Shown here: positions 1 to 64,000 of the stretch, piece by piece
Layout of the letters: each line of letters starts with the position of its first letter
Position numbering within the stretch: the first letter of the stretch is position 1
Origin: Candidatus Iainarchaeum sp.
Lineage (GTDB): Archaea > Iainarchaeota > Iainarchaeia > Iainarchaeales > JAZDDZ01
Direction: 5' to 3'
DNA: 64,000 bases
Assembly (NCBI GenBank): GCA_043809245.1
Contig: JAZDDZ010000008.1
Location: 21,278-85,277 of the forward strand
Notes under the pieces: generated by a model
What the model was told of the DNA's origin: nothing
Database searches by the model: none
The model's input: only the letters and a program-made list of their open reading frames with translations
Program-made: the position numbers and the translations under genes

Positions 1-1882
1 CGGGCTTCCTGTCCTGTTTCAATATGCTGTCAAGAACTATTGCCGGCCTGTCAAAGGCGCTTTCCGGTTCAAGGTAAACTGTTGCCAGGAGGTTTGCATC
101 AGGCGATAAGGTGAAGGGAAGCGTTGTCACCGGGTAAAACCCTTCTTTGCTTACAACAATGTATGGCTTTTTGTTCCATTTGATTGACTCTGAAACGAAA
201 CCGCTTGCAGGAGTGCCTTTCTGTGAAATGTTTTCATCGCTTCCGAAGTCAAAAAATTCAACTTTTGCCCCGGCAACAGGCCTGTTGTTCGCCTTTTCCA
301 AAACCCTTACGTTTAGCTTTGCTTCTTTCAGCACAAGCACGACTTCAAGGCCAACTGATGCCCCTAAAACAAGTGACTTGTGCTCTGATTCTCCCGCTTC
401 TCCGAACTCCTCAAGCTCTGCCTTTGCATAATATGTGCCTGAGGGAAGGTTTGCAAAGCTTTTCATTCCATTGCTGCCGGTTATTCCCTGCGCCACAAAA
501 AAAGAATAGCGGGTGTCATAAAGGCTTACTTTTGCGCCTTCCAAAAACTTGCCTTCAAAGCTTTTCACTGAAACATTTGCGCCGCTTGAATTGTTTGAAT
601 CAGGCGGCACGCTTGCCTTTGCCAAAATCACGTTGAATGCAGTGGAGTCCCCCGCGCCAATAAGCGGCACGTTTGGCACTGCCTTTAAAACAAAATCGGG
701 ATGGGACGCGGAAATGCTGTAGCTTTTGTTTTCATCAAGGTTCCTGAACTCCAGCATTCCCTTCAGGTCAGAGGAGCCTTCGCTTACAGGCGCGTCCCCT
801 TCAAAAAGGATTGCGTGTGCATCCACTATTGCTTGCCCGAGTTCATCGGAGAAAAACAGCCTGATTTTTTTTCCGGGAACAATGTTTTTTGAAAGCAAGA
901 TTTCTGCCCGCTCAGCCTGGTTTGCTGCAAGCATTATTGTTCCTGAGCTATCCGGGCCATATGCCGCGCTTTCATCGCTTGCCCTCGCGTAATATGTGCC
1001 TGGCGCCAAATCAAATTCCGCTGAACCGCTTTCATCCGTTGAATCAGCTGCCTTGGTTATGTTTTCCGAGGAATAAATTGAAACCCTTATGTCAGGCAAG
1101 GCACCCATTGCCTCAGAGTCTTTTACTGTTACGATTATTTTTCCCTTTTCAACTTTTTTCTTTGTAAGGCAAACGCTTTGCCTTTCACTTAACAATGAAC
1201 GGTCACTCCCATCATAGCCAGATGAACTGACAAATGCCTTCAGCACACCGCAGTCTTCGGGTGGAAGAACCTCTATTTTTCCATTGGCTGTTGTAATGCT
1301 GCTTGGCGCCTTTCCTTTTCCACTGCATGAAAAGCTCACGTTAACTGTTCCCTTCAGCAATCCGCTGCAGTTTGATTCCGAGTCATAAATTTCCAAAAGC
1401 GTTTTTGCCTGCAGTGCAGCTGTTTCAGGATCAAGGGTTATATTGTTCACGCCTTTTGCCTGCGCCTGAAAATATTCCTTGTAATGCTTGAATCCGTCTT
1501 CCGAAATGTCCACAAAAATGTTCAGGTCCCTTGCGTTTACCGTGAATTCACCTAAACTATTTGTTGTTTTTTCAACTGTTTTCTGGTCAAAGCCAAGAGT
1601 TACATCAACACCAGCCAAAGGGTTTGAGTCACTGCCCAAAACCTTAAACCTTAAAGCAGTTTCCCCGCCACCGAGAAGCCAGGGCAGGCCAAATAAAAGC
1701 AATAGGATAATAACGACTACCAGCAGGCAGGCAAGGGGAAAAGACGGAACTGCCTCGTCAACCGGGTCAACGACCTTGTATACCGGCAGGCGCTCATTCA
1801 CCTTGTCAAGAAAAGCGTAATACTTGTCCTCAAAGAAATAATAAACGCCTTTCAGCCCTTCGGTTACCTGGCTTAAATCCAT
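1..1882 (-). CDS. Large membrane-anchored surface protein with carboxypeptidase-regulatory-like/beta-sandwich repeats (3'-truncated by window edge)
   Basis: Not in ORF track because it has no stop in the window. Read manually from ATG at 1882: MDLSQVTEGLKGVYYFFEDKYYAFLDKVNERLPVYKVVDPVDEAVPSFPLACLLVVVIILLLLFGLPWLLGGGETALRFKVLGSDSNPLAGVDVTL... One N-terminal TM helix, then beta-rich sequence. Same frame spot-checked as open near position 1. Confidence 0.7.
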   Translation of the reverse strand, partial: MDLSQVTEGLKGVYYFFEDKYYAFLDKVNERLPVYKVVDPVDEAVPSFPLACLLVVVIILLLLFGLPWLLGGGETALRFKVLGSDSNPLAGVDVTLGFDQKTVEKTTNSLGEFTVNARDLNIFVDISEDGFKHYKEYFQAQAKGVNNITLDPETAALQAKTLLEIYDSESNCSGLLKGTVNVSFSCSGKGKAPSSITTANGKIEVLPPEDCGVLKAFVSSSGYDGSDRSLLSERQSVCLTKKKVEKGKIIVTVKDSEAMGALPDIRVSIYSSENITKAADSTDESGSAEFDLAPGTYYARASDESAAYGPDSSGTIMLAANQAERAEILLSKNIVPGKKIRLFFSDELGQAIVDAHAILFEGDAPVSEGSSDLKGMLEFRNLDENKSYSISASHPDFVLKAVPNVPLIGAGDSTAFNVILAKASVPPDSNNSSGANVSVKSFEGKFLEGAKVSLYDTRYSFFVAQGITGSNGMKSFANLPSGTYYAKAELEEFGEAGESEHKSLVLGASVGLEVVLVLKEAKLNVRVLEKANNRPVAGAKVEFFDFGSDENISQKGTPASGFVSESIKWNKKPYIVVSKEGFYPVTTLPFTLSPDANLLATVYLEPESAFDRPAIVLDSILKQDRKP

Positions 1883-1948
1883 TAGAATCTCTAATTATAA
1901 GGAATATTTGATTAATAAATGTTTTCCCGCAAGTTTTTTGGCGGAAAT

Positions 1949-3199
1949 TCATGTCCCCTCATCCCAAGAGGAAAGGTATTTTTTCTGCTCCTGCGTCAGC
2001 TCGTCCTTTCGCCAGCCCAATGCATTCAACTGCAGCTGCGCTATTTCACTGTCAACCCTTTCAGGCAGCACATGCACTCCCGCCTGCAATTTGTTTTTCA
2101 CGCCGAATTCAACTGCAAGCGCCTGCCCGCAAAAACTCAGGGACATGACTTCGCTTGGATGCCCTTCCGCAGCCGCAAGGTTAACCAATCTTCCTTCGCC
2201 GCACAAGTAAACCTTTCTCCCGTTAGGCAAAACGTATTCGTCCAGCTGCCATCTCACGCGCCTCTTTGACTTCGCTTTTTCCTCCAATGCCTTGACATCA
2301 ATTTCAACATCAAAGTGCCCTGAATTCGCGAGAATTGCACCGCTTTTCATCTGCTGGATGTGCTCAAAGCGAATAACATGCTTGTCTCCTGTAACAGTTG
2401 AAAAAATGTCGCCTATCTTTGCCGCTTCCGCCATTGGCATCAGGCGATGGCCATCCATTTGCGCCTGCAGTGCCTTAAGCGGTTCCACTTCGCAGACAAT
2501 TACGTTTGCACCCATTCCCTTTGCCCTTTGCGCAACGCCTTTTCCGCACGAGCCATAGCCGCATACAACAAAGTTTTTTCCCGCAATCAGGACATTTGTC
2601 GCCCTTAGAATTCCGTCAATTGTGCTCTGGCCTGTTCCATAATAATTGTCAAACAAGTGCTTGGTTTTGTTGTCGTTCACTGCAATGACAGGATACTTTA
2701 ACGCTTTGTCTTTTTCCATTGCCCTGAGCCTAATGACGCCAGTAGTTGTTTCCTCTGTTCCTACAATCAATTCCTTTAACAGCTCGGTTCGCTTTGTGTG
2801 AATCTCCATGATAAGGTCTGCGCCGTCGTCAATTGTTGCATTGGGCTTGAAATCCAAAACCTTGTTCAAATACTCGTAATACTCTTCGCGTGTTTCGCCT
2901 TTTTTCGCGTAAACCTTTACGCCTTCCTTTGCAAGCGCAGCAGCAACATCGTCCTGCGTGCTCAATGGATTGCAGCCAGTGATTGCCACCTTTGCGCCGC
3001 CTGCCTCAAGCGTTCTAACCAAGTTAGCGGTTTCTTTTGTCACATGCAAAGCCATTCCAATGCGCAGGCCTTTCAATGGCTTTTCTTTTTCAAAGCGCTT
3101 TTTGACTTCCATCAATGCGCCCATCTGGCCTTCCGCGTACTCCAAGTTCATTGCGCCTTTTTCCGCCAAAGAAATGTCCTTCACCTTGAATTCAGCCAC
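1949..3199 (-). CDS. ahcY: Adenosylhomocysteinase
   Basis: Motifs [52 protein letters not shown]; GGAGGT RBS upstream of GTG. Confidence 0.97.
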
Positions 3200-3298
3200 A
3201 ATAATACCTCCGAATTAGCAATAACAATTTGGAAAAGAAAGGGTTTTTAATGGATTACCGCAAAATACCGCACAAAAAGTAATAAATATTGTTTTTAG

Positions 3299-3637
3299 AT
3301 GTCTTTATGTATGAGAGTTTGGGTAATTCTGAATCTTATCTTCAGCGTATGGATTTTTTCAATTGGACTTGATTTGTTTTATGCTACTGCTGGGAACGCT
3401 TTGGCAGCAGTATATGTTGTCGTTGGAATCATAATATTCGGAGCTACAACTGCTTTAATAAAGAAAAACAATTGGCCTGCTTATTTAACAACAGGGGGAT
3501 TTATTGCTATGGTGCTACTTTCGGCATATAGCGGGAACGCGTTTTTGGAAACTGCCTCAGCCATAATGGCAATTTACAATTTTACTCTTCTCGACTGGGT
3601 AGCTAAAAAAATTAAGCGAGAAAATTTATCCATTTAA
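3299..3637 (+). CDS. Hypothetical 4-TM membrane protein
   Basis: Hydrophobic ORF, AT-rich, convergent with lplA. Confidence 0.6.
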   Translation: MSLCMRVWVILNLIFSVWIFSIGLDLFYATAGNALAAVYVVVGIIIFGATTALIKKNNWPAYLTTGGFIAMVLLSAYSGNAFLETASAIMAIYNFTLLDWVAKKIKRENLSI

Positions 3638-3658
3638 CAGGAACTCGTATTCGGTTTA

Positions 3659-4414
3659 TTACCTTTTAAAATTCCACTCCCTCTGCGAAAACCTCTCCCG
3701 CGCGATTTTTTCCGCCAAAGCGCTTTCTTCAGCAGTTAATGCGCCTTCAACCAATTCAACCGCAAAATTTTCCTCAAATCCCTTGCGCATAGCTGCGGCA
3801 ACCTTCTCAAAACCAACATCTGCACCCGCTTCTTTCTCAACTGATGTCACCCTTTGCTTCACATCCTCAATCATTTTTCCCTTCAGTTTTTCATTTGGCA
3901 CCTTGAGCAATGAAAACATTTTCTCCACGTCCACTTTCAGAATAATCGTTCCATGCTGCAAAACCTTTCCTTCGCGCCTTGTCTGCGCGTTGCCTGAAAT
4001 CTTTTTTCCGTTGCAGATAATGTCGTTTAAGGGCGCGAAAGAGGCAGTCAAGCCAAGTTCCTTAAAGCCCAAAATCAGGGAATCGCATATCTTCCGATAA
4101 GAGTCCAGAATATTCCCTGGCACAACCCCACTTTTTTCCGAGCAAACAAAACTGTAGGTCAGTTCAGAGTCATGGAACACCGCGCCGCCCCCAGTAATTC
4201 TTCTGACAAAATCAACACCAAGCTCTTTGCATTTCTGCAAATCCACTTCTTCTTCAAGCGACTGGAAATAACCGATTGAAATCGCGCTTGGTTTCCAGCC
4301 ATAAAACCTAACAACAGCGCCGTCGCCTGCATGCAGGCGCATTACCGCTTCATCAATTGACATGTTTTTTGCCGCGGAATTAAAGCCAGTGGAAAGGAAC
4401 CGCCATTCAGCCAT
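3659..4414 (-). CDS. lplA: Lipoate-protein ligase A, catalytic subunit
   Basis: RRITGGGAVFHD, KKISGNAQ, LQHGTI motifs; start set at MAEWRF. Confidence 0.92.
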   Translation of the reverse strand: MAEWRFLSTGFNSAAKNMSIDEAVMRLHAGDGAVVRFYGWKPSAISIGYFQSLEEEVDLQKCKELGVDFVRRITGGGAVFHDSELTYSFVCSEKSGVVPGNILDSYRKICDSLILGFKELGLTASFAPLNDIICNGKKISGNAQTRREGKVLQHGTIILKVDVEKMFSLLKVPNEKLKGKMIEDVKQRVTSVEKEAGADVGFEKVAAAMRKGFEENFAVELVEGALTAEESALAEKIARERFSQREWNFKR

Positions 4415-4706
4415 TTTTTTCAGCCCCTGAATTTTTTGCCAAAAAAATCGCCTGCACAAGTGAAGCGGAGTCAAAGCCGAACAACTGCAGCGAGTTTTCC
4501 TTCACCGCAGAATCAATCGCTTCCAGCAGAATTTTTTCCTCCAATCCTTTTTCAGCCAGCGCTTTTTCAATCAGCTCAATCCCGTTTTCCGGGTGCAGGA
4601 AAAAGTCGCCGGTTATTTTCACGGAGGAAATTTTTCCATCATCTGACTGCAACGCTATTTTCAGCAGCTTTCCATTGGGCACCTTGAGAATGGATTTATG
4701 ATTCAC
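4407..4706 (-). CDS. Lipoate-protein ligase C-terminal/accessory subunit (LplB-like)
   Basis: KVPNGKLLK...VKITGDFFLHPE..IE.IEKAL; adjacent to lplA; GTGA overlap with upstream stop. Confidence 0.85.
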   Translation of the reverse strand: MNHKSILKVPNGKLLKIALQSDDGKISSVKITGDFFLHPENGIELIEKALAEKGLEEKILLEAIDSAVKENSLQLFGFDSASLVQAIFLAKNSGAEKNG

Positions 4707-6034
4707 TTTTTCACTTCCCATCGCCCGCCTTTATCTGGCCCAATGCGTTTGAGAATGCCTTTATCTTTGAGCTGCTTTAGATTCCATTCAATTCCTCTTC
4801 TGCTCAATTTTGTTTTTTTCGCAAGCTCTTTTTGTGTTATGGCGGGGTTTTTCCTTATCATGATAATGATTTTCTCCACAGTTTTCTCCACAGTTTTCTC
4901 CACAGTTTTCTCCACAGTTTTCACTTCTTCTATTTTGGGCCTTGCGAATGTTACCGCAAAGAATGTTGTAAATTCAAATTTTGGTTCCGGAAGACCCGCT
5001 TCCCGCATCGCCTTTCGCATTCTTCCAATTCCTGAACCAACGTGTTCGACCAGTTCCATTTGCTGCAATAAGCTGAACAAAAGAGGGTTTCTTGACAGGC
5101 TTCTTTTGCCAAAATCGCTTTCTTTGATGATCAATCCGCCTGGATTTGAAATTTCCACCCTGTTGTCAAATACGTCTATTTGCGTGACTGCGCCTCTCTC
5201 CCCGTAATCCCTGTGGCAGATGGCATTGATGATTGCTTCCTTTAGCGCTTCTTCGGGAATCTCCAGCATTTCCTGTCGCGGGCCAAAGCCTTTGATTTCG
5301 TAACGGAGCTTTAGGTTTCGGTAAAGAAAGTTGAATGCTTCATTGTAATTGGAAATTACGTCACTCTTGAAATCCTTTTTGTCTATAATGGCGGGTTTAT
5401 CATTGCCCTTGTAAAGTACGCAAGTTATGATTCCTTGAGAAATAAATCTTGAAGGGGTTTTTCCAAAAAAGAGGATTGCTGCGTTTTTGAATTTTCCTTT
5501 TTGGTTAGTGAGCCCAAGATTGTAAATCAAATCTTTTTTTGGAATGGTTTTGGATATTTTGGCTTTTTTGAGGAAATCGGTGAATTTTTTTGCCGAAAAA
5601 TCTTTCATGGAGAAATCACGGTTAACCATTTCTTCAAACAGGAGTTTGCCGTGCTTGTTGAAAAGTTCCCGTATCTCATCTACTTCAAGTTTTTGGGAGG
5701 TTGGGCCAATGCGCAAATAGAAGCCCTGTGAGCAGCGATGAGGTTTTCTGTCACTTTCTGCCACAGTAACAGTCAGAACGTTCTCGAGTTCTGAGATGCC
5801 TATCTGAATTGGCGGGTCGCAGTTTCTTGCAATGCTTTGCAATTCTGCTTTCAGCCTGTTGTTAATTTCAATTCCCTTGATTTTGTTGTTGTCACTGATT
5901 CCGACAAGAATGTGGCCGCCTTCAGCGTTTGCAAAAGCAACAATATCCTTTTCAATTCCATTCAGGTTTTCCTTGAATTCAGCGCGATAGTCTTCCCCTT
6001 TGGCCAAAATAAAATCAAATGTTTTCCTGTCCAT
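4703..6034 (-). CDS. AlbA_2 (Schlafen) + HATPase_c_4 + C-terminal HTH protein
   Basis: GE...AEFKE, IVAFANAEGGHILVGISD, EAIINAICHRDY, ISNPGG, RNPLL, GSGI, C-terminal HTH ending RIGPDKGGRWEV. Confidence 0.9.
   Translation of the reverse strand: MDRKTFDFILAKGEDYRAEFKENLNGIEKDIVAFANAEGGHILVGISDNNKIKGIEINNRLKAELQSIARNCDPPIQIGISELENVLTVTVAESDRKPHRCSQGFYLRIGPTSQKLEVDEIRELFNKHGKLLFEEMVNRDFSMKDFSAKKFTDFLKKAKISKTIPKKDLIYNLGLTNQKGKFKNAAILFFGKTPSRFISQGIITCVLYKGNDKPAIIDKKDFKSDVISNYNEAFNFLYRNLKLRYEIKGFGPRQEMLEIPEEALKEAIINAICHRDYGERGAVTQIDVFDNRVEISNPGGLIIKESDFGKRSLSRNPLLFSLLQQMELVEHVGSGIGRMRKAMREAGLPEPKFEFTTFFAVTFARPKIEEVKTVEKTVEKTVEKTVEKIIIMIRKNPAITQKELAKKTKLSRRGIEWNLKQLKDKGILKRIGPDKGGRWEVKK
4870..4922. 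repeat. 12-bp tandem repeat TTTTCTCCACAG x4.4 encoding (TVEK)n linker
   Basis: Seen directly; lies in the linker before the HTH. Confidence 0.95.
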
Positions 6035-6120
6035 CAAATCATCCTTTTACCAGCATTTGGCTCAAACGATATTTTCAGCAGCTTTCCTTCCGGTACCTTG
6101 AAAACGGATTTTCCTAGCAT
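6034..6120 (-). pseudogene. 28-aa N-terminal remnant of an lplB-like gene
   Basis: MLGKSVFKVPEGKLLKISFEPNAGKRMI*; 40/47 nt identical (6065-6111 vs 4651-4697) to the lplB 5' end. Confidence 0.75.
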
Positions 6121-6225
6121 TTTAGGCACAAATAAGTGGGTTAGGCAAATTCCTTATAAAAACAATGCCTATTTATTAACCCTAAGCGAAAGATTGTTAA
6201 GGAAAAATTTTTGAGGTGGAATTGA

Positions 6226-8271
6226 ATGAATTTTAACGGTCAGAATTCTGCAGTGATTGTAGTTGTTTTGGTAGTGGTTTTCGCTGCATTTATGGTGAGC
6301 CTTGATTTTATTGGAAGAAACCCAGACAATGGAGGCACGCCGGGTGAAAATGGAACCGGAATAAATCTTTTCGGAACGCAGGAAACCCCTAAATTTTCAT
6401 CGTGCAGCGCGATAACCGCTTCATTCAAGGAATACCAGGAAAAAAGCCAGCGCGCCTACGGCGGCCTTGACTTTTTTTCGCTTGGAATGGGGCTGAAATC
6501 AATGACCACGCAAAACGCTATTGCGCCGATGGCTTCAGAAGGCGTTGCTGGTTCTTCTTCTCCGCGTTATTCGGAGACAAACATTCAGGTTGCAGGGGTT
6601 GATGAAGCAGACATAGTTAAGACAGACGGAAAATACATTTACGCAATTTCCGGCAGCAAACTATTCATTGTTGAAGCCTATCCCGCGGAAAACGCTGAAA
6701 TTGTTTCAACAATCAGCCTGAGCACAAATTCTTATGCAGTGAATGAAATGTTCATCAACGATAATTCGCTCCTTGTGATTGGGCAGGGACGCGGAACCTA
6801 TGCAATGCCGATGGAGAAAGGCATTGCTGTGCCGGGAATAATTGCACAGGAATATTACCCTTACCCTTATTCCTTTGACACAACGCTTGTGCAGTTGTAT
6901 GACATCAGCGACAGGGAAAACCCAAAGCTTGAAAGGGAAGTGGAATTCGAGGGACGCTATGTTTCTTCAAGGAAAATCGGCTCTGATGCTTATTTTGTAA
7001 TGAGCTCTTACCCCCAATACAGGGTTTTGGAGGAAAATGTTTCGGAAAACGAAATCATTCCCAAGTACAGGGAAAACGCAGATGAAAACTTTGTTCCTGT
7101 CGGTGGCTGCGGAGACATTGGCTATCTTGAGCCCATTGCAGCCGAAAGCTTTGTGACAGTCGCATCAATTTCAATGAGTGATTACAGCAAGGAGATAACA
7201 AAGGAAACCGCTGTTGGCTCTGCGCAGAATGTTTTTGCCTCAAGCGAAAACCTTTATTTGGCGCAGTCAAGCTGGAATTACGAGGAGCCCATACCTCTTC
7301 CCTTGATTGGAAGCATTGTGCCGCAAAGTTCTGGCGAAAGCACAAAAGTTCACAAGTTTTCATTGGAAAATGGAAACATAAAATACCTCGGCTCAATGGA
7401 TGCGCCGGGGCACATATTAAACCAGTTTTCAATGGATGAATTCGAAGGCTACTTCCGCATTGCGACTACAAGGGGCAATGTTTCAAGGCAAGGCGGAGGC
7501 ACCTCAAACAACATTTACTTGTTTGACAAGAACCTGAAACGCGTTGGAGTGCTGGAAGACTTGGCGCCGGGGGAAAAGATTTACTCCGCGCGCTTCATGG
7601 GAAACAAGGCGTATCTTGTTACCTTCAAAAAAGTTGACCCTCTTTTCGTGATTGACTTAAGCGAACCCTCAAACCCTAAAGTGCTTGGAAAGCTGAAAAT
7701 TCCGGGCTACTCCGACTACTTGCACCCAATTGACGAAACGCATATCCTTGGCCTTGGAAAGGACACGATTGAGGCAGAGGAAGGCGACTTTGCATGGTAT
7801 CAGGGAATAAAGCTGGCTGTGTTTGACGTATCTGATGTGGAGCACCCAAAGGAAATGTTCAAGGAAGTCATCGGCGTGAGGGGAACAGACTCTTATGCTT
7901 TGAGGGACCACAAGGCCTTCCTTTTCGACAAGGAAAAAGAATTATTGGTGTTGCCAATCCTGCTTGCAGAGGATACAGGCTCAAGCGAATCGCCAAGGTA
8001 CAGCGGAATGCCAAGCTACGGCGACTACACTTTCCAGGGCGCATACGTGTACCATCTCTCGCTTGAAGACGGATTTGAGTTGCAGGGAAGGATTTCACAC
8101 ATTGACGACGAGCAGGTGTACAAAAAGTCGGGCTATTACTTCGGCGGAGACGAATATTCAGTTAAGCGCTCGCTTTTCATCGGCGAAACATTGTACACTT
8201 TTTCCGATGCAATGCTGAAGGCAAACGATTTAAGCGATTTGAGCGAAATTAAAGAGGTCCTGCTGAAATAG
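6226..8271 (+). CDS. Secreted/membrane-anchored beta-propeller domain protein (Beta_propel family)
   Basis: N-terminal TM; YSETNIQVAGVDEADIVKTDG, LNQFSMDE, GEKIYSARF, TFKKVDPLFVIDL, LKIPGYSDYLHP. Confidence 0.9.
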   Translation: MNFNGQNSAVIVVVLVVVFAAFMVSLDFIGRNPDNGGTPGENGTGINLFGTQETPKFSSCSAITASFKEYQEKSQRAYGGLDFFSLGMGLKSMTTQNAIAPMASEGVAGSSSPRYSETNIQVAGVDEADIVKTDGKYIYAISGSKLFIVEAYPAENAEIVSTISLSTNSYAVNEMFINDNSLLVIGQGRGTYAMPMEKGIAVPGIIAQEYYPYPYSFDTTLVQLYDISDRENPKLEREVEFEGRYVSSRKIGSDAYFVMSSYPQYRVLEENVSENEIIPKYRENADENFVPVGGCGDIGYLEPIAAESFVTVASISMSDYSKEITKETAVGSAQNVFASSENLYLAQSSWNYEEPIPLPLIGSIVPQSSGESTKVHKFSLENGNIKYLGSMDAPGHILNQFSMDEFEGYFRIATTRGNVSRQGGGTSNNIYLFDKNLKRVGVLEDLAPGEKIYSARFMGNKAYLVTFKKVDPLFVIDLSEPSNPKVLGKLKIPGYSDYLHPIDETHILGLGKDTIEAEEGDFAWYQGIKLAVFDVSDVEHPKEMFKEVIGVRGTDSYALRDHKAFLFDKEKELLVLPILLAEDTGSSESPRYSGMPSYGDYTFQGAYVYHLSLEDGFELQGRISHIDDEQVYKKSGYYFGGDEYSVKRSLFIGETLYTFSDAMLKANDLSDLSEIKEVLLK

Positions 8272-8284
8272 CGCAGGCCTCTTC

Positions 8285-9007
8285 TCACCCCTTTTTTATT
8301 GCAGTAATAATGTGGGGCCAGAAAAAATTGATAAAGTTATCCAAGGTTTTTATTTCGCGAATTTTTTGCGCTCTAGCCTCTCGCAATTCTGTATCACGCA
8401 TTGCTAAAGCCTCTTTTAGAAGATCTTCTTTTACGGCCCTCAAATATGCTTGTTGGGATTCCGCGCTGCGAAGATGGCCTGTCGGACTGCGCCAGCTATT
8501 AATTTCAGATATTACTGCGCTTATCTCCCCCCCTAATCCATGATTTAAACTATGCAATTCCATTTTATTTAGAGGTCTTGCTCGCACATCAAACCCTGCT
8601 TTGCGAAGTTTTTTTTCCAGAACCTGTATCTCCGGTGTCGTTTGTAGCCACGAAAATTCTCCATTTGGTATAAGCACCCTTTTTATTTGATTAATTGCAC
8701 TGTGGATTTTTTCAGATGACAAATCATAGAGAAAAAATTCCGCACTAAATTTTCTGACGCTATTTTCTTTCATGCGAGGTAAACAATCAAGCACGTCAGC
8801 CGTTGCAAGTCTTAGGTTCTTTGCCCTCTGCGAGGGATTCATCCTTGCAGCATCCAAAGCAAGAAAATTTCCTTGCTTCATTAAAGCTTTATGCGTTAAC
8901 CTTTTCGGGTCAGGGCCTGAACCCAATTCAATTTCATCCCAAACAATTTGCTGTTTTGGCGATTCTGGTTTAAATGGCTTTCTGAAATGCATACATGAAG
9001 CAATCAA
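8285..9007 (-). CDS. Divergent class I SAM-methyltransferase-like ORFan
   Basis: ELGSG motif I, FLALD, ADVLD.LP, IKRVLIPNGEF; start may be MHFRK (8992). Confidence 0.6.
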   Translation of the reverse strand: MIASCMHFRKPFKPESPKQQIVWDEIELGSGPDPKRLTHKALMKQGNFLALDAARMNPSQRAKNLRLATADVLDCLPRMKENSVRKFSAEFFLYDLSSEKIHSAINQIKRVLIPNGEFSWLQTTPEIQVLEKKLRKAGFDVRARPLNKMELHSLNHGLGGEISAVISEINSWRSPTGHLRSAESQQAYLRAVKEDLLKEALAMRDTELREARAQKIREIKTLDNFINFFWPHIITAIKKG

Positions 9008-9058
9008 ACCAAATTCTTTTATATTCTTTCACCCCCATCTCTAATTGGAGGCGAGGTT

Positions 9059-11533
9059 TTGGCTAAAGGCATTGAGGCTTATCTGAAAAAAACATCGGTT
9101 AAAGTGGACAGGGAAATCGCAAAAATTTTCCCGAAAAAAATCTCAGGCAAGTGGCTTGAATTCTCACTTGGCAAAGCCATTTACGCTTATGACGCTGAAA
9201 CCGTCAGCAACTCAATTGCTTCCCCGATATGGGATTTATTGCGCCGCGGCGGAAAACGGTGGAGGCCGGCGCTTATGCTTTTATGCAATGAAGCACTGGG
9301 CGGAAGCGAAAAAAACGCCTTGCATTTCACTGTTTTGCCCGAACTGGTGCACAACGGCTGCTTGTCCGAAGACACCGTAATTTGGATGGCTGACGGAACG
9401 CCTCGAAAGATTACGGATGCAAAGGAGGGGGAATTTGTTCTTTCCGTGGGAAGCGATTTCCGGATAACTGAAAGGAAGATTGAGAAATTCCACGATAATG
9501 GAGAAAAGCCAACGCTTAGAATTAAAACTGACCACAGGGAAATCATTGCGACAGGGGAGCACCCTGTTCTTGTCGTTTCAAAGAAACAGCCAGTGCGATA
9601 TAAAATCACGAAAAGCGGAAAGGCGCTAATCCAACAAAAATTATTTGAGGCAGATTTGACTATTTCGGAATTCTGTGACAAGATCTCCAAGGAAATCAAA
9701 ACAGACATGCATCCGAAGGCACTTAAGAATAGTTTTTACGGGTATTCAAACTGTTTGATTCCGTTACGTATTGCAGATTATGTCAGTGCGATGTTTTCCT
9801 TGGATAAGAAGGACCTGTTTAATGAGACGCAATGCCAGTTTGATAAAGCGGAAATAATTTTTTCTTGGAAAAAAGCAAGCGAATTGCGCCAAGGGGACTT
9901 TGCAGTCATTGCGAAACAATCATTCTTCGGGAGTCCCAAGGTGCCAGAATTGGGTGCCTTTGAAAAAAACTGCAAAGACAGGTTCCGAATGCCAAAAGAG
10001 TTTTCGCCTGAGCTCGCCCAGCTCTGCGGCTTTTTAGTTGGAGATGGGTGCATCCAGCTGAACTATAATGGGGGAAAAGTTGATTTTTGCGTGCCGAAAA
10101 ATGGCGCAGGAAGAAAAGAGTATGAGTCACTGATAGAAAAAGTGTTTGGCGCAAAGCCTTATCTGGGCGAAGGCTCTGTAACTATGTGTTCAAAAGCGGT
10201 TGCAGAATTGTTTATTGGTTTGGGCTTGAAAGCGAAATGTACCGAAAAGAGCCTCCCAAATTGGGTTTATTCTTTGCCTCTAGAATATAAGAGGGCGTTC
10301 GTGAAAGGTTATATAGACGCTGATGGCACTGTTACAAAAACAGGCATAACGCGGTTTGGCTGTGCAAATAGGTTGCTAATGGAGGAATTAAAGTTTTTGC
10401 TTGATGGCATGGGCTTTCTTACTACAAATATCTGCGAAAAAAGGGTTAGCAACGAGCATTTTGGAGAAAGAGCAAAGAAAAAAGAGACAATTCTTTACTG
10501 CTTTGAAATGGGCCAACGAGAAAAAGTATTGCAAGAAATTGGTTCGGAAATCGCATTTTACAAAACAAGGCTGGGAATGCAGGCTCAAAGAATGGTGCAA
10601 CTGAGATTCAGAGATGCAATCCCTTCCCTGCCTGAATCGTTCGACCGCGAACATCTCGGATTTGAAAAAATAAGAAAAATAGAAAACGCTGGAACAAGGA
10701 AAACCTTTGACTTGCAAATAGAAGGAACGCACAACTATGTTTCCAATGGAATTATAACGCACAATACGATAATGGCTGATGACATTGAGGACTGCAGCGA
10801 ACTGCGGAGAGGCAAGCCGTGCACGCACCTTGTTTTCGGGGAAGACATTGCAATCAATGCGTCCAACACGCTTTACTTTCTTCCGTTGATTTTGCTGTAC
10901 CGCAACACGCAAAAGCTTGACGAAAAAACGCGCAGGATGATTTACGATGTTTACTCTGAGGAAATGCTGCGCGTTTCAATCGGGCAGGGAATGGACATTT
11001 ACTGGCATCGCGGCAAGAAAAAAAATGTAACGGAAAAACAATACCTGCAAATGTGCTCTTATAAGACCGGGGTGCTTGCGCGTTTTGCGGCAAAACTTGG
11101 CGCGATTCTCGCGGGCGGAACGCAAAAACAGATTGAGGCACTGGGAAAATTCGGTGAAACAATCGGCGTCGCCTTCCAGATTCAGGACGATGTCTTGAAC
11201 CTGAGCAGCAAAAAATTTGCGAAAGGAAAAGGCCTGGGAGAAGACATCAACGAGGGAAAACGCTCTCTTATCATAATCAAAACGCTTGAACGCGCCACTG
11301 CTGCGGAAAAAAAGGAATTGCTGAAAATCCTTGACTCCAAAAAGACGTCAAAAAAGCAAATCAACCGCGCGCTTTCAATCATCAAAAAATACGGTGCGCT
11401 GGATTACGCGCGGAAAAAAGCGCAAAAAATCGTTAAGGAAAGCTGGAAGCGCGCTGAAAAAGTGCTGCCGGAATCGCACGCGAAAAAACTGCTGAAAGAA
11501 TTCGCTGACTTCCTTGTGGAGAGGGAGATTTAA
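9059..11533 (+). CDS. idsA: Polyprenyl (geranylgeranyl) diphosphate synthase interrupted by an intein
   Basis: GGKRWRP, ELVHNG|TIMADDIED..ELRRGKP, GQGMDI, KTG, AFQIQDD, GEDINEGK; spliced length about 355 aa. Confidence 0.92.
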   Translation: MAKGIEAYLKKTSVKVDREIAKIFPKKISGKWLEFSLGKAIYAYDAETVSNSIASPIWDLLRRGGKRWRPALMLLCNEALGGSEKNALHFTVLPELVHNGCLSEDTVIWMADGTPRKITDAKEGEFVLSVGSDFRITERKIEKFHDNGEKPTLRIKTDHREIIATGEHPVLVVSKKQPVRYKITKSGKALIQQKLFEADLTISEFCDKISKEIKTDMHPKALKNSFYGYSNCLIPLRIADYVSAMFSLDKKDLFNETQCQFDKAEIIFSWKKASELRQGDFAVIAKQSFFGSPKVPELGAFEKNCKDRFRMPKEFSPELAQLCGFLVGDGCIQLNYNGGKVDFCVPKNGAGRKEYESLIEKVFGAKPYLGEGSVTMCSKAVAELFIGLGLKAKCTEKSLPNWVYSLPLEYKRAFVKGYIDADGTVTKTGITRFGCANRLLMEELKFLLDGMGFLTTNICEKRVSNEHFGERAKKKETILYCFEMGQREKVLQEIGSEIAFYKTRLGMQAQRMVQLRFRDAIPSLPESFDREHLGFEKIRKIENAGTRKTFDLQIEGTHNYVSNGIITHNTIMADDIEDCSELRRGKPCTHLVFGEDIAINASNTLYFLPLILLYRNTQKLDEKTRRMIYDVYSEEMLRVSIGQGMDIYWHRGKKKNVTEKQYLQMCSYKTGVLARFAAKLGAILAGGTQKQIEALGKFGETIGVAFQIQDDVLNLSSKKFAKGKGLGEDINEGKRSLIIIKTLERATAAEKKELLKILDSKKTSKKQINRALSIIKKYGALDYARKKAQKIVKESWKRAEKVLPESHAKKLLKEFADFLVEREI
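9359..10765 (+). mobile_element. LAGLIDADG homing-endonuclease intein (469 aa) in polyprenyl synthase
   Basis: Starts CLSEDT; block B ATGEHP; GFLVGDG and KGYIDADG; ends TFDLQIEGTHNYVSNGIITHN followed by +1 Thr. Confidence 0.95.
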
Positions 11534-11542
11534 AGCAAGGTT

Positions 11543-12004
11543 TCATTTCGGCCCATGTTTCATGTGCCCGCGCATCATTGCTGCAAAAAGCATTGTTTTT
11601 CTTTTATTTAGTTCAGCAATAGCACCTAAACCTTTACCTGTTGGAATCCCCTCCAACGTCCTTCCCTCGTTTTGTAATTTTCTTGAAACAAAATTAAAAA
11701 TCCTTTTTCCCGCACCCTTAGATATTGAACTCAAATAGTTAAGATGTGCAACTCGACTACCATCCCGCAGTCTGTAAATAAATATTGTAGAAACAATTTT
11801 TCCATCCCGCTTCAATGCTAAAAATTCCCCGAGTTTATAACTATGTTCAAAACCTGCCTTTTCCACTTCCGGGTGCTTTAACATAACCAGTTTACACAAT
11901 TCTTCCTTATCGACATCAGTGAAACCACTATCCCTTGAGGAAACAATCTTGGTTATGTGCTTCTGGTCAAGCATAACAATCACAACTTGTTTTCCCTGAA
12001 CCAA
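11543..12004 (-). CDS. Hypothetical protein, GNAT-like fold
   Basis: FLALKRDGKIVS...AHLNYLSSISKGAGKRIF resembles GNAT beta4/motif A. Confidence 0.45.
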   Translation of the reverse strand: MVQGKQVVIVMLDQKHITKIVSSRDSGFTDVDKEELCKLVMLKHPEVEKAGFEHSYKLGEFLALKRDGKIVSTIFIYRLRDGSRVAHLNYLSSISKGAGKRIFNFVSRKLQNEGRTLEGIPTGKGLGAIAELNKRKTMLFAAMMRGHMKHGPK

Positions 12005-13425
12005 TTAATTTTCGGTTCCCTCGCGGCTTTAACCGCGTCCAAGCGCTTCACTGGCGTGGAGTGCGGCGCGCCTTTCACCAATTCGGGCTTCTCTTTTGCC
12101 TCTCCAAGGATTTTTTCCATTGCTTCGCAGAATTCATCAAGAGTTTCTTTCGATTCTGTTTCAGTCGGCTCAATCATTATCGCGCCGTGAACTATGAGCG
12201 GGAAATAAATTGTAGGGGGATGGAAGCCGTAATCGATGAGCCTCTTTGCAAGGTCATTAGTGGTCACGCCGTTAGGCATATTCTTATCGGATAAAACAAA
12301 CTCGTGCTGGCATATGCGGTCATAGGGAAGGTCAAACGACTTCTTCAGCCTTTCCTTCATGTAATTCGCGTTAAGCACTGCGTTTTCCGCGGCCTCTTTC
12401 AGGCCTTTTGCGCCCAAAGCGCGAATGAAGGTGTAAGCGCGGACAAGGACGCCAAAATTTCCGTAGAATGCCTTTATTTTTCCGATTGAATCAGGCAAGG
12501 CAAAGTTCATTTCGAATTTTTCGCCTTTTTTTTCAACTGTTGGCCTCGGAAGGAATTGCGCAAGCTGTTTTTTCACGGCAATCGCGCCTGCGCCAGGGCC
12601 TCCGCCGCCATGCGGAGTGCTGAAAGTCTTGTGCAGGTTCAAATGAACCGCATCAATGCCTAAATCCCCGAAACGCCATTTGCCCAGGGAAGCGTTCGCG
12701 TTCGCGCCGTCACAGTAAACAAGCGCGCCAGCGGAATGCACTATGCGGCAAATTTCAACAATCTGCTTTTCAAAAAGCCCCAAAGTATTGGGGTTTGTAA
12801 GCATAATGACTGCCACATCCTTGCTGAGTGCTTTCTTCAGTTCGCTTAGGTCAAGGCATCCATCGCCGTTGCTTTTAACAGTTACTGCCTCCAAACCGCA
12901 GAGCGTGGCAGAAGCGGGGTTTGTGCCATGCGAAGAGTCAGCCACCAGAACTTTGGAGCGCTTTTCGCCTTTTTTTTCAAAAAACTTTTTCGCAAGCATT
13001 AAGCCACAAAGCTCGCCGTGCGCTCCCGCGGCAGGCTGCAGTGTAACGGAATCCATTCCGGTTATTTCCGCGAGAAACTGCTGCAACTCAAAAATCAACT
13101 GCAAATTTCCCTGTGAAAGGTGGCGGGGCTGCAATGGATGTGATAAAGCAAAGCCCTGCAGTTTCGCTGCCTCTTCATTTGCCTTTGGATTGTATTTCAT
13201 TGTGCAGGAACCAAGCGGATAAAAGCCGGAATCAACGCCGAAGTTTTTTTGGGAGAGGCACGTGAAATGCCTTACCACATCCACTTCGGACAGCTCAGGC
13301 AGTTCTAGTTTTTTTCGCAGAAAATTTTTCGGCAGCAATTGTTCCAAAGGCTTTTCCTTTAACCTTGTTTCCGCAAATTCCACAGCGCTTCTTCCCTCAA
13401 CGCTTTTCTCGAAAACTGTTTTCAT
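11980..13425 (-). CDS. gcvPB: Glycine dehydrogenase subunit 2
   Basis: YPLGSCTMKYNP, QPAAGAHGE, HLNLHKTFSTPHGGGGPG, IEPTETE. Confidence 0.97.
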   Translation of the reverse strand: MKTVFEKSVEGRSAVEFAETRLKEKPLEQLLPKNFLRKKLELPELSEVDVVRHFTCLSQKNFGVDSGFYPLGSCTMKYNPKANEEAAKLQGFALSHPLQPRHLSQGNLQLIFELQQFLAEITGMDSVTLQPAAGAHGELCGLMLAKKFFEKKGEKRSKVLVADSSHGTNPASATLCGLEAVTVKSNGDGCLDLSELKKALSKDVAVIMLTNPNTLGLFEKQIVEICRIVHSAGALVYCDGANANASLGKWRFGDLGIDAVHLNLHKTFSTPHGGGGPGAGAIAVKKQLAQFLPRPTVEKKGEKFEMNFALPDSIGKIKAFYGNFGVLVRAYTFIRALGAKGLKEAAENAVLNANYMKERLKKSFDLPYDRICQHEFVLSDKNMPNGVTTNDLAKRLIDYGFHPPTIYFPLIVHGAIMIEPTETESKETLDEFCEAMEKILGEAKEKPELVKGAPHSTPVKRLDAVKAAREPKINWFRENKL

Positions 13426-13429
13426 TTTC

Positions 13430-14776
13430 TCATAACCCCTTCACGATTGCAATCAATTCGTCAATCTGTTCGCGGGAATTCATCTCCGTTGCACAGAGCA
13501 AAAGGCAGTTCTCCATTCCCTTAAAATTTTCGCCCAACGGCACGCCGGCAATAAAGCCTTTTTCCTCCAGTTTTTTCTGGAACCTGTCAGCGCTTTCCTT
13601 TACCATTACAACAAATTCGTTGTAAAAAGGCGCTGAGAAAACCAGCTCGGCTTTGCGTGTTTTCCGCAGCTCTCCAGCAAGATAGTGGGCGAGCTGCAGG
13701 TTTATTTCCGCCAAGCGCTTAAAGCCGCTTTTTCCCAAAGCGCTGAGGTAAACTGTGTTTGCAAGCGCTACAAGCGCCTGGTTTGTGCAGATGTTGCTTG
13801 CTGCCTTTTCTCTCCGAATATGCTGTTCGCGTGCCTGAAGCGTGAGAATAAAGCCCCTTTTTCCTTCCAGGTCAACTGTTTCACCGCAAATCCTTCCCGG
13901 CAAGTGGCGCAGGAATTCTTCTTTCGTTGCCATCCAGCCAACTCCCGGGCCGCCAAAGTTAAGCGTGCTGCCAAGGCTCTGCCCTTCCGCGACTACAATG
14001 TCCGCGCCGAGAGTTCCCGGCGCTTCCAGCAAACCAAGTGAGGAAGGTTCCACAACCGAAACAATGAACAAGGCTTTTTTTGCGTGAACTATTTTTTCAA
14101 TTGCGGCTAGGTCCTCAATGCAGCCGAAAAAATTAGGGCTCTGTGAAATGAAGCACGCCGTGTTTTCGGAGATTTCTTTTTTCAGTTTTTCAATGGAAAC
14201 TGTTCCCTTTTTGTTGTCAAATTCTATCTCTTTAACCGCCAGGCTGTTTGCCCAGCAATAGGTTTCAAGCACTGCGCGGTATTCTGGGTGAATGTTTGCG
14301 GCAACCAAAACTTCTTTTTTTTCGGAAATGTTTTTCGCCATAATCACGGCTTCAGCCAGCGCGGTTGCACCGTCATACATGGATGCGTTTGCAGCATCCA
14401 TTCCCGTAAGCGAACAAACAAGGCTCTGGAATTCGTATATTGCCTGAAGCATTCCCTGGCTTGCCTCTGCCTGGTAAGGCGTGTAAGAAGTGTAGAACTC
14501 GGAGCGGAAAACCAGGTGCGGAACAATTGAGGGAATGAAGCGGTTGTATAGCCCCGCGCCAATAAAATATTTGTGTGTTCTTGCGTTCGCGTTTTTTGCG
14601 GCAATTGAGGAAAGTTCCTCCAGCAGTTCTTTTTCGCTTAATGCTGACGGAAGGTTTAATTGTTTTTTTAAAATTTTTTGCTTTGGAACATCGGCGAACA
14701 ATTCATCAATTGATTTCACGCCAATGCTTTTCAGCATTTCTTGGCGCTGTTTTTCCGTGTTGGAAATGAAGTTCAT
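13430..14776 (-). CDS. gcvPA: Glycine dehydrogenase subunit 1
   Basis: YTPYQAEASQG, NASMYDGA, REQHIRREKA.SNICTNQ. Confidence 0.97.
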   Translation of the reverse strand: MNFISNTEKQRQEMLKSIGVKSIDELFADVPKQKILKKQLNLPSALSEKELLEELSSIAAKNANARTHKYFIGAGLYNRFIPSIVPHLVFRSEFYTSYTPYQAEASQGMLQAIYEFQSLVCSLTGMDAANASMYDGATALAEAVIMAKNISEKKEVLVAANIHPEYRAVLETYCWANSLAVKEIEFDNKKGTVSIEKLKKEISENTACFISQSPNFFGCIEDLAAIEKIVHAKKALFIVSVVEPSSLGLLEAPGTLGADIVVAEGQSLGSTLNFGGPGVGWMATKEEFLRHLPGRICGETVDLEGKRGFILTLQAREQHIRREKAASNICTNQALVALANTVYLSALGKSGFKRLAEINLQLAHYLAGELRKTRKAELVFSAPFYNEFVVMVKESADRFQKKLEEKGFIAGVPLGENFKGMENCLLLCATEMNSREQIDELIAIVKGL

Positions 14777-14793
14777 TTCATCACTTTTTTGCT

Positions 14794-15192
14794 TCAGTGC
14801 TTTAAGCCCGCAAGGTATTTTTCGTATTCCTCTGCGTTCATGAGTTTTTCCGCTTCAGCCGGGTTTGAGAGCCTGATTTTGGCAATCCATCCTTTTCCGT
14901 AAGGCTCTTTGTTTACGAGTTCAGGCGAACTTGGCAGGGTTTCGTTTACCTCTATGACTTCCCCGCTTAACGGCGCGAAGACGTCTGAAACGCTTTTCAC
15001 TGATTCAACGACTGCAATGCTTTTCAGGCGCTCGGCTTTTGCGCCGATTTTTGGAAGCTCAACGAAAACAATGTCAGTAAGCTGCTGCTGCGCGAAATCG
15101 GTTATGCCGACTGTTGCAATGCCGCCATCAATCTTGGCCCATTCATGGTCTTTAGTGTACTTCAGGTTTCTTGGAACATTCAAAATGCTCAC
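14794..15192 (-). CDS. gcvH: Glycine cleavage H protein
   Basis: YTKDHEW, VESVKSVSD lipoyl-Lys motif, PYGKGW. Confidence 0.97.
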   Translation of the reverse strand: MSILNVPRNLKYTKDHEWAKIDGGIATVGITDFAQQQLTDIVFVELPKIGAKAERLKSIAVVESVKSVSDVFAPLSGEVIEVNETLPSSPELVNKEPYGKGWIAKIRLSNPAEAEKLMNAEEYEKYLAGLKH

Positions 15193-16298
15193 CTCCCCCT
15201 TTTATAAAACGGAATTGAAACCACAATCGCATTGTAATTGTTTTCCCTCACCTCTACCTCGAATTCGCCGCCTTTTTCGGCGTAAGGGGCTTCGATATAA
15301 GCTAAACCGATGTTCTTTTTTAATGTGGGGCTGTAAGAGCCTGAAGTCACAATGCCGATTTTTCTGTCGTCCTTAATGCATTTGTAACCGTGCCTTGCAA
15401 TCGCCTTGTCAATCATTTCAAAGCCCACGAGCTTCCTGCTTAAGCCAGCCATTTTCTGCTCGGAAAGCGCTTTTTTTCCAATGAAATCCTTGTCAAAGGA
15501 AACAACCCATTCATAGGTCGCTTCAATCGGCGAGTGCTGCTCGTCAATGTCGTTGCCGTAAAGCATGTAGGCGCACTCAAGGCGCAAAGTATCCCTGCAG
15601 CCCAGAGCGCAGGGCTTCAATCCGAATTCTTTTCCCGCCTCAAAGAGCCGCTGCCAGATAAAAACCGTTTTATCGCGCGGAAAGTACAGCTCGAAGCCCT
15701 CCTCGCCGGTGTAACCCGAGCGGGAAACAATTGCAGGCACGCCGAATAATTCGGTTTCAAGGAAATAATAATAATGCAGTTTTTTCAGGTCTGTTCCATT
15801 TGCAATGCATTTCCCCAGAATTTTTTCGGCATTCGGCCCCTGCAAGTCGAGCTTGCCGAAAAAATCGCTTGCCTGAACCACTTCGGCGTCAAGGTTCTGC
15901 TTTCGCGCCTGCAAATCAATCCAGCGGAAATCCTTTTCCCTTGTGCCTGCATTCACTACAACCATAAATTTTTCCGCGCCGAACTTGTAGACAGTGCAAT
16001 CGTCAATTATTCCGCCTTTTTCGTTGCACATCACTGAAAGGTGCATTGAGCCGTTTGCCGCGCCCTTTATTTTCCTCGTCATCACCTTTTCAAGCAATTG
16101 TTCCGCTTCAGAGCCGGTTACAATTATTTCACCCATATGGCTTGTATCGAACAATCCAGCCGCGCTTCTAACAGTGTTGTGCTCGTCCATTAAAGTGGAA
16201 TAATACACTGGCATCTCCCATCCGCCGAAAACAACCATTTTTGCCCCCAGCCTTTCGTGCTCGGCAAAAAGCGGAGTGCGCTTCATTTCCTCTTCCAT
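15189..16298 (-). CDS. gcvT: Aminomethyltransferase (T protein)
   Basis: FGGWEMPV.Y, FDTSHMG, SRSGYTGE.GFE, RDTLRLE. Confidence 0.97.
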   Translation of the reverse strand: MEEEMKRTPLFAEHERLGAKMVVFGGWEMPVYYSTLMDEHNTVRSAAGLFDTSHMGEIIVTGSEAEQLLEKVMTRKIKGAANGSMHLSVMCNEKGGIIDDCTVYKFGAEKFMVVVNAGTREKDFRWIDLQARKQNLDAEVVQASDFFGKLDLQGPNAEKILGKCIANGTDLKKLHYYYFLETELFGVPAIVSRSGYTGEEGFELYFPRDKTVFIWQRLFEAGKEFGLKPCALGCRDTLRLECAYMLYGNDIDEQHSPIEATYEWVVSFDKDFIGKKALSEQKMAGLSRKLVGFEMIDKAIARHGYKCIKDDRKIGIVTSGSYSPTLKKNIGLAYIEAPYAEKGGEFEVEVRENNYNAIVVSIPFYKRGR

Positions 16299-16302
16299 AA
16301 AA

Positions 16303-17634
16303 TCACACTTTCCCCATTTTCCTTTCCAGCAGTTCCGCGCAAATCTGCAAGGCGTCTCTCACATCGCTTAGCGGAGGGCAATAGGCCATTTCAATTTCCG
16401 CCAACTGTTTTGCAGTGAAGCCTGCCTTTATTGCCGCTGAAACAATGTTTATGCGGTGGAATGCGCCGAAGCCGAATGCCTGCGCCCCGATGATTTTTCC
16501 GCTTTTTTTGCCCGCAAGCAATTTGACCACAATCTCTTTTTCACCGTCGAACCATTCGGGCAGCGAGTGCATCCTTACACGTGATTCGACTGTTTCGATT
16601 CCCGATTCTCCCGCATATTTCATTGTTAGCCCTGTTGCAGCAACCTCCAATTCCCCGATGGTTGTGGCAAACGTGCCAAGCGAACCCTCATATTTTTTGG
16701 TCCCGCCAACCGCATTAGCCCCTGCGACAAGCCCCTGCGCATAAGCGGTTGAGGCAATCTGAGGAGAGAAAGGCTTTCCGGAAACCGAATGCATTGCATC
16801 AGTTATATCCCCAATTGCAAAAATCCCCTTTACATTTGTCTCCATTTTTTCGTCAACAATCAATCCGTTTGCGCCTTTTTTCAATCCAGCGGTTTCCGCG
16901 AGGGAATAATCGCATTTAACGCCAGTTGCCAGGACGACGATTTCTGCAGGAGTCTTTTTTCCGTTGACTGTTGCAATTGCTTTTTCGATTTTTTCAACCC
17001 TTGAATCAAGCAAAACCAGCACACCAATTTTTTCCAGATGATGTTTTACCAGCTCTGCGAGGTCGGCGTCAATCGCATTCGGCAATAGCTGCCCGAGCAT
17101 TTCAGCCAAGGAAACAGCAAGGCCTTTTTTTTGAAGCTGTGCGGTAACCTCCAATCCGATTGCACCGCCTCCCACAACCAATGCCGTTTTTTTTCCGGGA
17201 AGCGCTTTCATCAGGCGCTCCAAATCATCAATTGAGTGGTGAAGGAAAACGCTTTTCCCCAGCAATTCCCTTGCCCCCTCGATTTTCGGAAGGAACGGCT
17301 TTCCGCCTGTCGAAAGAATAAGGGAATCAAATGGAATGGAAAATTTTTTTCCAGAACCAATCTCTTCAACTGACAATTCCTTTTTTTCCGCGTCAATCGA
17401 CAGCGCCCTTGTTTTGTTAAGGATTTTAACGTTTTTGGGAAATGAAAGCTTTTGCTTTAATTTTTCCGCGGGGCTTATTTCCCCTGAAATCGCGTAAGGC
17501 AGGCCGCACGAGTGAAGCAAATCGAATTCCTTTTCATCAACAATTGTTATTTCCGCTTTAGGGTCTGTTTTGCAGGCAGAAAGAACCGCTGCAAAACCCC
17601 CGCTTCCCAAACCAACTACAACCAGCTTTGTCAA
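16303..17634 (-). CDS. FAD-dependent pyridine nucleotide-disulfide oxidoreductase, NADH oxidase/CoA-disulfide reductase type
   Basis: GLGSGG, SCGLPY single redox Cys, GGGAIGLE, FAIGD, C-terminal AYCPP dimerisation domain. Confidence 0.88.
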   Translation of the reverse strand: MTKLVVVGLGSGGFAAVLSACKTDPKAEITIVDEKEFDLLHSCGLPYAISGEISPAEKLKQKLSFPKNVKILNKTRALSIDAEKKELSVEEIGSGKKFSIPFDSLILSTGGKPFLPKIEGARELLGKSVFLHHSIDDLERLMKALPGKKTALVVGGGAIGLEVTAQLQKKGLAVSLAEMLGQLLPNAIDADLAELVKHHLEKIGVLVLLDSRVEKIEKAIATVNGKKTPAEIVVLATGVKCDYSLAETAGLKKGANGLIVDEKMETNVKGIFAIGDITDAMHSVSGKPFSPQIASTAYAQGLVAGANAVGGTKKYEGSLGTFATTIGELEVAATGLTMKYAGESGIETVESRVRMHSLPEWFDGEKEIVVKLLAGKKSGKIIGAQAFGFGAFHRINIVSAAIKAGFTAKQLAEIEMAYCPPLSDVRDALQICAELLERKMGKV

Positions 17635-17686
17635 AAAGGCACACTGAAAGAATTAGCAGCTAAAAAATTTTAAACCAGCGCCTTGG

Positions 17687-18445
17687 CTATTCCTCTATCC
17701 TGTTGAAGAAATAAATCGCTATTCCCATGAATGCAACAGTGAACGCAGTGACAACCGCAAGGGAAACCGCAAAATTGATGTGCGAGTTGCCCAAAAGAAT
17801 GTATTGGAGGCCGCTTACGCCGTAAGTGAGGGGGTCAAGAAGCGAGGCAGTCCTCAAAAGCCCCGGCGCGGAATCAAGCGGGAATAATGCGCCGCTTAAA
17901 AAAAACATTGGCATCAGGATGAAATTGACAATCAACTGGAAGCCATGCATGTCTTCAAGGACAGAGGCGATTGTTATGCCTAGCGAAACAAACATCAATG
18001 AAATCAGGAACATGAAGAACAGCAGCAGGAAAAAATTCACTATGTTCAGTTGTGCGCCCAAAAGCATTGCCGCACCCAGGATTATTATGCCCTGAACCAC
18101 GGAAGTTGTTGCCCCACCCAATGCTTTTCCGAAAATGATTGAAAGCCTGCTAACCGGTGCGACAAGGGTTTCCTTCAAAAAGCCGAATTGCCTGTCCATT
18201 AAAACAATTATTCCTGAAAACATTGAGCCAAACATCAAAACCATTCCAATAATGCCTGGAGTAATGAATTTCAGATAGTTTCCCTCCATGCCTGGGATAT
18301 TAAACGCATTGCTTAAGCCAGTGCCGAGGATTGCAAGAAAAAAGAAAGGCATTCCAAGGCTTCCAATTACACGGCTTTTTGAGCGCGCAAAACGGATTAT
18401 CTCCCTTTTCCACAGAGCATAAACGCCTTCGATTTCGCGGTTCAT
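17687..18445 (-). CDS. ABC-2 type transporter permease
   Basis: DRQFGFLKETLVAPVSR, PMFFLSGALFP, DPLTYGV; ATGA overlap. Confidence 0.92.
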   Translation of the reverse strand: MNREIEGVYALWKREIIRFARSKSRVIGSLGMPFFFLAILGTGLSNAFNIPGMEGNYLKFITPGIIGMVLMFGSMFSGIIVLMDRQFGFLKETLVAPVSRLSIIFGKALGGATTSVVQGIIILGAAMLLGAQLNIVNFFLLLFFMFLISLMFVSLGITIASVLEDMHGFQLIVNFILMPMFFLSGALFPLDSAPGLLRTASLLDPLTYGVSGLQYILLGNSHINFAVSLAVVTAFTVAFMGIAIYFFNRIEE

Positions 18446-19434
18446 TTTCTTCGCCCCCATGCATGCAGCCTCAAGCGCATTGCATCCTTTGGCTTTGCTT
18501 CCTCTTCCCTTATCGTCCTGCCAGTGTAATGCAAAAAGACGTCATCCAAAGAAGGCTTTCTTAAATTCACTGACTCCACTGCAACGCCGTTTTTTTCCAT
18601 CAACTTCAAAAGCTGCGGAATCTTTTCCTCGCCTTTTTCAACCCTGACATCAAGCAGGCCGTCATGCGATTTAACCGCCTTAACCCATTTAAGGCTCGAT
18701 AGGCTGTCAATGCATGCCTTGCCTGCGCTGCACTTGATTGAAATAATGTCACCGCCCAAAGAAGCCTTAAGGTTTTCCGCTGAATCCATTGCGATTATTT
18801 TCCCAGAATCAATTATGGCTATTTTATCGCAGACGCTATCGGCCTCATCCATGTAATGAGTGGTGAGAATAAGCGTGATTTTTTCTTTTTTGTTCAATTC
18901 TTTTATGTACTGCCAGATGTTTGCCCTTGTCTGCGGGTCCAGGCCGATTGTTGGCTCGTCCAAGAAAAGGATTTTTGGCCAGTGAAGCAGGCCCCTTGCA
19001 ATTTCAAGCCTTCTTTTCATTCCGCCTGAAAAAGTCTTTACCTCGGATTTAATGTTTTTCTCCAAACCAACCAATTTCAAAAGCTCTTCAATTCGTTTCC
19101 TTCTTTCCTTTTTTTCAACAGAGTACATTGCGGCATGCATATCCATGTTTTCATAAGCTGTAAGTTCGTCGTCTAAGCTCGGGTCCTGGAAAACAATGCC
19201 AATGCTTTCCCTTACCTTGCCTGACTGCCTTGCAATGTCAAAGCCATTCACTTTCGCGCTTCCGCTCGAGGGCTTTCGCATAGTGACAAGCATTGAAATC
19301 AGCGTGGTTTTTCCCGCGCCATTGGGGCCCAAAAGCCCGAAGATTGTGCCTTCCTCTATTGAAAGGGAAACGGAATCAACAGCCTTGAGGCCGCCGTAAG
19401 ATTTGCTTAAATTATCTATTTCAATCGCGTTCAT
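18442..19434 (-). CDS. ABC transporter ATP-binding protein (DrrA-like)
   Basis: GPNGAGKT, FSGGMKRR, LDEPTIGLD, TTHYM. Confidence 0.95.
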   Translation of the reverse strand: MNAIEIDNLSKSYGGLKAVDSVSLSIEEGTIFGLLGPNGAGKTTLISMLVTMRKPSSGSAKVNGFDIARQSGKVRESIGIVFQDPSLDDELTAYENMDMHAAMYSVEKKERRKRIEELLKLVGLEKNIKSEVKTFSGGMKRRLEIARGLLHWPKILFLDEPTIGLDPQTRANIWQYIKELNKKEKITLILTTHYMDEADSVCDKIAIIDSGKIIAMDSAENLKASLGGDIISIKCSAGKACIDSLSSLKWVKAVKSHDGLLDVRVEKGEEKIPQLLKLMEKNGVAVESVNLRKPSLDDVFLHYTGRTIREEEAKPKDAMRLRLHAWGRRK

Positions 19435-19451
19435 GCGCAAAACCGCCTGTC

Positions 19452-19670
19452 TCACTTGCCTTTTTCAACAAGCCCTAAAAGCTTTGAGGCAAATTTGTGT
19501 ATTGCATCTGCTTTCACAATCATCAGGCCGTGGCCGCCTTTTCCGAAGACAAGCATTTTTTCCCCTGCCTTTATCTTGAAGTGCTTCCTTGCCTCGGTTG
19601 GAATGACAATCTGGCCGCGCTCCCCGACCTTAACGGTGCCGTAAAACTTTTTGTGATGGTGTTCGTGCAT
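19452..19670 (-). CDS. AbrB/MazE/SpoVT family DNA-binding protein heading the ABC exporter operon
   Basis: GTVKVGERGQIVIP.EARK...IKAGE. Confidence 0.88.
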   Translation of the reverse strand: MHEHHHKKFYGTVKVGERGQIVIPTEARKHFKIKAGEKMLVFGKGGHGLMIVKADAIHKFASKLLGLVEKGK

Positions 19671-19732
19671 AACAAAGCGCTGTGCCAAAACATTTAAATA
19701 TGAATTGTATGAAAAGAATGAATTGTGGAAGA

Positions 19733-20644
19733 TCAGAATTTGACTATTTCCCTGAATTCACCGAACCGTTTCTCCACGTCCCCAAGAGTTATTTGCTTCA
19801 GCCTGTCAAGGGAAAAGCCCTCCGCGTTGAACGAAGCGACAGCCGAAGCGGTAACTATGGCTTTCCTTAAATTTGCCTCTGACAAGTCGCCTGTTTTCGC
19901 GAGGTAGCCGAGGAAAGAGCCGGCGAATGAATCACCCGCGCCTGTGGGATCCAATACGTTTTCTAGCGGATAGCCTGGGGCGGAAAAATTTGAATTTTTG
20001 GTGAACATCACGCAGCCGTGCTCGCCTTTTTTGATGATCGCGTATTTTGAGTTCAATTTCATTATTTCCCTCGCGGCCTTTAAAATGCTTGGCGTGTTGA
20101 AAAGCATTCTTGCCTCCGAATCATTCATCAGTGCAATGTCTGCTTCGCGCGCAACTTCCAAAACCTTTGCCTTGTCCTTTTCAATCCAATAGTTCATTGT
20201 GTCCGCAACCACGAGCTTTGGCTTTTTCTTCATCTGGCGAAGGACGTCAAGCTGCAGGGAAGGCGCAATGTTGCCGAGGAAAAGGTATTTTGCGTTCCTG
20301 TATTCTTCCGGAAGCTCCGGCTTGAATTTTTCAAAGACATTTAGTTCGGTTTTCACAGTATGCGCCTGGTTCAAGTCAAAGCCGTAATAGCCCTCCCAGA
20401 AAAAAGTTTTCCCTTCAACAATTGAAAGGCCCTCCAAATCAATGCCTTTCTTTCTGAACAGTTCAATGTGCTCTTTTGGAAAATCCTTTCCGACAACGCC
20501 AACAATTCCTGGCTTTGCAAACAGTGAAGCCGCAACAGAGGCAAACGAGGCAGAGCCCCCCAAAGCCCTTTTTACTTCGCCAAAAGGAGTTTTAATTGAA
20601 TCAAGCGCAACCGAGCCAACGACAACCAATTCAACTGCAGCCAT
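19733..20644 (-). CDS. PfkB family carbohydrate/nucleoside kinase
   Basis: GSVALD, LGGSA, DPTGAGDSFAG. Confidence 0.92.
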   Translation of the reverse strand: MAAVELVVVGSVALDSIKTPFGEVKRALGGSASFASVAASLFAKPGIVGVVGKDFPKEHIELFRKKGIDLEGLSIVEGKTFFWEGYYGFDLNQAHTVKTELNVFEKFKPELPEEYRNAKYLFLGNIAPSLQLDVLRQMKKKPKLVVADTMNYWIEKDKAKVLEVAREADIALMNDSEARMLFNTPSILKAAREIMKLNSKYAIIKKGEHGCVMFTKNSNFSAPGYPLENVLDPTGAGDSFAGSFLGYLAKTGDLSEANLRKAIVTASAVASFNAEGFSLDRLKQITLGDVEKRFGEFREIVKF

Positions 20645-20700
20645 AGCAAAGAAGTCTTTTTCAGAAACAAATATTAAGTGTTTGCCTGCAGTTATTTTTT

Positions 20701-21192
20701 ATGGAGCTGTTCGCAAATTTGTTCGGCAACGGGGTAAAATGGACATGGAAATCCATGCTCATGCTCGGCTTTCTCGCGGTCTTTCCAAACCTTTTGGGCT
20801 TGATTTCAGTTCCAACTGGATTGGGCTTCAACTTTCACGTTTTCCAAATACTTATCTTCACTGCAGCCCTCATCTACGGCCCGTTCGGCGGCGCAGTGAG
20901 CGGATTGTTCGGTTCGCTTTATTCCGCCGCCGTGCTTAACAACCCGTACATTATTTTCGGGAACATTTTGCTCGGCTTTTTCTTCGGCGTATTCGCGAAA
21001 AAAACAAACCCTGTTTTCGCGGTGCTCGGCGCTTTTGCAATTCAGCTCCCTTGGCTTTGGGTTACGGACATTTACTTCGCGCACATGCCAACTGCGGCGG
21101 TGCAGCTTGTAGTGGTTTCATTGCTTGCCAGCAACATTCTGTGGGCTTTTTTAGCCGTGAAAAGCTATAAAAAAGTGAAAGCACTAATTTAA
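20701..21192 (+). CDS. ECF transporter S-component-like membrane protein
   Basis: ALIYGPFGGAVSG motif, 5-6 TM. Confidence 0.7.
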   Translation: MELFANLFGNGVKWTWKSMLMLGFLAVFPNLLGLISVPTGLGFNFHVFQILIFTAALIYGPFGGAVSGLFGSLYSAAVLNNPYIIFGNILLGFFFGVFAKKTNPVFAVLGAFAIQLPWLWVTDIYFAHMPTAAVQLVVVSLLASNILWAFLAVKSYKKVKALI

Positions 21193-21194
21193 TT

Positions 21195-21944
21195 ATGCAA
21201 AAGAAACAGGTAAGCCTGTACAGGTTAAGCCCCGACAACTATGATGCAATGATGTCAACCGAGCTTGAGAAAAATATTTTCGGCGCGGTCGCAGATGAAA
21301 TCAAAAGCTGCCTAACAAGCGGGAAAAATACTGTACTTGATTTATGCTGTGGAACGGGAATAGTTGCAGAGTTGCTTCTTGATGAGCCAAACATAAGGTT
21401 TATCGGCGTTGACATTAACCGTACTTTTCTTGAAAGCGCCAAAAAGAAAATTAAAGGAAAGCGCAACTTTGAATTCATGCAAAAGGATGCGCGTTTTTAC
21501 ATGAGCCCTCTTAAGTTTGATGTTGTCGTGCTGACCTCAGCCTACCACCACATTGAGAATCCCCATAAACTTGTGCTTCTGAAAAAAATTTATGAAATGC
21601 TTAACGGTGATGGCACTCTTGTTATTTACGAGAAACTCATAAGCAAATACGCCAATGAAGATGAATTCGCAAAAAGCAACGAGGAATTTTACCTGAAAAG
21701 AATTGAATACCTAAAGCGAACAGAACGCAAGACGCTGGGCAAAAAAGCGCTTGACGCGCTGATGAATGTATGCGCGCTTTCAGCTTCAGCTGAAGAGGAA
21801 TTCAAGGTAGATTATGGTTACCTTGTGGAAGATTTGGATAAAGCCGGCTTTGAAACAGTCAAAGAAACAAAAATCTGGCCAGAAGAAGACATTTTTCACG
21901 ATGAAAAAACCGGGGACTTTGTTTTTGTGGCTAAGAAAAAATAG
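21195..21944 (+). CDS. Class I SAM-dependent methyltransferase
   Basis: VLDLCCGTG, GVDIN, FDVVV...AYHH. Confidence 0.88.
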   Translation: MQKKQVSLYRLSPDNYDAMMSTELEKNIFGAVADEIKSCLTSGKNTVLDLCCGTGIVAELLLDEPNIRFIGVDINRTFLESAKKKIKGKRNFEFMQKDARFYMSPLKFDVVVLTSAYHHIENPHKLVLLKKIYEMLNGDGTLVIYEKLISKYANEDEFAKSNEEFYLKRIEYLKRTERKTLGKKALDALMNVCALSASAEEEFKVDYGYLVEDLDKAGFETVKETKIWPEEDIFHDEKTGDFVFVAKKK

Positions 21945-21946
21945 CC

Positions 21947-22273
21947 TCAGAAGTTTTTCATTATTCTTTCTTTAAGCGAATTAAATAAGCTGTCCGAAAT
22001 CGTTCCAATCTCCTTTAAGATCAAATCTTTTTCTATTGCTGTCACACCATCCGCCCTTACAAAACTTTTCTCTTTTAGGTCCCCTGAAAAATTTCCCACA
22101 GTCAATTCCAATTCATATTCATGCAAAGTGCTTTTTGATGTAATAGGGCACGCCAGAAGATAGGCGTGGATGCTGTTGAATTTCTCATTTGAAACAATAA
22201 CTGCTGGGCGAATTTTATAATCAACAAGGTTAGTGTAAGGAAAACGAGCCAGTACTATATCCTTCTGGTTCAT
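21947..22273 (-). CDS. mazF: PemK/MazF family toxin
   Basis: DIVLARFPYT..K.RPAVIVS, CPITS. Confidence 0.88.
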   Translation of the reverse strand: MNQKDIVLARFPYTNLVDYKIRPAVIVSNEKFNSIHAYLLACPITSKSTLHEYELELTVGNFSGDLKEKSFVRADGVTAIEKDLILKEIGTISDSLFNSLKERIMKNF

Positions 22274-22284
22274 TTAAAAATCAC

Positions 22285-22545
22285 CTATAGGTAACTTTCC
22301 CACAAGCCTTCAGGTTCATTTTCCCATATTTTATTCAAGGTTTTAATGGATGCCCTGAGCCAAACTTTCATTTCAGGATCGTTAAGAGACTCAATTACTG
22401 CTTTTTGTTTTTTAATGACCAATTCATTTCCGTTCTCAAAAACAACCAGGGTTTCGCCTTCCTTTAGTTCAAGGTCTTTCCTAAATTCTTGGGGTATAAC
22501 AAACTGCCCTCTAGAACCCAATTGCACAGTTTTCAGCTTGTTCAT
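22285..22545 (-). CDS. AbrB/MazE family antitoxin
   Basis: LGSRGQFVIPQEFRKDL.LKEGE; acidic W-rich C-terminus; upstream of toxin. Confidence 0.85.
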   Translation of the reverse strand: MNKLKTVQLGSRGQFVIPQEFRKDLELKEGETLVVFENGNELVIKKQKAVIESLNDPEMKVWLRASIKTLNKIWENEPEGLWESYL

Positions 22546-22550
22546 ACTAA

Positions 22551-22564
22551 TCTGATTAATCAGA
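22551..22564. promoter_or_regulatory. Perfect palindrome TCTGATTAATCAGA, probable antitoxin operator
   Basis: 14-bp palindrome immediately upstream of the antitoxin start. Confidence 0.65.
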
Positions 22565-22577
22565 ATTGAATAAAAAC

Positions 22578-23219
22578 CTATCTTTTTCGTAATAGTGACT
22601 CTATTTCCGCAAACATTTCTTTCAACGGCTTTCCGCCTTCAATCCTTGTAAATTCCTTTTTTTCCATATAATAATCAATCAGCGGCTCGGTCTGCTTTCT
22701 GTAGGTTTCAAGCCTTTTCCTGACAACCTCTTCTCTGTCATCGGGTCTCTGCATTAGCTTTCCACCGCATGCATCGCAGACGCCTTCTTTTTTAGGAGGC
22801 AAGTCCAAGCCGTAAATTTTTTTGCAGTCAGGGCACTGCCTTCGCGCGCTCAGCCTGCGGACAATTTCTTCCTCTGATGTTTCAACATCCAAAATCAGCC
22901 CGATTTTCGCATTAAGCCTTGCAAGCATCTGCTCCAAAAGCCGCGCCTGATTGAGCGTGCGCGGATAACCGTCAAGGACGAATCCTTTCGCAAGGTTTTT
23001 ATTCAAATTTTTCTCCAAAATCTCCGAAAGAAGCTCATCCGGCACGAGCGCGCCTGACTTCATTATCGGCTCCGCCTTCTTGCCTAGTTCTGTTCCGTGC
23101 TTGACTTCCTCGCGCAGCAAGTCGCCTGTGCTGATCTGCTTGAAGCCGAATTTTTGCTCAATGAACTGCGCGATTGTTCCCTTTCCGGTTCCAGGCGGGC
23201 CGAGAAGAATTATGTTCAT
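22578..23219 (-). CDS. adk: Adenylate kinase, bacterial type with Zn LID
   Basis: GPPGTGKGT, STGDLLR, LDGYPR, CxxC..CxxC LID, QRPDD. Confidence 0.95.
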   Translation of the reverse strand: MNIILLGPPGTGKGTIAQFIEQKFGFKQISTGDLLREEVKHGTELGKKAEPIMKSGALVPDELLSEILEKNLNKNLAKGFVLDGYPRTLNQARLLEQMLARLNAKIGLILDVETSEEEIVRRLSARRQCPDCKKIYGLDLPPKKEGVCDACGGKLMQRPDDREEVVRKRLETYRKQTEPLIDYYMEKKEFTRIEGGKPLKEMFAEIESLLRKR

Positions 23220-23262
23220 CTGTTTTTTCACTGAATGATTTTCTGCAATAACTTAATTTAAA

Positions 23263-23844
23263 TCAACCGCCACTTGAATGAGAGACAAAGCCGCGAATGT
23301 ATTCCAGCAGCTTTTCTTCAAACGCCTTTTTCCGCGAAAGAAAAGCGAGGTATTCCACTTTGTTTTCCATCATTTCCTGCAGTGAACGCGAATAAAACGC
23401 CTTCTGCTGTTCCCTACCCCTTTTTATAATTCCTTCAACATAGCCCTTGATTGCCTGCCTCAGCCCTGAAACGTCTGCCTCTGTCCTAAGGCGGGGGAAT
23501 TTTTTTATAAGCATTTTGTGGAACTTTGGGTCTAATTCACTGAAAGCCCTCTGCTGCAGTTTATAGTAATCCGAAAAAAGCTGGAAAGCCTCTTTTCTGT
23601 ATTTCCTGTACATGGCCTCATTTCCAGTGAAAAAGACCCTGTAAAGCTGCTCTTGGGGCGAAAAAAATTTCAGTATGCTGTTCAAATGAAAGCCCCCGGT
23701 ATTCCCCGAGCCAAATTGTTTAATGCATTTCTCAACCAATGCGATGTCAGAGCCAAGCTCCCCTATCCTGCGCTTTAATGCATTCTGAATCCTTGGAACC
23801 CTTGTTCTGGCCTTCATCCTTAACCGTGGTTTTTTTGATGGCAT
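23263..23844 (-). CDS. Hypothetical protein, basic N-terminus
   Basis: MPSKKPRLRMKARTR...; helical; in operon context. Confidence 0.6.
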   Translation of the reverse strand: MPSKKPRLRMKARTRVPRIQNALKRRIGELGSDIALVEKCIKQFGSGNTGGFHLNSILKFFSPQEQLYRVFFTGNEAMYRKYRKEAFQLFSDYYKLQQRAFSELDPKFHKMLIKKFPRLRTEADVSGLRQAIKGYVEGIIKRGREQQKAFYSRSLQEMMENKVEYLAFLSRKKAFEEKLLEYIRGFVSHSSGG

Positions 23845-23848
23845 CAAA

Positions 23849-24703
23849 TCACTTAACCAAAAAATCCACCACTATCTGCATTTTGGATGCGGAAAAATCC
23901 CTGACGCGCTGCATTTGCAGCACGCGAATCTCCTTGTGGAGTTTTTTCGCTGTATTCCTTATAGCCCGCAAAGGCTTTTCAAATGAATCCCTTTTCTCGA
24001 CGATTTCGTAAAAGTGGATTATTCCGCCAGACGGCTTTAGGCACATAAACGCTTCTTTAAGGAAATCTTCTCCTGTGTGCGGCAAAGGCATTACAACCCT
24101 GTCACACAAACCATTCAGTTTTTTTGGAACCACTTTTTTAACGTCGCCCTTAATTACGGCAATTTTTTCCTGTGCCTTGTTCAATGCAATGTTTTTCTTC
24201 AGCCACTTGAACGCGGAAGGGTTAAGCTCCACTGCATAAGCCAATGCCATTGGAGAATTTTTTGCAAAAACAATAGGATAGGGGCCAACGCCGGCAAATA
24301 ACGCACCTATAACTTCACCTGGCTTTATTTGCTTGGCAATCCTGAGCCTCTCCGAGCTCAGGCGCGGTGAAAAGAAAACCTTTGAAGCGTCAAATTCAAA
24401 AGCGCAGCCGCTTTCCCTGTAATGCGCTAAAAAGCTTTTTTTCCCGCCAATCACTTTCAATGGCTGCACACGGTATTTTCCCTTCCTTCCTGAAAGCTTC
24501 CTGCAGACTGTTTTGAAGGCGGAATTCACTTCCATTAAAGCCTTGGCAATTTTCCTCTCTTTTTTCGCGAGCTTTTTGGGAATCTCTATTACGGCAATGT
24601 TGCCCAAAGAATCATAAGATGTCTGCAGTTCCGCCAATTCCTTTTCCGTCAAAACGCCTGAAAGCGCTTCCCTTAGGGAACGCGGCTTTTTCTTCTTTTG
24701 CAT
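23849..24703 (-). CDS. Trm5/Taw2 (Met-10+) family tRNA methyltransferase
   Basis: YDSLGNIAVI, FFSPRLSSER, FAGVGPY, ELNP, DRVVMPLP. Confidence 0.88.
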   Translation of the reverse strand: MQKKKKPRSLREALSGVLTEKELAELQTSYDSLGNIAVIEIPKKLAKKERKIAKALMEVNSAFKTVCRKLSGRKGKYRVQPLKVIGGKKSFLAHYRESGCAFEFDASKVFFSPRLSSERLRIAKQIKPGEVIGALFAGVGPYPIVFAKNSPMALAYAVELNPSAFKWLKKNIALNKAQEKIAVIKGDVKKVVPKKLNGLCDRVVMPLPHTGEDFLKEAFMCLKPSGGIIHFYEIVEKRDSFEKPLRAIRNTAKKLHKEIRVLQMQRVRDFSASKMQIVVDFLVK

Positions 24704-24765
24704 AAAACCAATAATATTTAATTGCTTGTTTCATTAAAATAGGTTATTGTTTAGGGGATAAAAAA

Positions 24766-25605
24766 ATGCTTGAAGCCATAGGCGAATTCGTGCAGAAATA
24801 TTTTGTGGAAAGCATAACCCAATACCAGGGCTATAACCTCGTGAACACGCTTGTTTACATCGCAATTCTTTTGGCTGTGTCCTTTTTCATCATCTACCCC
24901 CTGTTGGCTAAAAGAGGCGTTAAATTCAATTTGAAATTCATGTTAGCGGTTTTTCCCTACATTGTTTTCGGATCAACAATCAGAATTTTGGAGGACCTGC
25001 GCATTTTTGCGCGATCAGCAAACCCATTTGAGCCGGGCTTTTACTCTGTTTCACCGGGAATTTATATTGCCGTTGGATTGCTGGCTGTTTTCTGCCTTCT
25101 GCTTTCACTTTTTTTGGCTAAAAAGCTGAACAAGGATTACTTAAAAATTTTTGGAATTATCGGCTGGGTTTTGGCCATCCCAATAGTGATTTTTGATTTG
25201 GCGAAATTCATTGAACCAATGCAGTTCATTGGAATAATCGCGCTCACAGCAGCGCTGACAGGCATTGCATACTTCATTGGCAAGGCGTTCAGGAAAGACT
25301 TTTTCGCGGATTTGCTTGGGATTTTCCCGATTGCAGGGCAGGCACTGGATGGAAGCGCAACATTTTTTGCTGTCGGGCTATCAAACTGCGGTGAACAGCA
25401 CGTTGCAAGCAACATTATCCTAAACATTCACCCCCTGCTTTTCCCGATTGTAAAAGTCGCTTTGGCGCTTGCAATCGTTTACTTCGTTAAAGCGGAGATT
25501 AAGAACGAGAACCTGCGCGGCTTTGCACTGGTGTTCATCGCAATAATGGGCTTTGCCCCGGGAATAAGGGACGTGTTCACAGTGGCGGTGGGGACATGCC
25601 TTTGA
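24766..25605 (+). CDS. DUF63 family membrane protein
   Basis: GYNLVNTLVY, R.LED, SPGIY, QALDGSAT, EQHV, GFAPGIRD. Confidence 0.85.
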   Translation: MLEAIGEFVQKYFVESITQYQGYNLVNTLVYIAILLAVSFFIIYPLLAKRGVKFNLKFMLAVFPYIVFGSTIRILEDLRIFARSANPFEPGFYSVSPGIYIAVGLLAVFCLLLSLFLAKKLNKDYLKIFGIIGWVLAIPIVIFDLAKFIEPMQFIGIIALTAALTGIAYFIGKAFRKDFFADLLGIFPIAGQALDGSATFFAVGLSNCGEQHVASNIILNIHPLLFPIVKVALALAIVYFVKAEIKNENLRGFALVFIAIMGFAPGIRDVFTVAVGTCL

Positions 25606-26081
25606 AAAAATGGCTTGACTTTTTCAGGGGAAAAAAAAACCCCAAAATTCCGCCCAGTGAACAGGGGGCACATTCAACCGAAAGATTCAACTGGGAGCCA
25701 TTTTTCAAGGAAGACCCCGAATTCCGCATCTCCGAGCACCATAATCCAAATGGCAGGGCAAGGGGGTCGCATGAAAAGCATTACCGCCAACTTCCCCAGA
25801 GAATAATTGACCGCACGGTCAAAGAGAGAGTTTTAAAGGAAATTGGAGAAGAAGATTTTCCAATCAAACTAAATCCCGCGCAGAAAGAAAGGCTTGTTGC
25901 AGGCCTTCAGAAAACAGTCCAAACAGCAGGCTATCTTGATAGGCTTAACCCCAAAATTATTCAGATAATTGCAAAAAGTGTTGCGAAAACCCATAAGGAA
26001 GCGCAGACAAGGCCGGACCAGTTCTGCGAGGAACTGCTTTTCTTTGTTGAGAACGGAAGGTTCAAGCCCAAGGAGGAGTGA
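25596..26081 (+). CDS. Hypothetical protein, basic N-terminus
   Basis: ORF overlapping DUF63 stop; MPLKKWLDFFRGKKNPK. Confidence 0.6.
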   Translation: MPLKKWLDFFRGKKNPKIPPSEQGAHSTERFNWEPFFKEDPEFRISEHHNPNGRARGSHEKHYRQLPQRIIDRTVKERVLKEIGEEDFPIKLNPAQKERLVAGLQKTVQTAGYLDRLNPKIIQIIAKSVAKTHKEAQTRPDQFCEELLFFVENGRFKPKEE

Positions 26082-26086
26082 AAAAA

Positions 26087-26326
26087 ATGCCAAGGTCGCG
26101 TGCAGGTGTTGAATCAAAAACAGCAAAAGAAATGATGAAGAGAATAATTTCACACCCAGCCCTAAAAGAAAAGCCGGAACTAAAAAAACATTTTAAAAGG
26201 TATATGGCTTCAATAAAAGCTGCAAATGAGCAGTATGAAAAAGGAGAGCTTAATTTGGACGAGTATAATTATTGGCGCAGAAAAAGTTTAGAGGAAATGA
26301 AGAAATTCTTTGATGCTTTGTTGTGA
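26087..26326 (+). CDS. Hypothetical small protein
   Basis: GGAGTG RBS then MPRSRA. Confidence 0.55.
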   Translation: MPRSRAGVESKTAKEMMKRIISHPALKEKPELKKHFKRYMASIKAANEQYEKGELNLDEYNYWRRKSLEEMKKFFDALL

Positions 26327-26336
26327 AGGTGAAAAA

Positions 26337-27098
26337 ATGCTCTACTTAATCGGAATCGGCTTGAAGCCAAAGCACCTCACATTGGAGGCGCTTGAGGCGA
26401 TAAGGGAATGTGACGCAGTGTTTTTGGAGAATTATACAAGCAAGTACAGTGAAGGCGCGGTCAAGGAATTGGAAGAACTCATCGGAAAAAAAGTGACGCT
26501 TTTGGGCAGGCAGCACGTGGAAGAGCAAAGCCACGAGTTTCTTGCAATGGCTGAAAGGAACAGGATTGCATTTCTGGTTCACGGCAATGTTTTTTCCGCA
26601 ACCACTCACTCACAGTTAGCGATGGATGCAAAAAAGAATGGGGTGAAAATGAAATTCATCCCGGGGATAAGCGTTTTCTCTTACCTTGGAAAGACAGGCC
26701 TTGATGAATACAGGTTCGGCAGGACAACGACAATTGTTTCGCCTAAAGAAAATTTTGCGCCGGAAAGCTTTTACGACGCGATTGAAAAAAACCAGGCAAT
26801 GGGGCTGCACACGCTTTGCCTGCTTGACATTGACTTGGAGGAAAACAGGCTGATGAGCGCAAAAGAAGCAATAGAGCTATTGCTTGCGATTGAAAGAAAG
26901 CGGAAAAAAAGCATTGTGAAGAAATCGCTGCTCATTCTTGTTGCGGGCGCCGGCTCGGAGAAAGAGAAAATTGCCGCGGGAAGAGCGGAAGAACTGCTCA
27001 AGTGCAGGGCGAACGCTTTTCCTCAGTCGCTTATTGTTTGCGGAAAGCTGACTGCAAAAGAAAAAGAGGTTTTGAAGGAATTTTATGGCAAATGCTGA
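26337..27098 (+). CDS. dph5: Diphthine synthase
   Basis: MLYLIGIGL, ENYTS, SATTH, YRFGRTTTI, GLHTLCLLDI. Confidence 0.93.
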   Translation: MLYLIGIGLKPKHLTLEALEAIRECDAVFLENYTSKYSEGAVKELEELIGKKVTLLGRQHVEEQSHEFLAMAERNRIAFLVHGNVFSATTHSQLAMDAKKNGVKMKFIPGISVFSYLGKTGLDEYRFGRTTTIVSPKENFAPESFYDAIEKNQAMGLHTLCLLDIDLEENRLMSAKEAIELLLAIERKRKKSIVKKSLLILVAGAGSEKEKIAAGRAEELLKCRANAFPQSLIVCGKLTAKEKEVLKEFYGKC

Positions 27099-27390
27099 AA
27101 CGCTTGAAATGGAACTCGCGGAGAAAGTGAAAAAATACCGCTCGCTAACCGAGGAAGCGCTGGAAAAAGTTTTGATTTCAGCGGAAAAAGGTTCGCATGA
27201 ATTCAAAGTGGCGCAGGATTTCCTGCAAATGGCAAAAAACTATTTCTCCGATGCAAAGCATTTTGAAGAAAAAAGAGAACTCCTTACTGCGCTCGCGGCT
27301 TACAGTTACGCGCACGCATGGCTTGACGCCGGAATAAGGGCAAGAGTGCTGGACGGAAAAAACGACGAAAGGCTGTTCACTTTGCCTTAA
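27085..27390 (+). CDS. DUF357 family protein
   Basis: MA.NY.SDAKHF...ALAAYSYAHAWLDAG. Confidence 0.9.
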   Translation: MANAETLEMELAEKVKKYRSLTEEALEKVLISAEKGSHEFKVAQDFLQMAKNYFSDAKHFEEKRELLTALAAYSYAHAWLDAGIRARVLDGKNDERLFTLP

Positions 27391-27642
27391 TCAGAAAAAC
27401 GGGCTGCCGAAAACGTCTATCGCGATTGCTGCGTGCAAAAAGATTGATATGCCCAATAGCCACCAGTAGCGGCAGTGCCTGTTGTAAAACTTCTGGTACC
27501 AGCCGTGCTTCATCATCGCGTTAACGAATTTTATTCCCGCCATGCAGCGGCATGAGAAAAAAACCATGAGGAAAAAAAGCACGTTGGTTAAGCCGAGAAT
27601 GTAAACCAGCTTCACTCCAAGTGCGGGGTCAACGAACGGCAT
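27391..27642 (-). CDS. Small 2-TM protein with SCRC and HC.YWW motifs
   Basis: Hydrophobic ORF co-oriented with cupredoxin. Confidence 0.7.
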   Translation of the reverse strand: MPFVDPALGVKLVYILGLTNVLFFLMVFFSCRCMAGIKFVNAMMKHGWYQKFYNRHCRYWWLLGISIFLHAAIAIDVFGSPFF

Positions 27643-27651
27643 TTTTTTCCC

Positions 27652-28074
27652 TCATTCAACTATTATTTTTCCGAAAAACGGCGCCTGCGCGTTCAAGTGG
27701 TCGTGGTAAGCCCATTCCCCCACCTCGTTGAATGTGAAAGAAAAGCTTTCGCCTTGCGCCAATCCTTTGCATGCATCAAATTTGCTGCCGATGCAGCCGC
27801 CTGGTTCAGGGTAAACATTGTGAGTGGGATGCTGGGCGGAAGCAGGCCAATGAAGTGCGGAATCATTGTTCACAAAATTCACTGTATCACCCTGCTTTAT
27901 TGTTAATGGGTTTGGGCTGAAGCCTGATGAGTTAATTTCAACTGTTAAAACAGCGCCTGCTGGCGTGCCATTGCCGTCATTGCCGTTTGCAGGCGGCTGG
28001 CTGCTGTCAATGCAGCCAGAAACCAGGAAAACCAATCCAAGCGCAAGCATTGCGTAAACCATTCCCTTATACAT
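27652..28074 (-). CDS. Cupredoxin-like lipoprotein
   Basis: Lipobox VSGC; GFSP..LTIKQGDTV.F.N; HWPAS..HPTH; FTFNEVGEWAYHDH; AGGAGG RBS. Confidence 0.82.
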   Translation of the reverse strand: MYKGMVYAMLALGLVFLVSGCIDSSQPPANGNDGNGTPAGAVLTVEINSSGFSPNPLTIKQGDTVNFVNNDSALHWPASAQHPTHNVYPEPGGCIGSKFDACKGLAQGESFSFTFNEVGEWAYHDHLNAQAPFFGKIIVE

Positions 28075-28090
28075 TTTATTCCTCCTTTTT

Positions 28091-28411
28091 TCATCCAAGC
28101 TTTACCGCGGTACCGTAAGCGACAACCTCCGCTGCGTTCTGCATTATTTCCGAGGTCATCAGCCTTACATTTATGACTGCGTCAGCGCCAAGCGCTTCAG
28201 CGTCTTTTGTCATTCTCTGCATTGCCTCTTCCCTTGCCTCGTTCATTGTCGCAAGATACGCGGTTATTTCGCCTCCGAACATTCGCTCTATTCCCGCGAC
28301 AAAGTGGCCGCCGACTCCCCTGCTTCTAATGGCGTTTCCTTTTGCGATGCCCAGAACCTGGGAAATTTTTTTGTTCGGAACGAAATCAGTTGTTGTTAAA
28401 ATCAAATTCAT
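28091..28411 (-). CDS. YbjQ/UPF0145 family protein
   Basis: GGEI..Y...MNEAREEA..RM...A..LGADAVINVR...YGTAV. Confidence 0.92.
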   Translation of the reverse strand: MNLILTTTDFVPNKKISQVLGIAKGNAIRSRGVGGHFVAGIERMFGGEITAYLATMNEAREEAMQRMTKDAEALGADAVINVRLMTSEIMQNAAEVVAYGTAVKLG

Positions 28412-28478
28412 CTACCCAAAAAAATATAGCACGTTAGGTTTAAAAAACAGAAAAGCCTTCTTTTATAGGAGTGAAAAA

Positions 28479-28946
28479 ATGAGCATCTATGACAAGAAGG
28501 CGTTTGGATATGATTTTTCCTACAAGAGCCTGAAGGGGCCTTTGACAATTCTTGCAGCGATTATTGCAGTAGCGGTTATTGTCATGCTGTTGTTCACGGC
28601 TGCTTCCATATTTCAGCCAAAAGCATTGGAGATTTCATTTGAAAAAAACCCGTTAAAGCTCGGCGAACAATCGCTGTTGTACGCAAAGGTGTTCAATTCA
28701 ACGGGAAAAAGCGCTTCAGGCGTTTTGGTTGAAGTGAATGCAACGGATGAAAAGGCACTGCTTATAAGCGCGGTTGAGCCGAATGACGGAAAAATCTCAG
28801 TGATAGGGGAAAACGAGTCAAGGCAACTGGTTTTTTTGGTGAATCCTACAGGCAGCGCGCTGGAAGGAAAGTACACTGTTACAGCGAAGGCAACGATTAA
28901 CGGGCAGGAAGCAACTGCGCAGGCAGTGCTCGAACTGGAGAAATGA
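28479..28946 (+). CDS. Hypothetical membrane-anchored Ig-like protein
   Basis: GGAGTG RBS, TM helix, then beta-sandwich pattern (EGKYTVTA). Confidence 0.7.
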   Translation: MSIYDKKAFGYDFSYKSLKGPLTILAAIIAVAVIVMLLFTAASIFQPKALEISFEKNPLKLGEQSLLYAKVFNSTGKSASGVLVEVNATDEKALLISAVEPNDGKISVIGENESRQLVFLVNPTGSALEGKYTVTAKATINGQEATAQAVLELEK

Positions 28947-28947
28947 T

Positions 28948-29526
28948 ATGTTTACTGCAGGCAATGCTGCTATAAAAAAAAGGGTTATTGTACCCTCTGC
29001 TGAAAGAAAAAAAATGCTAAGCTTATTGAGGCGCAAACTTCGCAACCCAAGCTTCTTTGAGGAGCTATTCCCATTAGGCTTAGACATTGGTTTTGTAAAA
29101 AGCCCGGTAGTTAAAGGTTTTTCGTTTAATAGAATGCCCCTTGCGATAAAGTATACTGGGGGACAAGCAACCCAAGGTCAAAAATACAGACAATTTAGGA
29201 ATATTTTTAAGACCTATCACAAGGCATTGGGGGCTGGACTGATAAAAGCCGAACTGCATATTCTAAGATCGCCTCAGGTATACGGAAGAATAGGAAATTA
29301 TCTGATTATGGAAAAAATAAATGAGCTTTTGCCAGCCAATAAAAAAGAAGAGTTAACTCAAAATAATGCATACTTAGAACTTGTAAATAATTTCAGAAAA
29401 CTTAAGGAAAAAGGGTTAATAAGAGGCGAAATACAGTTAAATGATTATATGCTTGCGGGCAACACAAATCCTGAAAATCCAGCAAAAGGAAAATGGATAA
29501 TATTTCACCCATACGACATTCTTTAA
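28948..29526 (+). CDS. Hypothetical protein with degenerate kinase-like motifs
   Basis: LAIKY, PQVYGRIGNYLIMEKI, GLIRGEIQ.NDYML; AT-rich. Confidence 0.55.
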   Translation: MFTAGNAAIKKRVIVPSAERKKMLSLLRRKLRNPSFFEELFPLGLDIGFVKSPVVKGFSFNRMPLAIKYTGGQATQGQKYRQFRNIFKTYHKALGAGLIKAELHILRSPQVYGRIGNYLIMEKINELLPANKKEELTQNNAYLELVNNFRKLKEKGLIRGEIQLNDYMLAGNTNPENPAKGKWIIFHPYDIL

Positions 29527-29543
29527 CCACAAAAAATTCTTTT

Positions 29544-30035
29544 TTACACCAGTGTCCCGCCGAACGCAGCTCCGACAAAGTCTCCAATGAAGTGAGTGGC
29601 GATTATCACCGCGAAAGCAATGACAAGGTGCTCGGCTGCGGCGCCCCAGGGGTTTTCTTTCCGCTGCCTTGCCATCAGAAAGCTGAACAAACCCAAAAGC
29701 GAGAGGCCCCATAAAACGCTTACAATTATTGCGGTGTTGAGGTCCTTGAAAAAAAGAATCGGCACCGCAAAGGTAAGAGCCACAATGAATTTGGAGAGAA
29801 ACGTGTAAATCGTTGAAAGCCAGACCTCTTTCGCGGTGTGCTGGTTTTCTGATTCCTGCGAAACATGGATTCCAAGAGCATCGGAAAAAGCGTCCGCGAC
29901 AGCTATTACAAGGATTCCGCCTAGAACAGCGCCCTCGGAATGCGTGCCGGAATGCAGGCCAACAATAAGCCCCAAAGTCGTGATTATGCCTGAAGTCAGG
30001 CCGAAGCTGAAGCCGGTTTTAAGCGAATGGTCCAT
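29544..30035 (-). CDS. VIT1/CCC1-like membrane protein
   Basis: FGLTSGIITTLGL, AVADAFSDALGIH.SQESE. Confidence 0.8.
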   Translation of the reverse strand: MDHSLKTGFSFGLTSGIITTLGLIVGLHSGTHSEGAVLGGILVIAVADAFSDALGIHVSQESENQHTAKEVWLSTIYTFLSKFIVALTFAVPILFFKDLNTAIIVSVLWGLSLLGLFSFLMARQRKENPWGAAAEHLVIAFAVIIATHFIGDFVGAAFGGTLV

Positions 30036-30127
30036 AGCAAAAAGAGTAATGGCTAAGATTTAAAGGCGTTTTGGGAAGGGGAAAATGGAGGGAAAGCTTT
30101 AAATTCTTAACATATGTTTATTTTCTT

Positions 30128-30505
30128 ATGGCCCTGCGCTTTCCCTGTGAAATGATTGGATGGTATGTACTTCCTGCCGTGAGAAGCGAGCTTGTGGGCT
30201 ATCTTGTTGAGAAAAAAAAGCTGAGCAGGAAGGATGTGGCGAAAAGGATCGGATTGACTGAGGCAGCGGTATGCCAGTACCTCGGAAAGAAAAGGGGAAA
30301 GAGATTCAAGTTTTCCAAAAAAGAGCTTGGATTGATTAAAGAGCTTGGGGAAAGCATTGCGGAAGCGGAAAAAAGGCCTGAACTCACATTCCTTTCAGGC
30401 ACTTGCGCCTTGTGCAAGGAAGTCAGAAAAGAAAAGGCGCTCTGCAGGATCCATAAAATAGAGGACACTGGGCTTTCCGGATGCAACATTTGCTTTGATG
30501 CTTAA
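30128..30505 (+). CDS. Cys-rich HTH transcriptional regulator (COG2522-like)
   Basis: PCE....VLPAVR, HTH GLTEAAVCQY..KKRG, C-terminal CxxC, LC.IH, CxxC. Confidence 0.82.
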   Translation: MALRFPCEMIGWYVLPAVRSELVGYLVEKKKLSRKDVAKRIGLTEAAVCQYLGKKRGKRFKFSKKELGLIKELGESIAEAEKRPELTFLSGTCALCKEVRKEKALCRIHKIEDTGLSGCNICFDA

Positions 30506-30515
30506 AGGTGGAAAA

Positions 30516-31745
30516 ATGAAAAAGATTTACATGGACCACGGTGCGACAACGCCATTGGATGAGCGTGTGCTTAAGGAAATGAAGCCATATTTTTCGGATA
30601 AATTCGGAAATGCCTCTTCACTGCATTCATTCGGAAGGGAGGCAGCCGCGGCATTGGAGAAAAGCAGGCAAACAATTGCAAAGGCATTGAACGCTGAGAC
30701 GAATGAAATTATTTTCACCAGCGGGGGCACTGAAAGCGACAACATCGCGTTGAAGGGAGCTGCTTACGCGAACAAAAGCAAAGGCAACCACATCATAACT
30801 AGCGCGATAGAACATCATGCTGTTATTTACACATGCCAGCAGCTTGAAAAAGAAGGTTTTGAGGTAACATATCTTCCTGTTTCAAGGGACGGGCTGGTTG
30901 ATGTTAGGGATTTGGAAAAGGCAATCACTGATAAGACGATTCTTGTTTCCATAATGCACGCAAACAACGAAATCGGCACAATCCAGCCTGTGAAAGAAAT
31001 CGGAGTTTTGTGCAGGGAAAAGGGGGTTTTATTTCACACTGATGCAGTGCAGAGCTTTGGCAAGGTTCCAATTGACGTGAAAAAAATGAACATTGGCCTT
31101 CTCTCGGTTTCCGCGCACAAAATTTACGGGCCTAAAGGAGTGGGCGCGCTTTACCGAAGAAATGGCACGAATGTGAAAGCGCTTTTTCAGGGCGGAAGCC
31201 ACGAGTTTCGCTTGAGGCCTGGAACTGAAAACGTTGCGGGAATTGTTGGATTGGCTAAGGCATCCGAGCTGGCGCAAAAGGAAATGAAAAAAGAAGGGGA
31301 AAGGCTTTCAAAGATGAGGGACAAATTGATTGCGGGAGTTCTTGAATCAGTTGGGTCCTCGCATTTGAACGGCCATGCAAAGAAAAGGCTGCCGAACAAC
31401 GCAAATTTTTCATTTGACTTCATTGAAGGTGAAAGCCTTTTGATGTTATTGGATGGAAAAGGAGTCGCGGCTTCAACCGGAAGCGCTTGCAGTTCAAAGC
31501 AATTGAAGCCATCGCATGTTTTGACCTCAATCGGCTTGAGCCATGTTCAGGCGCACGGCTCCTTGAGGCTGACTTTGGGAAAAAGCAATTCAATGAAAGA
31601 CGTTGATTATGTGTTAAAGGTTTTGCCGCCTATTGTGAAAAAGCTCAGGAGTTACAGCCCGCTGCAGAAAGGGAATGTTGTTGAGTTTGAGAAAATGGAG
31701 GCGGAAGAAGGCCATGGCCATGAACACGAGCATTTGGAGGAGTGA
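30516..31745 (+). CDS. iscS: Cysteine desulfurase (IscS/NifS)
   Basis: YMDHGATTP, FTSGGTESDN, SAHKIYGPKG, TGSACSS; His-rich C-terminal tail. Confidence 0.96.
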   Translation: MKKIYMDHGATTPLDERVLKEMKPYFSDKFGNASSLHSFGREAAAALEKSRQTIAKALNAETNEIIFTSGGTESDNIALKGAAYANKSKGNHIITSAIEHHAVIYTCQQLEKEGFEVTYLPVSRDGLVDVRDLEKAITDKTILVSIMHANNEIGTIQPVKEIGVLCREKGVLFHTDAVQSFGKVPIDVKKMNIGLLSVSAHKIYGPKGVGALYRRNGTNVKALFQGGSHEFRLRPGTENVAGIVGLAKASELAQKEMKKEGERLSKMRDKLIAGVLESVGSSHLNGHAKKRLPNNANFSFDFIEGESLLMLLDGKGVAASTGSACSSKQLKPSHVLTSIGLSHVQAHGSLRLTLGKSNSMKDVDYVLKVLPPIVKKLRSYSPLQKGNVVEFEKMEAEEGHGHEHEHLEE

Positions 31746-31748
31746 ATT

Positions 31749-33278
31749 ATGTACCCGAAACAGGTAATGGATGAATTCAGGCACCCAAAAAATCTTGGGG
31801 AAATAAAGAACGCAGATGCAATCGGAAAAGTGGGAAACCCGACCTGTCTTTTGCCTGATACAATTGTGCACGCCAACGATCATTTTGAAAGGATAGATTC
31901 GTTGAAAGAATCAGACCGCGTATTAGGGCACAATGGGCTTTACAACCAGGTGGAGGAAAAGTTTGCAAGGGCATATTCAGGCGAGCTTATTAAAGTCAAA
32001 AATAAGCTGGGCTGCACTTTTTTAACACCAGAGCATGAAGTATTCGCAGTAAGTGTGCCAAAAAGATGGAAGTTCACTTTCACGAAAAATAAGAAAGCGC
32101 TTTCGCCCCAATGGCTGCACGCGTATGAACTAAAGAAAGGTGATATGGCTGTTTTGCCGGTGCTTAAAGAAGTTGAAGATAAACAATTTATGGAAGTAAA
32201 GCAGGAAAGAAAAAGATTTGATTACAGAAGTAAAAAAATTCCTGAAAAAATTACGGTTTCCGAAGAATTCCTTAGGCTTTCAGGATATTACCTGGCGGAG
32301 GGCTCTTTGAAAGAGAAAATCACGAAAACATATGTTTGCTTCACTTTTAACTCAAATGAAGAAGAACTTGTTAAAGATGTTGTGGATATAACCGCAAAAA
32401 TATTCGGGTTAGAAGCAAAAGTTCATACAATTCCGCAGAGAAAAACTACTCGCGTGACAATCAATAATATCTGGGTTACAAGGCTATTCAAATCGCTGTT
32501 TGGAAAAGGGGCTGCTGAAAAAAAGCTTCCGCACTGGATGATCCTTCTGCCCCTAGCAAAACAGAAAAGCATTATTTTAGGTTTGTGGAGAGGCGATGGA
32601 TTCTTTAACCAGAAAAAGCCAAGGGCAGGATATTCAACGGTCTCACATCAGCTTGCTCTGCAGATAAAGACCCTTTTGCTGCGCCAAGAAATAGTGCCCT
32701 CAATTTACACAGAAAAAGAAAAAATCTCAAAAGACGGAGTAAAGCACAGGAAGGCATACCGAATACATGTAGGCGATAGAAAATCTGTCGAGAATCTGGC
32801 AAAAATTCTTGATTTAGAACTGAAAACTATAAAACCAGTTTTAATCGATTCATGGTTTAGCAAGGGCATGCTTTTTATTCCAATAAGCGGAATAGAAAGA
32901 ATAAATTACGAAGGCAAAGTGCATAACCTCAAAGTCGAAAATGCCATGTCTTATGTAACTGAATCCCTTACTGTGCACAACTGCGGCGACTTGCTCTGGG
33001 TTTACCTGAAAATAGGGAAAAACAAAAAAGGAAAAGAAATAATCAAGGACATTAAGGTTAAAACATTCGGTTGCGTTGTTGCAATCGCAAATTCAAGCCT
33101 TTTGACTAAAATGGTTAAGGGAAAAACAATTGAATTCGCGGAAAAGCTCACAAAACAGGATTTGCTGAAAAAGCTCGGAAAAGTGCCTGCAATAAAGGTG
33201 CATTGTTCAGTGCTTGCGGTTGACGGATTGCAGAACGCGTTAAAGGATTACAGGGAAAAAAAGGGGAAAGGAAAATGA
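31749..33278 (+). CDS. iscU: Fe-S scaffold IscU/NifU-N interrupted by an intein
   Basis: MDEF.HPKN.G...GNPT|CGD, FGCVVAIA, KVHCS.LA; spliced length about 130 aa. Confidence 0.93.
   Translation: MYPKQVMDEFRHPKNLGEIKNADAIGKVGNPTCLLPDTIVHANDHFERIDSLKESDRVLGHNGLYNQVEEKFARAYSGELIKVKNKLGCTFLTPEHEVFAVSVPKRWKFTFTKNKKALSPQWLHAYELKKGDMAVLPVLKEVEDKQFMEVKQERKRFDYRSKKIPEKITVSEEFLRLSGYYLAEGSLKEKITKTYVCFTFNSNEEELVKDVVDITAKIFGLEAKVHTIPQRKTTRVTINNIWVTRLFKSLFGKGAAEKKLPHWMILLPLAKQKSIILGLWRGDGFFNQKKPRAGYSTVSHQLALQIKTLLLRQEIVPSIYTEKEKISKDGVKHRKAYRIHVGDRKSVENLAKILDLELKTIKPVLIDSWFSKGMLFIPISGIERINYEGKVHNLKVENAMSYVTESLTVHNCGDLLWVYLKIGKNKKGKEIIKDIKVKTFGCVVAIANSSLLTKMVKGKTIEFAEKLTKQDLLKKLGKVPAIKVHCSVLAVDGLQNALKDYREKKGKGK
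31845..32981 (+). mobile_element. LAGLIDADG homing-endonuclease intein (379 aa) in IscU
   Basis: Starts CLLPDT; block B LTPEHE; GYYLAEG and GLWRGDG; ends VHNLKVENAMSYVTESLTVHN followed by +1 Cys. Confidence 0.95.
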
Positions 33279-34171
33279 AAATCGCGGAAGACGTAATAGG
33301 CCTCATTGGGAACACTCAGATGGTCCGCATCAACGGGCTTAACCCGAACAAAAATGTTTCCATTTATGCAAAGCTTGAGGGAAACAATCCCGGCGGAAGC
33401 ATCAAGGACAGGATTGCGCTTAAGATGCTTGAACAGGCGGAAGCAGAGGGAAAACTAAAGAAAGGCAAGACAATCATTGAGCCGACCTCTGGCAACACGG
33501 GCATCGGGCTCGCGATGATAGGCGCAATAAAAGGCTATCCCGTTGAAATAGTGATGAGCGAAGCGGTTTCCATTGAAAGGAGGAAAATGATTCAGGCATT
33601 TGGGGGAAAAATTTTGCTGACTGACGCAAAGCTTGGCACTGATGGCGCGATAATGAAGGCAAGGGAGCTGGTGAGAAAGAATCCTGAAAAATACTTTATG
33701 CCGGACCAGTTTTCCAATGAATACAACAAGATAGCCCACTATAAAACGACTGCGGATGAGATCTGGAGGCAGATGGAGGGAAAAATTGATTACTTTGTTT
33801 CCGCGATAGGCACTTCAGGCACGATAATGGGGGTTGGAAAATATTTGAAGGAAAGAAACCCTGACATCAAAATTGTTTGCGCCGAGCCAACCAAAGGGCA
33901 TTACATTCAGGGGCTCAAAAACATGCAGGAAGCAATTGTCCCCACTATTTATGACGCTTCAAAGATTGATGAAACAATTATGGTGGAAACCGAGACCGCG
34001 TTTGAAACCGCGAGAAAAGTCATAAAAGAAGAGGGGCTTTTTGTCGGCATGAGCTCTGGCGCTGCAATGTACGCTTCAATGGAAATCGCCAAAAAAATAA
34101 GGAAGGGAACAATTGTCACAATTTTTGCGGACAGGGGAGAAAAGTACCTTACAACGAACTTGTTCAAGTAA
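33275..34171 (+). CDS. Cysteine synthase (CysK/CysM family)
   Basis: KLEGNNPGGSIKDR, EPTSGNTG, GTSGT, GMSSGA, DRGEKY. Confidence 0.93.
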   Translation: MKIAEDVIGLIGNTQMVRINGLNPNKNVSIYAKLEGNNPGGSIKDRIALKMLEQAEAEGKLKKGKTIIEPTSGNTGIGLAMIGAIKGYPVEIVMSEAVSIERRKMIQAFGGKILLTDAKLGTDGAIMKARELVRKNPEKYFMPDQFSNEYNKIAHYKTTADEIWRQMEGKIDYFVSAIGTSGTIMGVGKYLKERNPDIKIVCAEPTKGHYIQGLKNMQEAIVPTIYDASKIDETIMVETETAFETARKVIKEEGLFVGMSSGAAMYASMEIAKKIRKGTIVTIFADRGEKYLTTNLFK

Positions 34172-34217
34172 AAATAGTTTGGAAAAAGCTTTTATTGTAG
34201 ATTGCGCCAAATAAGTT

Positions 34218-34868
34218 ATGGGCGAAAGGATTTTATGGGAAGACCGATATCCCCTAGCAAACCTAGTTTATTTGATAGCCGCGCTAGTTGTTTTAGCTTT
34301 AGTGTCAGCAGCACTAATAAGTACTGCAATTTTCAGATACAATGACGTGTCAACCGGCAAAACATTTTATTATCAAGGAAGAACCATAACAATAGCGCCC
34401 GAAATTGAAGATTTGCAGCCGTCAACCGCTTTGGTATTTTTTGTTTTATTGGCAGTTATAATAATTTGCTTGGGTTGTTTTGTTTATACAGCCATGTTCT
34501 TGGGCCACATCCTGCTTTTTTTTGAAGAATTTAAAATTCGCGTTGCGGAAAATTCGCTGATTCTCGGCTCATCACTCTTTTTCCCGAAAAAAATAATCGT
34601 TCCATTTAAAGGCATTAAAGAAATAGAATTTACTTCACTTGGCAAATTAAATAAAACAATAGCCGACTTGGCAGCAGTGGAAAAATTTTTTGCACCTATA
34701 ACCAAGTTAATAGGAACCTATACAGGCGGTAACGAATCAATTAGCCAGCTTCGGTTTCTGCAAATTACCACCCAAGAAAAAACCATAATGCGGGGGATAC
34801 TTGACTCCAAAAGTTTTATAAGAAAAATTCCCGAAATAGAAAACATTAAAATAAAAATAAGTGATTGA
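34218..34868 (+). CDS. Hypothetical membrane protein, possible PH-like C-terminal domain
   Basis: Two TM segments, IVPFKGIKEI pattern. Confidence 0.6.
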   Translation: MGERILWEDRYPLANLVYLIAALVVLALVSAALISTAIFRYNDVSTGKTFYYQGRTITIAPEIEDLQPSTALVFFVLLAVIIICLGCFVYTAMFLGHILLFFEEFKIRVAENSLILGSSLFFPKKIIVPFKGIKEIEFTSLGKLNKTIADLAAVEKFFAPITKLIGTYTGGNESISQLRFLQITTQEKTIMRGILDSKSFIRKIPEIENIKIKISD

Positions 34869-34877
34869 TTTTTAATG

Positions 34878-35903
34878 TTATTTCTGCGGCTTGATAATCA
34901 CTTTCAATGATTCTCCTGCACTAGCCGTGAGCTGAAAGCCTTTAGCCGTTTCCGCAAGAGGCAGCCTGTGTGAAACCATTTCCTTGACATTCACTTTTTT
35001 TTCCGCAATCAAGGAAAGCGCTTCAGTAAGGTCCTCGTTTACAGCGGCGTAAGAGGAAACAAGGTTCACGCCCCTGCACCAAAAATCATTCAATGGCACT
35101 TCAATTTTTGCATCGGGAGCGGGAGGCGCGAAAACAAGGATTGTTCCGCCGCGTTCAACTGATTCAAATGCCTGCTTGAACGCGGAAGTTGCGCCTGCGC
35201 AGACAATTACAAGGTCGGCGAGTTTTCCAGAATTCGCTTCCTTCAATTTTTCTGGTGAAAATTCTTTTGCACTCCAAACTTTTTCTGCGCCGAATTTTTT
35301 CGCGGCATTCAGGCGATAATCATTTATGTCAGTGGCAAAAACTTTTTTTGCGCCATTTGCTTTAGCGAGCTGGATGTGCAGCAAGCCTGAAATTCCCGAA
35401 CCTAGCACAAGAACAGAATAGCCTTTCTGCATTCCCGCTAGCCTTTGGGCCCTTACAACGCAGCCAAGCGGTTCAATGAAAGTTGCTTCCTCGAATGAAA
35501 CAGTTGAGAGCAGCTTCAGCACGCCTGTTTCAAGGTTTGCTGCGGGAATCTTAAGGTATTCGGCAAAACCGCCAGGAAAAAAGTTTGTTGAGCGCAGGGT
35601 TTCACAGGAAGTGTGCCTTCCGGTTTTGCAGTTAAAGCAGCGGTTGCAGGGAACATGGTGGGTTGCAAAAACCCTGTCTCCTTTCTTGAATTGCGTTACG
35701 CCTTTTCCGGCTTCAACTATTTCTCCGGCAACTTCGTGCCCTAAAACCAATGGCGCCTTTTTTTTGCGGTACCATTCCATTACATCGGAACCACAGATGC
35801 CTGAAGCCATTACTTTCAGAAGCAGTTCGCCTTCGCCTGCTTTAGGCACAGGCATTTCCTTAAGGCGCAAATCACTGTTGCTGTAATAAATTGCGGCGCG
35901 CAT
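34878..35903 (-). CDS. Zinc-dependent medium-chain dehydrogenase
   Basis: GICGSD, LGHE.AG, CxxCxxC..C, EPLGC, GSGISG. Confidence 0.92.
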   Translation of the reverse strand: MRAAIYYSNSDLRLKEMPVPKAGEGELLLKVMASGICGSDVMEWYRKKKAPLVLGHEVAGEIVEAGKGVTQFKKGDRVFATHHVPCNRCFNCKTGRHTSCETLRSTNFFPGGFAEYLKIPAANLETGVLKLLSTVSFEEATFIEPLGCVVRAQRLAGMQKGYSVLVLGSGISGLLHIQLAKANGAKKVFATDINDYRLNAAKKFGAEKVWSAKEFSPEKLKEANSGKLADLVIVCAGATSAFKQAFESVERGGTILVFAPPAPDAKIEVPLNDFWCRGVNLVSSYAAVNEDLTEALSLIAEKKVNVKEMVSHRLPLAETAKGFQLTASAGESLKVIIKPQK

Positions 35904-35914
35904 AAATTCGCCTT

Positions 35915-36709
35915 TTATTTCTTGCCCGCGGAATTTTTTTTGTATACTTCAAGCGCTTCCTTGGGGTTCATGTTTTCGTGGACAACTGCGCGGATTGCCT
36001 TAATCATTGCGACTGGCTGTGGGTTCTGCCAGATATTCCTGCCAAAGTCAACCCCTGCGGCACCGGCCTGAATTGCATCGAAAGCCATTTGCAGTGCGTC
36101 AAGCTCTGTATCCATTTTTTTTCCGCCAGCAATTACTAGTGGAACAGGAGTTGCGTCAACAACTTTTTCAAAGCCCTCACAATAATAGGTTTTAACGAAA
36201 TGCGCGCCTAACTCTGCCGCGATTCTGCATGAAAGCGCCATGAACCTCGCGTCCTTTTGCCCTAATTCTTTTCCGACAGCAGTTACTGCCAGAACAGGCA
36301 TTCCAAAGCGCTCTCCTTCGTTAACCAATTCTGAGAGGCATTTGAGTGTCTGGTGCTCGAATTTTGCGCCGACATAAATTGAGAAAGCAACCGCTGAAGC
36401 GTTAAGCCTGAGCGCTTCCTCCATCGAGGTTGTTATTTCCTCGTTGGAGAGGTCTTCGCTTAAAACACTGTTTCCGCCTGAAACCCTTAGAACAATTGGT
36501 ACTTTCATATTAGAGTCAACGCATTTTCTCACTACGCCGCGCGTTGGCATTAAAGCATCAGCGTAGGGGAGAAGTGGTTCAATTGTTTTCCGCGGCTGCT
36601 CTAATTTGCTTGTGGGCCCCAAAAAATACCCGTGGTCAACCGCAAGCATTACTGTGTGCCCGTCTTTCTGGATTATGCGTGAAAGCCTGTTATTCAAACC
36701 CCAACTCAT
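35915..36709 (-). CDS. lsrF: LsrF-like DhnA-family aldolase/thiolase
   Basis: WGL.NRL.RI, LAVDHGYFLGPT..LE, LAVTAVGK, AELGAHFVKTYYC, IAGGKK, DFGRNIWQ. Confidence 0.88.
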   Translation of the reverse strand: MSWGLNNRLSRIIQKDGHTVMLAVDHGYFLGPTSKLEQPRKTIEPLLPYADALMPTRGVVRKCVDSNMKVPIVLRVSGGNSVLSEDLSNEEITTSMEEALRLNASAVAFSIYVGAKFEHQTLKCLSELVNEGERFGMPVLAVTAVGKELGQKDARFMALSCRIAAELGAHFVKTYYCEGFEKVVDATPVPLVIAGGKKMDTELDALQMAFDAIQAGAAGVDFGRNIWQNPQPVAMIKAIRAVVHENMNPKEALEVYKKNSAGKK

Positions 36710-36815
36710 TTAATTGCCTCCGAAAAATTGCCTATAAAAAAAGCTTTGAAGTAAAAGCAATAAAAAGCTAATGTGCGGCATAGTAGTTAGGGATAGATGC
36801 TGGCTGGGTGGCATT

Positions 36816-37439
36816 ATGATAAAAATCGTGTTTATTGACATGAGCAATACGCTGGTTAATGGCAGCGGCTCAAACTCTGGCGCTGATTTCTTGGGAAAAG
36901 GCGACACTTACAGGCGTATTTACCCTGAATTCAAATCAGGCAAAATAAGCATGGAAGAATGGCTTGCAAAAACTTTTGCATGCTGGAAGGGGCTTAAGGT
37001 TTCCGATCTTCCGAAAGTTTATGAAAAACTTGAATTAAACGAAGGCGCAAAAGAAACAATAACCTCGCTTAAAAAGAAAAAAATCAAAACAGTTCTTTTG
37101 ACCAATATACCGCGGCTTCTGGCTGAGCTGTTCCAGAAAAAATTAGGCTTTGATTTTATAACGGGAACTGTATTGGAAGTCAAGGAAGGTGCTTTCACAG
37201 GCAAAATTCTGGAATTCCACAATGACAAATCGCGCGAGGCAATGAAAATACTGGAACAAGAGAACATTCGCCCTGACGAGGCAGTATCTGTAGGCGACAG
37301 GAAGGACGACGCAGAAGTATTCAGAAAAGTTAAATTCGGCATAGCCTACAACGGAGATGAGGCTGCAAGGAAGAATGCGAAATATAATATAAGCAATTTC
37401 GGGGAAATACTCAAAATCATTGAAAAAGAATCAAATTAG
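36816..37439 (+). CDS. HAD-IB phosphatase, SerB-like
   Basis: FIDMSNTL (motif I variant), FTGK, VGDRKDD. Confidence 0.75.
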   Translation: MIKIVFIDMSNTLVNGSGSNSGADFLGKGDTYRRIYPEFKSGKISMEEWLAKTFACWKGLKVSDLPKVYEKLELNEGAKETITSLKKKKIKTVLLTNIPRLLAELFQKKLGFDFITGTVLEVKEGAFTGKILEFHNDKSREAMKILEQENIRPDEAVSVGDRKDDAEVFRKVKFGIAYNGDEAARKNAKYNISNFGEILKIIEKESN

Positions 37440-37497
37440 AATTAGCAATAAAAAGCTAATGGAACCTAATAAATTCAGCAAATTTTGAGGTGTTTTT

Positions 37498-39153
37498 TTG
37501 GATTCCCTTTCAATTGCACAGGCAGCGAAAATGCAGCCCATTGGCAAGATAGCGGAAAAAGCGGGAATTCCCGCTGAATTCTTGGAGCCTTACGGGAAAT
37601 TCAAGGCAAAAGTCGAATTGGAATTGCTTGAAAAGCTGAAGGAAAAAAAGAACGGAAAACTTGTATTGGTTACAGCCATCACGCCAACCAAAGCAGGAGA
37701 AGGAAAAACAACAACAACGATTGGATTGGCGCAAGGCCTTGCAAAGCACGGGGAAAAAGCAATGATTTGCCTGCGCGAACCCTCACTCGGACCTGTTTTT
37801 GGAATAAAAGGCGGGGCAACAGGCGGAGGCTATTCGCAGGTTCTGCCAATGGATGAAATTGACTTGCATTTCACCGGCGACCTTCACGCTGTAAGCGCAG
37901 CAAACAACCTTTTGAGCGCAATGATTGACAATCACTTGTTCCAAGGCAATGCATTGAATTTAGACCCAGAACGGATTTCATTCAAGCGAGTGGTGGACAT
38001 GAATGACCGCGCCCTCAGAAATATTAAAATCGGATTGAAAGGCCAGGGAATTGAAAGGGAAGAGTCATTCATGATAACCGTTGCCTCGGAGGTAATGGCT
38101 ATTCTCTGCCTTGCGGAAAATCTTTCCGATTTAAAGGAAAGGCTTGGAAAAATAATTGTCGGGCTAGACAAAAACGGAAAGCCTGTTACAGCAAAACAAT
38201 TGAAGGCAAACGGCGCAATGGCATTGCTGTTAAAGGACGCGTTAAAGCCAAACTTAGTGCAGTCAATTGAAGGTGTTCCCGCTTTCGTGCACGGCGGCCC
38301 TTTCGCGAACATAGCGCACGGCTGCAATTCCGTTGTCGCGACAAAAACTGCGTTAAAGCTGGCAGACATCGTGATAACCGAAGCCGGTTTCGGCGCTGAT
38401 TTGGGTGCGGAAAAATTTTTGGACATAAAATGCAGGAAAGCAAAGCTTGCGCCAAACGCGATTGTCTTGGTTGCAACCATTAGGGCGCTGAGAATGCACG
38501 GCGGCGCGGAAAATTATTCGGAAAAAAACCTTGCAGCGGTTGAAAAAGGCCTGCCGAACCTGGGAAGGCACATCGGCAATCTGAGGCAATACGGCGTTCC
38601 CCTTGTTGTCGCGATAAATCTTTTCAGCGGAAGCGATTCAGAGGAAGAAGTTGAAGCTGTGAAAAAATTCTGCGCATCAAAAGGAGTGAAAGGAATTCCT
38701 GCGGATGTATTCGGCAAGGGCGGAGAGGGCGCGAAAGAGCTTGCGGCCGCAGTAGTTGCCGCGGCAAAGGAAAAAAACGAGTTTAAATTAATTTATTCCG
38801 ACAGCCAGCCTGTAAGGGAAAAAATTGAAGCGATTGCAAAGAAAATTTATCACGCAAAAAGCGTTTCATTCACGGAAACCGCTGAGAAAAACCTTGCGGA
38901 GATTGAAGCAAACGGCTTCAATCACTTGCCTGTGTGCATGGCAAAAACACAGTACTCTTTCTCCGACAACCCAAAACTGTTGAATGCACCCGACGGGTTC
39001 ACGCTTACAATCACTGCGCTCCGCGTTTCCGCTGGAGCGGGTTTTGTGGTTGCATTGTGCGGCGACATAATGACAATGCCGGGCCTTGGGAAAATTCCTG
39101 CAGCGGAAAAAATAGACATAGACGAAAAGGGAAAGATTAGCGGGCTGTTTTAG
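37498..39153 (+). CDS. fhs: Formate-tetrahydrofolate ligase
   Basis: TPTKAGEGKTTT, KGGATGGG, HGGPFANIAHG, CMAKTQYS, TMPGL. Confidence 0.97.
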   Translation: MDSLSIAQAAKMQPIGKIAEKAGIPAEFLEPYGKFKAKVELELLEKLKEKKNGKLVLVTAITPTKAGEGKTTTTIGLAQGLAKHGEKAMICLREPSLGPVFGIKGGATGGGYSQVLPMDEIDLHFTGDLHAVSAANNLLSAMIDNHLFQGNALNLDPERISFKRVVDMNDRALRNIKIGLKGQGIEREESFMITVASEVMAILCLAENLSDLKERLGKIIVGLDKNGKPVTAKQLKANGAMALLLKDALKPNLVQSIEGVPAFVHGGPFANIAHGCNSVVATKTALKLADIVITEAGFGADLGAEKFLDIKCRKAKLAPNAIVLVATIRALRMHGGAENYSEKNLAAVEKGLPNLGRHIGNLRQYGVPLVVAINLFSGSDSEEEVEAVKKFCASKGVKGIPADVFGKGGEGAKELAAAVVAAAKEKNEFKLIYSDSQPVREKIEAIAKKIYHAKSVSFTETAEKNLAEIEANGFNHLPVCMAKTQYSFSDNPKLLNAPDGFTLTITALRVSAGAGFVVALCGDIMTMPGLGKIPAAEKIDIDEKGKISGLF

Positions 39154-39215
39154 GGCAAAAACCCCTCCAAAGAAAGGGTTATAAATTTAGGGGGGCATAA
39201 ATATATTAGGTATTT

Positions 39216-39488
39216 ATGGTGCCCGCAAAAAAAACGAAACTGGTTCACTATCCCACTTTGAAAACAGTCATCGCTATTGAGAACGCAGTAAAGAGTGCTG
39301 ATTTGGCTGTCAGCAGGAATGGGATTCTGCGAAGGCTTCCGACAAAAGTTATGCGTTCAACGCTTAACGTCTCCCTTGAATATCTTGAGAAAAGGGGCAT
39401 GCTTTTGGAGACCAAAAAAGGCTTTATCTGGACTTTTAACCCAAGCAAAAGGCTAGAGGAAGCAGAGCGCAGGGGCCTGGAATTTTAA
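39216..39488 (+). CDS. Winged-helix-like small protein (candidate antitoxin)
   Basis: HYPTLKTV...LP.KVM.STL...L.YLE..G.. Confidence 0.65.
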   Translation: MVPAKKTKLVHYPTLKTVIAIENAVKSADLAVSRNGILRRLPTKVMRSTLNVSLEYLEKRGMLLETKKGFIWTFNPSKRLEEAERRGLEF

Positions 39489-39551
39489 TTTTGGCACCGG
39501 AAACGCACTCCTCCGAAAAAATATTATCCTGCTTCCGCACCGAATTAATTC

Positions 39552-39950
39552 ATGCAAGCAAAAGAAATCAGGGTTAAGCTGCTTGATGAAGCGAAAGAAG
39601 AGTTTGAGCGCCTGGAGAAAATTGTGGGCGATGAAAAGGGGAAAGGGATTAACTCCTCGTTTCATCAGACACTTCTTAAGGGCATCAAAGAAAAAATTCG
39701 CATTCTTCGCGAAAACTGTGACGCAGGCATGCAGATAAGAAAAAAGCTGATTCCAAAAAAATACCTTGAAAAATTCAGTGTAACAAACCTTTGGAAGCTT
39801 AACCTGCCAAGCTATTGGAGAATGATTTACACGATAAGGCAGCCACAACACAAAGACATGGAAGTAGAGGTGCTCACAATTTTTCTGGATGTTGTTGACA
39901 TCCTAAACCACAAGCAATACAGCAAGATTTTTGGATATAGAAAGAAATAA
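39552..39950 (+). CDS. RelE-like protein (candidate toxin)
   Basis: NLWKLNLP.YWRMIYTI...DILNHKQY.KIFGY. Confidence 0.6.
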   Translation: MQAKEIRVKLLDEAKEEFERLEKIVGDEKGKGINSSFHQTLLKGIKEKIRILRENCDAGMQIRKKLIPKKYLEKFSVTNLWKLNLPSYWRMIYTIRQPQHKDMEVEVLTIFLDVVDILNHKQYSKIFGYRKK

Positions 39951-39960
39951 CCTGGCTGTT

Positions 39961-40734
39961 TTAAATCGCAGTCAGCTTCTGGAAAAATTGCGCGTTTTTT
40001 TCAACAAGTGAAACAAGCGCAAAAAAGAGTATTCCCCAAACCGATGCAGCGAGTATTGCCGCAAACATGAGCGGAATGTCAAGGTAGTAACTCGCATTCA
40101 CTATAACGAAACCCAATCCCGCACCTGAGCCTGTGAACTCGCCTATTATTGCGCCAACAACCGCAAGCGTTGAAGCTATTTTCAAAGAGGAAAAAATGAA
40201 AGGCATTGATGTCGGCAGCCTTAACTTGAAGAACTCGTCTTTCTTTGATGCTCCGAATGTCTGGAACAATTCAAGCTTTTCCTTTTCAACAATCTCCAAG
40301 CCTTCAACGGAATTAACGAGTATGGGAAAGAATGCGACAAGCGCAGCCATTACAATCATCGGGAGAACTGAACTGCCCAACCATAAGACAATCAGGGGCG
40401 CAAGAGCAACAAGAGGCGTTGCCTTCAATGCAATCGCGAAAGGGTAAAGCGTGTTTTTCGCGTTCTTTGAATAAACAAAAAGCATTGCAAGAAAAAAAGC
40501 AACCGCGAAACCCAGCATGAACCCAAGAACTGATTCAAATGCCGTTATGCCGAGGTTTGATAAAAGATAATTGCTGTCGGCAAGGGCTGCAGCCAATATG
40601 TCGCTTGGAGCAGGCAAGGTAATCCGGTTTATGCCGAAAAATTTTACTGAAAACTCCCATAATGCAAAAAATAATGCAAGAAAGAATGCCGGCAGGGCAA
40701 TGGCTTTCAGCTTTTCAGAACCGATTTTACCCAT
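39961..40734 (-). CDS. NitT/TauT family ABC permease
   Basis: LPAPSDI, TP.VALAP, GA...F.KLRLP.S.P, GEF.GSG.GLG. Confidence 0.92.
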   Translation of the reverse strand: MGKIGSEKLKAIALPAFFLALFFALWEFSVKFFGINRITLPAPSDILAAALADSNYLLSNLGITAFESVLGFMLGFAVAFFLAMLFVYSKNAKNTLYPFAIALKATPLVALAPLIVLWLGSSVLPMIVMAALVAFFPILVNSVEGLEIVEKEKLELFQTFGASKKDEFFKLRLPTSMPFIFSSLKIASTLAVVGAIIGEFTGSGAGLGFVIVNASYYLDIPLMFAAILAASVWGILFFALVSLVEKNAQFFQKLTAI

Positions 40735-41429
40735 TTGACATACCCCTGAAAAACCTGCGAATGCTTTATGCCAGCCAGCCTGGGTCTCGCGAGTGCAACG
40801 TGAATAACCTCTTTTACGCGGGCCGGCCTTTCAGACAAAACAACAACCCTGTCCGCTAGAAAAATTGCTTCCTCAATGTTGTGGGTCACAAAAACAATTG
40901 TTTTGCCGGTTTTAGCCCAGATTTTTGCAAGCGCAAGGTTCAGCTCTTCCCTTCCAAAATCATCAATTGCCGAGAAAGGCTCATCCATCAGGAGAATCTC
41001 CGGATTGCCAGCCAATGCCCTTGCAATAGCGGCCCGCTGCTGCATGCCACCGGAAAGCTGTTCAGGGATATACCCGCGAAAGGACTGCAAGTCAACAAGC
41101 TTAAGAAGCTTTTTAACATTCTTTTTTTTTCCGCTTATTTCAAGGGGAAGCACCACATTCTCTTCAACAGTTCTCCATTCAAGAAGATTTGGCTTTTGGA
41201 AAACAAACCCGACTTTTGGCTTTTTTTCATCACCACTGCTTACTGTTGACCCGCTGCTTGGCTTGACCAGGCCCGCAATGATTTTTAACAGCGTTGTCTT
41301 GCCGCAGCCGCTTGGCCCCACTACCGCGACAAATTCGCCTTCCTTCACATCAAGTGAAACATCTTCTATTGCGTCAAGCGATTCCTTATTTTGCTGGAAG
41401 CTCTTCGAAACGTTTCTGACATTGAGCAC
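40707..41429 (-). CDS. NitT/TauT family ABC ATP-binding protein
   Basis: GPSGCGKT, LSGGMQQR, MDEPF, VTHNIEEA. Confidence 0.94.
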   Translation of the reverse strand: MLNVRNVSKSFQQNKESLDAIEDVSLDVKEGEFVAVVGPSGCGKTTLLKIIAGLVKPSSGSTVSSGDEKKPKVGFVFQKPNLLEWRTVEENVVLPLEISGKKKNVKKLLKLVDLQSFRGYIPEQLSGGMQQRAAIARALAGNPEILLMDEPFSAIDDFGREELNLALAKIWAKTGKTIVFVTHNIEEAIFLADRVVVLSERPARVKEVIHVALARPRLAGIKHSQVFQGYVKWVKSVLKS

Positions 41430-41435
41430 ATAAAG

Positions 41436-42443
41436 TCACTGTCCGTAAATCCTGTCAAGGAAGTAAGTAGTATATGCCGCATTAACGTCAAACTGTTCCG
41501 CGATAAGCCCCTCGCCATTCATCCTGTTATAAGCGCGTTCAAACATTTCCCGGTTCATATAACCAATTCCATATTTTCCTTCAGGGCCAGGGAAAATAGA
41601 CGGGCTAATTATTGCAAAACGCTCCCTTTCAAGTTCAGGGTCAAGGTTTTTCTGCCTTTTTGCAAGGAACTGTATCGCCTCTTCCTCGTGGCTAAGAGAA
41701 TATTCAACTCCCTTAAGCGTTGCGCGCAAAAACTTTTCAACTACCTCAGGATGTTCTTTAATCATGTCCTCGCGCGTAAAAATAGTGTAGCCGTCAACAG
41801 CCATGCCATAATCCAGGGGGTTTATCACATTAACCTGCACACCCTCATGGGCTAAGTTGATAGCTGCATCGGTAATAAAGCACCATTCCGCATCAACCTG
41901 CCCTGAAATAAGGGGGGTATAATTGTATCCGCCCACATCAACCTCCGTAAAATTTTCTACACCTTCCTGGTGAAGCAAGGCACGGATAATGTCAGTGGAT
42001 ATGTGACCGTAAAAGAGGCCTATGCGCTTTCCCTCCAACTGCGACACTTGGGTTATCCCGGAATCCTTCAGTGTCGCAATGCATGGAAAAGTCTTGTCGT
42101 GGTGCAGAACCGCGATTGCCACAATTGGCGCGCCCTTTGAGCGCGCAACAAGCAGCGTGTCAGGCCCTCCAAGAATCCCAACGTCATCAGCGCCTGAAAC
42201 AACCATCTTCACAGGGTTCAGTTCAGGTGTGCCGCCATTATAAGTGACGTCAAGCCCCTCATCAGCATAGTAATTAAGGTCAAGGGCAGAGGCAAAACCC
42301 CCAAAAAACGCATTCCAGACAGGGATTGGAAGCCTGGCGCTTGTCTTATAGTATTCGCTTTTGTTTTCCGGCGCCACAGGGCAGCCAAGCAACAAAAGAA
42401 ACAGCGTGAAAGCAACAGCCAGAACTATACTTGTTTTACTTAT
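41436..42443 (-). CDS. NMT1/THI5-like substrate-binding lipoprotein
   Basis: YY.DEGLDV, LEGKRIG, LISGQVDA; lipoprotein signal is complete only if translation starts at ATA 42443. Confidence 0.85.
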   Translation of the reverse strand: MSKTSIVLAVAFTLFLLLLGCPVAPENKSEYYKTSARLPIPVWNAFFGGFASALDLNYYADEGLDVTYNGGTPELNPVKMVVSGADDVGILGGPDTLLVARSKGAPIVAIAVLHHDKTFPCIATLKDSGITQVSQLEGKRIGLFYGHISTDIIRALLHQEGVENFTEVDVGGYNYTPLISGQVDAEWCFITDAAINLAHEGVQVNVINPLDYGMAVDGYTIFTREDMIKEHPEVVEKFLRATLKGVEYSLSHEEEAIQFLAKRQKNLDPELERERFAIISPSIFPGPEGKYGIGYMNREMFERAYNRMNGEGLIAEQFDVNAAYTTYFLDRIYGQ

Positions 42444-42487
42444 AAGCCCACCTGTACATAAAGCTGCACACAGAATAAATAAAATAA

Positions 42488-42510
42488 AGTAGTCCAGTTA
42501 CTGGAGAACT
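42488..42510. promoter_or_regulatory. Inverted repeat AGT-AG-TCCAGT-T-ACTGGA-GA-ACT, candidate TrmB operator
   Basis: Between divergent ABC operon and TrmB gene, next to ATTTAAG TATA-like box. Confidence 0.55.
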
Positions 42511-42538
42511 ATTTAAGCATTTCGGTTCTTTTTTTGGT

Positions 42539-43303
42539 ATGGACACTTCATTTCTTGAGGAAATCGGCCTGACAAGGGGCGAGTCAAAGGTTTACCTTTC
42601 CCTGCTTGAAATAGGGGCCACAACCGCCGGGCCACTTATTTCGCGTTGCGGCATCCAGAAATCCGCGGTTTACTTCTGCCTGGAAAGCCTTATTGGAAAG
42701 GGGCTTGTGACTTACATAACAAAAAACAATGTCAAGAATTTTGAGGCTGCATCGCCCCAAAGGCTTCTTGATTTTCTTGAAACGCAGGAAAAGGGGATAA
42801 AAAAACAGAAGGAAAAAGCGCAGAAGGTTATCCCGAACCTTTTCGCAAAAATGAATGTGGCTGAAAAGAAAAGCGCTGCAAAAATCTTTGAGGGCTGGAA
42901 CGGAATGAAAAGCGCCTTTGATGACATACTGCATAGTTCCGGCCCAAAAGACGAATACCTGATTTACAGCGTCTGCGTTGAACCCGCGGTTCTGCCAAGG
43001 TTCCGGAGGCTTATCGGCAAATTTCATTCCTCCAGATACAGGAAAAGAATTCCCGCCAAGATTATAATCGGCGCCGAGCTGAAAAATTCCATTGGAAAAG
43101 ACCGTTCCAGAGAACCGTTCACGGAGATAAGGTATCTGCCAAAGGAATTGACAACACCCGCGGCAATAAATGTTTACGCTGACAAAATGCTTCTGGCGAT
43201 TTGGACAAAAGAGCCCTCCGCACTGCTGATTGAAAACAAAAGCGTTTCAGATTCTTTCAGGAACTATTTTAAAGCACTCTGGGCCAGTGCAAAGAAAGGG
43301 TAA
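42539..43303 (+). CDS. TrmB family transcriptional regulator
   Basis: IGLTRGESKVYLSLL.IG, L..KGLV, FEG..GMK effector domain. Confidence 0.9.
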   Translation: MDTSFLEEIGLTRGESKVYLSLLEIGATTAGPLISRCGIQKSAVYFCLESLIGKGLVTYITKNNVKNFEAASPQRLLDFLETQEKGIKKQKEKAQKVIPNLFAKMNVAEKKSAAKIFEGWNGMKSAFDDILHSSGPKDEYLIYSVCVEPAVLPRFRRLIGKFHSSRYRKRIPAKIIIGAELKNSIGKDRSREPFTEIRYLPKELTTPAAINVYADKMLLAIWTKEPSALLIENKSVSDSFRNYFKALWASAKKG

Positions 43304-43317
43304 ATAAGCGGGCGGTT

Positions 43318-43542
43318 TTAACCAATAAGTTCCATAAATTTTATTTTATCCATTTTCAAGTCTTGCTTGATTATTTTGTTTAAGAGGCCAGCGCCAATTG
43401 GCTCATTGCCATGAATCGGAACCGATGTTTTTCTTCCATCAGCATGCACAAAGCGATGATGGCTTCCTTTTATCCGGGTTTGTTCAAAACCGAGTTTTTT
43501 GAGCACAGCAGTTAACTCTTTTGGTGTTACCTGCTTCGGCAA
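43318..43542 (-). CDS. hicA: HicA toxin
   Basis: LKKLGF..RIKGSH..F.H.DGR...VP.H. Confidence 0.92.
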   Translation of the reverse strand: MPKQVTPKELTAVLKKLGFEQTRIKGSHHRFVHADGRKTSVPIHGNEPIGAGLLNKIIKQDLKMDKIKFMELIG

Positions 43543-43760
43543 GGGGGCACCTCAAGCATTTGTATTCCGACAAATTCGGTTTTGGGCGCTTCCTTTTGCT
43601 CTTCAAGGCAAAGCTCAATTACTTCTTTAGCCCTTTTAAGCAACTTATCCATTGTCTTTGCCTGGGTATGGCAGCCCTGTAATTCAGGGACATCCGCAAC
43701 AAGCCAGCCTTCTTCATCTCTTTCTATCAGGACAGTAAAAATCCTTTTCTCCAAAGCCAT
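43527..43760 (-). CDS. hicB: HicB antitoxin (short form)
   Basis: ERDEEGW.VA.VPEL.GCHTQA.T...L. Confidence 0.92.
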   Translation of the reverse strand: MALEKRIFTVLIERDEEGWLVADVPELQGCHTQAKTMDKLLKRAKEVIELCLEEQKEAPKTEFVGIQMLEVPPCRSR

Positions 43761-43821
43761 AACATCACACTAACTTAATATTTCAATTAATTTAAATTCA
43801 TTGCCTTTTGCATGAACGGCT

Positions 43822-44397
43822 TCAAAATTCAACCTTCACCTGTTTTTTTGTGTTGGCTGAATTGAAGTCAAGCTCTTCGGCTTTTTTTATCACAAACTCA
43901 CATTCCTTGTCGTTGAGCGCAGAGCATTTCACTTCAACGCACTCCATTTCGGTTTTGAATGTGTGGCTGAACAGGCCGGCAAAAACACCGCGCAGGAAGT
44001 GGTCAACTGGCTGCTTGGCTTTTCCGTGCAATGCGGATGCAACAGGCGAATTCGCAACCGTAATTATTGCGCGCTTTTTTGCGGAGTCAAAGTCCTGCGG
44101 CTGCAAATGCCCCCAGCCAGAAGCCTCAATGAAATCCTCAACAAGCTTTACCGCTTTCTCTCCCTGCAAGCCAAAGTCAACGCCGAACTGTTTGAGAAGC
44201 TTTTCTTCAGTGGCCTTCTTGAAAGCATAATATACTTCCTTATTGAGGTCGTCGTTTTCCATCGCAGCCAAGCCAACCATTAATTCAGTCGGAACAATCA
44301 CGAATGGAATGTTCACAAGAAAAAAATTTGAATGCTTGTATTTCAAGGCACCAGTAAAAACAAACTTGTCCAGAAAAGGGTTAAGCAATTCAATCAA
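43822..44397 (-). CDS. V4R (4-vinyl reductase) domain protein
   Basis: SGWG, RGVFAG, C.EVKC.A....C.F. Confidence 0.82.
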   Translation of the reverse strand: MIELLNPFLDKFVFTGALKYKHSNFFLVNIPFVIVPTELMVGLAAMENDDLNKEVYYAFKKATEEKLLKQFGVDFGLQGEKAVKLVEDFIEASGWGHLQPQDFDSAKKRAIITVANSPVASALHGKAKQPVDHFLRGVFAGLFSHTFKTEMECVEVKCSALNDKECEFVIKKAEELDFNSANTKKQVKVEF

Positions 44398-44704
44398 CCT
44401 TCAATGCAAGTATTTGGTCGATTGTCCTGTATTTTTCAACCTTTAGCGGCCAGACAATCAAGGCATTGCCAACGCGCTTTGAAAGCACAAGCCTTTTGTC
44501 CACGAGTTTTTTCAGGTAGTAGGCGTACTTTGTTGAAGCGCGCTTCTTGTGCTCCCGCGAAGAAACATCCTCGCTGAAATGTTCCGCGAGCTCAAGCGAG
44601 GAGATAGGCCAGTGATTGCAGATGATTTCAAAGATGCGCCTCTCGGAGGCGCTCAATCCACTGAAATCAAGCGCCTCATCTGCCATGCCAGAAAATTCAG
44701 CCAT
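44390..44704 (-). CDS. Winged-helix regulator-like protein
   Basis: LSASERRIF, P.SSLELA, YYLKKLV.K.LV.SKRVG; start may be at 44686. Confidence 0.7.
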   Translation of the reverse strand: MAEFSGMADEALDFSGLSASERRIFEIICNHWPISSLELAEHFSEDVSSREHKKRASTKYAYYLKKLVDKRLVLSKRVGNALIVWPLKVEKYRTIDQILALKVD

Positions 44705-44751
44705 AACCGGTAAAAGATAGGCTTTAGAGGTATATTAATGTTATGTTGAGG

Positions 44752-44763
44752 CTGGCATGCCAG
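44752..44763. promoter_or_regulatory. Palindrome CTGGCATGCCAG with a second copy at 44679-44692
   Basis: Two copies flank a TATA-like box (44731-44739) of the wHTH-V4R operon. Confidence 0.6.
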
Positions 44764-44779
44764 AAGTAAATCTGTTCTT

Positions 44780-45292
44780 TTAAAGAATCACTGGAACATT
44801 GAACATTTTCCCTAACTCACGAAATTCATTTTCTGAAATAGAGAGGTAATAAAATTCCTCCAACATCCCAATATAGATATGAGGGGTTGGATTTACCTCA
44901 GTCTCATCTGCAAACACAAAAATTGGATGAAAACGACCAAATAATTTTTCCGCCTTTATTTCTTTCAATTGGCTTTTGACAATTTTTTCCGCATAACCAA
45001 AAAAAATTAACTGCATTCTTGGTCTTCTGATAACCCATTGTCGCATGGAATAATCAAAGAAAATAGTTATTTCTAAAAAATGAGCTAGAACGGTTACAGA
45101 AAAAAGTAAAAAAATAACAAGAATCCAAAAAAAAATCTCATGCCATTGCATCAAGATGCCTTCTTGAAACCGATTATACCCTGCAAAGAAAAGCAGTATA
45201 AAAGTAGAAACAACAAACAATACAACGTTGAAAACCCGAATATTTAAATCCTCTTTAATAATCGCTTTGTTCCCTTCGAATTTCAGCGCCAT
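44780..45292 (-). CDS. Hypothetical membrane protein
   Basis: Two TM helices plus soluble tail; AT-rich. Confidence 0.6.
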   Translation of the reverse strand: MALKFEGNKAIIKEDLNIRVFNVVLFVVSTFILLFFAGYNRFQEGILMQWHEIFFWILVIFLLFSVTVLAHFLEITIFFDYSMRQWVIRRPRMQLIFFGYAEKIVKSQLKEIKAEKLFGRFHPIFVFADETEVNPTPHIYIGMLEEFYYLSISENEFRELGKMFNVPVIL

Positions 45293-45345
45293 AACAATCA
45301 ACAATTGCAGAAAGGTTTTTAATTGCCTGATTCGTTTATTTCCTT

Positions 45346-46320
45346 ATGGTGGAGATTTTAACGCTTGACATGCACACGCATTTGAATGAGAAAAAAACCA
45401 AGCCAAAGGCTTTCTGGGAGCGCGTGCAGGAAATCGGCCTTAGCGGCGTTGCAATTACAGAGCATGCAAACTTTAACCCCGGGCTTGCGTTTGAAAAGCT
45501 TGAGGCTGAAAGGCCTGAGGGCATTTTTTTGATTCCTGGAATGGAAATAAACTGCGCTTCGGGGCACATGCTTGCTTTTTCTTCAACGCCGGAGCTTTAT
45601 GAAATTGAGGCTTTGCGGGGAAAAAATGTTTCACTTGAAAAACTTTTGGAGGAAAGGGATAGGCATGGCTTTTTGCTTGCGGTTGCTCATCCCTGGGGTT
45701 TAAGCTATGACAGCATAGGCTATGCCTTTGGCGCCGATGCAATAGAGGAATTGGTTCAGGAGAACGGCTTAGGCGTGGAAACCTATAACGGCATGATTGG
45801 GCATTTGAGCAACTTCATTTATGATTCAAACTGGGTGAGGAAGCCAGTCAACTTTTTCGACTTTTTGGAAAAAAACCGCGTGGCAAGGAAAACAGGGCTT
45901 GCAAGGCTCGGGAGAGGGATGAAAAGCAGGATTGACAAGAGGTGCTTTGACGTAATCCATCGCTGCGCAAAGGCAGTTGAATTGGGAAGCGTTGCGTCTT
46001 TTGTCACAGCGGGAAGCGATGCCCACAGCGCTGAAAGGATTGGCTCGGGAATACTGAAAATTAAAACCGGAAGGGCAGTTGATTCAGTTGAAGCGCTCCT
46101 GGAAGAGATCCGGAAAAAAGAGCAGGTAATATGGGCAGGCCCGCTTGTAAGGGAGATAAAGAAAGGCGTTTACGAAAAAATCGACGACCCCCTGCGCAGA
46201 AAAGAAATAATCCAGGGCGTCGGATACGCTGCAAGGAAAGCCATCGGCAGGGTTTCGCTTAAGGAGAAAATTGTTTCAAGGCTTCACAGGAAAAAAAAGA
46301 AATCAAAGCAAGTGCCCTAA
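45346..46320 (+). CDS. PHP domain metal-dependent phosphoesterase
   Basis: DMHTH, AITEH, PGMEI...GH, AHP, VETYN, GSDAH. Confidence 0.88.
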   Translation: MVEILTLDMHTHLNEKKTKPKAFWERVQEIGLSGVAITEHANFNPGLAFEKLEAERPEGIFLIPGMEINCASGHMLAFSSTPELYEIEALRGKNVSLEKLLEERDRHGFLLAVAHPWGLSYDSIGYAFGADAIEELVQENGLGVETYNGMIGHLSNFIYDSNWVRKPVNFFDFLEKNRVARKTGLARLGRGMKSRIDKRCFDVIHRCAKAVELGSVASFVTAGSDAHSAERIGSGILKIKTGRAVDSVEALLEEIRKKEQVIWAGPLVREIKKGVYEKIDDPLRRKEIIQGVGYAARKAIGRVSLKEKIVSRLHRKKKKSKQVP

Positions 46321-47523
46321 TTTTTTCTTTTTGGTTTCAAGGTATTTTTTGTTGAATTTGTTCGGCTTGACTTTAAGGGGAATTCTTTTCGTGATGTCCA
46401 GGCCATAGCCAGCCAATGCCACGAATTTTTTGGGGTTGTTTGAGATAACGTGAATCGAGCTGAGGCCCAATTCGCGCAGAATCATCGCGCCAATTCCGTA
46501 ATCGCGCTTGTCAATGTCAAAGCCCAAAAGCTCGTTTGCCTCAACAGTGTCTGCACCCATGTCCTGCAAGGCATAAGCCTTTAGCTTGTTCAATAAGCCT
46601 ATGCCCCTGCCTTCCTGTGAAAAAATGTATAGCACAACGCCCAATCCTTTTTTGTTAATCATTTCAATGCTTCTTGTGAGTTGCTCATGGCAATCACACC
46701 TCAAACTGTGGAATACATCGCCTGTCATGCAGGAAGAGTGAACCCTTACAAGCACGTTTTTTTTGCCTGCAACGTTTCCCTTTACAAGCGCAAGGTAAGG
46801 CGCGCCATTTGAAATGTCCCTGAATGCAACGGCCTTGAACAAGCCGAATTCTGTTGGAAGAGCGGTTTCCGCAACGCGTTCAATCAGCGAGCCTTTTTTC
46901 AGGCGAAAATCAATCAGGTCCTTGACTGAAATTAGTTTCAGCCCGAATTTTTTAGCAAACTTCAAAAGGTCCGGCAGGCGTGCCATCTCGCCGTTATCCT
47001 TCATTATCTCGCAAAGGACAACTGCCTCGCTTAAGCCCGCAAGTTTCATCAAATCAACTGATGCCTCTGTGTGGCCTGCGCGCTGTAAAACCCCGCCCTC
47101 AGCGGCAATCAATGGAAAAATGTGCCCTGGCCTCTGCAAATCCTTTGCAGAGCCTTTTTTGCCTGCAAGCAGCTTAACTGTCCTGCACCTGTCAGCTGCG
47201 GAAACACCTGTGCTCACGCCTTTGGCTGCGTCAACAGGCATTGCAAAAGGGCTTCCAAGCCTGTTCTGGAATTGGGGTAGCTTTTCAAGGCCGAACTGCT
47301 TTGCCTTTTCAGCCCCGAGTGCAACGCAGAAAATTCCACGCGCATTCTTTAAGATGAAGTTTATTTTTTCCGAAGTGGCTTTTTCCGCTGCAAGCACCAG
47401 ATCGCCTTCGTTTTCGCGCGCTTCGTCGTCAACCACTATGACAATGCCGCCTTTCCTGAGCGCATTTACTGCGTCGGCTATTTTGTCAAACTTTGCCTTT
47501 TTCAAACAACATGCACCATCCAA
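46303..47523 (-). CDS. ribBA: Bifunctional DHBP synthase / GTP cyclohydrolase II
   Basis: DDEARENEGD, RPGHIFPL, RAGHTEA, RVHSSC.TGD.F.S.RCDC, QEGRGIGL. Confidence 0.96.
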   Translation of the reverse strand: MDGACCLKKAKFDKIADAVNALRKGGIVIVVDDEARENEGDLVLAAEKATSEKINFILKNARGIFCVALGAEKAKQFGLEKLPQFQNRLGSPFAMPVDAAKGVSTGVSAADRCRTVKLLAGKKGSAKDLQRPGHIFPLIAAEGGVLQRAGHTEASVDLMKLAGLSEAVVLCEIMKDNGEMARLPDLLKFAKKFGLKLISVKDLIDFRLKKGSLIERVAETALPTEFGLFKAVAFRDISNGAPYLALVKGNVAGKKNVLVRVHSSCMTGDVFHSLRCDCHEQLTRSIEMINKKGLGVVLYIFSQEGRGIGLLNKLKAYALQDMGADTVEANELLGFDIDKRDYGIGAMILRELGLSSIHVISNNPKKFVALAGYGLDITKRIPLKVKPNKFNKKYLETKKKKLGHLL

Positions 47524-47580
47524 TTAAATTATCTTTGCTAAACAATTAAATACATTGGCTAACAAAACAGGCGGGCTTTA

Positions 47581-47994
47581 ATGAAACAGGCTGTTTACGC
47601 TTCAACTAAAACCAGCGGCATAGAGAAAGGCACTGAATCCGTGCACCTTGTCAGGCCGATTAAGGCGAAAAAACTGGAAGAATTGAGCCGCAAAGGAGTG
47701 AAAGAGCTTTGCCTTTCGCCTTCCTGCGAGAAAAGGCTGAGCAGAAAAACAAAGAAACTGATTGAGGAAAAAGGAATCACACTCAAGGCAGAGCCAAGCA
47801 GGGGCAGGGCGATTGAAATCCCGCTTGAAAAGGTAACGGAAATAGCGGAAATGCGCTGGAGCGACAAAACCTACCGCGAAATAGAGGAATTGACTGGCGT
47901 GCCGAAAAGCACTGCGCATTACCTCATAAAGTACGCTAACAGAAACAAGTTAAAAAAAGGGAAGAGCACTATTTACGTTGAAGGCGGAAAATAA
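47581..47994 (+). CDS. Hypothetical protein with C-terminal HTH
   Basis: VHLVRP, RGRAI, TYREIEELTGVPKSTAHY. Confidence 0.7.
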   Translation: MKQAVYASTKTSGIEKGTESVHLVRPIKAKKLEELSRKGVKELCLSPSCEKRLSRKTKKLIEEKGITLKAEPSRGRAIEIPLEKVTEIAEMRWSDKTYREIEELTGVPKSTAHYLIKYANRNKLKKGKSTIYVEGGK

Positions 47995-47999
47995 ATTTT

Positions 48000-48152
48000 T
48001 CAGTTTCCGCCCTTGATGAACAAAACAATCCCTATCAGCAGGAATACAAAGCCAAGGTAAGGGTTCAGCAATGCGAATGGCTCCGGTATTTCCGGGATAA
48101 ACAGCCCAATTGCTATTCCAAGCATCAGCATTCCAAGTGACATTTGCGCCAT
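48000..48152 (-). CDS. Small 2-TM protein (50 aa)
   Basis: AAGGTGG RBS; MAQMSLGMLMLGIAIGLF... Confidence 0.7.
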   Translation of the reverse strand: MAQMSLGMLMLGIAIGLFIPEIPEPFALLNPYLGFVFLLIGIVLFIKGGN

Positions 48153-48175
48153 AAAAAAACCACCTTTTTCCTTAA

Positions 48176-48266
48176 TATCAAAAGACATTATTTAGAAACT
48201 ATTCTTAATGTCTTTTGATAGCCATCAAAGGACAATCTTTACATCCATATTTTTTGTCCTTTGATG
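48176..48266. repeat. Four alternating copies of ATCAAARGACA forming two perfect inverted repeats (15 bp and 13 bp)
   Basis: 48176-48190 pairs with 48206-48220; 48223-48235 pairs with 48254-48266. Confidence 0.9.
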
Positions 48267-48325
48267 TTAAACTAATAGGCTGACCTTATATAAATGCGTT
48301 GCTGAAGGGAAAAACCAAGTTATTT

Positions 48326-49324
48326 TTATTTGTTGCCGCGCTTCCTTAGCCCTGCTTCAAACCCTTTTATTATCGCGCTAATTTCAGCGGGGTTTCTTCC
48401 CGCAGATTCCATTTCTTTAACCTGTCTTGCCATTTTTTCAAAATCAGGCAGTGCAGCGCCAGATACTCTAATAGCTTGCCCTGGCGTCATATATATTTTC
48501 CATATGATTTCTGCAAGCTGGGAATCTGCCTTGCTTGGAAACAAATGCATATTTTGGAACAGTATAGCGTAATCCTTTGTTTTCATCTTAAGCGCTTCTC
48601 TTATTTTATTTTCTTTCTCGCCGGCATAATTTTGCAATATTTTAACCAAACCGGATTTTGCTTTTTCAACTTCTTCCCACATAGCCTCTTTTCTTGCCCC
48701 CATCTCTTCCATTCCTTCAACCCTTCTAATTAGGCTGGACACTAAATCACCCCATGGGTTCCTCCAAGGCACCGCAAATTTCATTTCCTCCCTGAAATTC
48801 GTAGCCCACCTTTGCGCCCTAATATAGGATGAGACAGGCCTATTGACAAGGCCGTATGTTTTCATCATTGCTTGCCTTTTTTCTGCCGAGTACTTCGCGT
48901 AAATTTGCAGAAAATCCCTTAGCAAATTACGCTCAAACGACCTAATCAAATTCATTGGCTTTTCCTGCAGTTCCAGAAAAATCAAGTCTTCAGGCTTATC
49001 ACCGACAATGCCTGTCACTTCAAATTCCTTAATTTCTTTTTCAATGTCTTCAACAACTCTGGACAGCTCATTAAACTTATATACTGAACGCATTAATTCA
49101 GTTTTCCGAACAGGATTCCACACCCGGTTAGCTTCTTTTTCTAGCTTCTGCAGAAGCTGGCGCCATTTTGCTTTTTCAATGTAAGCCAAACCCGAATTAG
49201 GCAACCTTGAAACTAAGTTTCCTCCAGCAGTATCTCCTCTTCTGCCCCAAGCTGCCCTCATCCCCAGTTGTCTCCTGCGCCAATCAAATCCCCTGTCTCT
49301 TCCGCCCCTTCCTGCACCCGCCAT
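48326..49324 (-). CDS. Hypothetical helical protein, Arg/Gly-rich N-terminus
   Basis: Long ORF; MAGAGRGGRDRGFDWRRR. Confidence 0.65.
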   Translation of the reverse strand: MAGAGRGGRDRGFDWRRRQLGMRAAWGRRGDTAGGNLVSRLPNSGLAYIEKAKWRQLLQKLEKEANRVWNPVRKTELMRSVYKFNELSRVVEDIEKEIKEFEVTGIVGDKPEDLIFLELQEKPMNLIRSFERNLLRDFLQIYAKYSAEKRQAMMKTYGLVNRPVSSYIRAQRWATNFREEMKFAVPWRNPWGDLVSSLIRRVEGMEEMGARKEAMWEEVEKAKSGLVKILQNYAGEKENKIREALKMKTKDYAILFQNMHLFPSKADSQLAEIIWKIYMTPGQAIRVSGAALPDFEKMARQVKEMESAGRNPAEISAIIKGFEAGLRKRGNK

Positions 49325-49341
49325 AAAAACCATCAAAACAA

Positions 49342-49827
49342 TCATTTTTTCAAGCGCCTAGCGGTGTAATAATCATAGGCTTCACTAGTTATCCAGCCTT
49401 CATCAAAAAGCCTGTCAAGCCAACCGTAAAAACCCGAAATGCTCTTAAATCCCGAGACACCTCTCAACGCATCAAGCGCAAACATGCGGCGATTTATTTG
49501 CCCAAGGATTTTATCGCCTCTCCATTTGTCGTACCATTCCTCACTGCGGACCTCTTTGTCTTTTGGGCTGGCGCGCCTAGGCTTTACTCCCGCCGGATTT
49601 CTCTGAGAATTCATTCTTTTTAAAGCCGTATTTATCTGGGAAATCCTTAACCTAAAGCCCAACTTCTGCCGGACCAGCATCTGAATTTGTTTAGGAGTAA
49701 GCTTTCCTGCAGTCTTTTCAATAATTTGGCGCGCCTCTAACAAGTCTGATGGAATGCTGCTTTCCGGCAATCTTATTGAAGGGGGCCTGAAATTTTTTCC
49801 CCTGCGCGGAGGACCTGCAGCACCCAT
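49342..49827 (-). CDS. Hypothetical basic protein
   Basis: MGAAGPPRRGKNFRPP; GAGGTG RBS. Confidence 0.65.
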   Translation of the reverse strand: MGAAGPPRRGKNFRPPSIRLPESSIPSDLLEARQIIEKTAGKLTPKQIQMLVRQKLGFRLRISQINTALKRMNSQRNPAGVKPRRASPKDKEVRSEEWYDKWRGDKILGQINRRMFALDALRGVSGFKSISGFYGWLDRLFDEGWITSEAYDYYTARRLKK

Positions 49828-49836
49828 TCCCGCACC

Positions 49837-50754
49837 TCACTTTTTTCCCGCAAGCTTTTGGATTCCTTCCGCGAGAATGCCTGCAACGCTTAAAATTTTC
49901 AACTGTGAAATGCGTTTTCCTGCTTCAATCGGCAAAGAATTTGTTACAATGACCTCTTTTATCGGAGAGCGGTGAATGCGCTCGATTGCCGGGCCGCTTA
50001 AAACCCCGTGGGTTGCGGCAACATATACCTCTTTTGCCCCTCTTTCCTTTACCGCTTCCGCGCTTGTGGTGATTGTTCCCGCTGTGTCAATCATGTCGTC
50101 AAGCATTAAAACAGTTTTTCCGCTGACTTCGCCGCTGAATCCCTTGACTTCTGAAACGTTTTCCCTTGGCCTGTGCTTTTCAATGATTGCGATTCCGGCA
50201 TGCAGTTCTTTTGCGAGCTTTTTGACTTTTTTCGCGCTTCCCGCATCAGGCGCTACAATGACCAGGCCGTTGAAGTGCTTTCCGTTCAGGTATTCAACCA
50301 GCAGGGGCATTGCGCTTAACTCAAGCACATCGATTTTTTTGAAGAATTTTTTTATTTTCTCGGAGTGAAGGTCCAATGCAAGCACGGCATCGCATCCCGC
50401 TGCCTCAATCATTTTCGCTGCAAGCTCCGCGGTAACAGGTTCCCCTGGCTTTGATATCCAGTCCTGGCGTGCAAAGCCAAACCAGGGCATTACCGCCACG
50501 ATTTTTTTTGCCTTTGCGCGCTTTAAGGCGTCAATGTACATCAGCAGCTCCAAAAGGTTTTCAGCCGCAGGTTTGGAAGTCGGCTGCAAAACAAAGCAGG
50601 TTTTTCCCTTGACTTCATCCAAGAGCCTTATTTTGAATTCTCCGTCCAGAAAGCGGTGGATTTCTGAAGGCGATATTTTCAAGCCAAGCCTTAGCGATAT
50701 TTCGTTAGCCAGCTCGGGGTGCGCGCTTCCCGAAAAAAGCCTGAACTCAGCCAT
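49837..50754 (-). CDS. prs: Ribose-phosphate pyrophosphokinase
   Basis: F.DGE, ARQD, DLHS, APDAG, DDMIDTAGT, THGVLS. Confidence 0.95.
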   Translation of the reverse strand: MAEFRLFSGSAHPELANEISLRLGLKISPSEIHRFLDGEFKIRLLDEVKGKTCFVLQPTSKPAAENLLELLMYIDALKRAKAKKIVAVMPWFGFARQDWISKPGEPVTAELAAKMIEAAGCDAVLALDLHSEKIKKFFKKIDVLELSAMPLLVEYLNGKHFNGLVIVAPDAGSAKKVKKLAKELHAGIAIIEKHRPRENVSEVKGFSGEVSGKTVLMLDDMIDTAGTITTSAEAVKERGAKEVYVAATHGVLSGPAIERIHRSPIKEVIVTNSLPIEAGKRISQLKILSVAGILAEGIQKLAGKK

Positions 50755-50849
50755 TTAACGCATCCCCCACAGTGTTAGCTTTGTTAATTAGAATTACATT
50801 AAATGAAAGCAACTTAACGATTTTAAATTGATTGTTTTTCATTTTCTGA

Positions 50850-51569
50850 ATGGTTTCAATCAAGAGGGAACAGCTGAAGAAAAAAGCAGTCTTCCTTGGC
50901 TTTGAGGATGTTTTAGTGCCAGGCGCAATCAATGAAAAGGTTGATGCAAAGAAAGTGAAGGAGATTCTTAAAAACCTGAAAGCGCTTGAGGAAAAAGGCC
51001 TGCTTAACCTTGTTTTGCTTGTCGGCTACAAAAAGGAAAAGGCCATTAAACTGGTCAAGGAATCAGGCCTGTACGCATTCTTCAAGCCCGAGAACATTTT
51101 CACTGTGACAGAGGAGTACCTTGCCTCAAAGGAGGAGATTGACAGGAAACGCTATGAGAAATCGCTTGCGGAAAACCCTGATTTCAAGGACGAATTCCTA
51201 AAGCAAGTGGCAATTAAAGAGTTCCTTGAAAAAAAAGGCATTGAAAGGGAAGAGGCATTGCTCATAGGGCATGATTTGCTGACTGACGCATTTTACACGC
51301 GCGAATTCTCCAAAATAGATGTGGCCCTTGTGAAGGGCGCGTTAAGCGAAAGGCACGAGAAAGCAAAAAGGCTTGTTAAAGGGACGCCGTACATCAAACG
51401 CGAGTGGACCGATGTCCTAAAGCTTTTAACTGGAAAGGGAAAAAAACCAGAATACCCTTTGCTGAAAGCCTACATCTACACCAGGCTAAAGGAACAGCTT
51501 TTCGGCGACGACATAGCGAAAAAAGTCGCCCTCACGCGCGAACAATTGCTGAAGGCGAAAAACAATTAA
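50850..51569 (+). CDS. Degenerate HAD-fold protein
   Basis: VFLGFEDVLV (motif I lost), LLIGHDLLTD. Confidence 0.6.
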   Translation: MVSIKREQLKKKAVFLGFEDVLVPGAINEKVDAKKVKEILKNLKALEEKGLLNLVLLVGYKKEKAIKLVKESGLYAFFKPENIFTVTEEYLASKEEIDRKRYEKSLAENPDFKDEFLKQVAIKEFLEKKGIEREEALLIGHDLLTDAFYTREFSKIDVALVKGALSERHEKAKRLVKGTPYIKREWTDVLKLLTGKGKKPEYPLLKAYIYTRLKEQLFGDDIAKKVALTREQLLKAKNN

Positions 51570-51601
51570 ATACAGTTCGCAGTTAACTCTTGGTGAAACG
51601 C

Positions 51602-52834
51602 ATGGCAAAAATAAGTTCATTAAAGGCAAGGCAGGTTTTTGACTCCCGCGGTTTCCCCACAGTTGAGGCATCACTTAAAACAGCCAAAGGCGTTTTCTCC
51701 TCAATGGTTCCAAGCGGCGCCTCAACAGGAACACATGAAGCGCTTGAACTGCGCGACGGAGGAAAAGAGTTTGGGGGAAAAGGGGTTTCAAAGGCGGTTG
51801 CAAACGTTAATGGACCTATTTCAAATGCAGTTACCGGCAAAGGCTTTTCATCGCAAAAAGAATTGGACTCTGCACTCATTTTGCTGGATGGGACAAAAAA
51901 CAAGGAAAAGCTTGGCGCGAATGCAATTCTCGCGGCTTCAATGGCTTTTGCGCGCGCACAGGCAGCAGAGGAAGGCATGCAGTTGTATGAATTCATTGGA
52001 AAAATCTCGGGCAACAAGAATTTCCTTCTTCCAACACCGCAGATGAACGTCATCAACGGCGGAAAGCATGCAGGCAATGCATTGAACATCCAGGAACACC
52101 ATATAGTGCCGAAAGCGAAGAGTTTTGCGGATGCAATGCGCCTTGGAACTGAAACCTATCAAACCCTGAAAAAACTGCTGTTGGAAAAATACGGAAAAAA
52201 CGCAGTGAACGTTGGGGATGAAGGCGGATTTGCCCCTCCTTTGAAGAAAGCAATTGAGCCCATTGAACTGATTCAGGAAGCAATTGAAAAGGCAGGCTAT
52301 GGAAAAGAGATTTCAATTGCATTGGACTGCGCTGCCTCGGAATTCTTTGGCGGAAAAAGCTATGAACTGGACGGAAAAAGGCTTTCACCAAGGGAATTGG
52401 TTGAATTTTATGGAAAAATTGTGGAGGATTATGGCATTGTTTCAATTGAGGACGGCTTGGGAGAAGATGACTGGCAGAATTGGTTTGAATTGACAAAAAG
52501 CCTTGGCAGCAAAATCCAGATTATCGGCGACGATTTGCTTGTGACAAACGTTGAGCGCATTAAAAAAGCAGTTGAGTTAAAGGCATGCAATGCCTTGTTG
52601 CTGAAAGTGAACCAGATTGGAACAGTAAGCGAGGCGATTGACGCTGCAAACCTTGCGAAAAAAAGCGGGTGGAAAGTAATTGTTTCTCACCGCTCCGGCG
52701 AAACAGAGGATTCATTCATCGCGGATTTGGTTGTTGGCTTGGGCTGCGGGCAGTGCAAGTTCGGCGCGCCCGCAAGAGGCGAAAGGACAGCGAAATACAA
52801 TCGGCTGCTGAGAATAGAAGAAGAACGCGGATAA
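51602..52834 (+). CDS. eno: Enolase
   Basis: DSRGFPTVE, VPSGASTG, GDEGGFAP, LLKVNQIG, SHRSGET. Confidence 0.98.
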   Translation: MAKISSLKARQVFDSRGFPTVEASLKTAKGVFSSMVPSGASTGTHEALELRDGGKEFGGKGVSKAVANVNGPISNAVTGKGFSSQKELDSALILLDGTKNKEKLGANAILAASMAFARAQAAEEGMQLYEFIGKISGNKNFLLPTPQMNVINGGKHAGNALNIQEHHIVPKAKSFADAMRLGTETYQTLKKLLLEKYGKNAVNVGDEGGFAPPLKKAIEPIELIQEAIEKAGYGKEISIALDCAASEFFGGKSYELDGKRLSPRELVEFYGKIVEDYGIVSIEDGLGEDDWQNWFELTKSLGSKIQIIGDDLLVTNVERIKKAVELKACNALLLKVNQIGTVSEAIDAANLAKKSGWKVIVSHRSGETEDSFIADLVVGLGCGQCKFGAPARGERTAKYNRLLRIEEERG

Positions 52835-52839
52835 AAAAA

Positions 52840-53082
52840 TTATTTTACAAATTCTTTTGTTACAAGGAAAGCAATTACTCCGCCCAAAACTCCGCCAAGG
52901 GTATTTAGAAAAAGCGGTTCAAGCAGAAGTTCTGCACTTTGAAACCCAAATAGGATAAAAATTAATTTTAAAATTGCAAATCCTAGGGGAACAATTAATG
53001 CTACAATTAATAAATATGCAAATAGTTTAATGAAATTTACTGGTTTATATGTTTCAGTCATAAAAAGATCCCAATAAATCAC
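52840..53082 (-). CDS. Small 2-TM hypothetical protein
   Basis: Hydrophobic, abuts the radical SAM gene. Confidence 0.55.
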   Translation of the reverse strand: MIYWDLFMTETYKPVNFIKLFAYLLIVALIVPLGFAILKLIFILFGFQSAELLLEPLFLNTLGGVLGGVIAFLVTKEFVK

Positions 53083-54704
53083 TACTTTGCGTTTGGCTTT
53101 CCGTTAAGCCTTATCCCTGCTTTTACTTCAATTTCCTTTGGTTTCTTGAGGCTGCTTTCAGTGAAAGAGCCGATCGCGCCAAGTTTTCTGATGTACCTGT
53201 CGTCTTTGAGCCTTTTGCCGTGTTTTTTCTCCCATTCTTTTGCCGGAATTGAGAATTCATTCTGCACCCTGTCCCTGTAAATCGCGGGCAAAACATTGAA
53301 TGCGCAGAATGGAATGACTTTTCCATCAGGCATTGCGTAATGGATTTCGCATTTCTCCACTCTCTTTACGTCGTAATTGTATAGGTCCTGGAAGTGCATT
53401 AAGCCGACGAAAAGCATTTTGTGGTGCATTTCAGCCAAAGCAGAATAGTCTTTTTTTACAATTAGGTTGTAGAACAGCTTGAGAAAGTCAATGCCTTTAG
53501 GCATCTTTGCCCTGTTAATGTACTTCGGCATGTTGAACAGCAATTTGAATTTCGCTATTTCCTTGCTTCCGCCTTTTTTCAGGTCAACTGTGACTTCATC
53601 AAATAATTTGAATAAGCCAACAACATCAACAAAGCTTGTAATCGGAATGACTTCGTTTCCGTCAAGGAAAACATATGTTGCCATTCCACAGGCAAAATGC
53701 GTTGAAAGGTCATACTGCTCGTTGCCGGTGAAACCTTCAATTAGCCCTGAAACGCTTGAAACGCAGGGCACAGGATAAAAATCGTCCTTTGAAAGCATTC
53801 CATTGGTTTGCTTGTCCATCGCGTCAATTACAGCTGGAATCGTTATCCTCTGCTTTTCCCTCTGCTGGTGAGGCATCCTTCCAACCAATGAAACAGGCTG
53901 GAAGTTCACGCCCCTTACAATATCGGTGTTCTGGATTGCAAACTTTAAAATGTCCCCGACTTCGTTGTCGTTTACGCCTTTGATGATTGTCGGAACCAAA
54001 ACAATGCCTAACTTTGCCTTTCTGCAGTTTTCAATCGCTTTTTTTACTTCCCAGTGGTTTTTCGGGTTTGTTTTAGGCGTGACACCGTCAAAGCTCATGT
54101 AAAGCGTGCTGACCCCTGCGTCAACCAATTTTTGCGCAAAGCCCTCTTCGTTCGCCAGCCTTATGCCGTTAGTGTTGTATTGCACGTGCTCAAAGCCTTC
54201 CTCACGGCAAACGCGGATGATTTCAATTATGTCATCGCGCAGTGAAGGCTCTCCGCCGGTTATCTGAACAGCGTTCGCACCAATTGGCTTTGCTGCCTTG
54301 AGGTTTTTCAGCATCGCGCGAATCTGGCCGATTGACGGCTCGTAAATTGGGTCATTTTCTTTTGCGTAATAAAAGCAATACCAGCACCTTAAATCACAGC
54401 GGTTTGTAACAACAATGTTTGCAAGAGCAGTGTGGCTTTTGTGGTCCTTGCATAAGCCGCAGTCAAAGGGGCAATTCGGGCTCTTGAACTTTATCTGGGG
54501 ATTCTCAACGCCTTTTCCTTCATGTGAGAATTTTTTTGCCTTCTTGTATAATTCGTAGTCTTCCCAGTACTTTTCCTTTACTTTTCCGTGCTTTTCGCAT
54601 TCCTTTTCAATCCAGACAATGTTGTCTTCCGCGAAAATCTCCGCCTGAATCTTCTTCTCGCATTCAGGGCACAGACTCATTGTTTTCTCAATGAACTCAC
54701 GCAT
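53082..54704 (-). CDS. tes: Radical SAM tetraether lipid synthase (Tes/GDGT-MAS, MJ0619-like)
   Basis: N-terminal SLCPEC...CEKHG, CPFDCGLC..HKSHT, TNRCDLRCWYCF, NFQPVS.VGR, H..CG, MHFQD.YNYD..RV.KC.IHY, IPFC.FN. Confidence 0.88.
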   Translation of the reverse strand: MREFIEKTMSLCPECEKKIQAEIFAEDNIVWIEKECEKHGKVKEKYWEDYELYKKAKKFSHEGKGVENPQIKFKSPNCPFDCGLCKDHKSHTALANIVVTNRCDLRCWYCFYYAKENDPIYEPSIGQIRAMLKNLKAAKPIGANAVQITGGEPSLRDDIIEIIRVCREEGFEHVQYNTNGIRLANEEGFAQKLVDAGVSTLYMSFDGVTPKTNPKNHWEVKKAIENCRKAKLGIVLVPTIIKGVNDNEVGDILKFAIQNTDIVRGVNFQPVSLVGRMPHQQREKQRITIPAVIDAMDKQTNGMLSKDDFYPVPCVSSVSGLIEGFTGNEQYDLSTHFACGMATYVFLDGNEVIPITSFVDVVGLFKLFDEVTVDLKKGGSKEIAKFKLLFNMPKYINRAKMPKGIDFLKLFYNLIVKKDYSALAEMHHKMLFVGLMHFQDLYNYDVKRVEKCEIHYAMPDGKVIPFCAFNVLPAIYRDRVQNEFSIPAKEWEKKHGKRLKDDRYIRKLGAIGSFTESSLKKPKEIEVKAGIRLNGKPNAK

Positions 54705-54832
54705 TGGAACCCCACACCTTAATTTCGCACAAATTGTCGGAAAAATCGACTGTTGTATCTATTGCTGCTTAAGAGATTAATAAAGCTATCGGGTTAGGAT
54801 TATTTTTCGCTTAAAGGCGAAAGAATAGGGCT

Positions 54833-55789
54833 TTATCGCTTAACCCTTCTAAACCCACTGCATTCAATTACTTCAAGTTTTCCGAGTTTTTTTTCAATCT
54901 TATCCAGCAAGAGGTTTAAGCCTATTGTGTCGGAGCTGATGTGCCCCGCAATGACCACGTTGATGTGGTTTTTTTCAGCCTCTGCCCTGAGCTTTTCACT
55001 CACATGCATTTCAACCGTTGTTCCAACCCCGGCAATCGCGAGCTTCTCGTAGTTTTTCTCGCTTCCTTCCGTGCCGCCGGTCATGTTCACAAAGATTTTG
55101 CCGCAGCGGTTGTCCTTTTTTCCGGCAAAAATTTTCGGACCGGCATCCCATTTCATTGCGTTCTTGTATTCAGGCAATTCCTTTAATGCTTTCAGCAGTT
55201 CCCTGAGCGTTTCTGGTTTTTTTTCGTCAACGAATTCCTGAACAAATTTTTGCACATGGTTGTCCGCAACTGTGTGCAGGCAAACCATTGGAATCCCCAA
55301 AAGCTTTGCGCTGTCTTCCGCGCGCGTGTGGTTTATTGGGGAAAGGCTTCTCATTACCTCGGAAATCCTTTCACCCATCACCCCTTCCGCTACATTTATC
55401 GGAACCCCGAATTTTGCGAGGACATCGTTCTGCAAATCCATTACAGCGTAAAGTGAAGCCAAGGCCTTTCCTTCAGGGTGGTGCGCAATCAGCGCGTCAA
55501 TTTTTTTTCCTTTTTCCTTCAATCTGTCTGCCAAAACAATTTCCGGAACCTCCAAGTCAATTCCGACTAAAACTGTTTTGACTTCCTCGTTTCCGGAGCC
55601 ATTTAAAATGCGTGAATCAGAGTAAGGATTCCAAAGCGTTTCCCTGTCAAATTCGTCTTGCTCGTCTTTCTTCAATTCCTTGAATTTTTCGTTCAATTTC
55701 TTTAACTTTCTTTCAACTTCTTTCGGGCCGCGGGGATCGGCATTCATCCCTTCCTTTACAGCCAGTTCATGCAGTTCCTTTAGCTTCAT
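54833..55789 (-). CDS. NIF3-like (NGG1p interacting factor) protein
   Basis: DPRG, NPY.DSRI, VGID, HHPEG, HTVADN, TGGTEG, AGHISSD. Confidence 0.88.
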   Translation of the reverse strand: MKLKELHELAVKEGMNADPRGPKEVERKLKKLNEKFKELKKDEQDEFDRETLWNPYSDSRILNGSGNEEVKTVLVGIDLEVPEIVLADRLKEKGKKIDALIAHHPEGKALASLYAVMDLQNDVLAKFGVPINVAEGVMGERISEVMRSLSPINHTRAEDSAKLLGIPMVCLHTVADNHVQKFVQEFVDEKKPETLRELLKALKELPEYKNAMKWDAGPKIFAGKKDNRCGKIFVNMTGGTEGSEKNYEKLAIAGVGTTVEMHVSEKLRAEAEKNHINVVIAGHISSDTIGLNLLLDKIEKKLGKLEVIECSGFRRVKR

Positions 55790-55854
55790 TTGCGCATCAC
55801 CAGTAAAAGGGAAAAGGAAAGGGATTAAATTTCTTCCTTTAGTAATAATTATCA

Positions 55855-56022
55855 ATGATAGCGAGAATTGGCGCAGTTGCATATACTCTATTTGTGTTAA
55901 TTATTGGTTTTTTTATTATTAATGCTTTTTTAGATGCCACAGGATTTCAATTAGGATCTGTCATTATAGCATTATTCTTGATTTTAGGTAGTTTAGCAGT
56001 TTTAAATGTGGTTAAAAAATGA
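55855..56022 (+). CDS. Small 2-TM protein (55 aa), missing from ORF track
   Basis: MIARIGAVAYTLFVLIIGFFIINAFLDATGFQLGSVIIALFLILGSLAVLNVVKK*; ATGA overlap with next gene. Confidence 0.65.
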   Translation: MIARIGAVAYTLFVLIIGFFIINAFLDATGFQLGSVIIALFLILGSLAVLNVVKK

Positions 56023-56450
56023 TTTCAATAGAAGAGTTATATAGAATTCAATCTATTTTTTATTTTAGCACATTATCGCTTTTACTTTCTATCTACGCTA
56101 TGTTTTTATCACAGCAGGCTAATAGTTCAACTTTGTTGGGCCCTTTATCCCAAGGATTCTTTGTATTTTTCTTGATCGGGTATTACTATCTGTTTGTGAA
56201 CTTTTCAATAAATTTTTTGTCTAAAATAAATGACAAGTTTAGGCAATTATATAGCAAGTACAAATTAATCATCTGGATGATATTGGGGTTTATTGCGTTA
56301 ATTCTAATTGTGAGTTTTAGTTATTTATTCTGGAACAAAGAAAAAACTGTTGAAACAGTTCTGTCAGCACTCTTGCTTTCAGTAATTGCGGTATTAAGCT
56401 ACCTTGGCAAAAAAATTATAGATAAATATTTTCCTAATCTCTTAAAATAA
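56019..56450 (+). CDS. Hypothetical 4-TM protein
   Basis: Very AT-rich hydrophobic ORF. Confidence 0.6.
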   Translation: MISIEELYRIQSIFYFSTLSLLLSIYAMFLSQQANSSTLLGPLSQGFFVFFLIGYYYLFVNFSINFLSKINDKFRQLYSKYKLIIWMILGFIALILIVSFSYLFWNKEKTVETVLSALLLSVIAVLSYLGKKIIDKYFPNLLK

Positions 56451-56452
56451 AA

Positions 56453-57205
56453 TTAAATGTACTCTGTTATCATCGGCTGCTTTTTTTGCACGCCCTTGAT
56501 TGTCGCTTTCGGGTTGCCGATTTCAAAGTCAAAGTGCGCGAACTCCAAGCCATAATTTTCCAAAAGCTCCAATGCGTTTCTCCTGATTTCAGGCGCGACA
56601 AGGATTCCGCGTGTTTTCTTTCCCTTTATTTTTTCCACTTGCTTCATGTAGCGCTGCAATTGTGTTACCGCCGCAAAATCCGCTTGCCTGCGCTTCACTT
56701 CCACGACAACCAAATCCCCGTTCTTGTCTTCCGCTAAAATATCCACTACTCCCTTCCGAAAGGGGGACTCCTGTTTCAAGGGCTTTAATCCTTCTTCAAT
56801 GAATGACAAGTCGTTCATTAACTGGTTGCTTAGCTCGCGCTCCGAACCGAACAAGCGCAAATCGTTTGACTGCTGCATTTCATGCGAGTGGATTGCGTCA
56901 ACGCGGTAAAAGAAAACCTTTATTTCTTCGCGCGGATTCGTTTTCTTTGCAGTGAGCAAAAGCGCGCCGTCGGTTTCCTCGCAGCTGATGCGCGCGTTCA
57001 TCATGTAATTTGTCGGGCGAAGCAAGCGGTTCTGATGAATTGCAAAGGAATTGTCGCCCTTGACCATCAACAGGCGCTTTCCTTTCGGGAGCTTTGAGGC
57101 AGCGCGCCCCCAGTATTCGACATAGCAGTTCCCAATGACCAGCAACATTTCCTTGTTTTTGATTGCCGTGCCAATAAGGCCGTGTGCCTCGGTTAAGGAA
57201 AGCAT
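56453..57205 (-). CDS. nucS: Mismatch-specific endonuclease NucS/EndoMS
   Basis: C.V.Y.GRA.S.L, K.D.S..IH, P.NY, DILAED..G..VVVEVKR, QLQRY. Confidence 0.93.
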   Translation of the reverse strand: MLSLTEAHGLIGTAIKNKEMLLVIGNCYVEYWGRAASKLPKGKRLLMVKGDNSFAIHQNRLLRPTNYMMNARISCEETDGALLLTAKKTNPREEIKVFFYRVDAIHSHEMQQSNDLRLFGSERELSNQLMNDLSFIEEGLKPLKQESPFRKGVVDILAEDKNGDLVVVEVKRRQADFAAVTQLQRYMKQVEKIKGKKTRGILVAPEIRRNALELLENYGLEFAHFDFEIGNPKATIKGVQKKQPMITEYI

Positions 57206-57344
57206 GCAAGAGACAAAGGGGGAAGTGGTTAAAATTTTAACTGGAATCGTTGTTTTTTTCCGCGTATTTGAGGTTGTTGGGGATTTCGTAGGACATTAAA
57301 ACACCTTAAAAATATTTGTTTTATTATTTTTGTAAGTGTTAATT

Positions 57345-57668
57345 ATGCCTAGAAAATATTCTGGAATAGAAGGCGGGGTTGAGCGAAGAAAGATAATCCG
57401 AAGAAAAGCTGATTCATGCCATATAGAGGTCCAAAAATGGGAGAATGAAGCCAGGGTCCCGAAAGACCCTTCCTTGCTTAAACTTGCTGAAACTTTGGCT
57501 AGGAATGAAGGAATAACCCGCAAAGCTGCTTTAAAAAAAATTGCAGTAGATTTGGCGAGAAGATATAAAACAGCTTCAAAGGAATTAGATGAAGAATGTT
57601 TACAGGGGCAAATTGACCGCAGAAAAGTTGAAAGAAGAAAAATTCCTTTTGAATACCCGAAAAAATGA
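57345..57668 (+). CDS. Hypothetical basic protein
   Basis: MPRKYSG..ERRK...DRRKVERRK. Confidence 0.55.
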   Translation: MPRKYSGIEGGVERRKIIRRKADSCHIEVQKWENEARVPKDPSLLKLAETLARNEGITRKAALKKIAVDLARRYKTASKELDEECLQGQIDRRKVERRKIPFEYPKK

Positions 57669-57915
57669 TTTTTATTCATTTTCTCACTTTTTTTATTTTG
57701 CTGGCGTCGGCTGGACTGCTTTGACAACCGAGCCAACGTTTGCGGTTATTGCGCCGTATGCAAAGGAAATGAACCGAGAGTTGTCCATGGTTGAAAAGGC
57801 TGATTTTATTATGGCGTAGGCTATCATCATGGTGTTTATGGCTGCGATTATTTCTAATTATTGTTTCTTTTCCATTCAAAGCGATTATTAAAAATCTTTC
57901 CTGACATTTAATTGT

Positions 57916-58812
57916 TTGGTGAGCTTGTTGCAGAAAACTTTGAAGAACACTTTTCGGTTGAAGGCTGGCTTGGCGCGGATGCTGAAGGGCGGCGTGATAA
58001 TGGATGTCGTTAACGCGGAACATGCAGTAATAGCCGAGAAAGCAGGCGCTGTTGCAGTGATGGCTCTTGAACGCGTTCCCTCTGACATTAGGAAGGATGG
58101 CGGCGTTGCGAGAATGTCTGACCCTAAAATGATTAAGGAAATAATGGCTGCTGTAAGCATTCCTGTAATGGCTAAGGCAAGGATTGGGCATTTTGTTGAA
58201 GCCCAGGTGCTTGAATCGCTTGGCGTGGACTACATTGATGAAAGCGAGGTCCTTACTCCCGCGGATGAGGAAGCCCACATTGAAAAGCGCGCATTCAAGG
58301 TTCCATTTGTCTGCGGGGCAGTTAATTTAGGCGAGGCATTGAGGAGAATCAATGAAGGCGCTGCAATGATTAGGACAAAAGGCGAGGCCGGAACTGGAAA
58401 CGTTGTTGAGGCTGTAAGGCACTGCAAGAAAATTTCAAGTGAAATGGCTGCATTGAAGGGCATGAAGGAAAATGGGCTGAAGAAAAGGGCTTTGGAAATG
58501 CGTGTTCCATTAAAGCTTGTTAAGGAAGTTAGGGCTTTGGGCAGATTGCCTGTTGTTAATTTTGCAGCGGGTGGAATTGCGACCCCGGCTGATGCTGCAA
58601 TGATGATGCAGTTGGGCATGGATGGCGTGTTTGTTGGTTCCGGCATATTCAAGTCCTCTAATCCGGCAAAAATGGCCAAGGCAATTGTTGAGGCAACAGC
58701 GCAATTCAATTCCCCTGCAGTAATTGCAAGGGCTTCAGAGGGAACTGGAAGCGCAATGAAGGGCCTTGAAATAGACAAGCTTGAGACAAAAATGCAGAAA
58801 AGAGGATGGTAA
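57916..58812 (+). CDS. pdxS: PLP synthase subunit PdxS
   Basis: [51 protein letters not shown]. Confidence 0.98.
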
Positions 58813-58815
58813 CAA

Positions 58816-59388
58816 TTGATTGGCGTTTTGGCGCTCCAAGGCGGAGTCAGGGAACACGTTGAAGCGCTTTCAATGCTTGGCGTTAAAGCAATTGAAGTGA
58901 AAACACCCGAACAGCTCTCGGGCTTGAATGGCTTGGTTATTCCCGGGGGAGAAAGCACTAACCTCAGAAAGCTGATTGCAAGATTTGGCTTGAAGGAAAA
59001 AATTGTCTTAGAACACGAAAAGGGAATGGCTTTGTTCGGCACCTGCGCCGGGGCAATTGTTTTATCCAAAAAAATTGAGGGCGAAAAGCCATTTATTCCA
59101 GCACTCGGGGTTACTGCAAAAAGGAATTCTTACGGAAGGCAACTTGACAGCTTTGAAGCAATGGTTTCAGTCAAAGGCATTGGAAAAGATTTTCCCGCAG
59201 TTTTCATTCGCGCGCCGGAATTCACTGCACCTGAAAAAAGCGTTGAGGTTTTGGCGGAATTCAACGGAAAACCTGTTTTGCTCAGGGAAGGGAACGTGCT
59301 GCTTTCGTCATTTCACCCTGAACTCACAAAAGACACCCGCGTCCACGAATTGTTCCTGAAAATCGCGGGAGAGAAAAAAAAGAAATAA
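58816..59388 (+). CDS. pdxT: PLP synthase glutaminase PdxT
   Basis: GVLALQG, PGGEST, GTCAG, FIRAP, FHPEL. Confidence 0.97.
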   Translation: MIGVLALQGGVREHVEALSMLGVKAIEVKTPEQLSGLNGLVIPGGESTNLRKLIARFGLKEKIVLEHEKGMALFGTCAGAIVLSKKIEGEKPFIPALGVTAKRNSYGRQLDSFEAMVSVKGIGKDFPAVFIRAPEFTAPEKSVEVLAEFNGKPVLLREGNVLLSSFHPELTKDTRVHELFLKIAGEKKKK

Positions 59389-59397
59389 CCGCGCGGT

Positions 59398-60312
59398 TCA
59401 CCTTATTTCCAGCATTCTTTGGATTGCAGCAACCGCTTTCCTCGAGGTTTCAGGCGGCAACTGCACTTCAAACTGTTCCTTGAGCAGTGCTTTGTAAAGC
59501 TTTTCAAGCGTGATGTCCTTCATTTGCAGGCAGACAGCGTCACTGCAGGCAGGGTAAAACTTTTTTTCAGGGTTTTCTTTTTCAAGGCGGTGCAGCAAGC
59601 CTACCTCTGTTGCGATGATGAATTCCTTTGCATCGCTTTCCTTGCAGTAGCGCAGCATTCCACTAGTGCTTTTCACTGCATGCGCTTTTTCCTGAATCTC
59701 AAAATCGCATTCAGGGTGCGCGACAACCTCTGCGCCAGGATGCTCTTTAAGGATTGCCTCTATTTCATTCCATGAAAATTTTTTATGCGTGTAACAAAAG
59801 CCTTTCTCAGGCAAATGAATTATTTTCTTGGAGCTTCTTTTCTGCACAAACAAGCCCAAGTTCCTATCAGGCCCGAAAATCACTTCCTCTTGCGGCAAAG
59901 CGTTAACAACTTTGTCAGCGTTAGCGGAAGTGCAGCAGACATCAGCCAACGCCTTGCATTCAGCGCTTGAATTCACGTAAAGAACGACCGCGGCATCAGG
60001 GTGCCTTTTTTTCGCCTCAATTATGTCCTTTGGCTTAAGCATTCCCGACATAGGGCAATGGGAAGTCATTGAAGGAATCAAGACCTTTTTTTCAGGGTTA
60101 AGCAATTTTGCGGTTTCAGCCATGAAGTCAACGCCGCACATGACAATCATTTTCGCGTTTGCCTGTGTTGCCTTCCTTGCAAGCTCAAGGGAATCTCCTA
60201 CAAAATCAGCCAGGTCCTGAATGGGGTCAATTTGATAGTTATGCGAGAGAATCACGGCATTCTTTTCTGTACGCAGCCGCTTGATTTCGGAAATCATTTG
60301 CCCTTGGTTCAT
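59398..60312 (-). CDS. nadA: Quinolinate synthase
   Basis: HNYQ, GDSLELA, CGVDFMAE, YVNSSA, AHPEC, C.QM. Confidence 0.97.
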   Translation of the reverse strand: MNQGQMISEIKRLRTEKNAVILSHNYQIDPIQDLADFVGDSLELARKATQANAKMIVMCGVDFMAETAKLLNPEKKVLIPSMTSHCPMSGMLKPKDIIEAKKRHPDAAVVLYVNSSAECKALADVCCTSANADKVVNALPQEEVIFGPDRNLGLFVQKRSSKKIIHLPEKGFCYTHKKFSWNEIEAILKEHPGAEVVAHPECDFEIQEKAHAVKSTSGMLRYCKESDAKEFIIATEVGLLHRLEKENPEKKFYPACSDAVCLQMKDITLEKLYKALLKEQFEVQLPPETSRKAVAAIQRMLEIR

Positions 60313-60428
60313 CTGATTACCTGTATTTCTGAAGCGCCTCATCTGCGCAAATATACTTTAAGCCTTTTGCTTTCATTTCGGCTTGCTCTTTCTTTATTTT
60401 ACGTTCAACCAGAATTAATTCAACACTT

Positions 60429-61181
60429 TTAAGCATAGAAACTAATCCCCCTGGAAATCTTTTTAATTGAATCAAACGCGCTTAATGCAGCCAGTCCGCT
60501 TGTTGCGGGGTTTTTGCTTGGCGTGTTTTCAACGCGGATTAAGAAGCTGCCAAAAGCACCTTTTGCGCGGATTGTATGCGAATTCGTTTTTGCCGCCGGG
60601 TCGGAAACAAGTTTCACTTTTGTTTTTTCAAAGCCGATTCCATTCAGTGAAAGCGTTGCCGCAACGTTCACGTTTTTCGGGTAAAGCCTGCAGCCCTCGC
60701 GCGCAGAGCCCTCAAAAACAATTGTTTCACTGGAATCGCCCCTGCCCAAAGACTTTGGGTTTTTGCGGGTTTCAATTTCAACTGATTCAAGCTGTTGTTT
60801 TGCAGCGCTCAAGCCGTCTAAACCAATGATTGCGCCTGAGGGAAGGAATAATTTTTTTCCGCTTTTTTTGCAGGCTGAGGCAATTTTTCCCTCAATCTTT
60901 TTGTCTGCAAGCGAGCCAACAGACATTAAGAGCAAATCCGCTTCACCCAAAATTTTTTCACCGAATTCTTTCACGGCTTCATGGCTTGCGGCTTCCACAA
61001 CCAGTTCGGGTTTCATTGAAAAGCCTTCCTCAAGCGACTGCACTGCAAGGCCTTTAGGCAATCCCTTTGTTTTGCCTTTGTCCTTGTCCAGAACGAAAAC
61101 AACCCTCATGCCTGCATCCTTCCCAATCAGTTCATATAGCTTTGAGCCGATTGCGCCAAAGCCAATCAAGCCGATTCTCAT
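60429..61181 (-). CDS. nadX: Aspartate dehydrogenase
   Basis: GFGAIG, VEAAS, PSGAI.GLD, P.NVNVAA, NP.TS.LAA. Confidence 0.93.
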   Translation of the reverse strand: MRIGLIGFGAIGSKLYELIGKDAGMRVVFVLDKDKGKTKGLPKGLAVQSLEEGFSMKPELVVEAASHEAVKEFGEKILGEADLLLMSVGSLADKKIEGKIASACKKSGKKLFLPSGAIIGLDGLSAAKQQLESVEIETRKNPKSLGRGDSSETIVFEGSAREGCRLYPKNVNVAATLSLNGIGFEKTKVKLVSDPAAKTNSHTIRAKGAFGSFLIRVENTPSKNPATSGLAALSAFDSIKKISRGISFYA

Positions 61182-61537
61182 TTTCCTTCACCTTTCCCTG
61201 TTGAAAGCGATAACTGCATTTTGTTCAGGCCTGTTTGATAATCCACAAAAATCTTTTCCCCTTTTTTCAGGAACTTGCCCGCGATGTGCAGAAACTGCGG
61301 GAGCGAGGAAAAAATCATTCCAATGTTTATGAGAACGTAAAAAATTATTATTGCAAGGCCGGGGAGGAATAAATAATCGTCAATGAACTGCACATTGGTT
61401 TCAGTGAAAAAAAACAAGGCAAGGCCTGAAAGCCAGAAAATCAGGGAAACGTTTGCAAGCCATGCATCACGAAGTGAAATAAACGCTTTTTCCGGGGCGG
61501 CACTTTCCCTTGAACCGAGTGAAAAGGCTAAGCGCAT
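61178..61537 (-). CDS. Hypothetical 2-TM protein within nad operon
   Basis: GGAGTG RBS before MRLAFS; ATGA overlap with nadX. Confidence 0.6.
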   Translation of the reverse strand: MRLAFSLGSRESAAPEKAFISLRDAWLANVSLIFWLSGLALFFFTETNVQFIDDYLFLPGLAIIIFYVLINIGMIFSSLPQFLHIAGKFLKKGEKIFVDYQTGLNKMQLSLSTGKGEGK

Positions 61538-61544
61538 CTGCTTT

Positions 61545-62060
61545 TCACTCCTTTTTTTCCTGCGCGTGAATCGCATTGATTCTTTCAACCGCGTTTATTT
61601 CGGAAAGATATGCTGCAACTGCTTTTGGCACGAGTTCTTTCCATTTTCCGCCTTCAAGCATCTGCTTCCTTATCTCCTTTGAGTCAATCCAGGCGTGGTT
61701 TGAAACCATTTTCTTGACTTTCTGCTTTTCTTCCTTGAACAATTGCGCGACAAGGGGATTGTTTGTGTAAACTGTTTCAAATGAAGGGCAGTGGCTTCTC
61801 ACCCTCGCAACCCACAACGAGAATTCATCAATGTTCGGCACAGGCACAATGAAGCAGCGCGCGAAAAGACTGTCGGCTTTCAATGCGCGGGAAATCATTT
61901 CAATCCTTTCCCCTGTATTGAACGGGTTTTCCGCGTGATAGCTTTGGTCCGTTGACCCAATGACTATTACAAGTTCGTCAACTTCCTTTAACGCGTTTTT
62001 CACTGCGTTATGGTGCCCCAAGTGATAGGGCTGGAACCTGCCTACAATCAATCCACGCAT
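61545..62060 (-). CDS. nadM: Nicotinamide-nucleotide adenylyltransferase (archaeal)
   Basis: GRFQPYHLGH, NPF.TGER, W.ELVP. Confidence 0.93.
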   Translation of the reverse strand: MRGLIVGRFQPYHLGHHNAVKNALKEVDELVIVIGSTDQSYHAENPFNTGERIEMISRALKADSLFARCFIVPVPNIDEFSLWVARVRSHCPSFETVYTNNPLVAQLFKEEKQKVKKMVSNHAWIDSKEIRKQMLEGGKWKELVPKAVAAYLSEINAVERINAIHAQEKKE

Positions 62061-62071
62061 AAAACATTTCC

Positions 62072-62908
62072 TCATTTAACAGTTTTTATCTTTAACGAAA
62101 AGTCAATCCACTCCGCGTTCTTTGTTATTGCACCCAAAGAAATCACATCAGGCTTTAACGCAGCATATTTTTCAATATTTTCAAGCGAGATTCCACCGCT
62201 TAACTCAATGATTGAATTCCCTTTTTTCCTTATGCCTTCAATTCCTTTTTTTGCATCTTCCGCTGAAAAATTGTCCAGCATTATTATGTCGGCTTTTGCC
62301 TCCGCGGCTTCAACCGCCTCTTTTGCGCTTGTTGTTTCAACTTCAATTTTTTTGCTGAAGCTTGTCTTCTTTTTCGCTGCATTGACTGCCTCTTTCACTG
62401 AACCAAAAAAAGCCAAGTGATTGCCTTTCAATAAAACCATGTCGCTTAAGTTGAGCCTGTGGGGGTCGGCTCCTCCTATTGCTGCTGCTTTTTTGTCCAG
62501 TTCGTTCAGGCCGGGAAAGGTTTTCCTTGTGACCGCTACCCTGATGCCCGCGGCTTTTTCCGCTGCATTCGCACACGCTGTTGCGACTCCGCTCATTCTC
62601 CCCAAAACATTCAACAGCGTTCGCTCCAATTGGAGTATTGGCTGGTTTGAGCCGTTAATGCGCATGACAATCGTGCCCGGCTTTACCCTGCTTCCATCAG
62701 AGAAAGGCGCCTCAGCCTTTAAGCTGTAATGCCAGCACAAAAAAAGGCATTCCTCTATTCCCGCCAGAACGCAGTCTCTTTGGGCGAAAACCTCCGCAAC
62801 GCATTCATCCTCTGGCACGATTGCAGTGGTCACGTCCCCGTAAGCGATGTCGGATTCCACGAACTCCAACAGCCTCTTCCTAACGAAAGGCGGAACACCT
62901 GATTCCAT
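62072..62908 (-). CDS. nadC: Quinolinate phosphoribosyltransferase
   Basis: GDVTT, ER..LN, TRKT.PG, HR..LSD, EVET, IMLDN, SGGI. Confidence 0.95.
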   Translation of the reverse strand: MESGVPPFVRKRLLEFVESDIAYGDVTTAIVPEDECVAEVFAQRDCVLAGIEECLFLCWHYSLKAEAPFSDGSRVKPGTIVMRINGSNQPILQLERTLLNVLGRMSGVATACANAAEKAAGIRVAVTRKTFPGLNELDKKAAAIGGADPHRLNLSDMVLLKGNHLAFFGSVKEAVNAAKKKTSFSKKIEVETTSAKEAVEAAEAKADIIMLDNFSAEDAKKGIEGIRKKGNSIIELSGGISLENIEKYAALKPDVISLGAITKNAEWIDFSLKIKTVK

Positions 62909-62962
62909 AAAATGAATGGAAGGCGTTAATTATTTAAGCGGGACTTTGGCTATAAGTTATTC

Positions 62963-63295
62963 ATGGCTTCAAATGCAGGCGTTTCGCGTTTTTTTCAGGG
63001 AAGCAAGCCACGCTCTTTTACAGGTGTCTTGAAAAAGGAAAGGCAAAAATACCGTTCAATAAAAGGAATGCTTTACCCGCGAAGGGCTGAGCCTAAAAGG
63101 GCTTTTACTGGAATTTCAAAAAAAGAAAGGCAAAAATACCGTTCAATAAAAGGAATGCTTTACCCGCGAAGGGCTGAGCCTAAACTGGAAATCAATCCTG
63201 ATAAAATTAACCTGCTTAATGTAAGAGAATATCCTGCGTTGCAAAGCAAATTAGTTCCGTTGCCGAGAGAAACCTTTATCCCCTTTAGGGGATAG
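62963..63295 (+). CDS. Hypothetical basic protein with a 29-aa tandem duplication, possibly truncated by the IS
   Basis: KKERQKYRSIKGMLYPRRAEPK x2; stop lies at the edge of the IS-like hairpin. Confidence 0.5.
   Translation: MASNAGVSRFFQGSKPRSFTGVLKKERQKYRSIKGMLYPRRAEPKRAFTGISKKERQKYRSIKGMLYPRRAEPKLEINPDKINLLNVREYPALQSKLVPLPRETFIPFRG
63038..63184. repeat. 60-bp identical direct repeat, period 87 bp
   Basis: 63038-63097 = 63125-63184. Confidence 0.95.
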
Positions 63296-64000
63296 ATGAA
63301 TCGAGGCTTTGGTGAGGGGTTGTTAAGGGGAACAGCCAGATGGTCCCCTTAAACGCACTAATTCTGTAATTTTTTCTGAGAAAAAGCACTGTCGGCGCGG
63401 GCGCGCTTCGCGCGCTAACCCGCGCCTTACTTGTATATTTTTGTGTAGCGATAGCTTTCAAAAACAGTGCGGTTTTTCTCGGGAGCTGAAAAAACATGAA
63501 ATCTGAAATAAAGTTGACGAGATACGCGCACTGTGTTGGTGAATCGAATTTGCATTTGCAGTTCACGCCAAAGTATCGAAAAAAAATATTCAAAGACAAG
63601 GATGTACGCGCTGAATGCGAGGAAGAGTTCAAACGAATAGCCACAAAATTGAATGTCCAGTTGTCAGGCATTGGCATTGGGCCTGATCACGCGCACGTGT
63701 TTGTTTCAAACTGGAAAAACCACAGCATTGCCCAGTTAGCGCAGAGATTCAAAGGCGCGAGTTCAAGGCACATCCGCCAAAAATACCCCGTAAGACTCGC
63801 AGTGCATGATTTGCACGGCGACCAGCTATGGAGCGACGGATACTTCCACAGAACAGTCGGAGCAGTGACAACAGAAGCAATGCGCAAATACGTCACAGAA
63901 AGCCAACAAAAACACTGGACAGCAGAAAAACCCAAACCCGCGCAAACCACGCTACTACAATTCAATTAAACCAGTGACGCCTGCCGCTTCAGCGGCAGGT
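63277..64000 (+). mobile_element. IS200/IS605-family element, apparently TnpA only
   Basis: Left hairpin TATCCCC-TTTA-GGGGATA (63277-63294), right hairpin CCTGCCGC-TTCA-GCGGCAGG (63980-63999), TnpA between them. Confidence 0.75.
63496..63969 (+). CDS. tnpA: IS200-family HUH (Y1) transposase
   Basis: HLQFTPKYRK, DHAH (HUH), FKGASSR, LWS.GYF..TVG, catalytic Y in RKYV..Q. Confidence 0.95.
   Translation: MKSEIKLTRYAHCVGESNLHLQFTPKYRKKIFKDKDVRAECEEEFKRIATKLNVQLSGIGIGPDHAHVFVSNWKNHSIAQLAQRFKGASSRHIRQKYPVRLAVHDLHGDQLWSDGYFHRTVGAVTTEAMRKYVTESQQKHWTAEKPKPAQTTLLQFN

Follow-up and report, generated by a model that had tools for sequence, protein, structure and literature searches.

The polyprenyl synthase gene described here, from a 64,000-nucleotide stretch of an archaeal genome (the window), very probably carries a canonical, still mobile class-1 homing intein, inserted at a catalytic hot spot of a prenyl-diphosphate synthase. 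The intein is ordinary in kind; its host gene is unusual. The genome is a metagenome-assembled genome of the Iainarchaeota ("Diapherotrites"), 1.48 Mb long and with an estimated completeness of 91.8%. An earlier sequence-only reading of this DNA had pointed to the intein, and its overall interpretation is partly supported by the results below.

Architecture of the interrupted gene

The gene is a single open frame of 824 codons plus a stop, with a TTG start and no break (Table 1). The presence of an intein in this polyprenyl synthase, as first noted from the letters of the DNA, is confirmed. The precursor matches the Pfam domain polyprenyl_synt (PF00348, 2.4e-63) in two stretches, and also matches Intein_splicing (PF14890, 4.9e-16) and LAGLIDADG_3 (PF14528, 6.4e-9). 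Both NCBIfam intein termini are recognized above their cut-offs, intein_Nterm (TIGR01445) with 32.2 bits against 24.5 and intein_Cterm (TIGR01443) with 31.5 bits against 15.6. The insertion site is uninterrupted in all 70 intein-free ortholog rows, drawn from 69 related genomes, where H[NTESD][GA] is directly followed by [TS][IL]xxDD. The insert is an in-frame intein, whose removal is predicted to restore the host sequence that these orthologs encode directly; the spliced product would be a protein of 355 aa reading ...ELVHNG-TIMADDIED.... Profiles, motifs, and junctions thus bear out the initial description of an intact LAGLIDADG intein with a +1 Thr, and its position just before the first DDxxD motif can be fixed exactly, between positions -5 and -4.

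Table 1. Features of the interrupted synthase gene and of the IscU gene in the window (aa numbering is that of each precursor)
Feature	Position	Strand	Description	Basis
Precursor ORF	9059..11533	+	Polyprenyl/GGPP-type synthase split by intein	ORF listing, Pfam, NCBIfam, junction placement
N-extein	9059..9358	+	aa 1-100, ends ELVHNG; Gly100 is position -5 before the first DDxxD	Junction placement, ortholog rows
Intein	9359..10765	+	aa 101-569, 469 aa, CLSEDT...GIITHN; Hint splicing domain, helical linker region, LAGLIDADG endonuclease	Profiles, homologs, model
Splicing block A	9359..9376	+	CLSEDT	Cys1 invariant in 19/19 homologs
Splicing block B	9551..9568	+	TGEHPV	Thr and His of TxxH invariant
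First LAGLIDADG motif	10022..10051	+	LCGFLVGDGC	G-x-x-x-GDG invariant
Second LAGLIDADG motif	10301..10330	+	VKGYIDADGT	GY-D-D invariant
Splicing block F	10703..10738	+	TFDLQIEGTHNY	Asp and His invariant
Splicing block G	10748..10765	+	C-terminal His-Asn	His-Asn invariant
C-extein	10766..11530	+	aa 570-824, 255 aa, begins TIMADDIED; +1 Thr is position -4 before the first DDxxD	Junction placement, ortholog rows
First aspartate-rich motif	10778..10792	+	DDIED, aa 574-578	Homolog alignment
Second aspartate-rich motif	11186..11200	+	DDVLN here, aa 710-714; both leading Asp invariant	Homolog alignment
IscU ORF	31749-33278			
IscU intein	31845-32981		aa 33-411; junctions GNPT/C...HN/CGD	

The intein shows the features of class 1. 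The insertion site is common to all 19 full-length homologs, whose identity to the window protein is 37-59%. The nucleophile Cys101 of the ORF (intein position 1), the block B residues T165 and H168 (TGEH), the block F Asp and His, the terminal H568-N569, and the acidic LAGLIDADG residues are invariant among them, and the same residues are conserved in ten genome-derived inteins; the +1 residue, Thr here, is Thr or Ser in the homologs. The two endonuclease motifs (GFLVGDG and GYIDADG) have their Asp residues invariant in 19/19 homologs and 10/10 genome-derived sequences. In the AlphaFold model (mean pLDDT 82.8), the top fold matches in the PDB are TliVMA (7qsu, E=2e-19), PhoVMA, PI-PfuI, PI-SceI, and PI-PkoII, followed by I-DmoI; a sequence profile search of the PDB is concordant, giving endonuclease-bearing inteins. 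The Hint assignment combines the PF14890, TIGR01445, and TIGR01443 matches with the fold matches to solved inteins, and that of the endonuclease core combines the PF14528 match with Foldseek matches to PI-SceI, PI-PfuI, and I-DmoI.

We suggest that the synthase is translated as an 824-aa precursor, in which the 469-aa intein splits the helix bearing the first DDxxD motif. The intein would then excise itself after translation by the standard route, with an N-S acyl shift at Cys1, trans-esterification by the +1 Thr, and cyclization of the terminal Asn assisted by the penultimate His, and ligation of the exteins would yield an enzyme with the sequence found in intein-free orthologs. Before splicing the precursor is expected to be inactive, because its catalytic helix is interrupted. 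The LAGLIDADG endonuclease is presumed to cleave alleles lacking the intein at the conserved HNG/T..DD coding site, and repair would copy the intein in.

The host enzyme and its place in lipid synthesis

With its PF00348 match and both aspartate-rich motifs, the host protein belongs to the trans-isoprenyl diphosphate synthases. It is the product of the only PF00348 gene in the genome, and is likely the single short-chain, GGPP-synthase-like enzyme of the organism. The name GGPP synthase, which had been used from the start, finds no support at the equivalog level. Three intein-free orthologs reach 247-256 bits with the IdsA profile (cut-off 468) and 195-209 bits with the GGPP_syn profile (cut-off 500), and the split precursor, at 233 and 191 bits, is likewise below both cut-offs (NCBIfam NF041003 and NF040698). 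Among archaeal type-I GGPP synthases, those of P. horikoshii (1wy0) and S. acidocaldarius belong to the same PF00348 fold family and share the first DDxxD, the RRG that follows it, and the second DD motif; the closest solved structure to an intein-free ortholog is 1wy0 (E=2e-47). The region of the insertion site had been said to set chain length, and the residue five positions before the first aspartate-rich motif is described as a chain-length determinant in PMC4244643. In the host clade this residue is Gly (HNG/T) and not aromatic, whereas it is aromatic in 1wy0 (HNY/S) and is Phe-77 in the S. acidocaldarius enzyme (PMC4244643).

The genome also encodes a GGGP synthase (PcrB), two UbiA enzymes, and an HMG-CoA reductase. 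As the interrupted gene is the sole PF00348 member in a genome about 91.8% complete, and the downstream lipid genes are present, it is reasonable to suppose, with the sequence-only reading, that the supply of the archaeal lipid precursor would depend on intein splicing. The neighboring genes, encoding a beta-propeller protein, two proteins without a Pfam match, and the glycine-cleavage P subunit, provide no lipid operon context. A scan for promoters and terminators of bacterial type gave matches at or below shuffle expectation.

Distribution, descent, and mobility

The allele is not unique to this genome, and its occurrence among related archaea is patchy. Across 196 genomes of the order, the full intein is present in 12 of the 130 orthologs, that is, about one in ten, and one further ortholog has a mini-intein of 169 aa without LAGLIDADG; counted over the phylum, 12 of 215 genomes have the intein. 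Fifteen of the 24 loci found in a scan of species representatives carry the same allele, including four divergent ones (L042-L045) from genomes outside the phylum set. Sequence databases contain 18 other near-length clusters with an intein at the same site, 12 further 50%-identity clusters with a prenyltransferase intein there, and an Atlas cluster of 66 members with the allele; one database cluster is already automatically named 'geranylgeranyl pyrophosphate synthase/intein/homing endonuclease'. The sequence-only reading had said that many known prenyltransferase inteins at this site would count against it, and these databases largely show such inteins. No paper describing this intein was found in the literature searched, one supplement of PMC4760082, which possibly lists rare hosts, lying outside that search.

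On the extein tree of 85 rows (15 intein-bearing and 70 intein-free), the presence of the intein requires 11 changes, of which starred branches force at least 10. An AU test rejects a single clade for 12 intein-bearing exteins (p=2e-52). For instance, an intein-bearing allele has a close intein-free sister in the pair G140/G151, with branch lengths of 0.049 and 0.044. The intein and extein trees are nevertheless largely congruent, and pairwise identities correlate with r=0.88 over 105 pairs. When the AU test is confined to the 15 intein-bearing rows, the exteins do not reject the G181+G108 pair of the intein tree (p-AU 0.17), and the placement of G168 in the intein tree is weakly rejected (p-AU 0.024, for a group named post hoc). 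A constraint that joins the G181 and G108 exteins in the full set of 85 rows is rejected (p=4e-38), a value due only to the close intein-free sisters of both and no test of congruence.

Since the trees are largely congruent, much of this pattern can be explained by vertical descent and repeated loss without recent homing. The intein could accordingly be an immobile relic, which entered a single time, ahead of the divergence of the families in the order, was inherited only vertically with many losses, and persists as a passenger that still splices but no longer homes. The congruence tests, non-significant or weak, agree with such a history, as does the divergence between families, which in the intein equals or exceeds that in the extein, and the mini-intein shows that the endonuclease can be lost. 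Other observations make this history improbable. The endonuclease is under purifying selection: in three close pairs its dN/dS is 0.08-0.12 (omega about 0.1), as low as that of the splicing domain, and both catalytic LAGLIDADG motifs are intact in all sequences compared, whereas an idle nuclease would be expected to decay. Very close intein-free sisters such as G140/G151 would moreover demand many independent precise deletions.

A further hint of mobility comes from synonymous divergence in the same three pairs. The dS of the intein is 0.51-0.60, compared with 0.56-0.96 in the N-extein, 0.87-1.08 in codons 1-60 of the C-extein, and 1.25-1.60 in its codons 61-255. Thus the intein dS is less than half of the distal extein dS, and the gradient across the flanks fits the prediction of co-conversion, in pairs that are non-independent and belong to one genus, with extein dS above 1 and near saturation and with a slightly lower GC3 in the intein. 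Over 21 nt to either side of the insertion, 42 nt in all, 15 intein-bearing and 70 intein-free alleles show no visible or consistent difference, so that no susceptible or immune homing site can be named. A recent origin from another gene of the same genome was considered and rejected, the best intragenomic matches being weak (E 1e-6 or worse).

We favor a mobile element that, within the Iainarchaeales, would be old and passed on mostly within lineages, with repeated loss or degradation, as in the mini-intein, and probable re-acquisition by homing; loss and re-acquisition together would leave it in about one ortholog in ten.

The intein could also be more than a parasite. As it splits the only prenyl-chain synthase at the catalytic helix, the rate of its splicing might set the supply of isoprenoid lipid precursor and respond to redox state, temperature, Mg2+, half-site occupancy by substrate, or contact with a host cell; if so, membrane synthesis in these tiny archaea would be switched after translation. 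We regard this as a long shot, and give slightly less credence still to the idea that the intein is kept as a regulatory switch on isoprenoid and membrane-lipid synthesis, with splicing gated by redox, temperature, Mg2+, or substrate. In favor of such a switch, the intein sits in the catalytic helix of the one enzyme available for this step and persists across families, and conditional splicing has been proposed for other catalytic-site inteins (Novikova et al. 2016, main text of PMC4760082). On the other hand, about nine in ten orthologs of the order lack it, and its presence differs between close sister genomes, so that no lineage-wide need for it is apparent. Extein cysteines near the junction are not conserved (at +10, for example, the homologs have C, D, N, S, G, R, or Q), no sensing feature was found, and a retained endonuclease is more in keeping with a selfish element.

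Dependence on a host for lipids is assumed for many DPANN archaea. A dead gene, whose precursor never splices in an archaeon using host lipids, or a chimeric assembly, is nevertheless scarcely credible, given the open frame of 824 codons, the recurrence of this architecture in assemblies made independently in different studies, which makes a chimera implausible, the invariance of all splicing residues, the extein dN/dS of 0.03-0.09 in three close pairs of intein-bearing genes, and the rest of the lipid pathway being encoded. Public reads cover the stretch sparsely, with four short contigs at depth 2-4, none over a junction and none showing joints; they derive from three runs of one groundwater study, with word shares of 0.14, 0.05, and 0.00, and the run search turned up no RNA data set with the stretch.

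Related inteins and implications

The closest full-length relatives of the synthase intein are all allelic and reside in polyprenyl synthases. The solved archaeal and yeast inteins TliVMA and PhoVMA (7qsu, 7qss, 7qst), PI-PfuI (1dq3), PI-SceI (1vde), and PI-PkoII (2cw7) have the same Hint domain split by a two-motif LAGLIDADG endonuclease, and the same Cys1 and His-Asn, and likewise interrupt an essential enzyme where its catalytic region is conserved. Their identity to the synthase intein in fold alignments is only 13-15%, and their hosts are V/A-ATPase, ribonucleotide reductase, and DNA polymerase, whereas here the host is a prenyl-diphosphate synthase, cut at -5/-4 of the first DDxxD. Among the nearest non-allelic relatives are inteins of SufB (L046 and L050, at 28-31% identity, and P0043), likewise in a metabolic, non-DNA host, the Fe-S cluster assembly protein; host and site are different, and the identity lies mainly in the endonuclease and C-terminal part.

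The inteins at P-loop hot spots of ATPases and replication proteins, as presented in the main text of Novikova et al. 2016 (PMC4760082), follow the same principle, occupying the most conserved substrate-binding motif and occurring sporadically among relatives. An intein inside the most conserved motif has a conserved homing site, and its imprecise loss would be lethal. In contrast to those hosts, the present one is an isoprenoid/lipid enzyme that binds neither nucleic acids nor ATP. That such an enzyme is an atypical intein host, as had been proposed, agrees with that survey, as far as its main text goes: 66.9% of archaeal intein hosts fall into COG category L, isoprenoid/lipid metabolism is outside the top 15 archaeal or bacterial hosts tabulated in its section 6, and the terms polyprenyl and geranylgeranyl are absent from the main text and from one supplement file.

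The same genome had been credited with two intact inteins in non-DNA enzymes about 21 kb apart, the second in IscU. The IscU intein is real and lies about 21-22 kb downstream of the synthase intein; the count was too low, at least 17 genes of the genome bearing inteins, including those for EF-2, both A-ATPase catalytic subunits, Cdc48, and FttA.

Because of the split domain, profile scores fall short of equivalog cut-offs and the protein is twice as long, so that pathway reconstructions for DPANN archaea could miss or misjudge this enzyme. With its +1 Thr, this intein is also a candidate for use as a new reagent, both for splicing and as an endonuclease. The allele family is large enough for the homing cycle to be studied in archaea that have not been cultivated, as it offers natural examples of full inteins, of one mini-intein, and of many sites left empty inside single genera. 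Finally, isoprenoid and membrane-lipid synthesis joins the short list of processes outside nucleic acid metabolism that inteins have invaded, and the insertion obeys the usual rule, in that the enzyme hit is essential and single-copy and the site lies in its best conserved part, where substrate is bound.

Insertion site and predicted activities

The intein that the sequence-only reading had proposed for the polyprenyl synthase is borne out with exact coordinates (see the table) and by family matches. In Pfam, the ORF matches polyprenyl_synt (2.4e-63) in two stretches, Intein_splicing (4.9e-16), and LAGLIDADG_3 (6.4e-9), and both the N-terminal and the C-terminal intein models of NCBIfam are above cut-off. 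The joined exteins give a predicted spliced product of 355 aa.

Coordinates of the intein-related features in the window (a slash marks a splice junction)
Feature	Window position (nt)	Residues (aa)	Strand	Remarks
Polyprenyl synthase precursor ORF	9059..11533	824	+	uninterrupted frame
N-extein		1-100	+	last residues ELVHNG; junction located by script
Intein	9359-10765	101-569 (469 aa)	+	first CLSEDT, last GIITHN
C-extein		570-824	+	first residues TIMADDIED
Second aspartate-rich motif	11186-11200			DDVLN
IscS	30495-31745			just upstream of IscU
IscU/NifU_N scaffold ORF	31749-33278		+	carries intein
IscU intein	31845-32981	379 aa	+	LAGLIDADG; junctions GNPT/C...HN/CGD

With aa 574, the leading Asp of DDIED, as reference, Thr570 is at position -4 and Gly100 at -5, so the intein lies exactly between these two positions. 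In a review on archaeal lipid biosynthesis (PMC4244643), the aspartate-rich regions of prenyl synthases are described as involved in substrate binding and catalysis, and chain length as controlled by the residue five positions upstream of the first motif, for instance, Phe-77 in the GGPP synthase of Sulfolobus acidocaldarius and Tyr-79 in the FPP synthase of Escherichia coli. Related genomes, 69 in number, supply 70 intein-free ortholog rows, and in every row H[NTESD][GA] is directly followed by [TS][IL]xxDD, with Thr (66 rows) or Ser (4 rows) at the residue equivalent to +1, the first of the C-extein. Thus the +1 Thr belongs to the host protein itself, and the intein is inserted precisely. 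In the second aspartate-rich motif, the first two Asp residues are invariant in 19 homologs and the fifth position varies among N, E, D, and S (columns about 784-790 of the 19-homolog alignment).

These 19 homologs, all full-length and intein-bearing, are 803-872 aa long, with 37-59% overall identity to the window protein. They share the splicing residues Cys1, Thr and His of block B, Asp and His of block F, and the terminal His-Asn, as well as the first (G-x-x-x-GDG) and second (GY-D-D) LAGLIDADG motifs, and the same residues are invariant in an intein-only alignment of ten genome-derived copies. An AlphaFold model built from the latter (mean pLDDT 82.8) has its best PDB fold matches in the endonuclease-bearing inteins TliVMA, PhoVMA, PI-PfuI, PI-SceI, and PI-PkoII, followed by I-DmoI, and a profile search against PDB sequences likewise points to endonuclease-bearing inteins. 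All sequence features required by standard class-1 splicing and by a two-motif LAGLIDADG nuclease are present, and both activities are predicted.

Distribution of the allele

Orthologs at E<=1e-60 were found in 130 of the 196 species genomes of the window's order; 12 of the 130, the window's included, match over the full 824 aa. In the phylum, the full intein is present in 12 of 215 genomes, all within this order. Among the remaining genomes of the order, 69 (70 rows) have a confirmed empty junction, a count that leaves out some orthologs cut by contig ends. The distribution is patchy even within genera: for genus g38, an ortholog is listed in 22 genomes, and four of them carry the intein. The prenyl synthase of one relative, G141 (contig C128, minus strand, 501-2090; L068), has at the same site a 169-aa mini-intein that keeps the splicing blocks and is without the LAGLIDADG domain. 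Its C-extein contains a single in-frame TGA, between YLNM and LSKTG, at a position occupied by a Cys codon in homologs; sequencing error, pseudogene formation, and recoding are all possible explanations.

When the intein-only alignment was run against about 186,000 species-representative genomes, 24 loci were identified, 15 of them polyprenyl synthases with an intein at this site, namely the same 11 relatives and four divergent copies, 29-32% identical and with Ser at +1, from small genomes outside the phylum set, one of which (L045) has only the N-junction on its contig. An archaeal-type intein-bearing prenyl synthase (L042, CAZQIO010000025.1) lies in a bin named 'uncultured Candidatus Saccharibacteria bacterium'; the contig is probably mis-binned or mislabelled. 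Among 1.84 billion cluster representatives, the intein alone has 3280 matches at E<=1e-3, of which 33 reach E<=1e-30. Each of the seven best is a polyprenyl synthase that the intein interrupts at Pfam profile position 53-55, and same-site alleles make up 12 of the 22 top matches scanned. A motif scan of the 150 matches listed gave 10 such alleles, including classic type-I contexts, e.g., FHNF/SLIHDD. One cluster bears the JGI name 'geranylgeranyl pyrophosphate synthase/intein/homing endonuclease', and the ESM Atlas holds a 66-member cluster with the same architecture. Together, the same-site copies in these searches and the JGI name indicate an allele that recurs and that automatic annotation already picks up.

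Full-length relatives of the intein, 29-30% identical and bearing a linker HTH domain, also occur in two representative-library proteins (P0049 and P0061) similar to the MptE 6-hydroxymethylpterin diphosphokinase, another non-DNA metabolic host.

Host enzyme and intein load of the genome

The window's genome (1.48 Mb, 55 contigs, estimated 91.8% complete) has a single PF00348 gene, the intein-bearing one. It also encodes PcrB/GGGP synthase, two UbiA prenyltransferases, and HMG-CoA reductase, and therefore a lipid pathway needing the prenyl synthase product is present. Three intein-free orthologs match best the IdsA (247-256 bits, cut-off 468) and GGPP-synthase (195-209 bits, cut-off 500) equivalogs, yet far under the cut-offs. 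The nearest solved structure, 1wy0, is the GGPP synthase of Pyrococcus horikoshii and carries Tyr at -5, whereas the window's clade has Gly; with this Gly in view, we call the host a GGPP-synthase-like short-chain trans-prenyl synthase and assign no product length. Among relatives, one has two tandem synthase copies (L088, G004:C26), and in two others (L015 in G029, L095 in G191) a second, different polyprenyl synthase (LHNASLILDDMMD) adjoins the ortholog. The intein-free ortholog L057 (G143:C1) lies within an 859-aa open frame with no stop between it and the upstream sequence, either a possible fusion or merely an open upstream frame. The boldest reading, that splicing gates lipid-precursor supply, draws no specific support, and nine of ten orthologs in the order are without the intein; we consider it very improbable.

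The genome contains 33 PF14890 matches and at least 17 intein-bearing genes, prenyl synthase and IscU counted, a very high load for its size. Translation and Pfam analysis of open frames identified as hosts EF-2 (mini-intein), NrdD, an SMC_N/Rad50-like ATPase, two T2SSE ATPases, two HerA-like ATPases, Lhr, FttA, both A-ATPase catalytic subunits, RadA, Cdc48 (two inteins), the PolD small subunit, and DNA ligase. Loci L115-L129 are spread over contigs C7, C10, C13, C16, C23, C24, C42, C44, C47, C48, C49, C52, and C54. Most of these hosts are usual; prenyl synthase and IscU are metabolic outliers. The proposed IscU intein proved real: it splits GNPT/CGD directly before the conserved cluster-ligand Cys. 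A CysK-like gene lies just downstream of IscU.

COG category L accounts for 66.9% of archaeal intein hosts, and prenyl synthase is absent from the top-15 host tables (Novikova et al. 2016, PMC4760082). The words 'polyprenyl', 'geranylgeranyl', and 'prenyl' are absent from the main text and supplement file 2 of that paper. Our full-text literature searches found no paper on an intein in a prenyl synthase. The sequence-only reading thus describes the intein correctly and is partly right in its interpretation. For an intein, both host and site are unusual, and neither seems to have been described in the literature searched. The intein itself belongs, by its sequence features, to the standard class-1 LAGLIDADG type and occupies a catalytic hot spot; the allele is recurrent, partly auto-annotated, and present in many copies, of which this is one.

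Persistence and probable mobility

The extein tree (85 rows, 15 intein-bearing) follows family codes. The carriers are scattered on it, several with very close intein-free sisters; 11 changes of the intein label are required, of which well-supported branches force at least 10. Monophyly of the order's 12 carriers is rejected by the AU test (p=2e-52). The intein and extein trees are broadly congruent (pairwise identity r=0.88, 105 pairs). When AU tests are limited to the 15 carriers, the pairing of relatives G181 and G108 in the intein tree is not rejected by the exteins (p=0.17); for G168, the rejection of its intein-tree position is weak and post hoc (p=0.024). An AU test on all 85 rows was ill-posed as a test of congruence and was set aside.

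In three close pairs from one genus, dN/dS of the endonuclease domain is 0.08-0.12, comparable to that of the splicing domain. In the same pairs, dS is 0.51-0.60 in the intein, 0.56-0.96 in the N-extein, 0.87-1.08 in C-extein codons 1-60, and 1.25-1.60 in codons 61-255, the pairs being non-independent, extein dS near saturation, and intein GC3 slightly below extein GC3. Such a gradient from the intein to the distal extein would be expected from homing with co-conversion. Together with the endonuclease dN/dS, it points to a functional mobile element rather than a passive relic.

Inteins are generally understood within the framework of a homing cycle. The prenyl synthase allele probably represents a classical cycle of this kind in an old host-element association, in which mostly within-lineage transmission would be combined with occasional re-invasion, endonuclease loss leading to a mini-intein, and precise deletion.

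Follow-up and report, generated by a model that had tools for sequence, protein, structure and literature searches.

Why should the gene for an Fe-S cluster scaffold be interrupted by an intein directly before the codon of a cysteine that the scaffold needs for its own cluster site? The question arises from the iscU gene in a window of archaeal DNA (the whole stretch analysed here, 64,000 nucleotides, from which all coordinates are counted). The sequence-only reading of this locus had recognised the intein and proposed that its splicing acts as a post-translational switch on Fe-S biogenesis. The analysis presented here leads us to a simpler answer: this is very probably a splicing-competent selfish intein, maintained by homing and interrupting iscU between its GNPx and CGD motifs.

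Results

Anatomy of the intein

A single uninterrupted open reading frame at 31749..33278 on the plus strand, taken from the ORF list and with its translation checked, encodes 509 amino acids plus a stop and reads ...GKVGNPT/CLLPDT...TVHN/CGDLLW..., where a slash marks each splice junction. Its assignment as an IscU precursor, with an intein between two exteins, draws on the ORF itself and on Pfam, NCBIfam, phmmer, AlphaFold2 and Foldseek. The N-extein (aa 1-32; 31749..31844, +) ends in GNPT and comprises the N-terminal helix and first strand of IscU, aligning with residues 1-32 of 4eb5_C. The intein (aa 33-411; 31845..32981, +), delimited by Pfam, conservation, AlphaFold2 and Foldseek, has 379 residues, and the C-extein (aa 412-509; 32982..33275, +), placed by conservation and its match to the IscU fold, starts with the +1 cysteine, C412, of CGD.

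The HINT splicing domain of the intein falls into two segments (about aa 33-150 and 371-411) with a LAGLIDADG endonuclease (about aa 151-370) between them, all on the plus strand within 31845..32981. The class-1 splicing residues are present: C33 at position 1, the N-terminal nucleophile (codon 31845..31847, +); a block B TPEH motif running from T93 to H96 (32025..32036, +); and the penultimate histidine and terminal asparagine, H410 and N411 (32976..32981, +), followed by C412. The endonuclease has two LAGLIDADG helices, each with a terminal acidic residue, E184 in motif 1 (aa 177-186; 32277..32306, +) and D283 in motif 2 (aa 276-285; 32574..32603, +). Pfam LAGLIDADG_3 matches the intein in two stretches (E 6.8e-17) and Hom_end matches it as well (E 2.2e-6). 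The Pfam Intein_splicing match (E 1.7e-6, 28.4 bits) lies below the curated cut-off of 35.8, and it is the AlphaFold2 model, together with its Foldseek matches to inteins, that identifies the HINT fold. The model of the whole precursor has a mean pLDDT of 89.4 and a pTM of 0.79, and its top Foldseek matches are endonuclease-bearing inteins, led by TliVMA (7qsu, E 3e-24) and followed by PI-SceI, PI-PfuI and PI-PkoII. Judged by these sequence features, the element belongs to the canonical class-1 inteins and has a double-motif LAGLIDADG endonuclease embedded in it; splicing and nuclease activities are predicted. ORF, Pfam, AlphaFold2 and Foldseek agree on a 379-residue intein with two LAGLIDADG motifs that splits IscU at GNPT/C...HN/CGD, and this part of the sequence-only reading is confirmed far beyond chance.

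The host protein and its cluster site

Pfam NifU_N matches the exteins in two stretches (E 5.5e-33; 114 bits against a cut-off of 22). Scores against the NCBIfam NifU/IscU equivalogs fall under their cut-offs (TIGR03419, 128 bits against 187.9; TIGR01999, 98 against 192.4), as would be expected when the intein splits iscU. In a phmmer comparison with 4eb5_C, the exteins jointly cover the full Archaeoglobus fulgidus IscU, the N-extein accounting for residues 1-32 and the C-extein for 33-123 (E 3.4e-28), and C412 pairs with Cys33, which we take to be a cluster ligand. The modelled C-extein superposes on IscU structures (96 columns of 4eb5_C, rmsd 1.6 Å) and carries the remaining conserved site residues D414, C442, H485 and C486, completing a site of three conserved cysteines with an aspartate and a histidine. 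As the sequence-only reading had held, the predicted +1 nucleophile, C412, is by alignment the first conserved cysteine of the IscU cluster site.

Operon and genomic setting

The iscS/nifS cysteine desulfurase gene (30495..31745, +; 416 aa; Aminotran_5 E 4.9e-88; TIGR03402 NifS, cut-off 530.75, exceeded at 574.7 bits) stops 4 nt before the start of iscU. Downstream, the start of a cysK/cysM cysteine synthase gene (33275..34171, +; ORF, Pfam, NCBIfam) overlaps the iscU stop in the sequence ATGA, so that the junctions indicate translational coupling of iscU to both neighbours. A candidate transcriptional regulator lies upstream. In other loci with an intein-bearing IscU, an IscS homologue is found upstream in 66 of 80 and immediately adjacent in 50 of 80; conservation does not extend to the cysK/cysM neighbour (1 of 80).

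The genome assembly, 91.8% complete, contains one NifU_N gene. Searches of it found no SUFBD_core domain (SufB/D; the control was positive in 14/14) and hence no SUF system as a backup to IscU, and likewise no A-type carrier (Fe-S_biosyn), no HscB (HSCB_C) and no second IscU. A desulfurase that adjoins its scaffold, with neither ISC accessory proteins nor SUF/SMS found, corresponds to the minimal IscS-IscU (MIS-type) arrangement, as that concept appears in the available text of PMC12192291. The setting thus matches the one described from sequence alone. Since neither a second IscU nor SufB/D was found, the whole of Fe-S assembly would hinge on splicing; the earlier reasoning that the scaffold is inactive until spliced is sound and applies here to the only scaffold found. 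Across the phylum, SUFBD_core is present in 78 genomes and in 0 of the 13 that bear the intein, but this is not an independent association, because the families to which those genomes belong mostly lack SUF.

The iscU intein has company. Counting iscU, at least 16 genes of the 1.48-Mb genome bear inteins; LAGLIDADG inteins are also present in RadA, CDC48, Lhr, two HerA genes, A-ATPase A and B, FttA, SMC, two T2SSE ATPases, the PolD small subunit, an epimerase, DNA ligase and a polyprenyl synthetase.

Conservation among relatives

Conservation was counted over the best-scoring 120 of 432 database matches, which are 46-65% identical to the query and all of which carry the intein. In these 120, C1, the block B threonine and histidine, the terminal HN pair and C+1 are each present in 120/120, which suggests that the splicing residues are under purifying selection. 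On the extein side, G29, N30, C412, G413, D414, C442 and C486 are likewise found in 120/120, and H485 is invariant in a 33-row alignment. The endonuclease is preserved almost as strictly: E184 is kept in 119/120 and D283 in 118/120, with G179 and G185 of motif 1 and W280 and G282 of motif 2 in 120/120. The mean identity of the endonuclease part to the query (0.52) is close to that of the exteins (0.54-0.59; C-extein 0.54). Ranking the relatives by score biases the conservation counts toward intact endonucleases, as does the locus search, which took the second LAGLIDADG motif as one of its two patterns. Inteins measure 376-382 aa in 119/120. The score ranking and a length-restricted search hide mini-inteins, and shorter forms of 332, 346 and 313 aa do exist.

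Among the same best 120 of 432 relatives, no intein cysteine other than C1 is conserved. Neither C89 nor C197 of this copy is conserved, and at the two columns that are partly cysteine in relatives, 351 and 408, this copy has alanine and threonine.

Distribution, insertion site and history

The IscU intein is common in public sequence data, and the copy in the window belongs to a large family, with at least 120 clusters of proteins and, in species genomes, 80 loci that are full-length. A search of sequencing runs returned one DNA run, with a 0.06 share of words, and listed no RNA run. Within the phylum the intein is patchy, occurring in 13 of 191 IscU-bearing (NifU_N) genomes, and presence and absence are mixed within six genera (g4, g6, g17, g29, g51 and g70). 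The insertion point is constant: the codon boundary is identical in the window and in all 11 other intein-bearing loci with a readable N-junction. Intein-less alleles have an uninterrupted G...CGD at the site in 18/18 cases, as GNxxCGD in 17; the other, L040, reads GSAACGD and was recovered by a looser pattern only. Over positions -15 to +15, 17 intein-less alleles match the flanks of the window copy at 16-23 of 30 bases and are candidate homing targets. Many of the 80 loci have bacterial titles (Patescibacteria groups, Omnitrophota, Elusimicrobia, WOR-1, Planctomycetia), and these interleave with archaeal-titled loci in the intein tree. We do not claim transfer between domains, as several titles are automatic bin labels that look unreliable; a row titled 'Methanosarcinales', for example, lies 0.02-0.06 substitutions from a Woesearchaeota row.

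Intein and host gene have separate histories. Over 7140 pairs, extein and intein identities are almost uncorrelated (Spearman rho 0.058), where the extein values are noisy pairwise identities from only about 126 columns. Individual pairs diverge in both directions: P0091 and P0115 have nearly identical exteins and inteins about 62% identical, and P0077 and P0079 have inteins about 76% identical and exteins about 48%. These comparisons of sequence show the intein history to be uncoupled from that of the IscU exteins. At extein identities above 80% the inteins do grow more alike (mean 0.71-0.75), which indicates that short-term inheritance is vertical. The intein also differs in composition from its surroundings, with a GC content of 0.391 and GC3 of 0.385 against 0.461 and 0.505 for iscS and 0.444 for the genome; a GC as low as that of the intein is reached in only 6.5% of 2866 genome windows.

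Discussion

Patchy occurrence in 13 of 191 genomes, the lack of a conserved extra cysteine in the best 120 relatives, an uncoupled history and a genome rich in inteins are all as predicted for a selfish homing element. In such a scheme, the iscS-iscU-cysK operon would give rise to a 509-aa precursor in which C33 attacks the peptide bond ahead of the intein, the N-extein moves to the thiol of C412, and cyclisation of N411 frees the 379-aa intein. An S-to-N shift would then establish the native GNPT-CGD peptide bond, yielding an IscU of roughly 130 aa whose first conserved cluster-site cysteine is the former +1 nucleophile. Once free, the intein would function as a site-specific DNA endonuclease: intein-less iscU alleles would be cleaved at this codon boundary and would acquire a copy of the intein during repair. 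Its persistence would be due to horizontal spread and to the lethality of imprecise deletion at an essential cysteine codon of the sole Fe-S scaffold, and not to any benefit for the host. We infer that splicing and DNA cleavage actually take place, and that splicing kinetics are constitutive.

An adaptive reading holds that splicing is conditional: a C33-C412 disulfide, binding of Zn, Cu or Fe, or persulfide from IscS would block the splicing thiols and so gate the supply of mature IscU post-translationally according to redox, metal or sulfur status. Both nucleophiles are indeed cysteines, and with a sole scaffold found, any block would hit all Fe-S assembly. There is also precedent, since the M. 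tuberculosis SufB intein is reported to be highly sensitive to ROS and RNS and DnaBi1 to form a reversible disulfide trap, according to the available text of PMC6195587. A redox or metal switch is chemically plausible, yet sequence lends it no support: neither a conserved partner cysteine nor lineage-wide retention, either of which would suggest selection for regulation, was found among the relatives and genomes surveyed. The patchiness within the phylum and polymorphism inside genera, the conservation of C1 as the only intein cysteine, the history uncoupled from the host gene and the abundance of inteins in the genome all argue against the switch put forward in the sequence-only reading, and the candidate transcriptional regulator upstream counts on the same side. 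Relatives of the intein, moreover, precede functional-looking cysteines of many unrelated proteins, so the position reflects the choice of site by inteins rather than regulation specific to IscU. Oxidant or metal sensitivity of a Cys1/Cys+1 intein in vitro would likely follow from general chemistry and is no evidence of a regulatory role. We therefore regard an adaptive switch as unlikely; possibly, splicing is conditional in an element that is selfish as well.

A particular form of this idea follows from the precursor model, in which the C-extein is already folded as IscU, so that C412 could join a pre-formed metal and persulfide site with C442, C486, D414 and H485. If this site bound Fe or Zn, or were loaded with sulfur by IscS, the thiol needed for trans-thioesterification would be lost, and the only scaffold found would have its maturation fed back by its own substrates. 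We hold such feedback to be improbable. If it did operate, the same logic could extend to related inteins before cysteines of SufB, of 2-oxoacid:ferredoxin oxidoreductase beta subunits and of thioredoxin-reductase-like proteins in small anaerobes.

It seems very unlikely that the intein or its endonuclease has been domesticated for a host function, such as binding DNA or serving the precursor in the manner of a chaperone. Such a function would explain why the endonuclease is conserved as well as IscU (0.52 against 0.54 for the C-extein), why its acidic residues are retained in 118-119 of 120 relatives and why intein length is nearly constant, but what is kept is precisely the catalytic acidic residues, a sign of nuclease activity; intact copies are favoured in the sample; and the patchy distribution and uncoupled phylogeny fit ongoing homing. 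That the insertion is dead, leaving iscU a pseudogene and Fe-S clusters to come from a host or an unassembled system, is scarcely credible: small archaea of this kind are often host-dependent and a second scaffold could be absent from a 91.8% complete assembly, but the frame is open over 509 aa, all splicing and cluster-site residues are intact and invariant in 120 relatives, the model is confident (pLDDT 89.4) and translational coupling links iscU to both iscS and cysK.

Whether the site is already catalogued was raised in the sequence-only reading as a test of novelty, and the answer is divided. The family is abundant in public sequence data, whilst no paper describing an IscU intein was found. 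Titles and abstract openings from searches on inteins with IscU, NifU, Fe-S scaffolds and DPANN/CPR groups mention no intein in IscU or NifU. In the main text of Novikova et al. (PMC4760082) the terms 'iron', 'Fe-S' and 'scaffold' do not occur, and SufB figures in its reference list only; its supplementary tables may list hosts.

Cells cannot do without Fe-S assembly, and the one scaffold found in this genome has to be produced by protein splicing, with a +1 residue that would double as a cluster-site cysteine. Conditional splicing has so far been argued mainly for mycobacterial SufB and DnaB, and a family as rich in sequences as this one suits a test of it on the IscS-IscU pathway. The same family lends itself to tracking an intein that apparently moves among very small archaea and perhaps, by submitters' labels, some bacteria. 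Were splicing constitutive, this would still be a clear example of inteins lodging at residues that the host cannot afford to change.

Comparison with known systems

A two-motif LAGLIDADG endonuclease interrupting a HINT domain is an architecture found also in TliVMA (7qsu/7qss), PhoVMA (7qst), PI-SceI (1vde), PI-PfuI (1dq3) and PI-PkoII (2cw7), with Foldseek E values from 3e-24 to 1e-12 and TM scores, normalised to the target, of 0.46-0.75. Sequence identity to these solved archaeal and yeast inteins is only 13-19%, and in contrast to IscU their hosts are ATPases, polymerases or reductases, with no metabolic scaffold among them. The IscU proteins of A. fulgidus (4eb5) and Methanothrix (7c8m) are paired with IscS and match in fold (rmsd 1.6 Å), but are uninterrupted, unlike that of the window.

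In the intein tree, the closest relatives outside IscU are inteins of 2-oxoacid:ferredoxin oxidoreductase beta subunits (P0130, P0145, P0147 and P0148; 32-42% identical), of which we know of no description. All four have the N-junction WCPG/, and P0130, P0147 and P0148 share the /CGD of IscU on the +1 side; P0145 has no HN/C junction, its match ending at intein residue 366. The hosts resemble IscU in being Fe-S proteins, their +1 cysteine being presumably a [4Fe-4S] ligand, and differ from it in identity and in N-side context.

Another of the closest known systems is the M. tuberculosis SufB intein, which also resides in an Fe-S assembly scaffold and whose Cys1/Cys+1 chemistry matches that of the IscU intein. 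The host, SufB, and the insertion site are different, and the +1 cysteine of IscU belongs to the scaffold's own cluster-binding set, whereas that of SufB is a sulfur-relay residue. Splicing of the SufB intein is reported, in the available text of two papers, to be inhibited by oxidative and nitrosative stress (PMC6195587; PMC8891592). SufB ORFs of the phylum studied here also carry inteins, 29-36% identical to the IscU intein and located at ..EG/C..HN/CTAP.. in the three ORFs checked.

Results

The IscU precursor is a single open frame of 509 aa (31749..33278, plus strand), in which a 32-residue IscU N-terminus ending GNPT is followed by the intein, CLLPDT...TVHN, and then by CGDLLW... to the end. 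Pfam matched NifU_N (E 5.5e-33) and LAGLIDADG_3 (6.8e-17) in two stretches each, as well as Hom_end, with the Intein_splicing profile at 28.4 bits, below its curated cut-off of 35.8. The NifU/IscU equivalogs of NCBIfam matched under their cut-offs, as expected because the gene is interrupted, and several intein-containing NCBIfam models matched the middle part. An AlphaFold2 model of the precursor, built from 33 relatives, had a mean pLDDT of 89.4; its top Foldseek matches were endonuclease-bearing inteins (TliVMA 7qsu, E 3e-24, then PhoVMA, PI-SceI, PI-PkoII and PI-PfuI), and its C-extein matched IscU structures with an rmsd of 1.6 Å. Aligned with Archaeoglobus fulgidus IscU (4eb5_C, E 3.4e-28), the N-extein covers residues 1–32 and the C-extein residues 33–123. 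Frame, Pfam matches, alignment and model bear out the sequence-only reading that an intein lies in IscU here. That reading also took the +1 nucleophile for the first Fe-S ligand cysteine: in the alignment to solved structures C412 is the counterpart of Cys33 of 4eb5_C. This cysteine is an established cluster ligand. The GC content of the intein (0.391) is poorer than that of iscS (0.461) and of the genome (0.444).

A protein search with the precursor gave 432 matches at E ≤ 1e-5. In the best-scoring 120 of these, a sample biased toward intact copies (46–65% identical, 462–554 aa, all with PF14528 and PF01592), the splicing residues C1, T93, H96 (block B), H410, N411 and C412 and the IscU residues G413, D414, C442 and C486 are each present in 120/120; of the acidic residues in the LAGLIDADG motifs, E184 is kept in 119/120 and D283 in 118/120. 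Intein length is 376–382 aa in 119/120 of the same sample, in whose alignment no intein cysteine other than C1 is conserved; shorter inteins of 332, 346 and 313 aa exist. The source names of the relatives are merely 'iron-sulfur cluster assembly scaffold protein' or 'NifU-like'.

IscU with an intein at this site proved common: a scan of 185,579 species, one genome each, confirmed 194 stretches as encoding a relative, and the 80 spanning essentially the whole precursor were kept. An IscS homologue lies upstream in 66/80 loci. The nearest carry Iainarchaeum titles (59–65% identity), and further archaeal titles comprise Nano-, Woese- and Pacearchaeota, Aenigmat-, Micr-, Alti- and Undinarchaeota, Methanomethylicota, Thermoplasmatota and Asgard groups; bacterial titles include Patescibacteria, Omnitrophota, Elusimicrobia and others. 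Among loci L063 and L081–L139, many contigs bearing this IscU intein have bacterial titles (Patescibacteria groups, Omnitrophota, Elusimicrobia, WOR-1, Planctomycetia). One starred tree branch (100) unites eight rows of IscU-intein loci, five with bacterial phylum labels (two Omnitrophota, Nealsonbacteria, Elusimicrobia, Planctomycetia), the rest being one each of Saccharibacteria, WOR-1 and Thermoplasmatota. Such titles imply either mislabelled bins or an iscSU pair that crosses domains together with its intein; we do not claim spread between domains, since some titles are automatic bin labels that look wrong in the tree.

Within the phylum, NifU_N was found in 191/215 genomes; IscU is interrupted in 13 of these 191 (G000, the genome of the window, and G008, G011, G015, G036, G039, G063, G069, G077, G153, G165, G170 and G175), the others having an uninterrupted match. 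Presence is mixed within genera g6, g29, g17, g51, g4 and g70; in g6, G011 and G015 carry the intein and G012, G013 and G016 lack it. Insertion is at the same codon boundary in the window and in 11 other intein-bearing loci, those with a readable N-junction. Intein-less alleles have an uninterrupted G...CGD in 18/18 (17 GNxxCGD and, in locus L040, GSAACGD), and the insertion-site DNA consensus is identical for the two classes. Over 7140 pairs from the 120 proteins, extein and intein identity are essentially uncorrelated (Spearman 0.058), inteins becoming similar only at extein identity >80%. A direct check of two extreme protein pairs bore this out: in P0091/P0115 the exteins are almost identical but the inteins ~62% identical, and in P0077/P0079 the exteins are ~48% and the inteins ~76% identical. 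Patchy presence, shared site, extein/intein uncoupling and low GC, taken together, are the marks of an intein that spreads by homing from one allele to another, is vertical over short spans, and is often gained or lost.

The iscS stop lies 4 nt before the iscU start, the cysK start overlaps the iscU stop, and IscS matches TIGR03402 above its cut-off. The assembly (1.48 Mb, 55 contigs, 91.8% complete) holds one strong cysteine desulfurase and one NifU_N gene, the interrupted iscU; neither SUFBD_core, a control that was detected in 14/14 reference genomes, nor an A-type carrier or HscB was found in it. The two genes are a minimal IscS-IscU pair, in the sense of the MIS concept as outlined in part of PMC12192291. 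On the evidence at hand the interrupted IscU is the only Fe-S scaffold of this 91.8%-complete genome, and splicing therefore has to work.

The IscS C-terminal tail (31701–31742, plus strand), beyond the conserved desulfurase domain, is His/Glu-rich with alternating H and E/G, and may bind metal. Directly upstream of iscS is a small HTH protein (30152–30505, plus strand; longest frame from 30071) with an Atlas score of 0.95 to archaeal HTH_3 clusters, a Pfam match of just E 0.027, a C-terminal CxxC...C...CxxC motif and a homologue in 10/80 related loci. It is a candidate for a regulator that senses Fe-S clusters or metals and controls the operon. A 216-aa frame at 34218–34868 (plus strand) contains hydrophobic segments near its N-terminus and matches no family in Pfam.

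The intein load is very high for a 1.48-Mb genome, with 29 LAGLIDADG_3 matches in 21 frames. Besides iscU, 15 frames combine this domain with a host domain: RadA, CDC48, Lhr, two HerA, A-ATPase A and B, FttA, SMC, two T2SSE ATPases, PolD small subunit, epimerase/dehydratase, DNA ligase and polyprenyl synthetase. The last lies in the window (8999–11530, plus strand), an 844-aa frame matching polyprenyl synthetase (E 2.6e-63), Intein_splicing and LAGLIDADG_3, with an HN/T junction near aa 588 (slashes mark junctions). Four LAGLIDADG frames of 316–382 aa without host domain are all on contig C47. Apart from iscU and polyprenyl synthetase, the frames named here lie on contigs C7, C10, C13, C16, C23, C24, C42, C44, C47, C48, C49 and C51.

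Discussion

Standard splicing followed by homing of the freed intein, in an element hard to lose, is most likely the right account of this locus. The precursor would splice by the standard four steps via C33, C412 and N411, yielding an IscU of ~130 aa whose first cluster-site cysteine is the former +1 nucleophile, and the freed intein would cut intein-less iscU alleles and be copied in; we infer the splicing, the DNA cleavage and their kinetics, while the element's anatomy, fold, conservation and distribution were shown by the analysis. Loss would be difficult because imprecise deletion would destroy the codon of an essential cysteine in the only scaffold.

An adaptive redox or metal switch, in which splicing of the IscU precursor is regulated, seems improbable. 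Two thiols are available to block, the C-extein in the modelled precursor appears to have the IscU fold already, and there is precedent: passages of PMC6195587 describe a high sensitivity of the M. tuberculosis SufB intein to ROS and RNS, and a disulfide trap shown for DnaBi1. However, the IscU intein has no conserved partner cysteine, occurs in just 13/191 IscU-bearing genomes of the phylum, has a history uncoupled from its host gene and has many sisters in unrelated hosts, so that the post-translational control of Fe-S biogenesis proposed from the sequence finds no support there; the HTH protein with its cysteine motif is a simpler candidate regulator. Mere sensitivity to oxidants or metals in vitro is much more likely than an adaptive switch, and, if found, would not by itself demonstrate regulation.

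Splicing and homing remain our preferred account, and the intein itself is ordinary; its host protein and site appear undescribed, yet abundant in public sequence data. The concern that the site might be widely catalogued holds for sequences; in the papers searched, by title and abstract, no description of an IscU or NifU intein was found, and the main text of a large intein survey (PMC4760082) does not mention one.

Comparison with other inteins places this one in a wider group. An intein-only query gave 226 cluster representatives at E ≤ 1e-30, and 63 of the best 80 matches were scanned with Pfam for host domains. Among these 63, 14 have NifU_N. Next in closeness come inteins hosted by oxoacid:ferredoxin oxidoreductase beta subunits (4) and by thioredoxin-reductase-like proteins (8), with methyltransferases and single cases of ferredoxin, S19, UDP-glucose dehydrogenase, GcpE, a radical-SAM enzyme, terminase and DnaG. 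A FastTree built from 55 inteins unites those of IscU in a single group, adjoined by the oxidoreductase inteins (P0130, P0145, P0147, P0148), their nearest non-IscU relatives. These are inserted at WCPG/, and in three of the four the +1 side is /CGD, identical to the IscU tripeptide; the HN/C junction of P0145 was not seen. One possible reason for the likeness is that an intein jumped from one Fe-S protein to another with a similar target sequence. In the thioredoxin-reductase-like hosts insertion is at CAT/CD. SufB inteins of the same phylum are 29–36% identical to the IscU intein: at least 12 of its 78 SUFBD-bearing genomes have SUFBD_core matches in frames of 811–1623 aa, and the three read (L141–L143, in G146:C4, G177:C3 and G010:C54) show EG/C...HN/CTAP. 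Both kinds of Fe-S scaffold, IscU and SufB, are thus by their sequences invaded in this phylum, with no single genome seen to have inteins in both. Since the oxidoreductase, reductase-like and SufB inteins sit likewise, the group, as judged from these junctions, has a habit of lodging just in front of cysteines that are conserved and look functional, which is not special to IscU.
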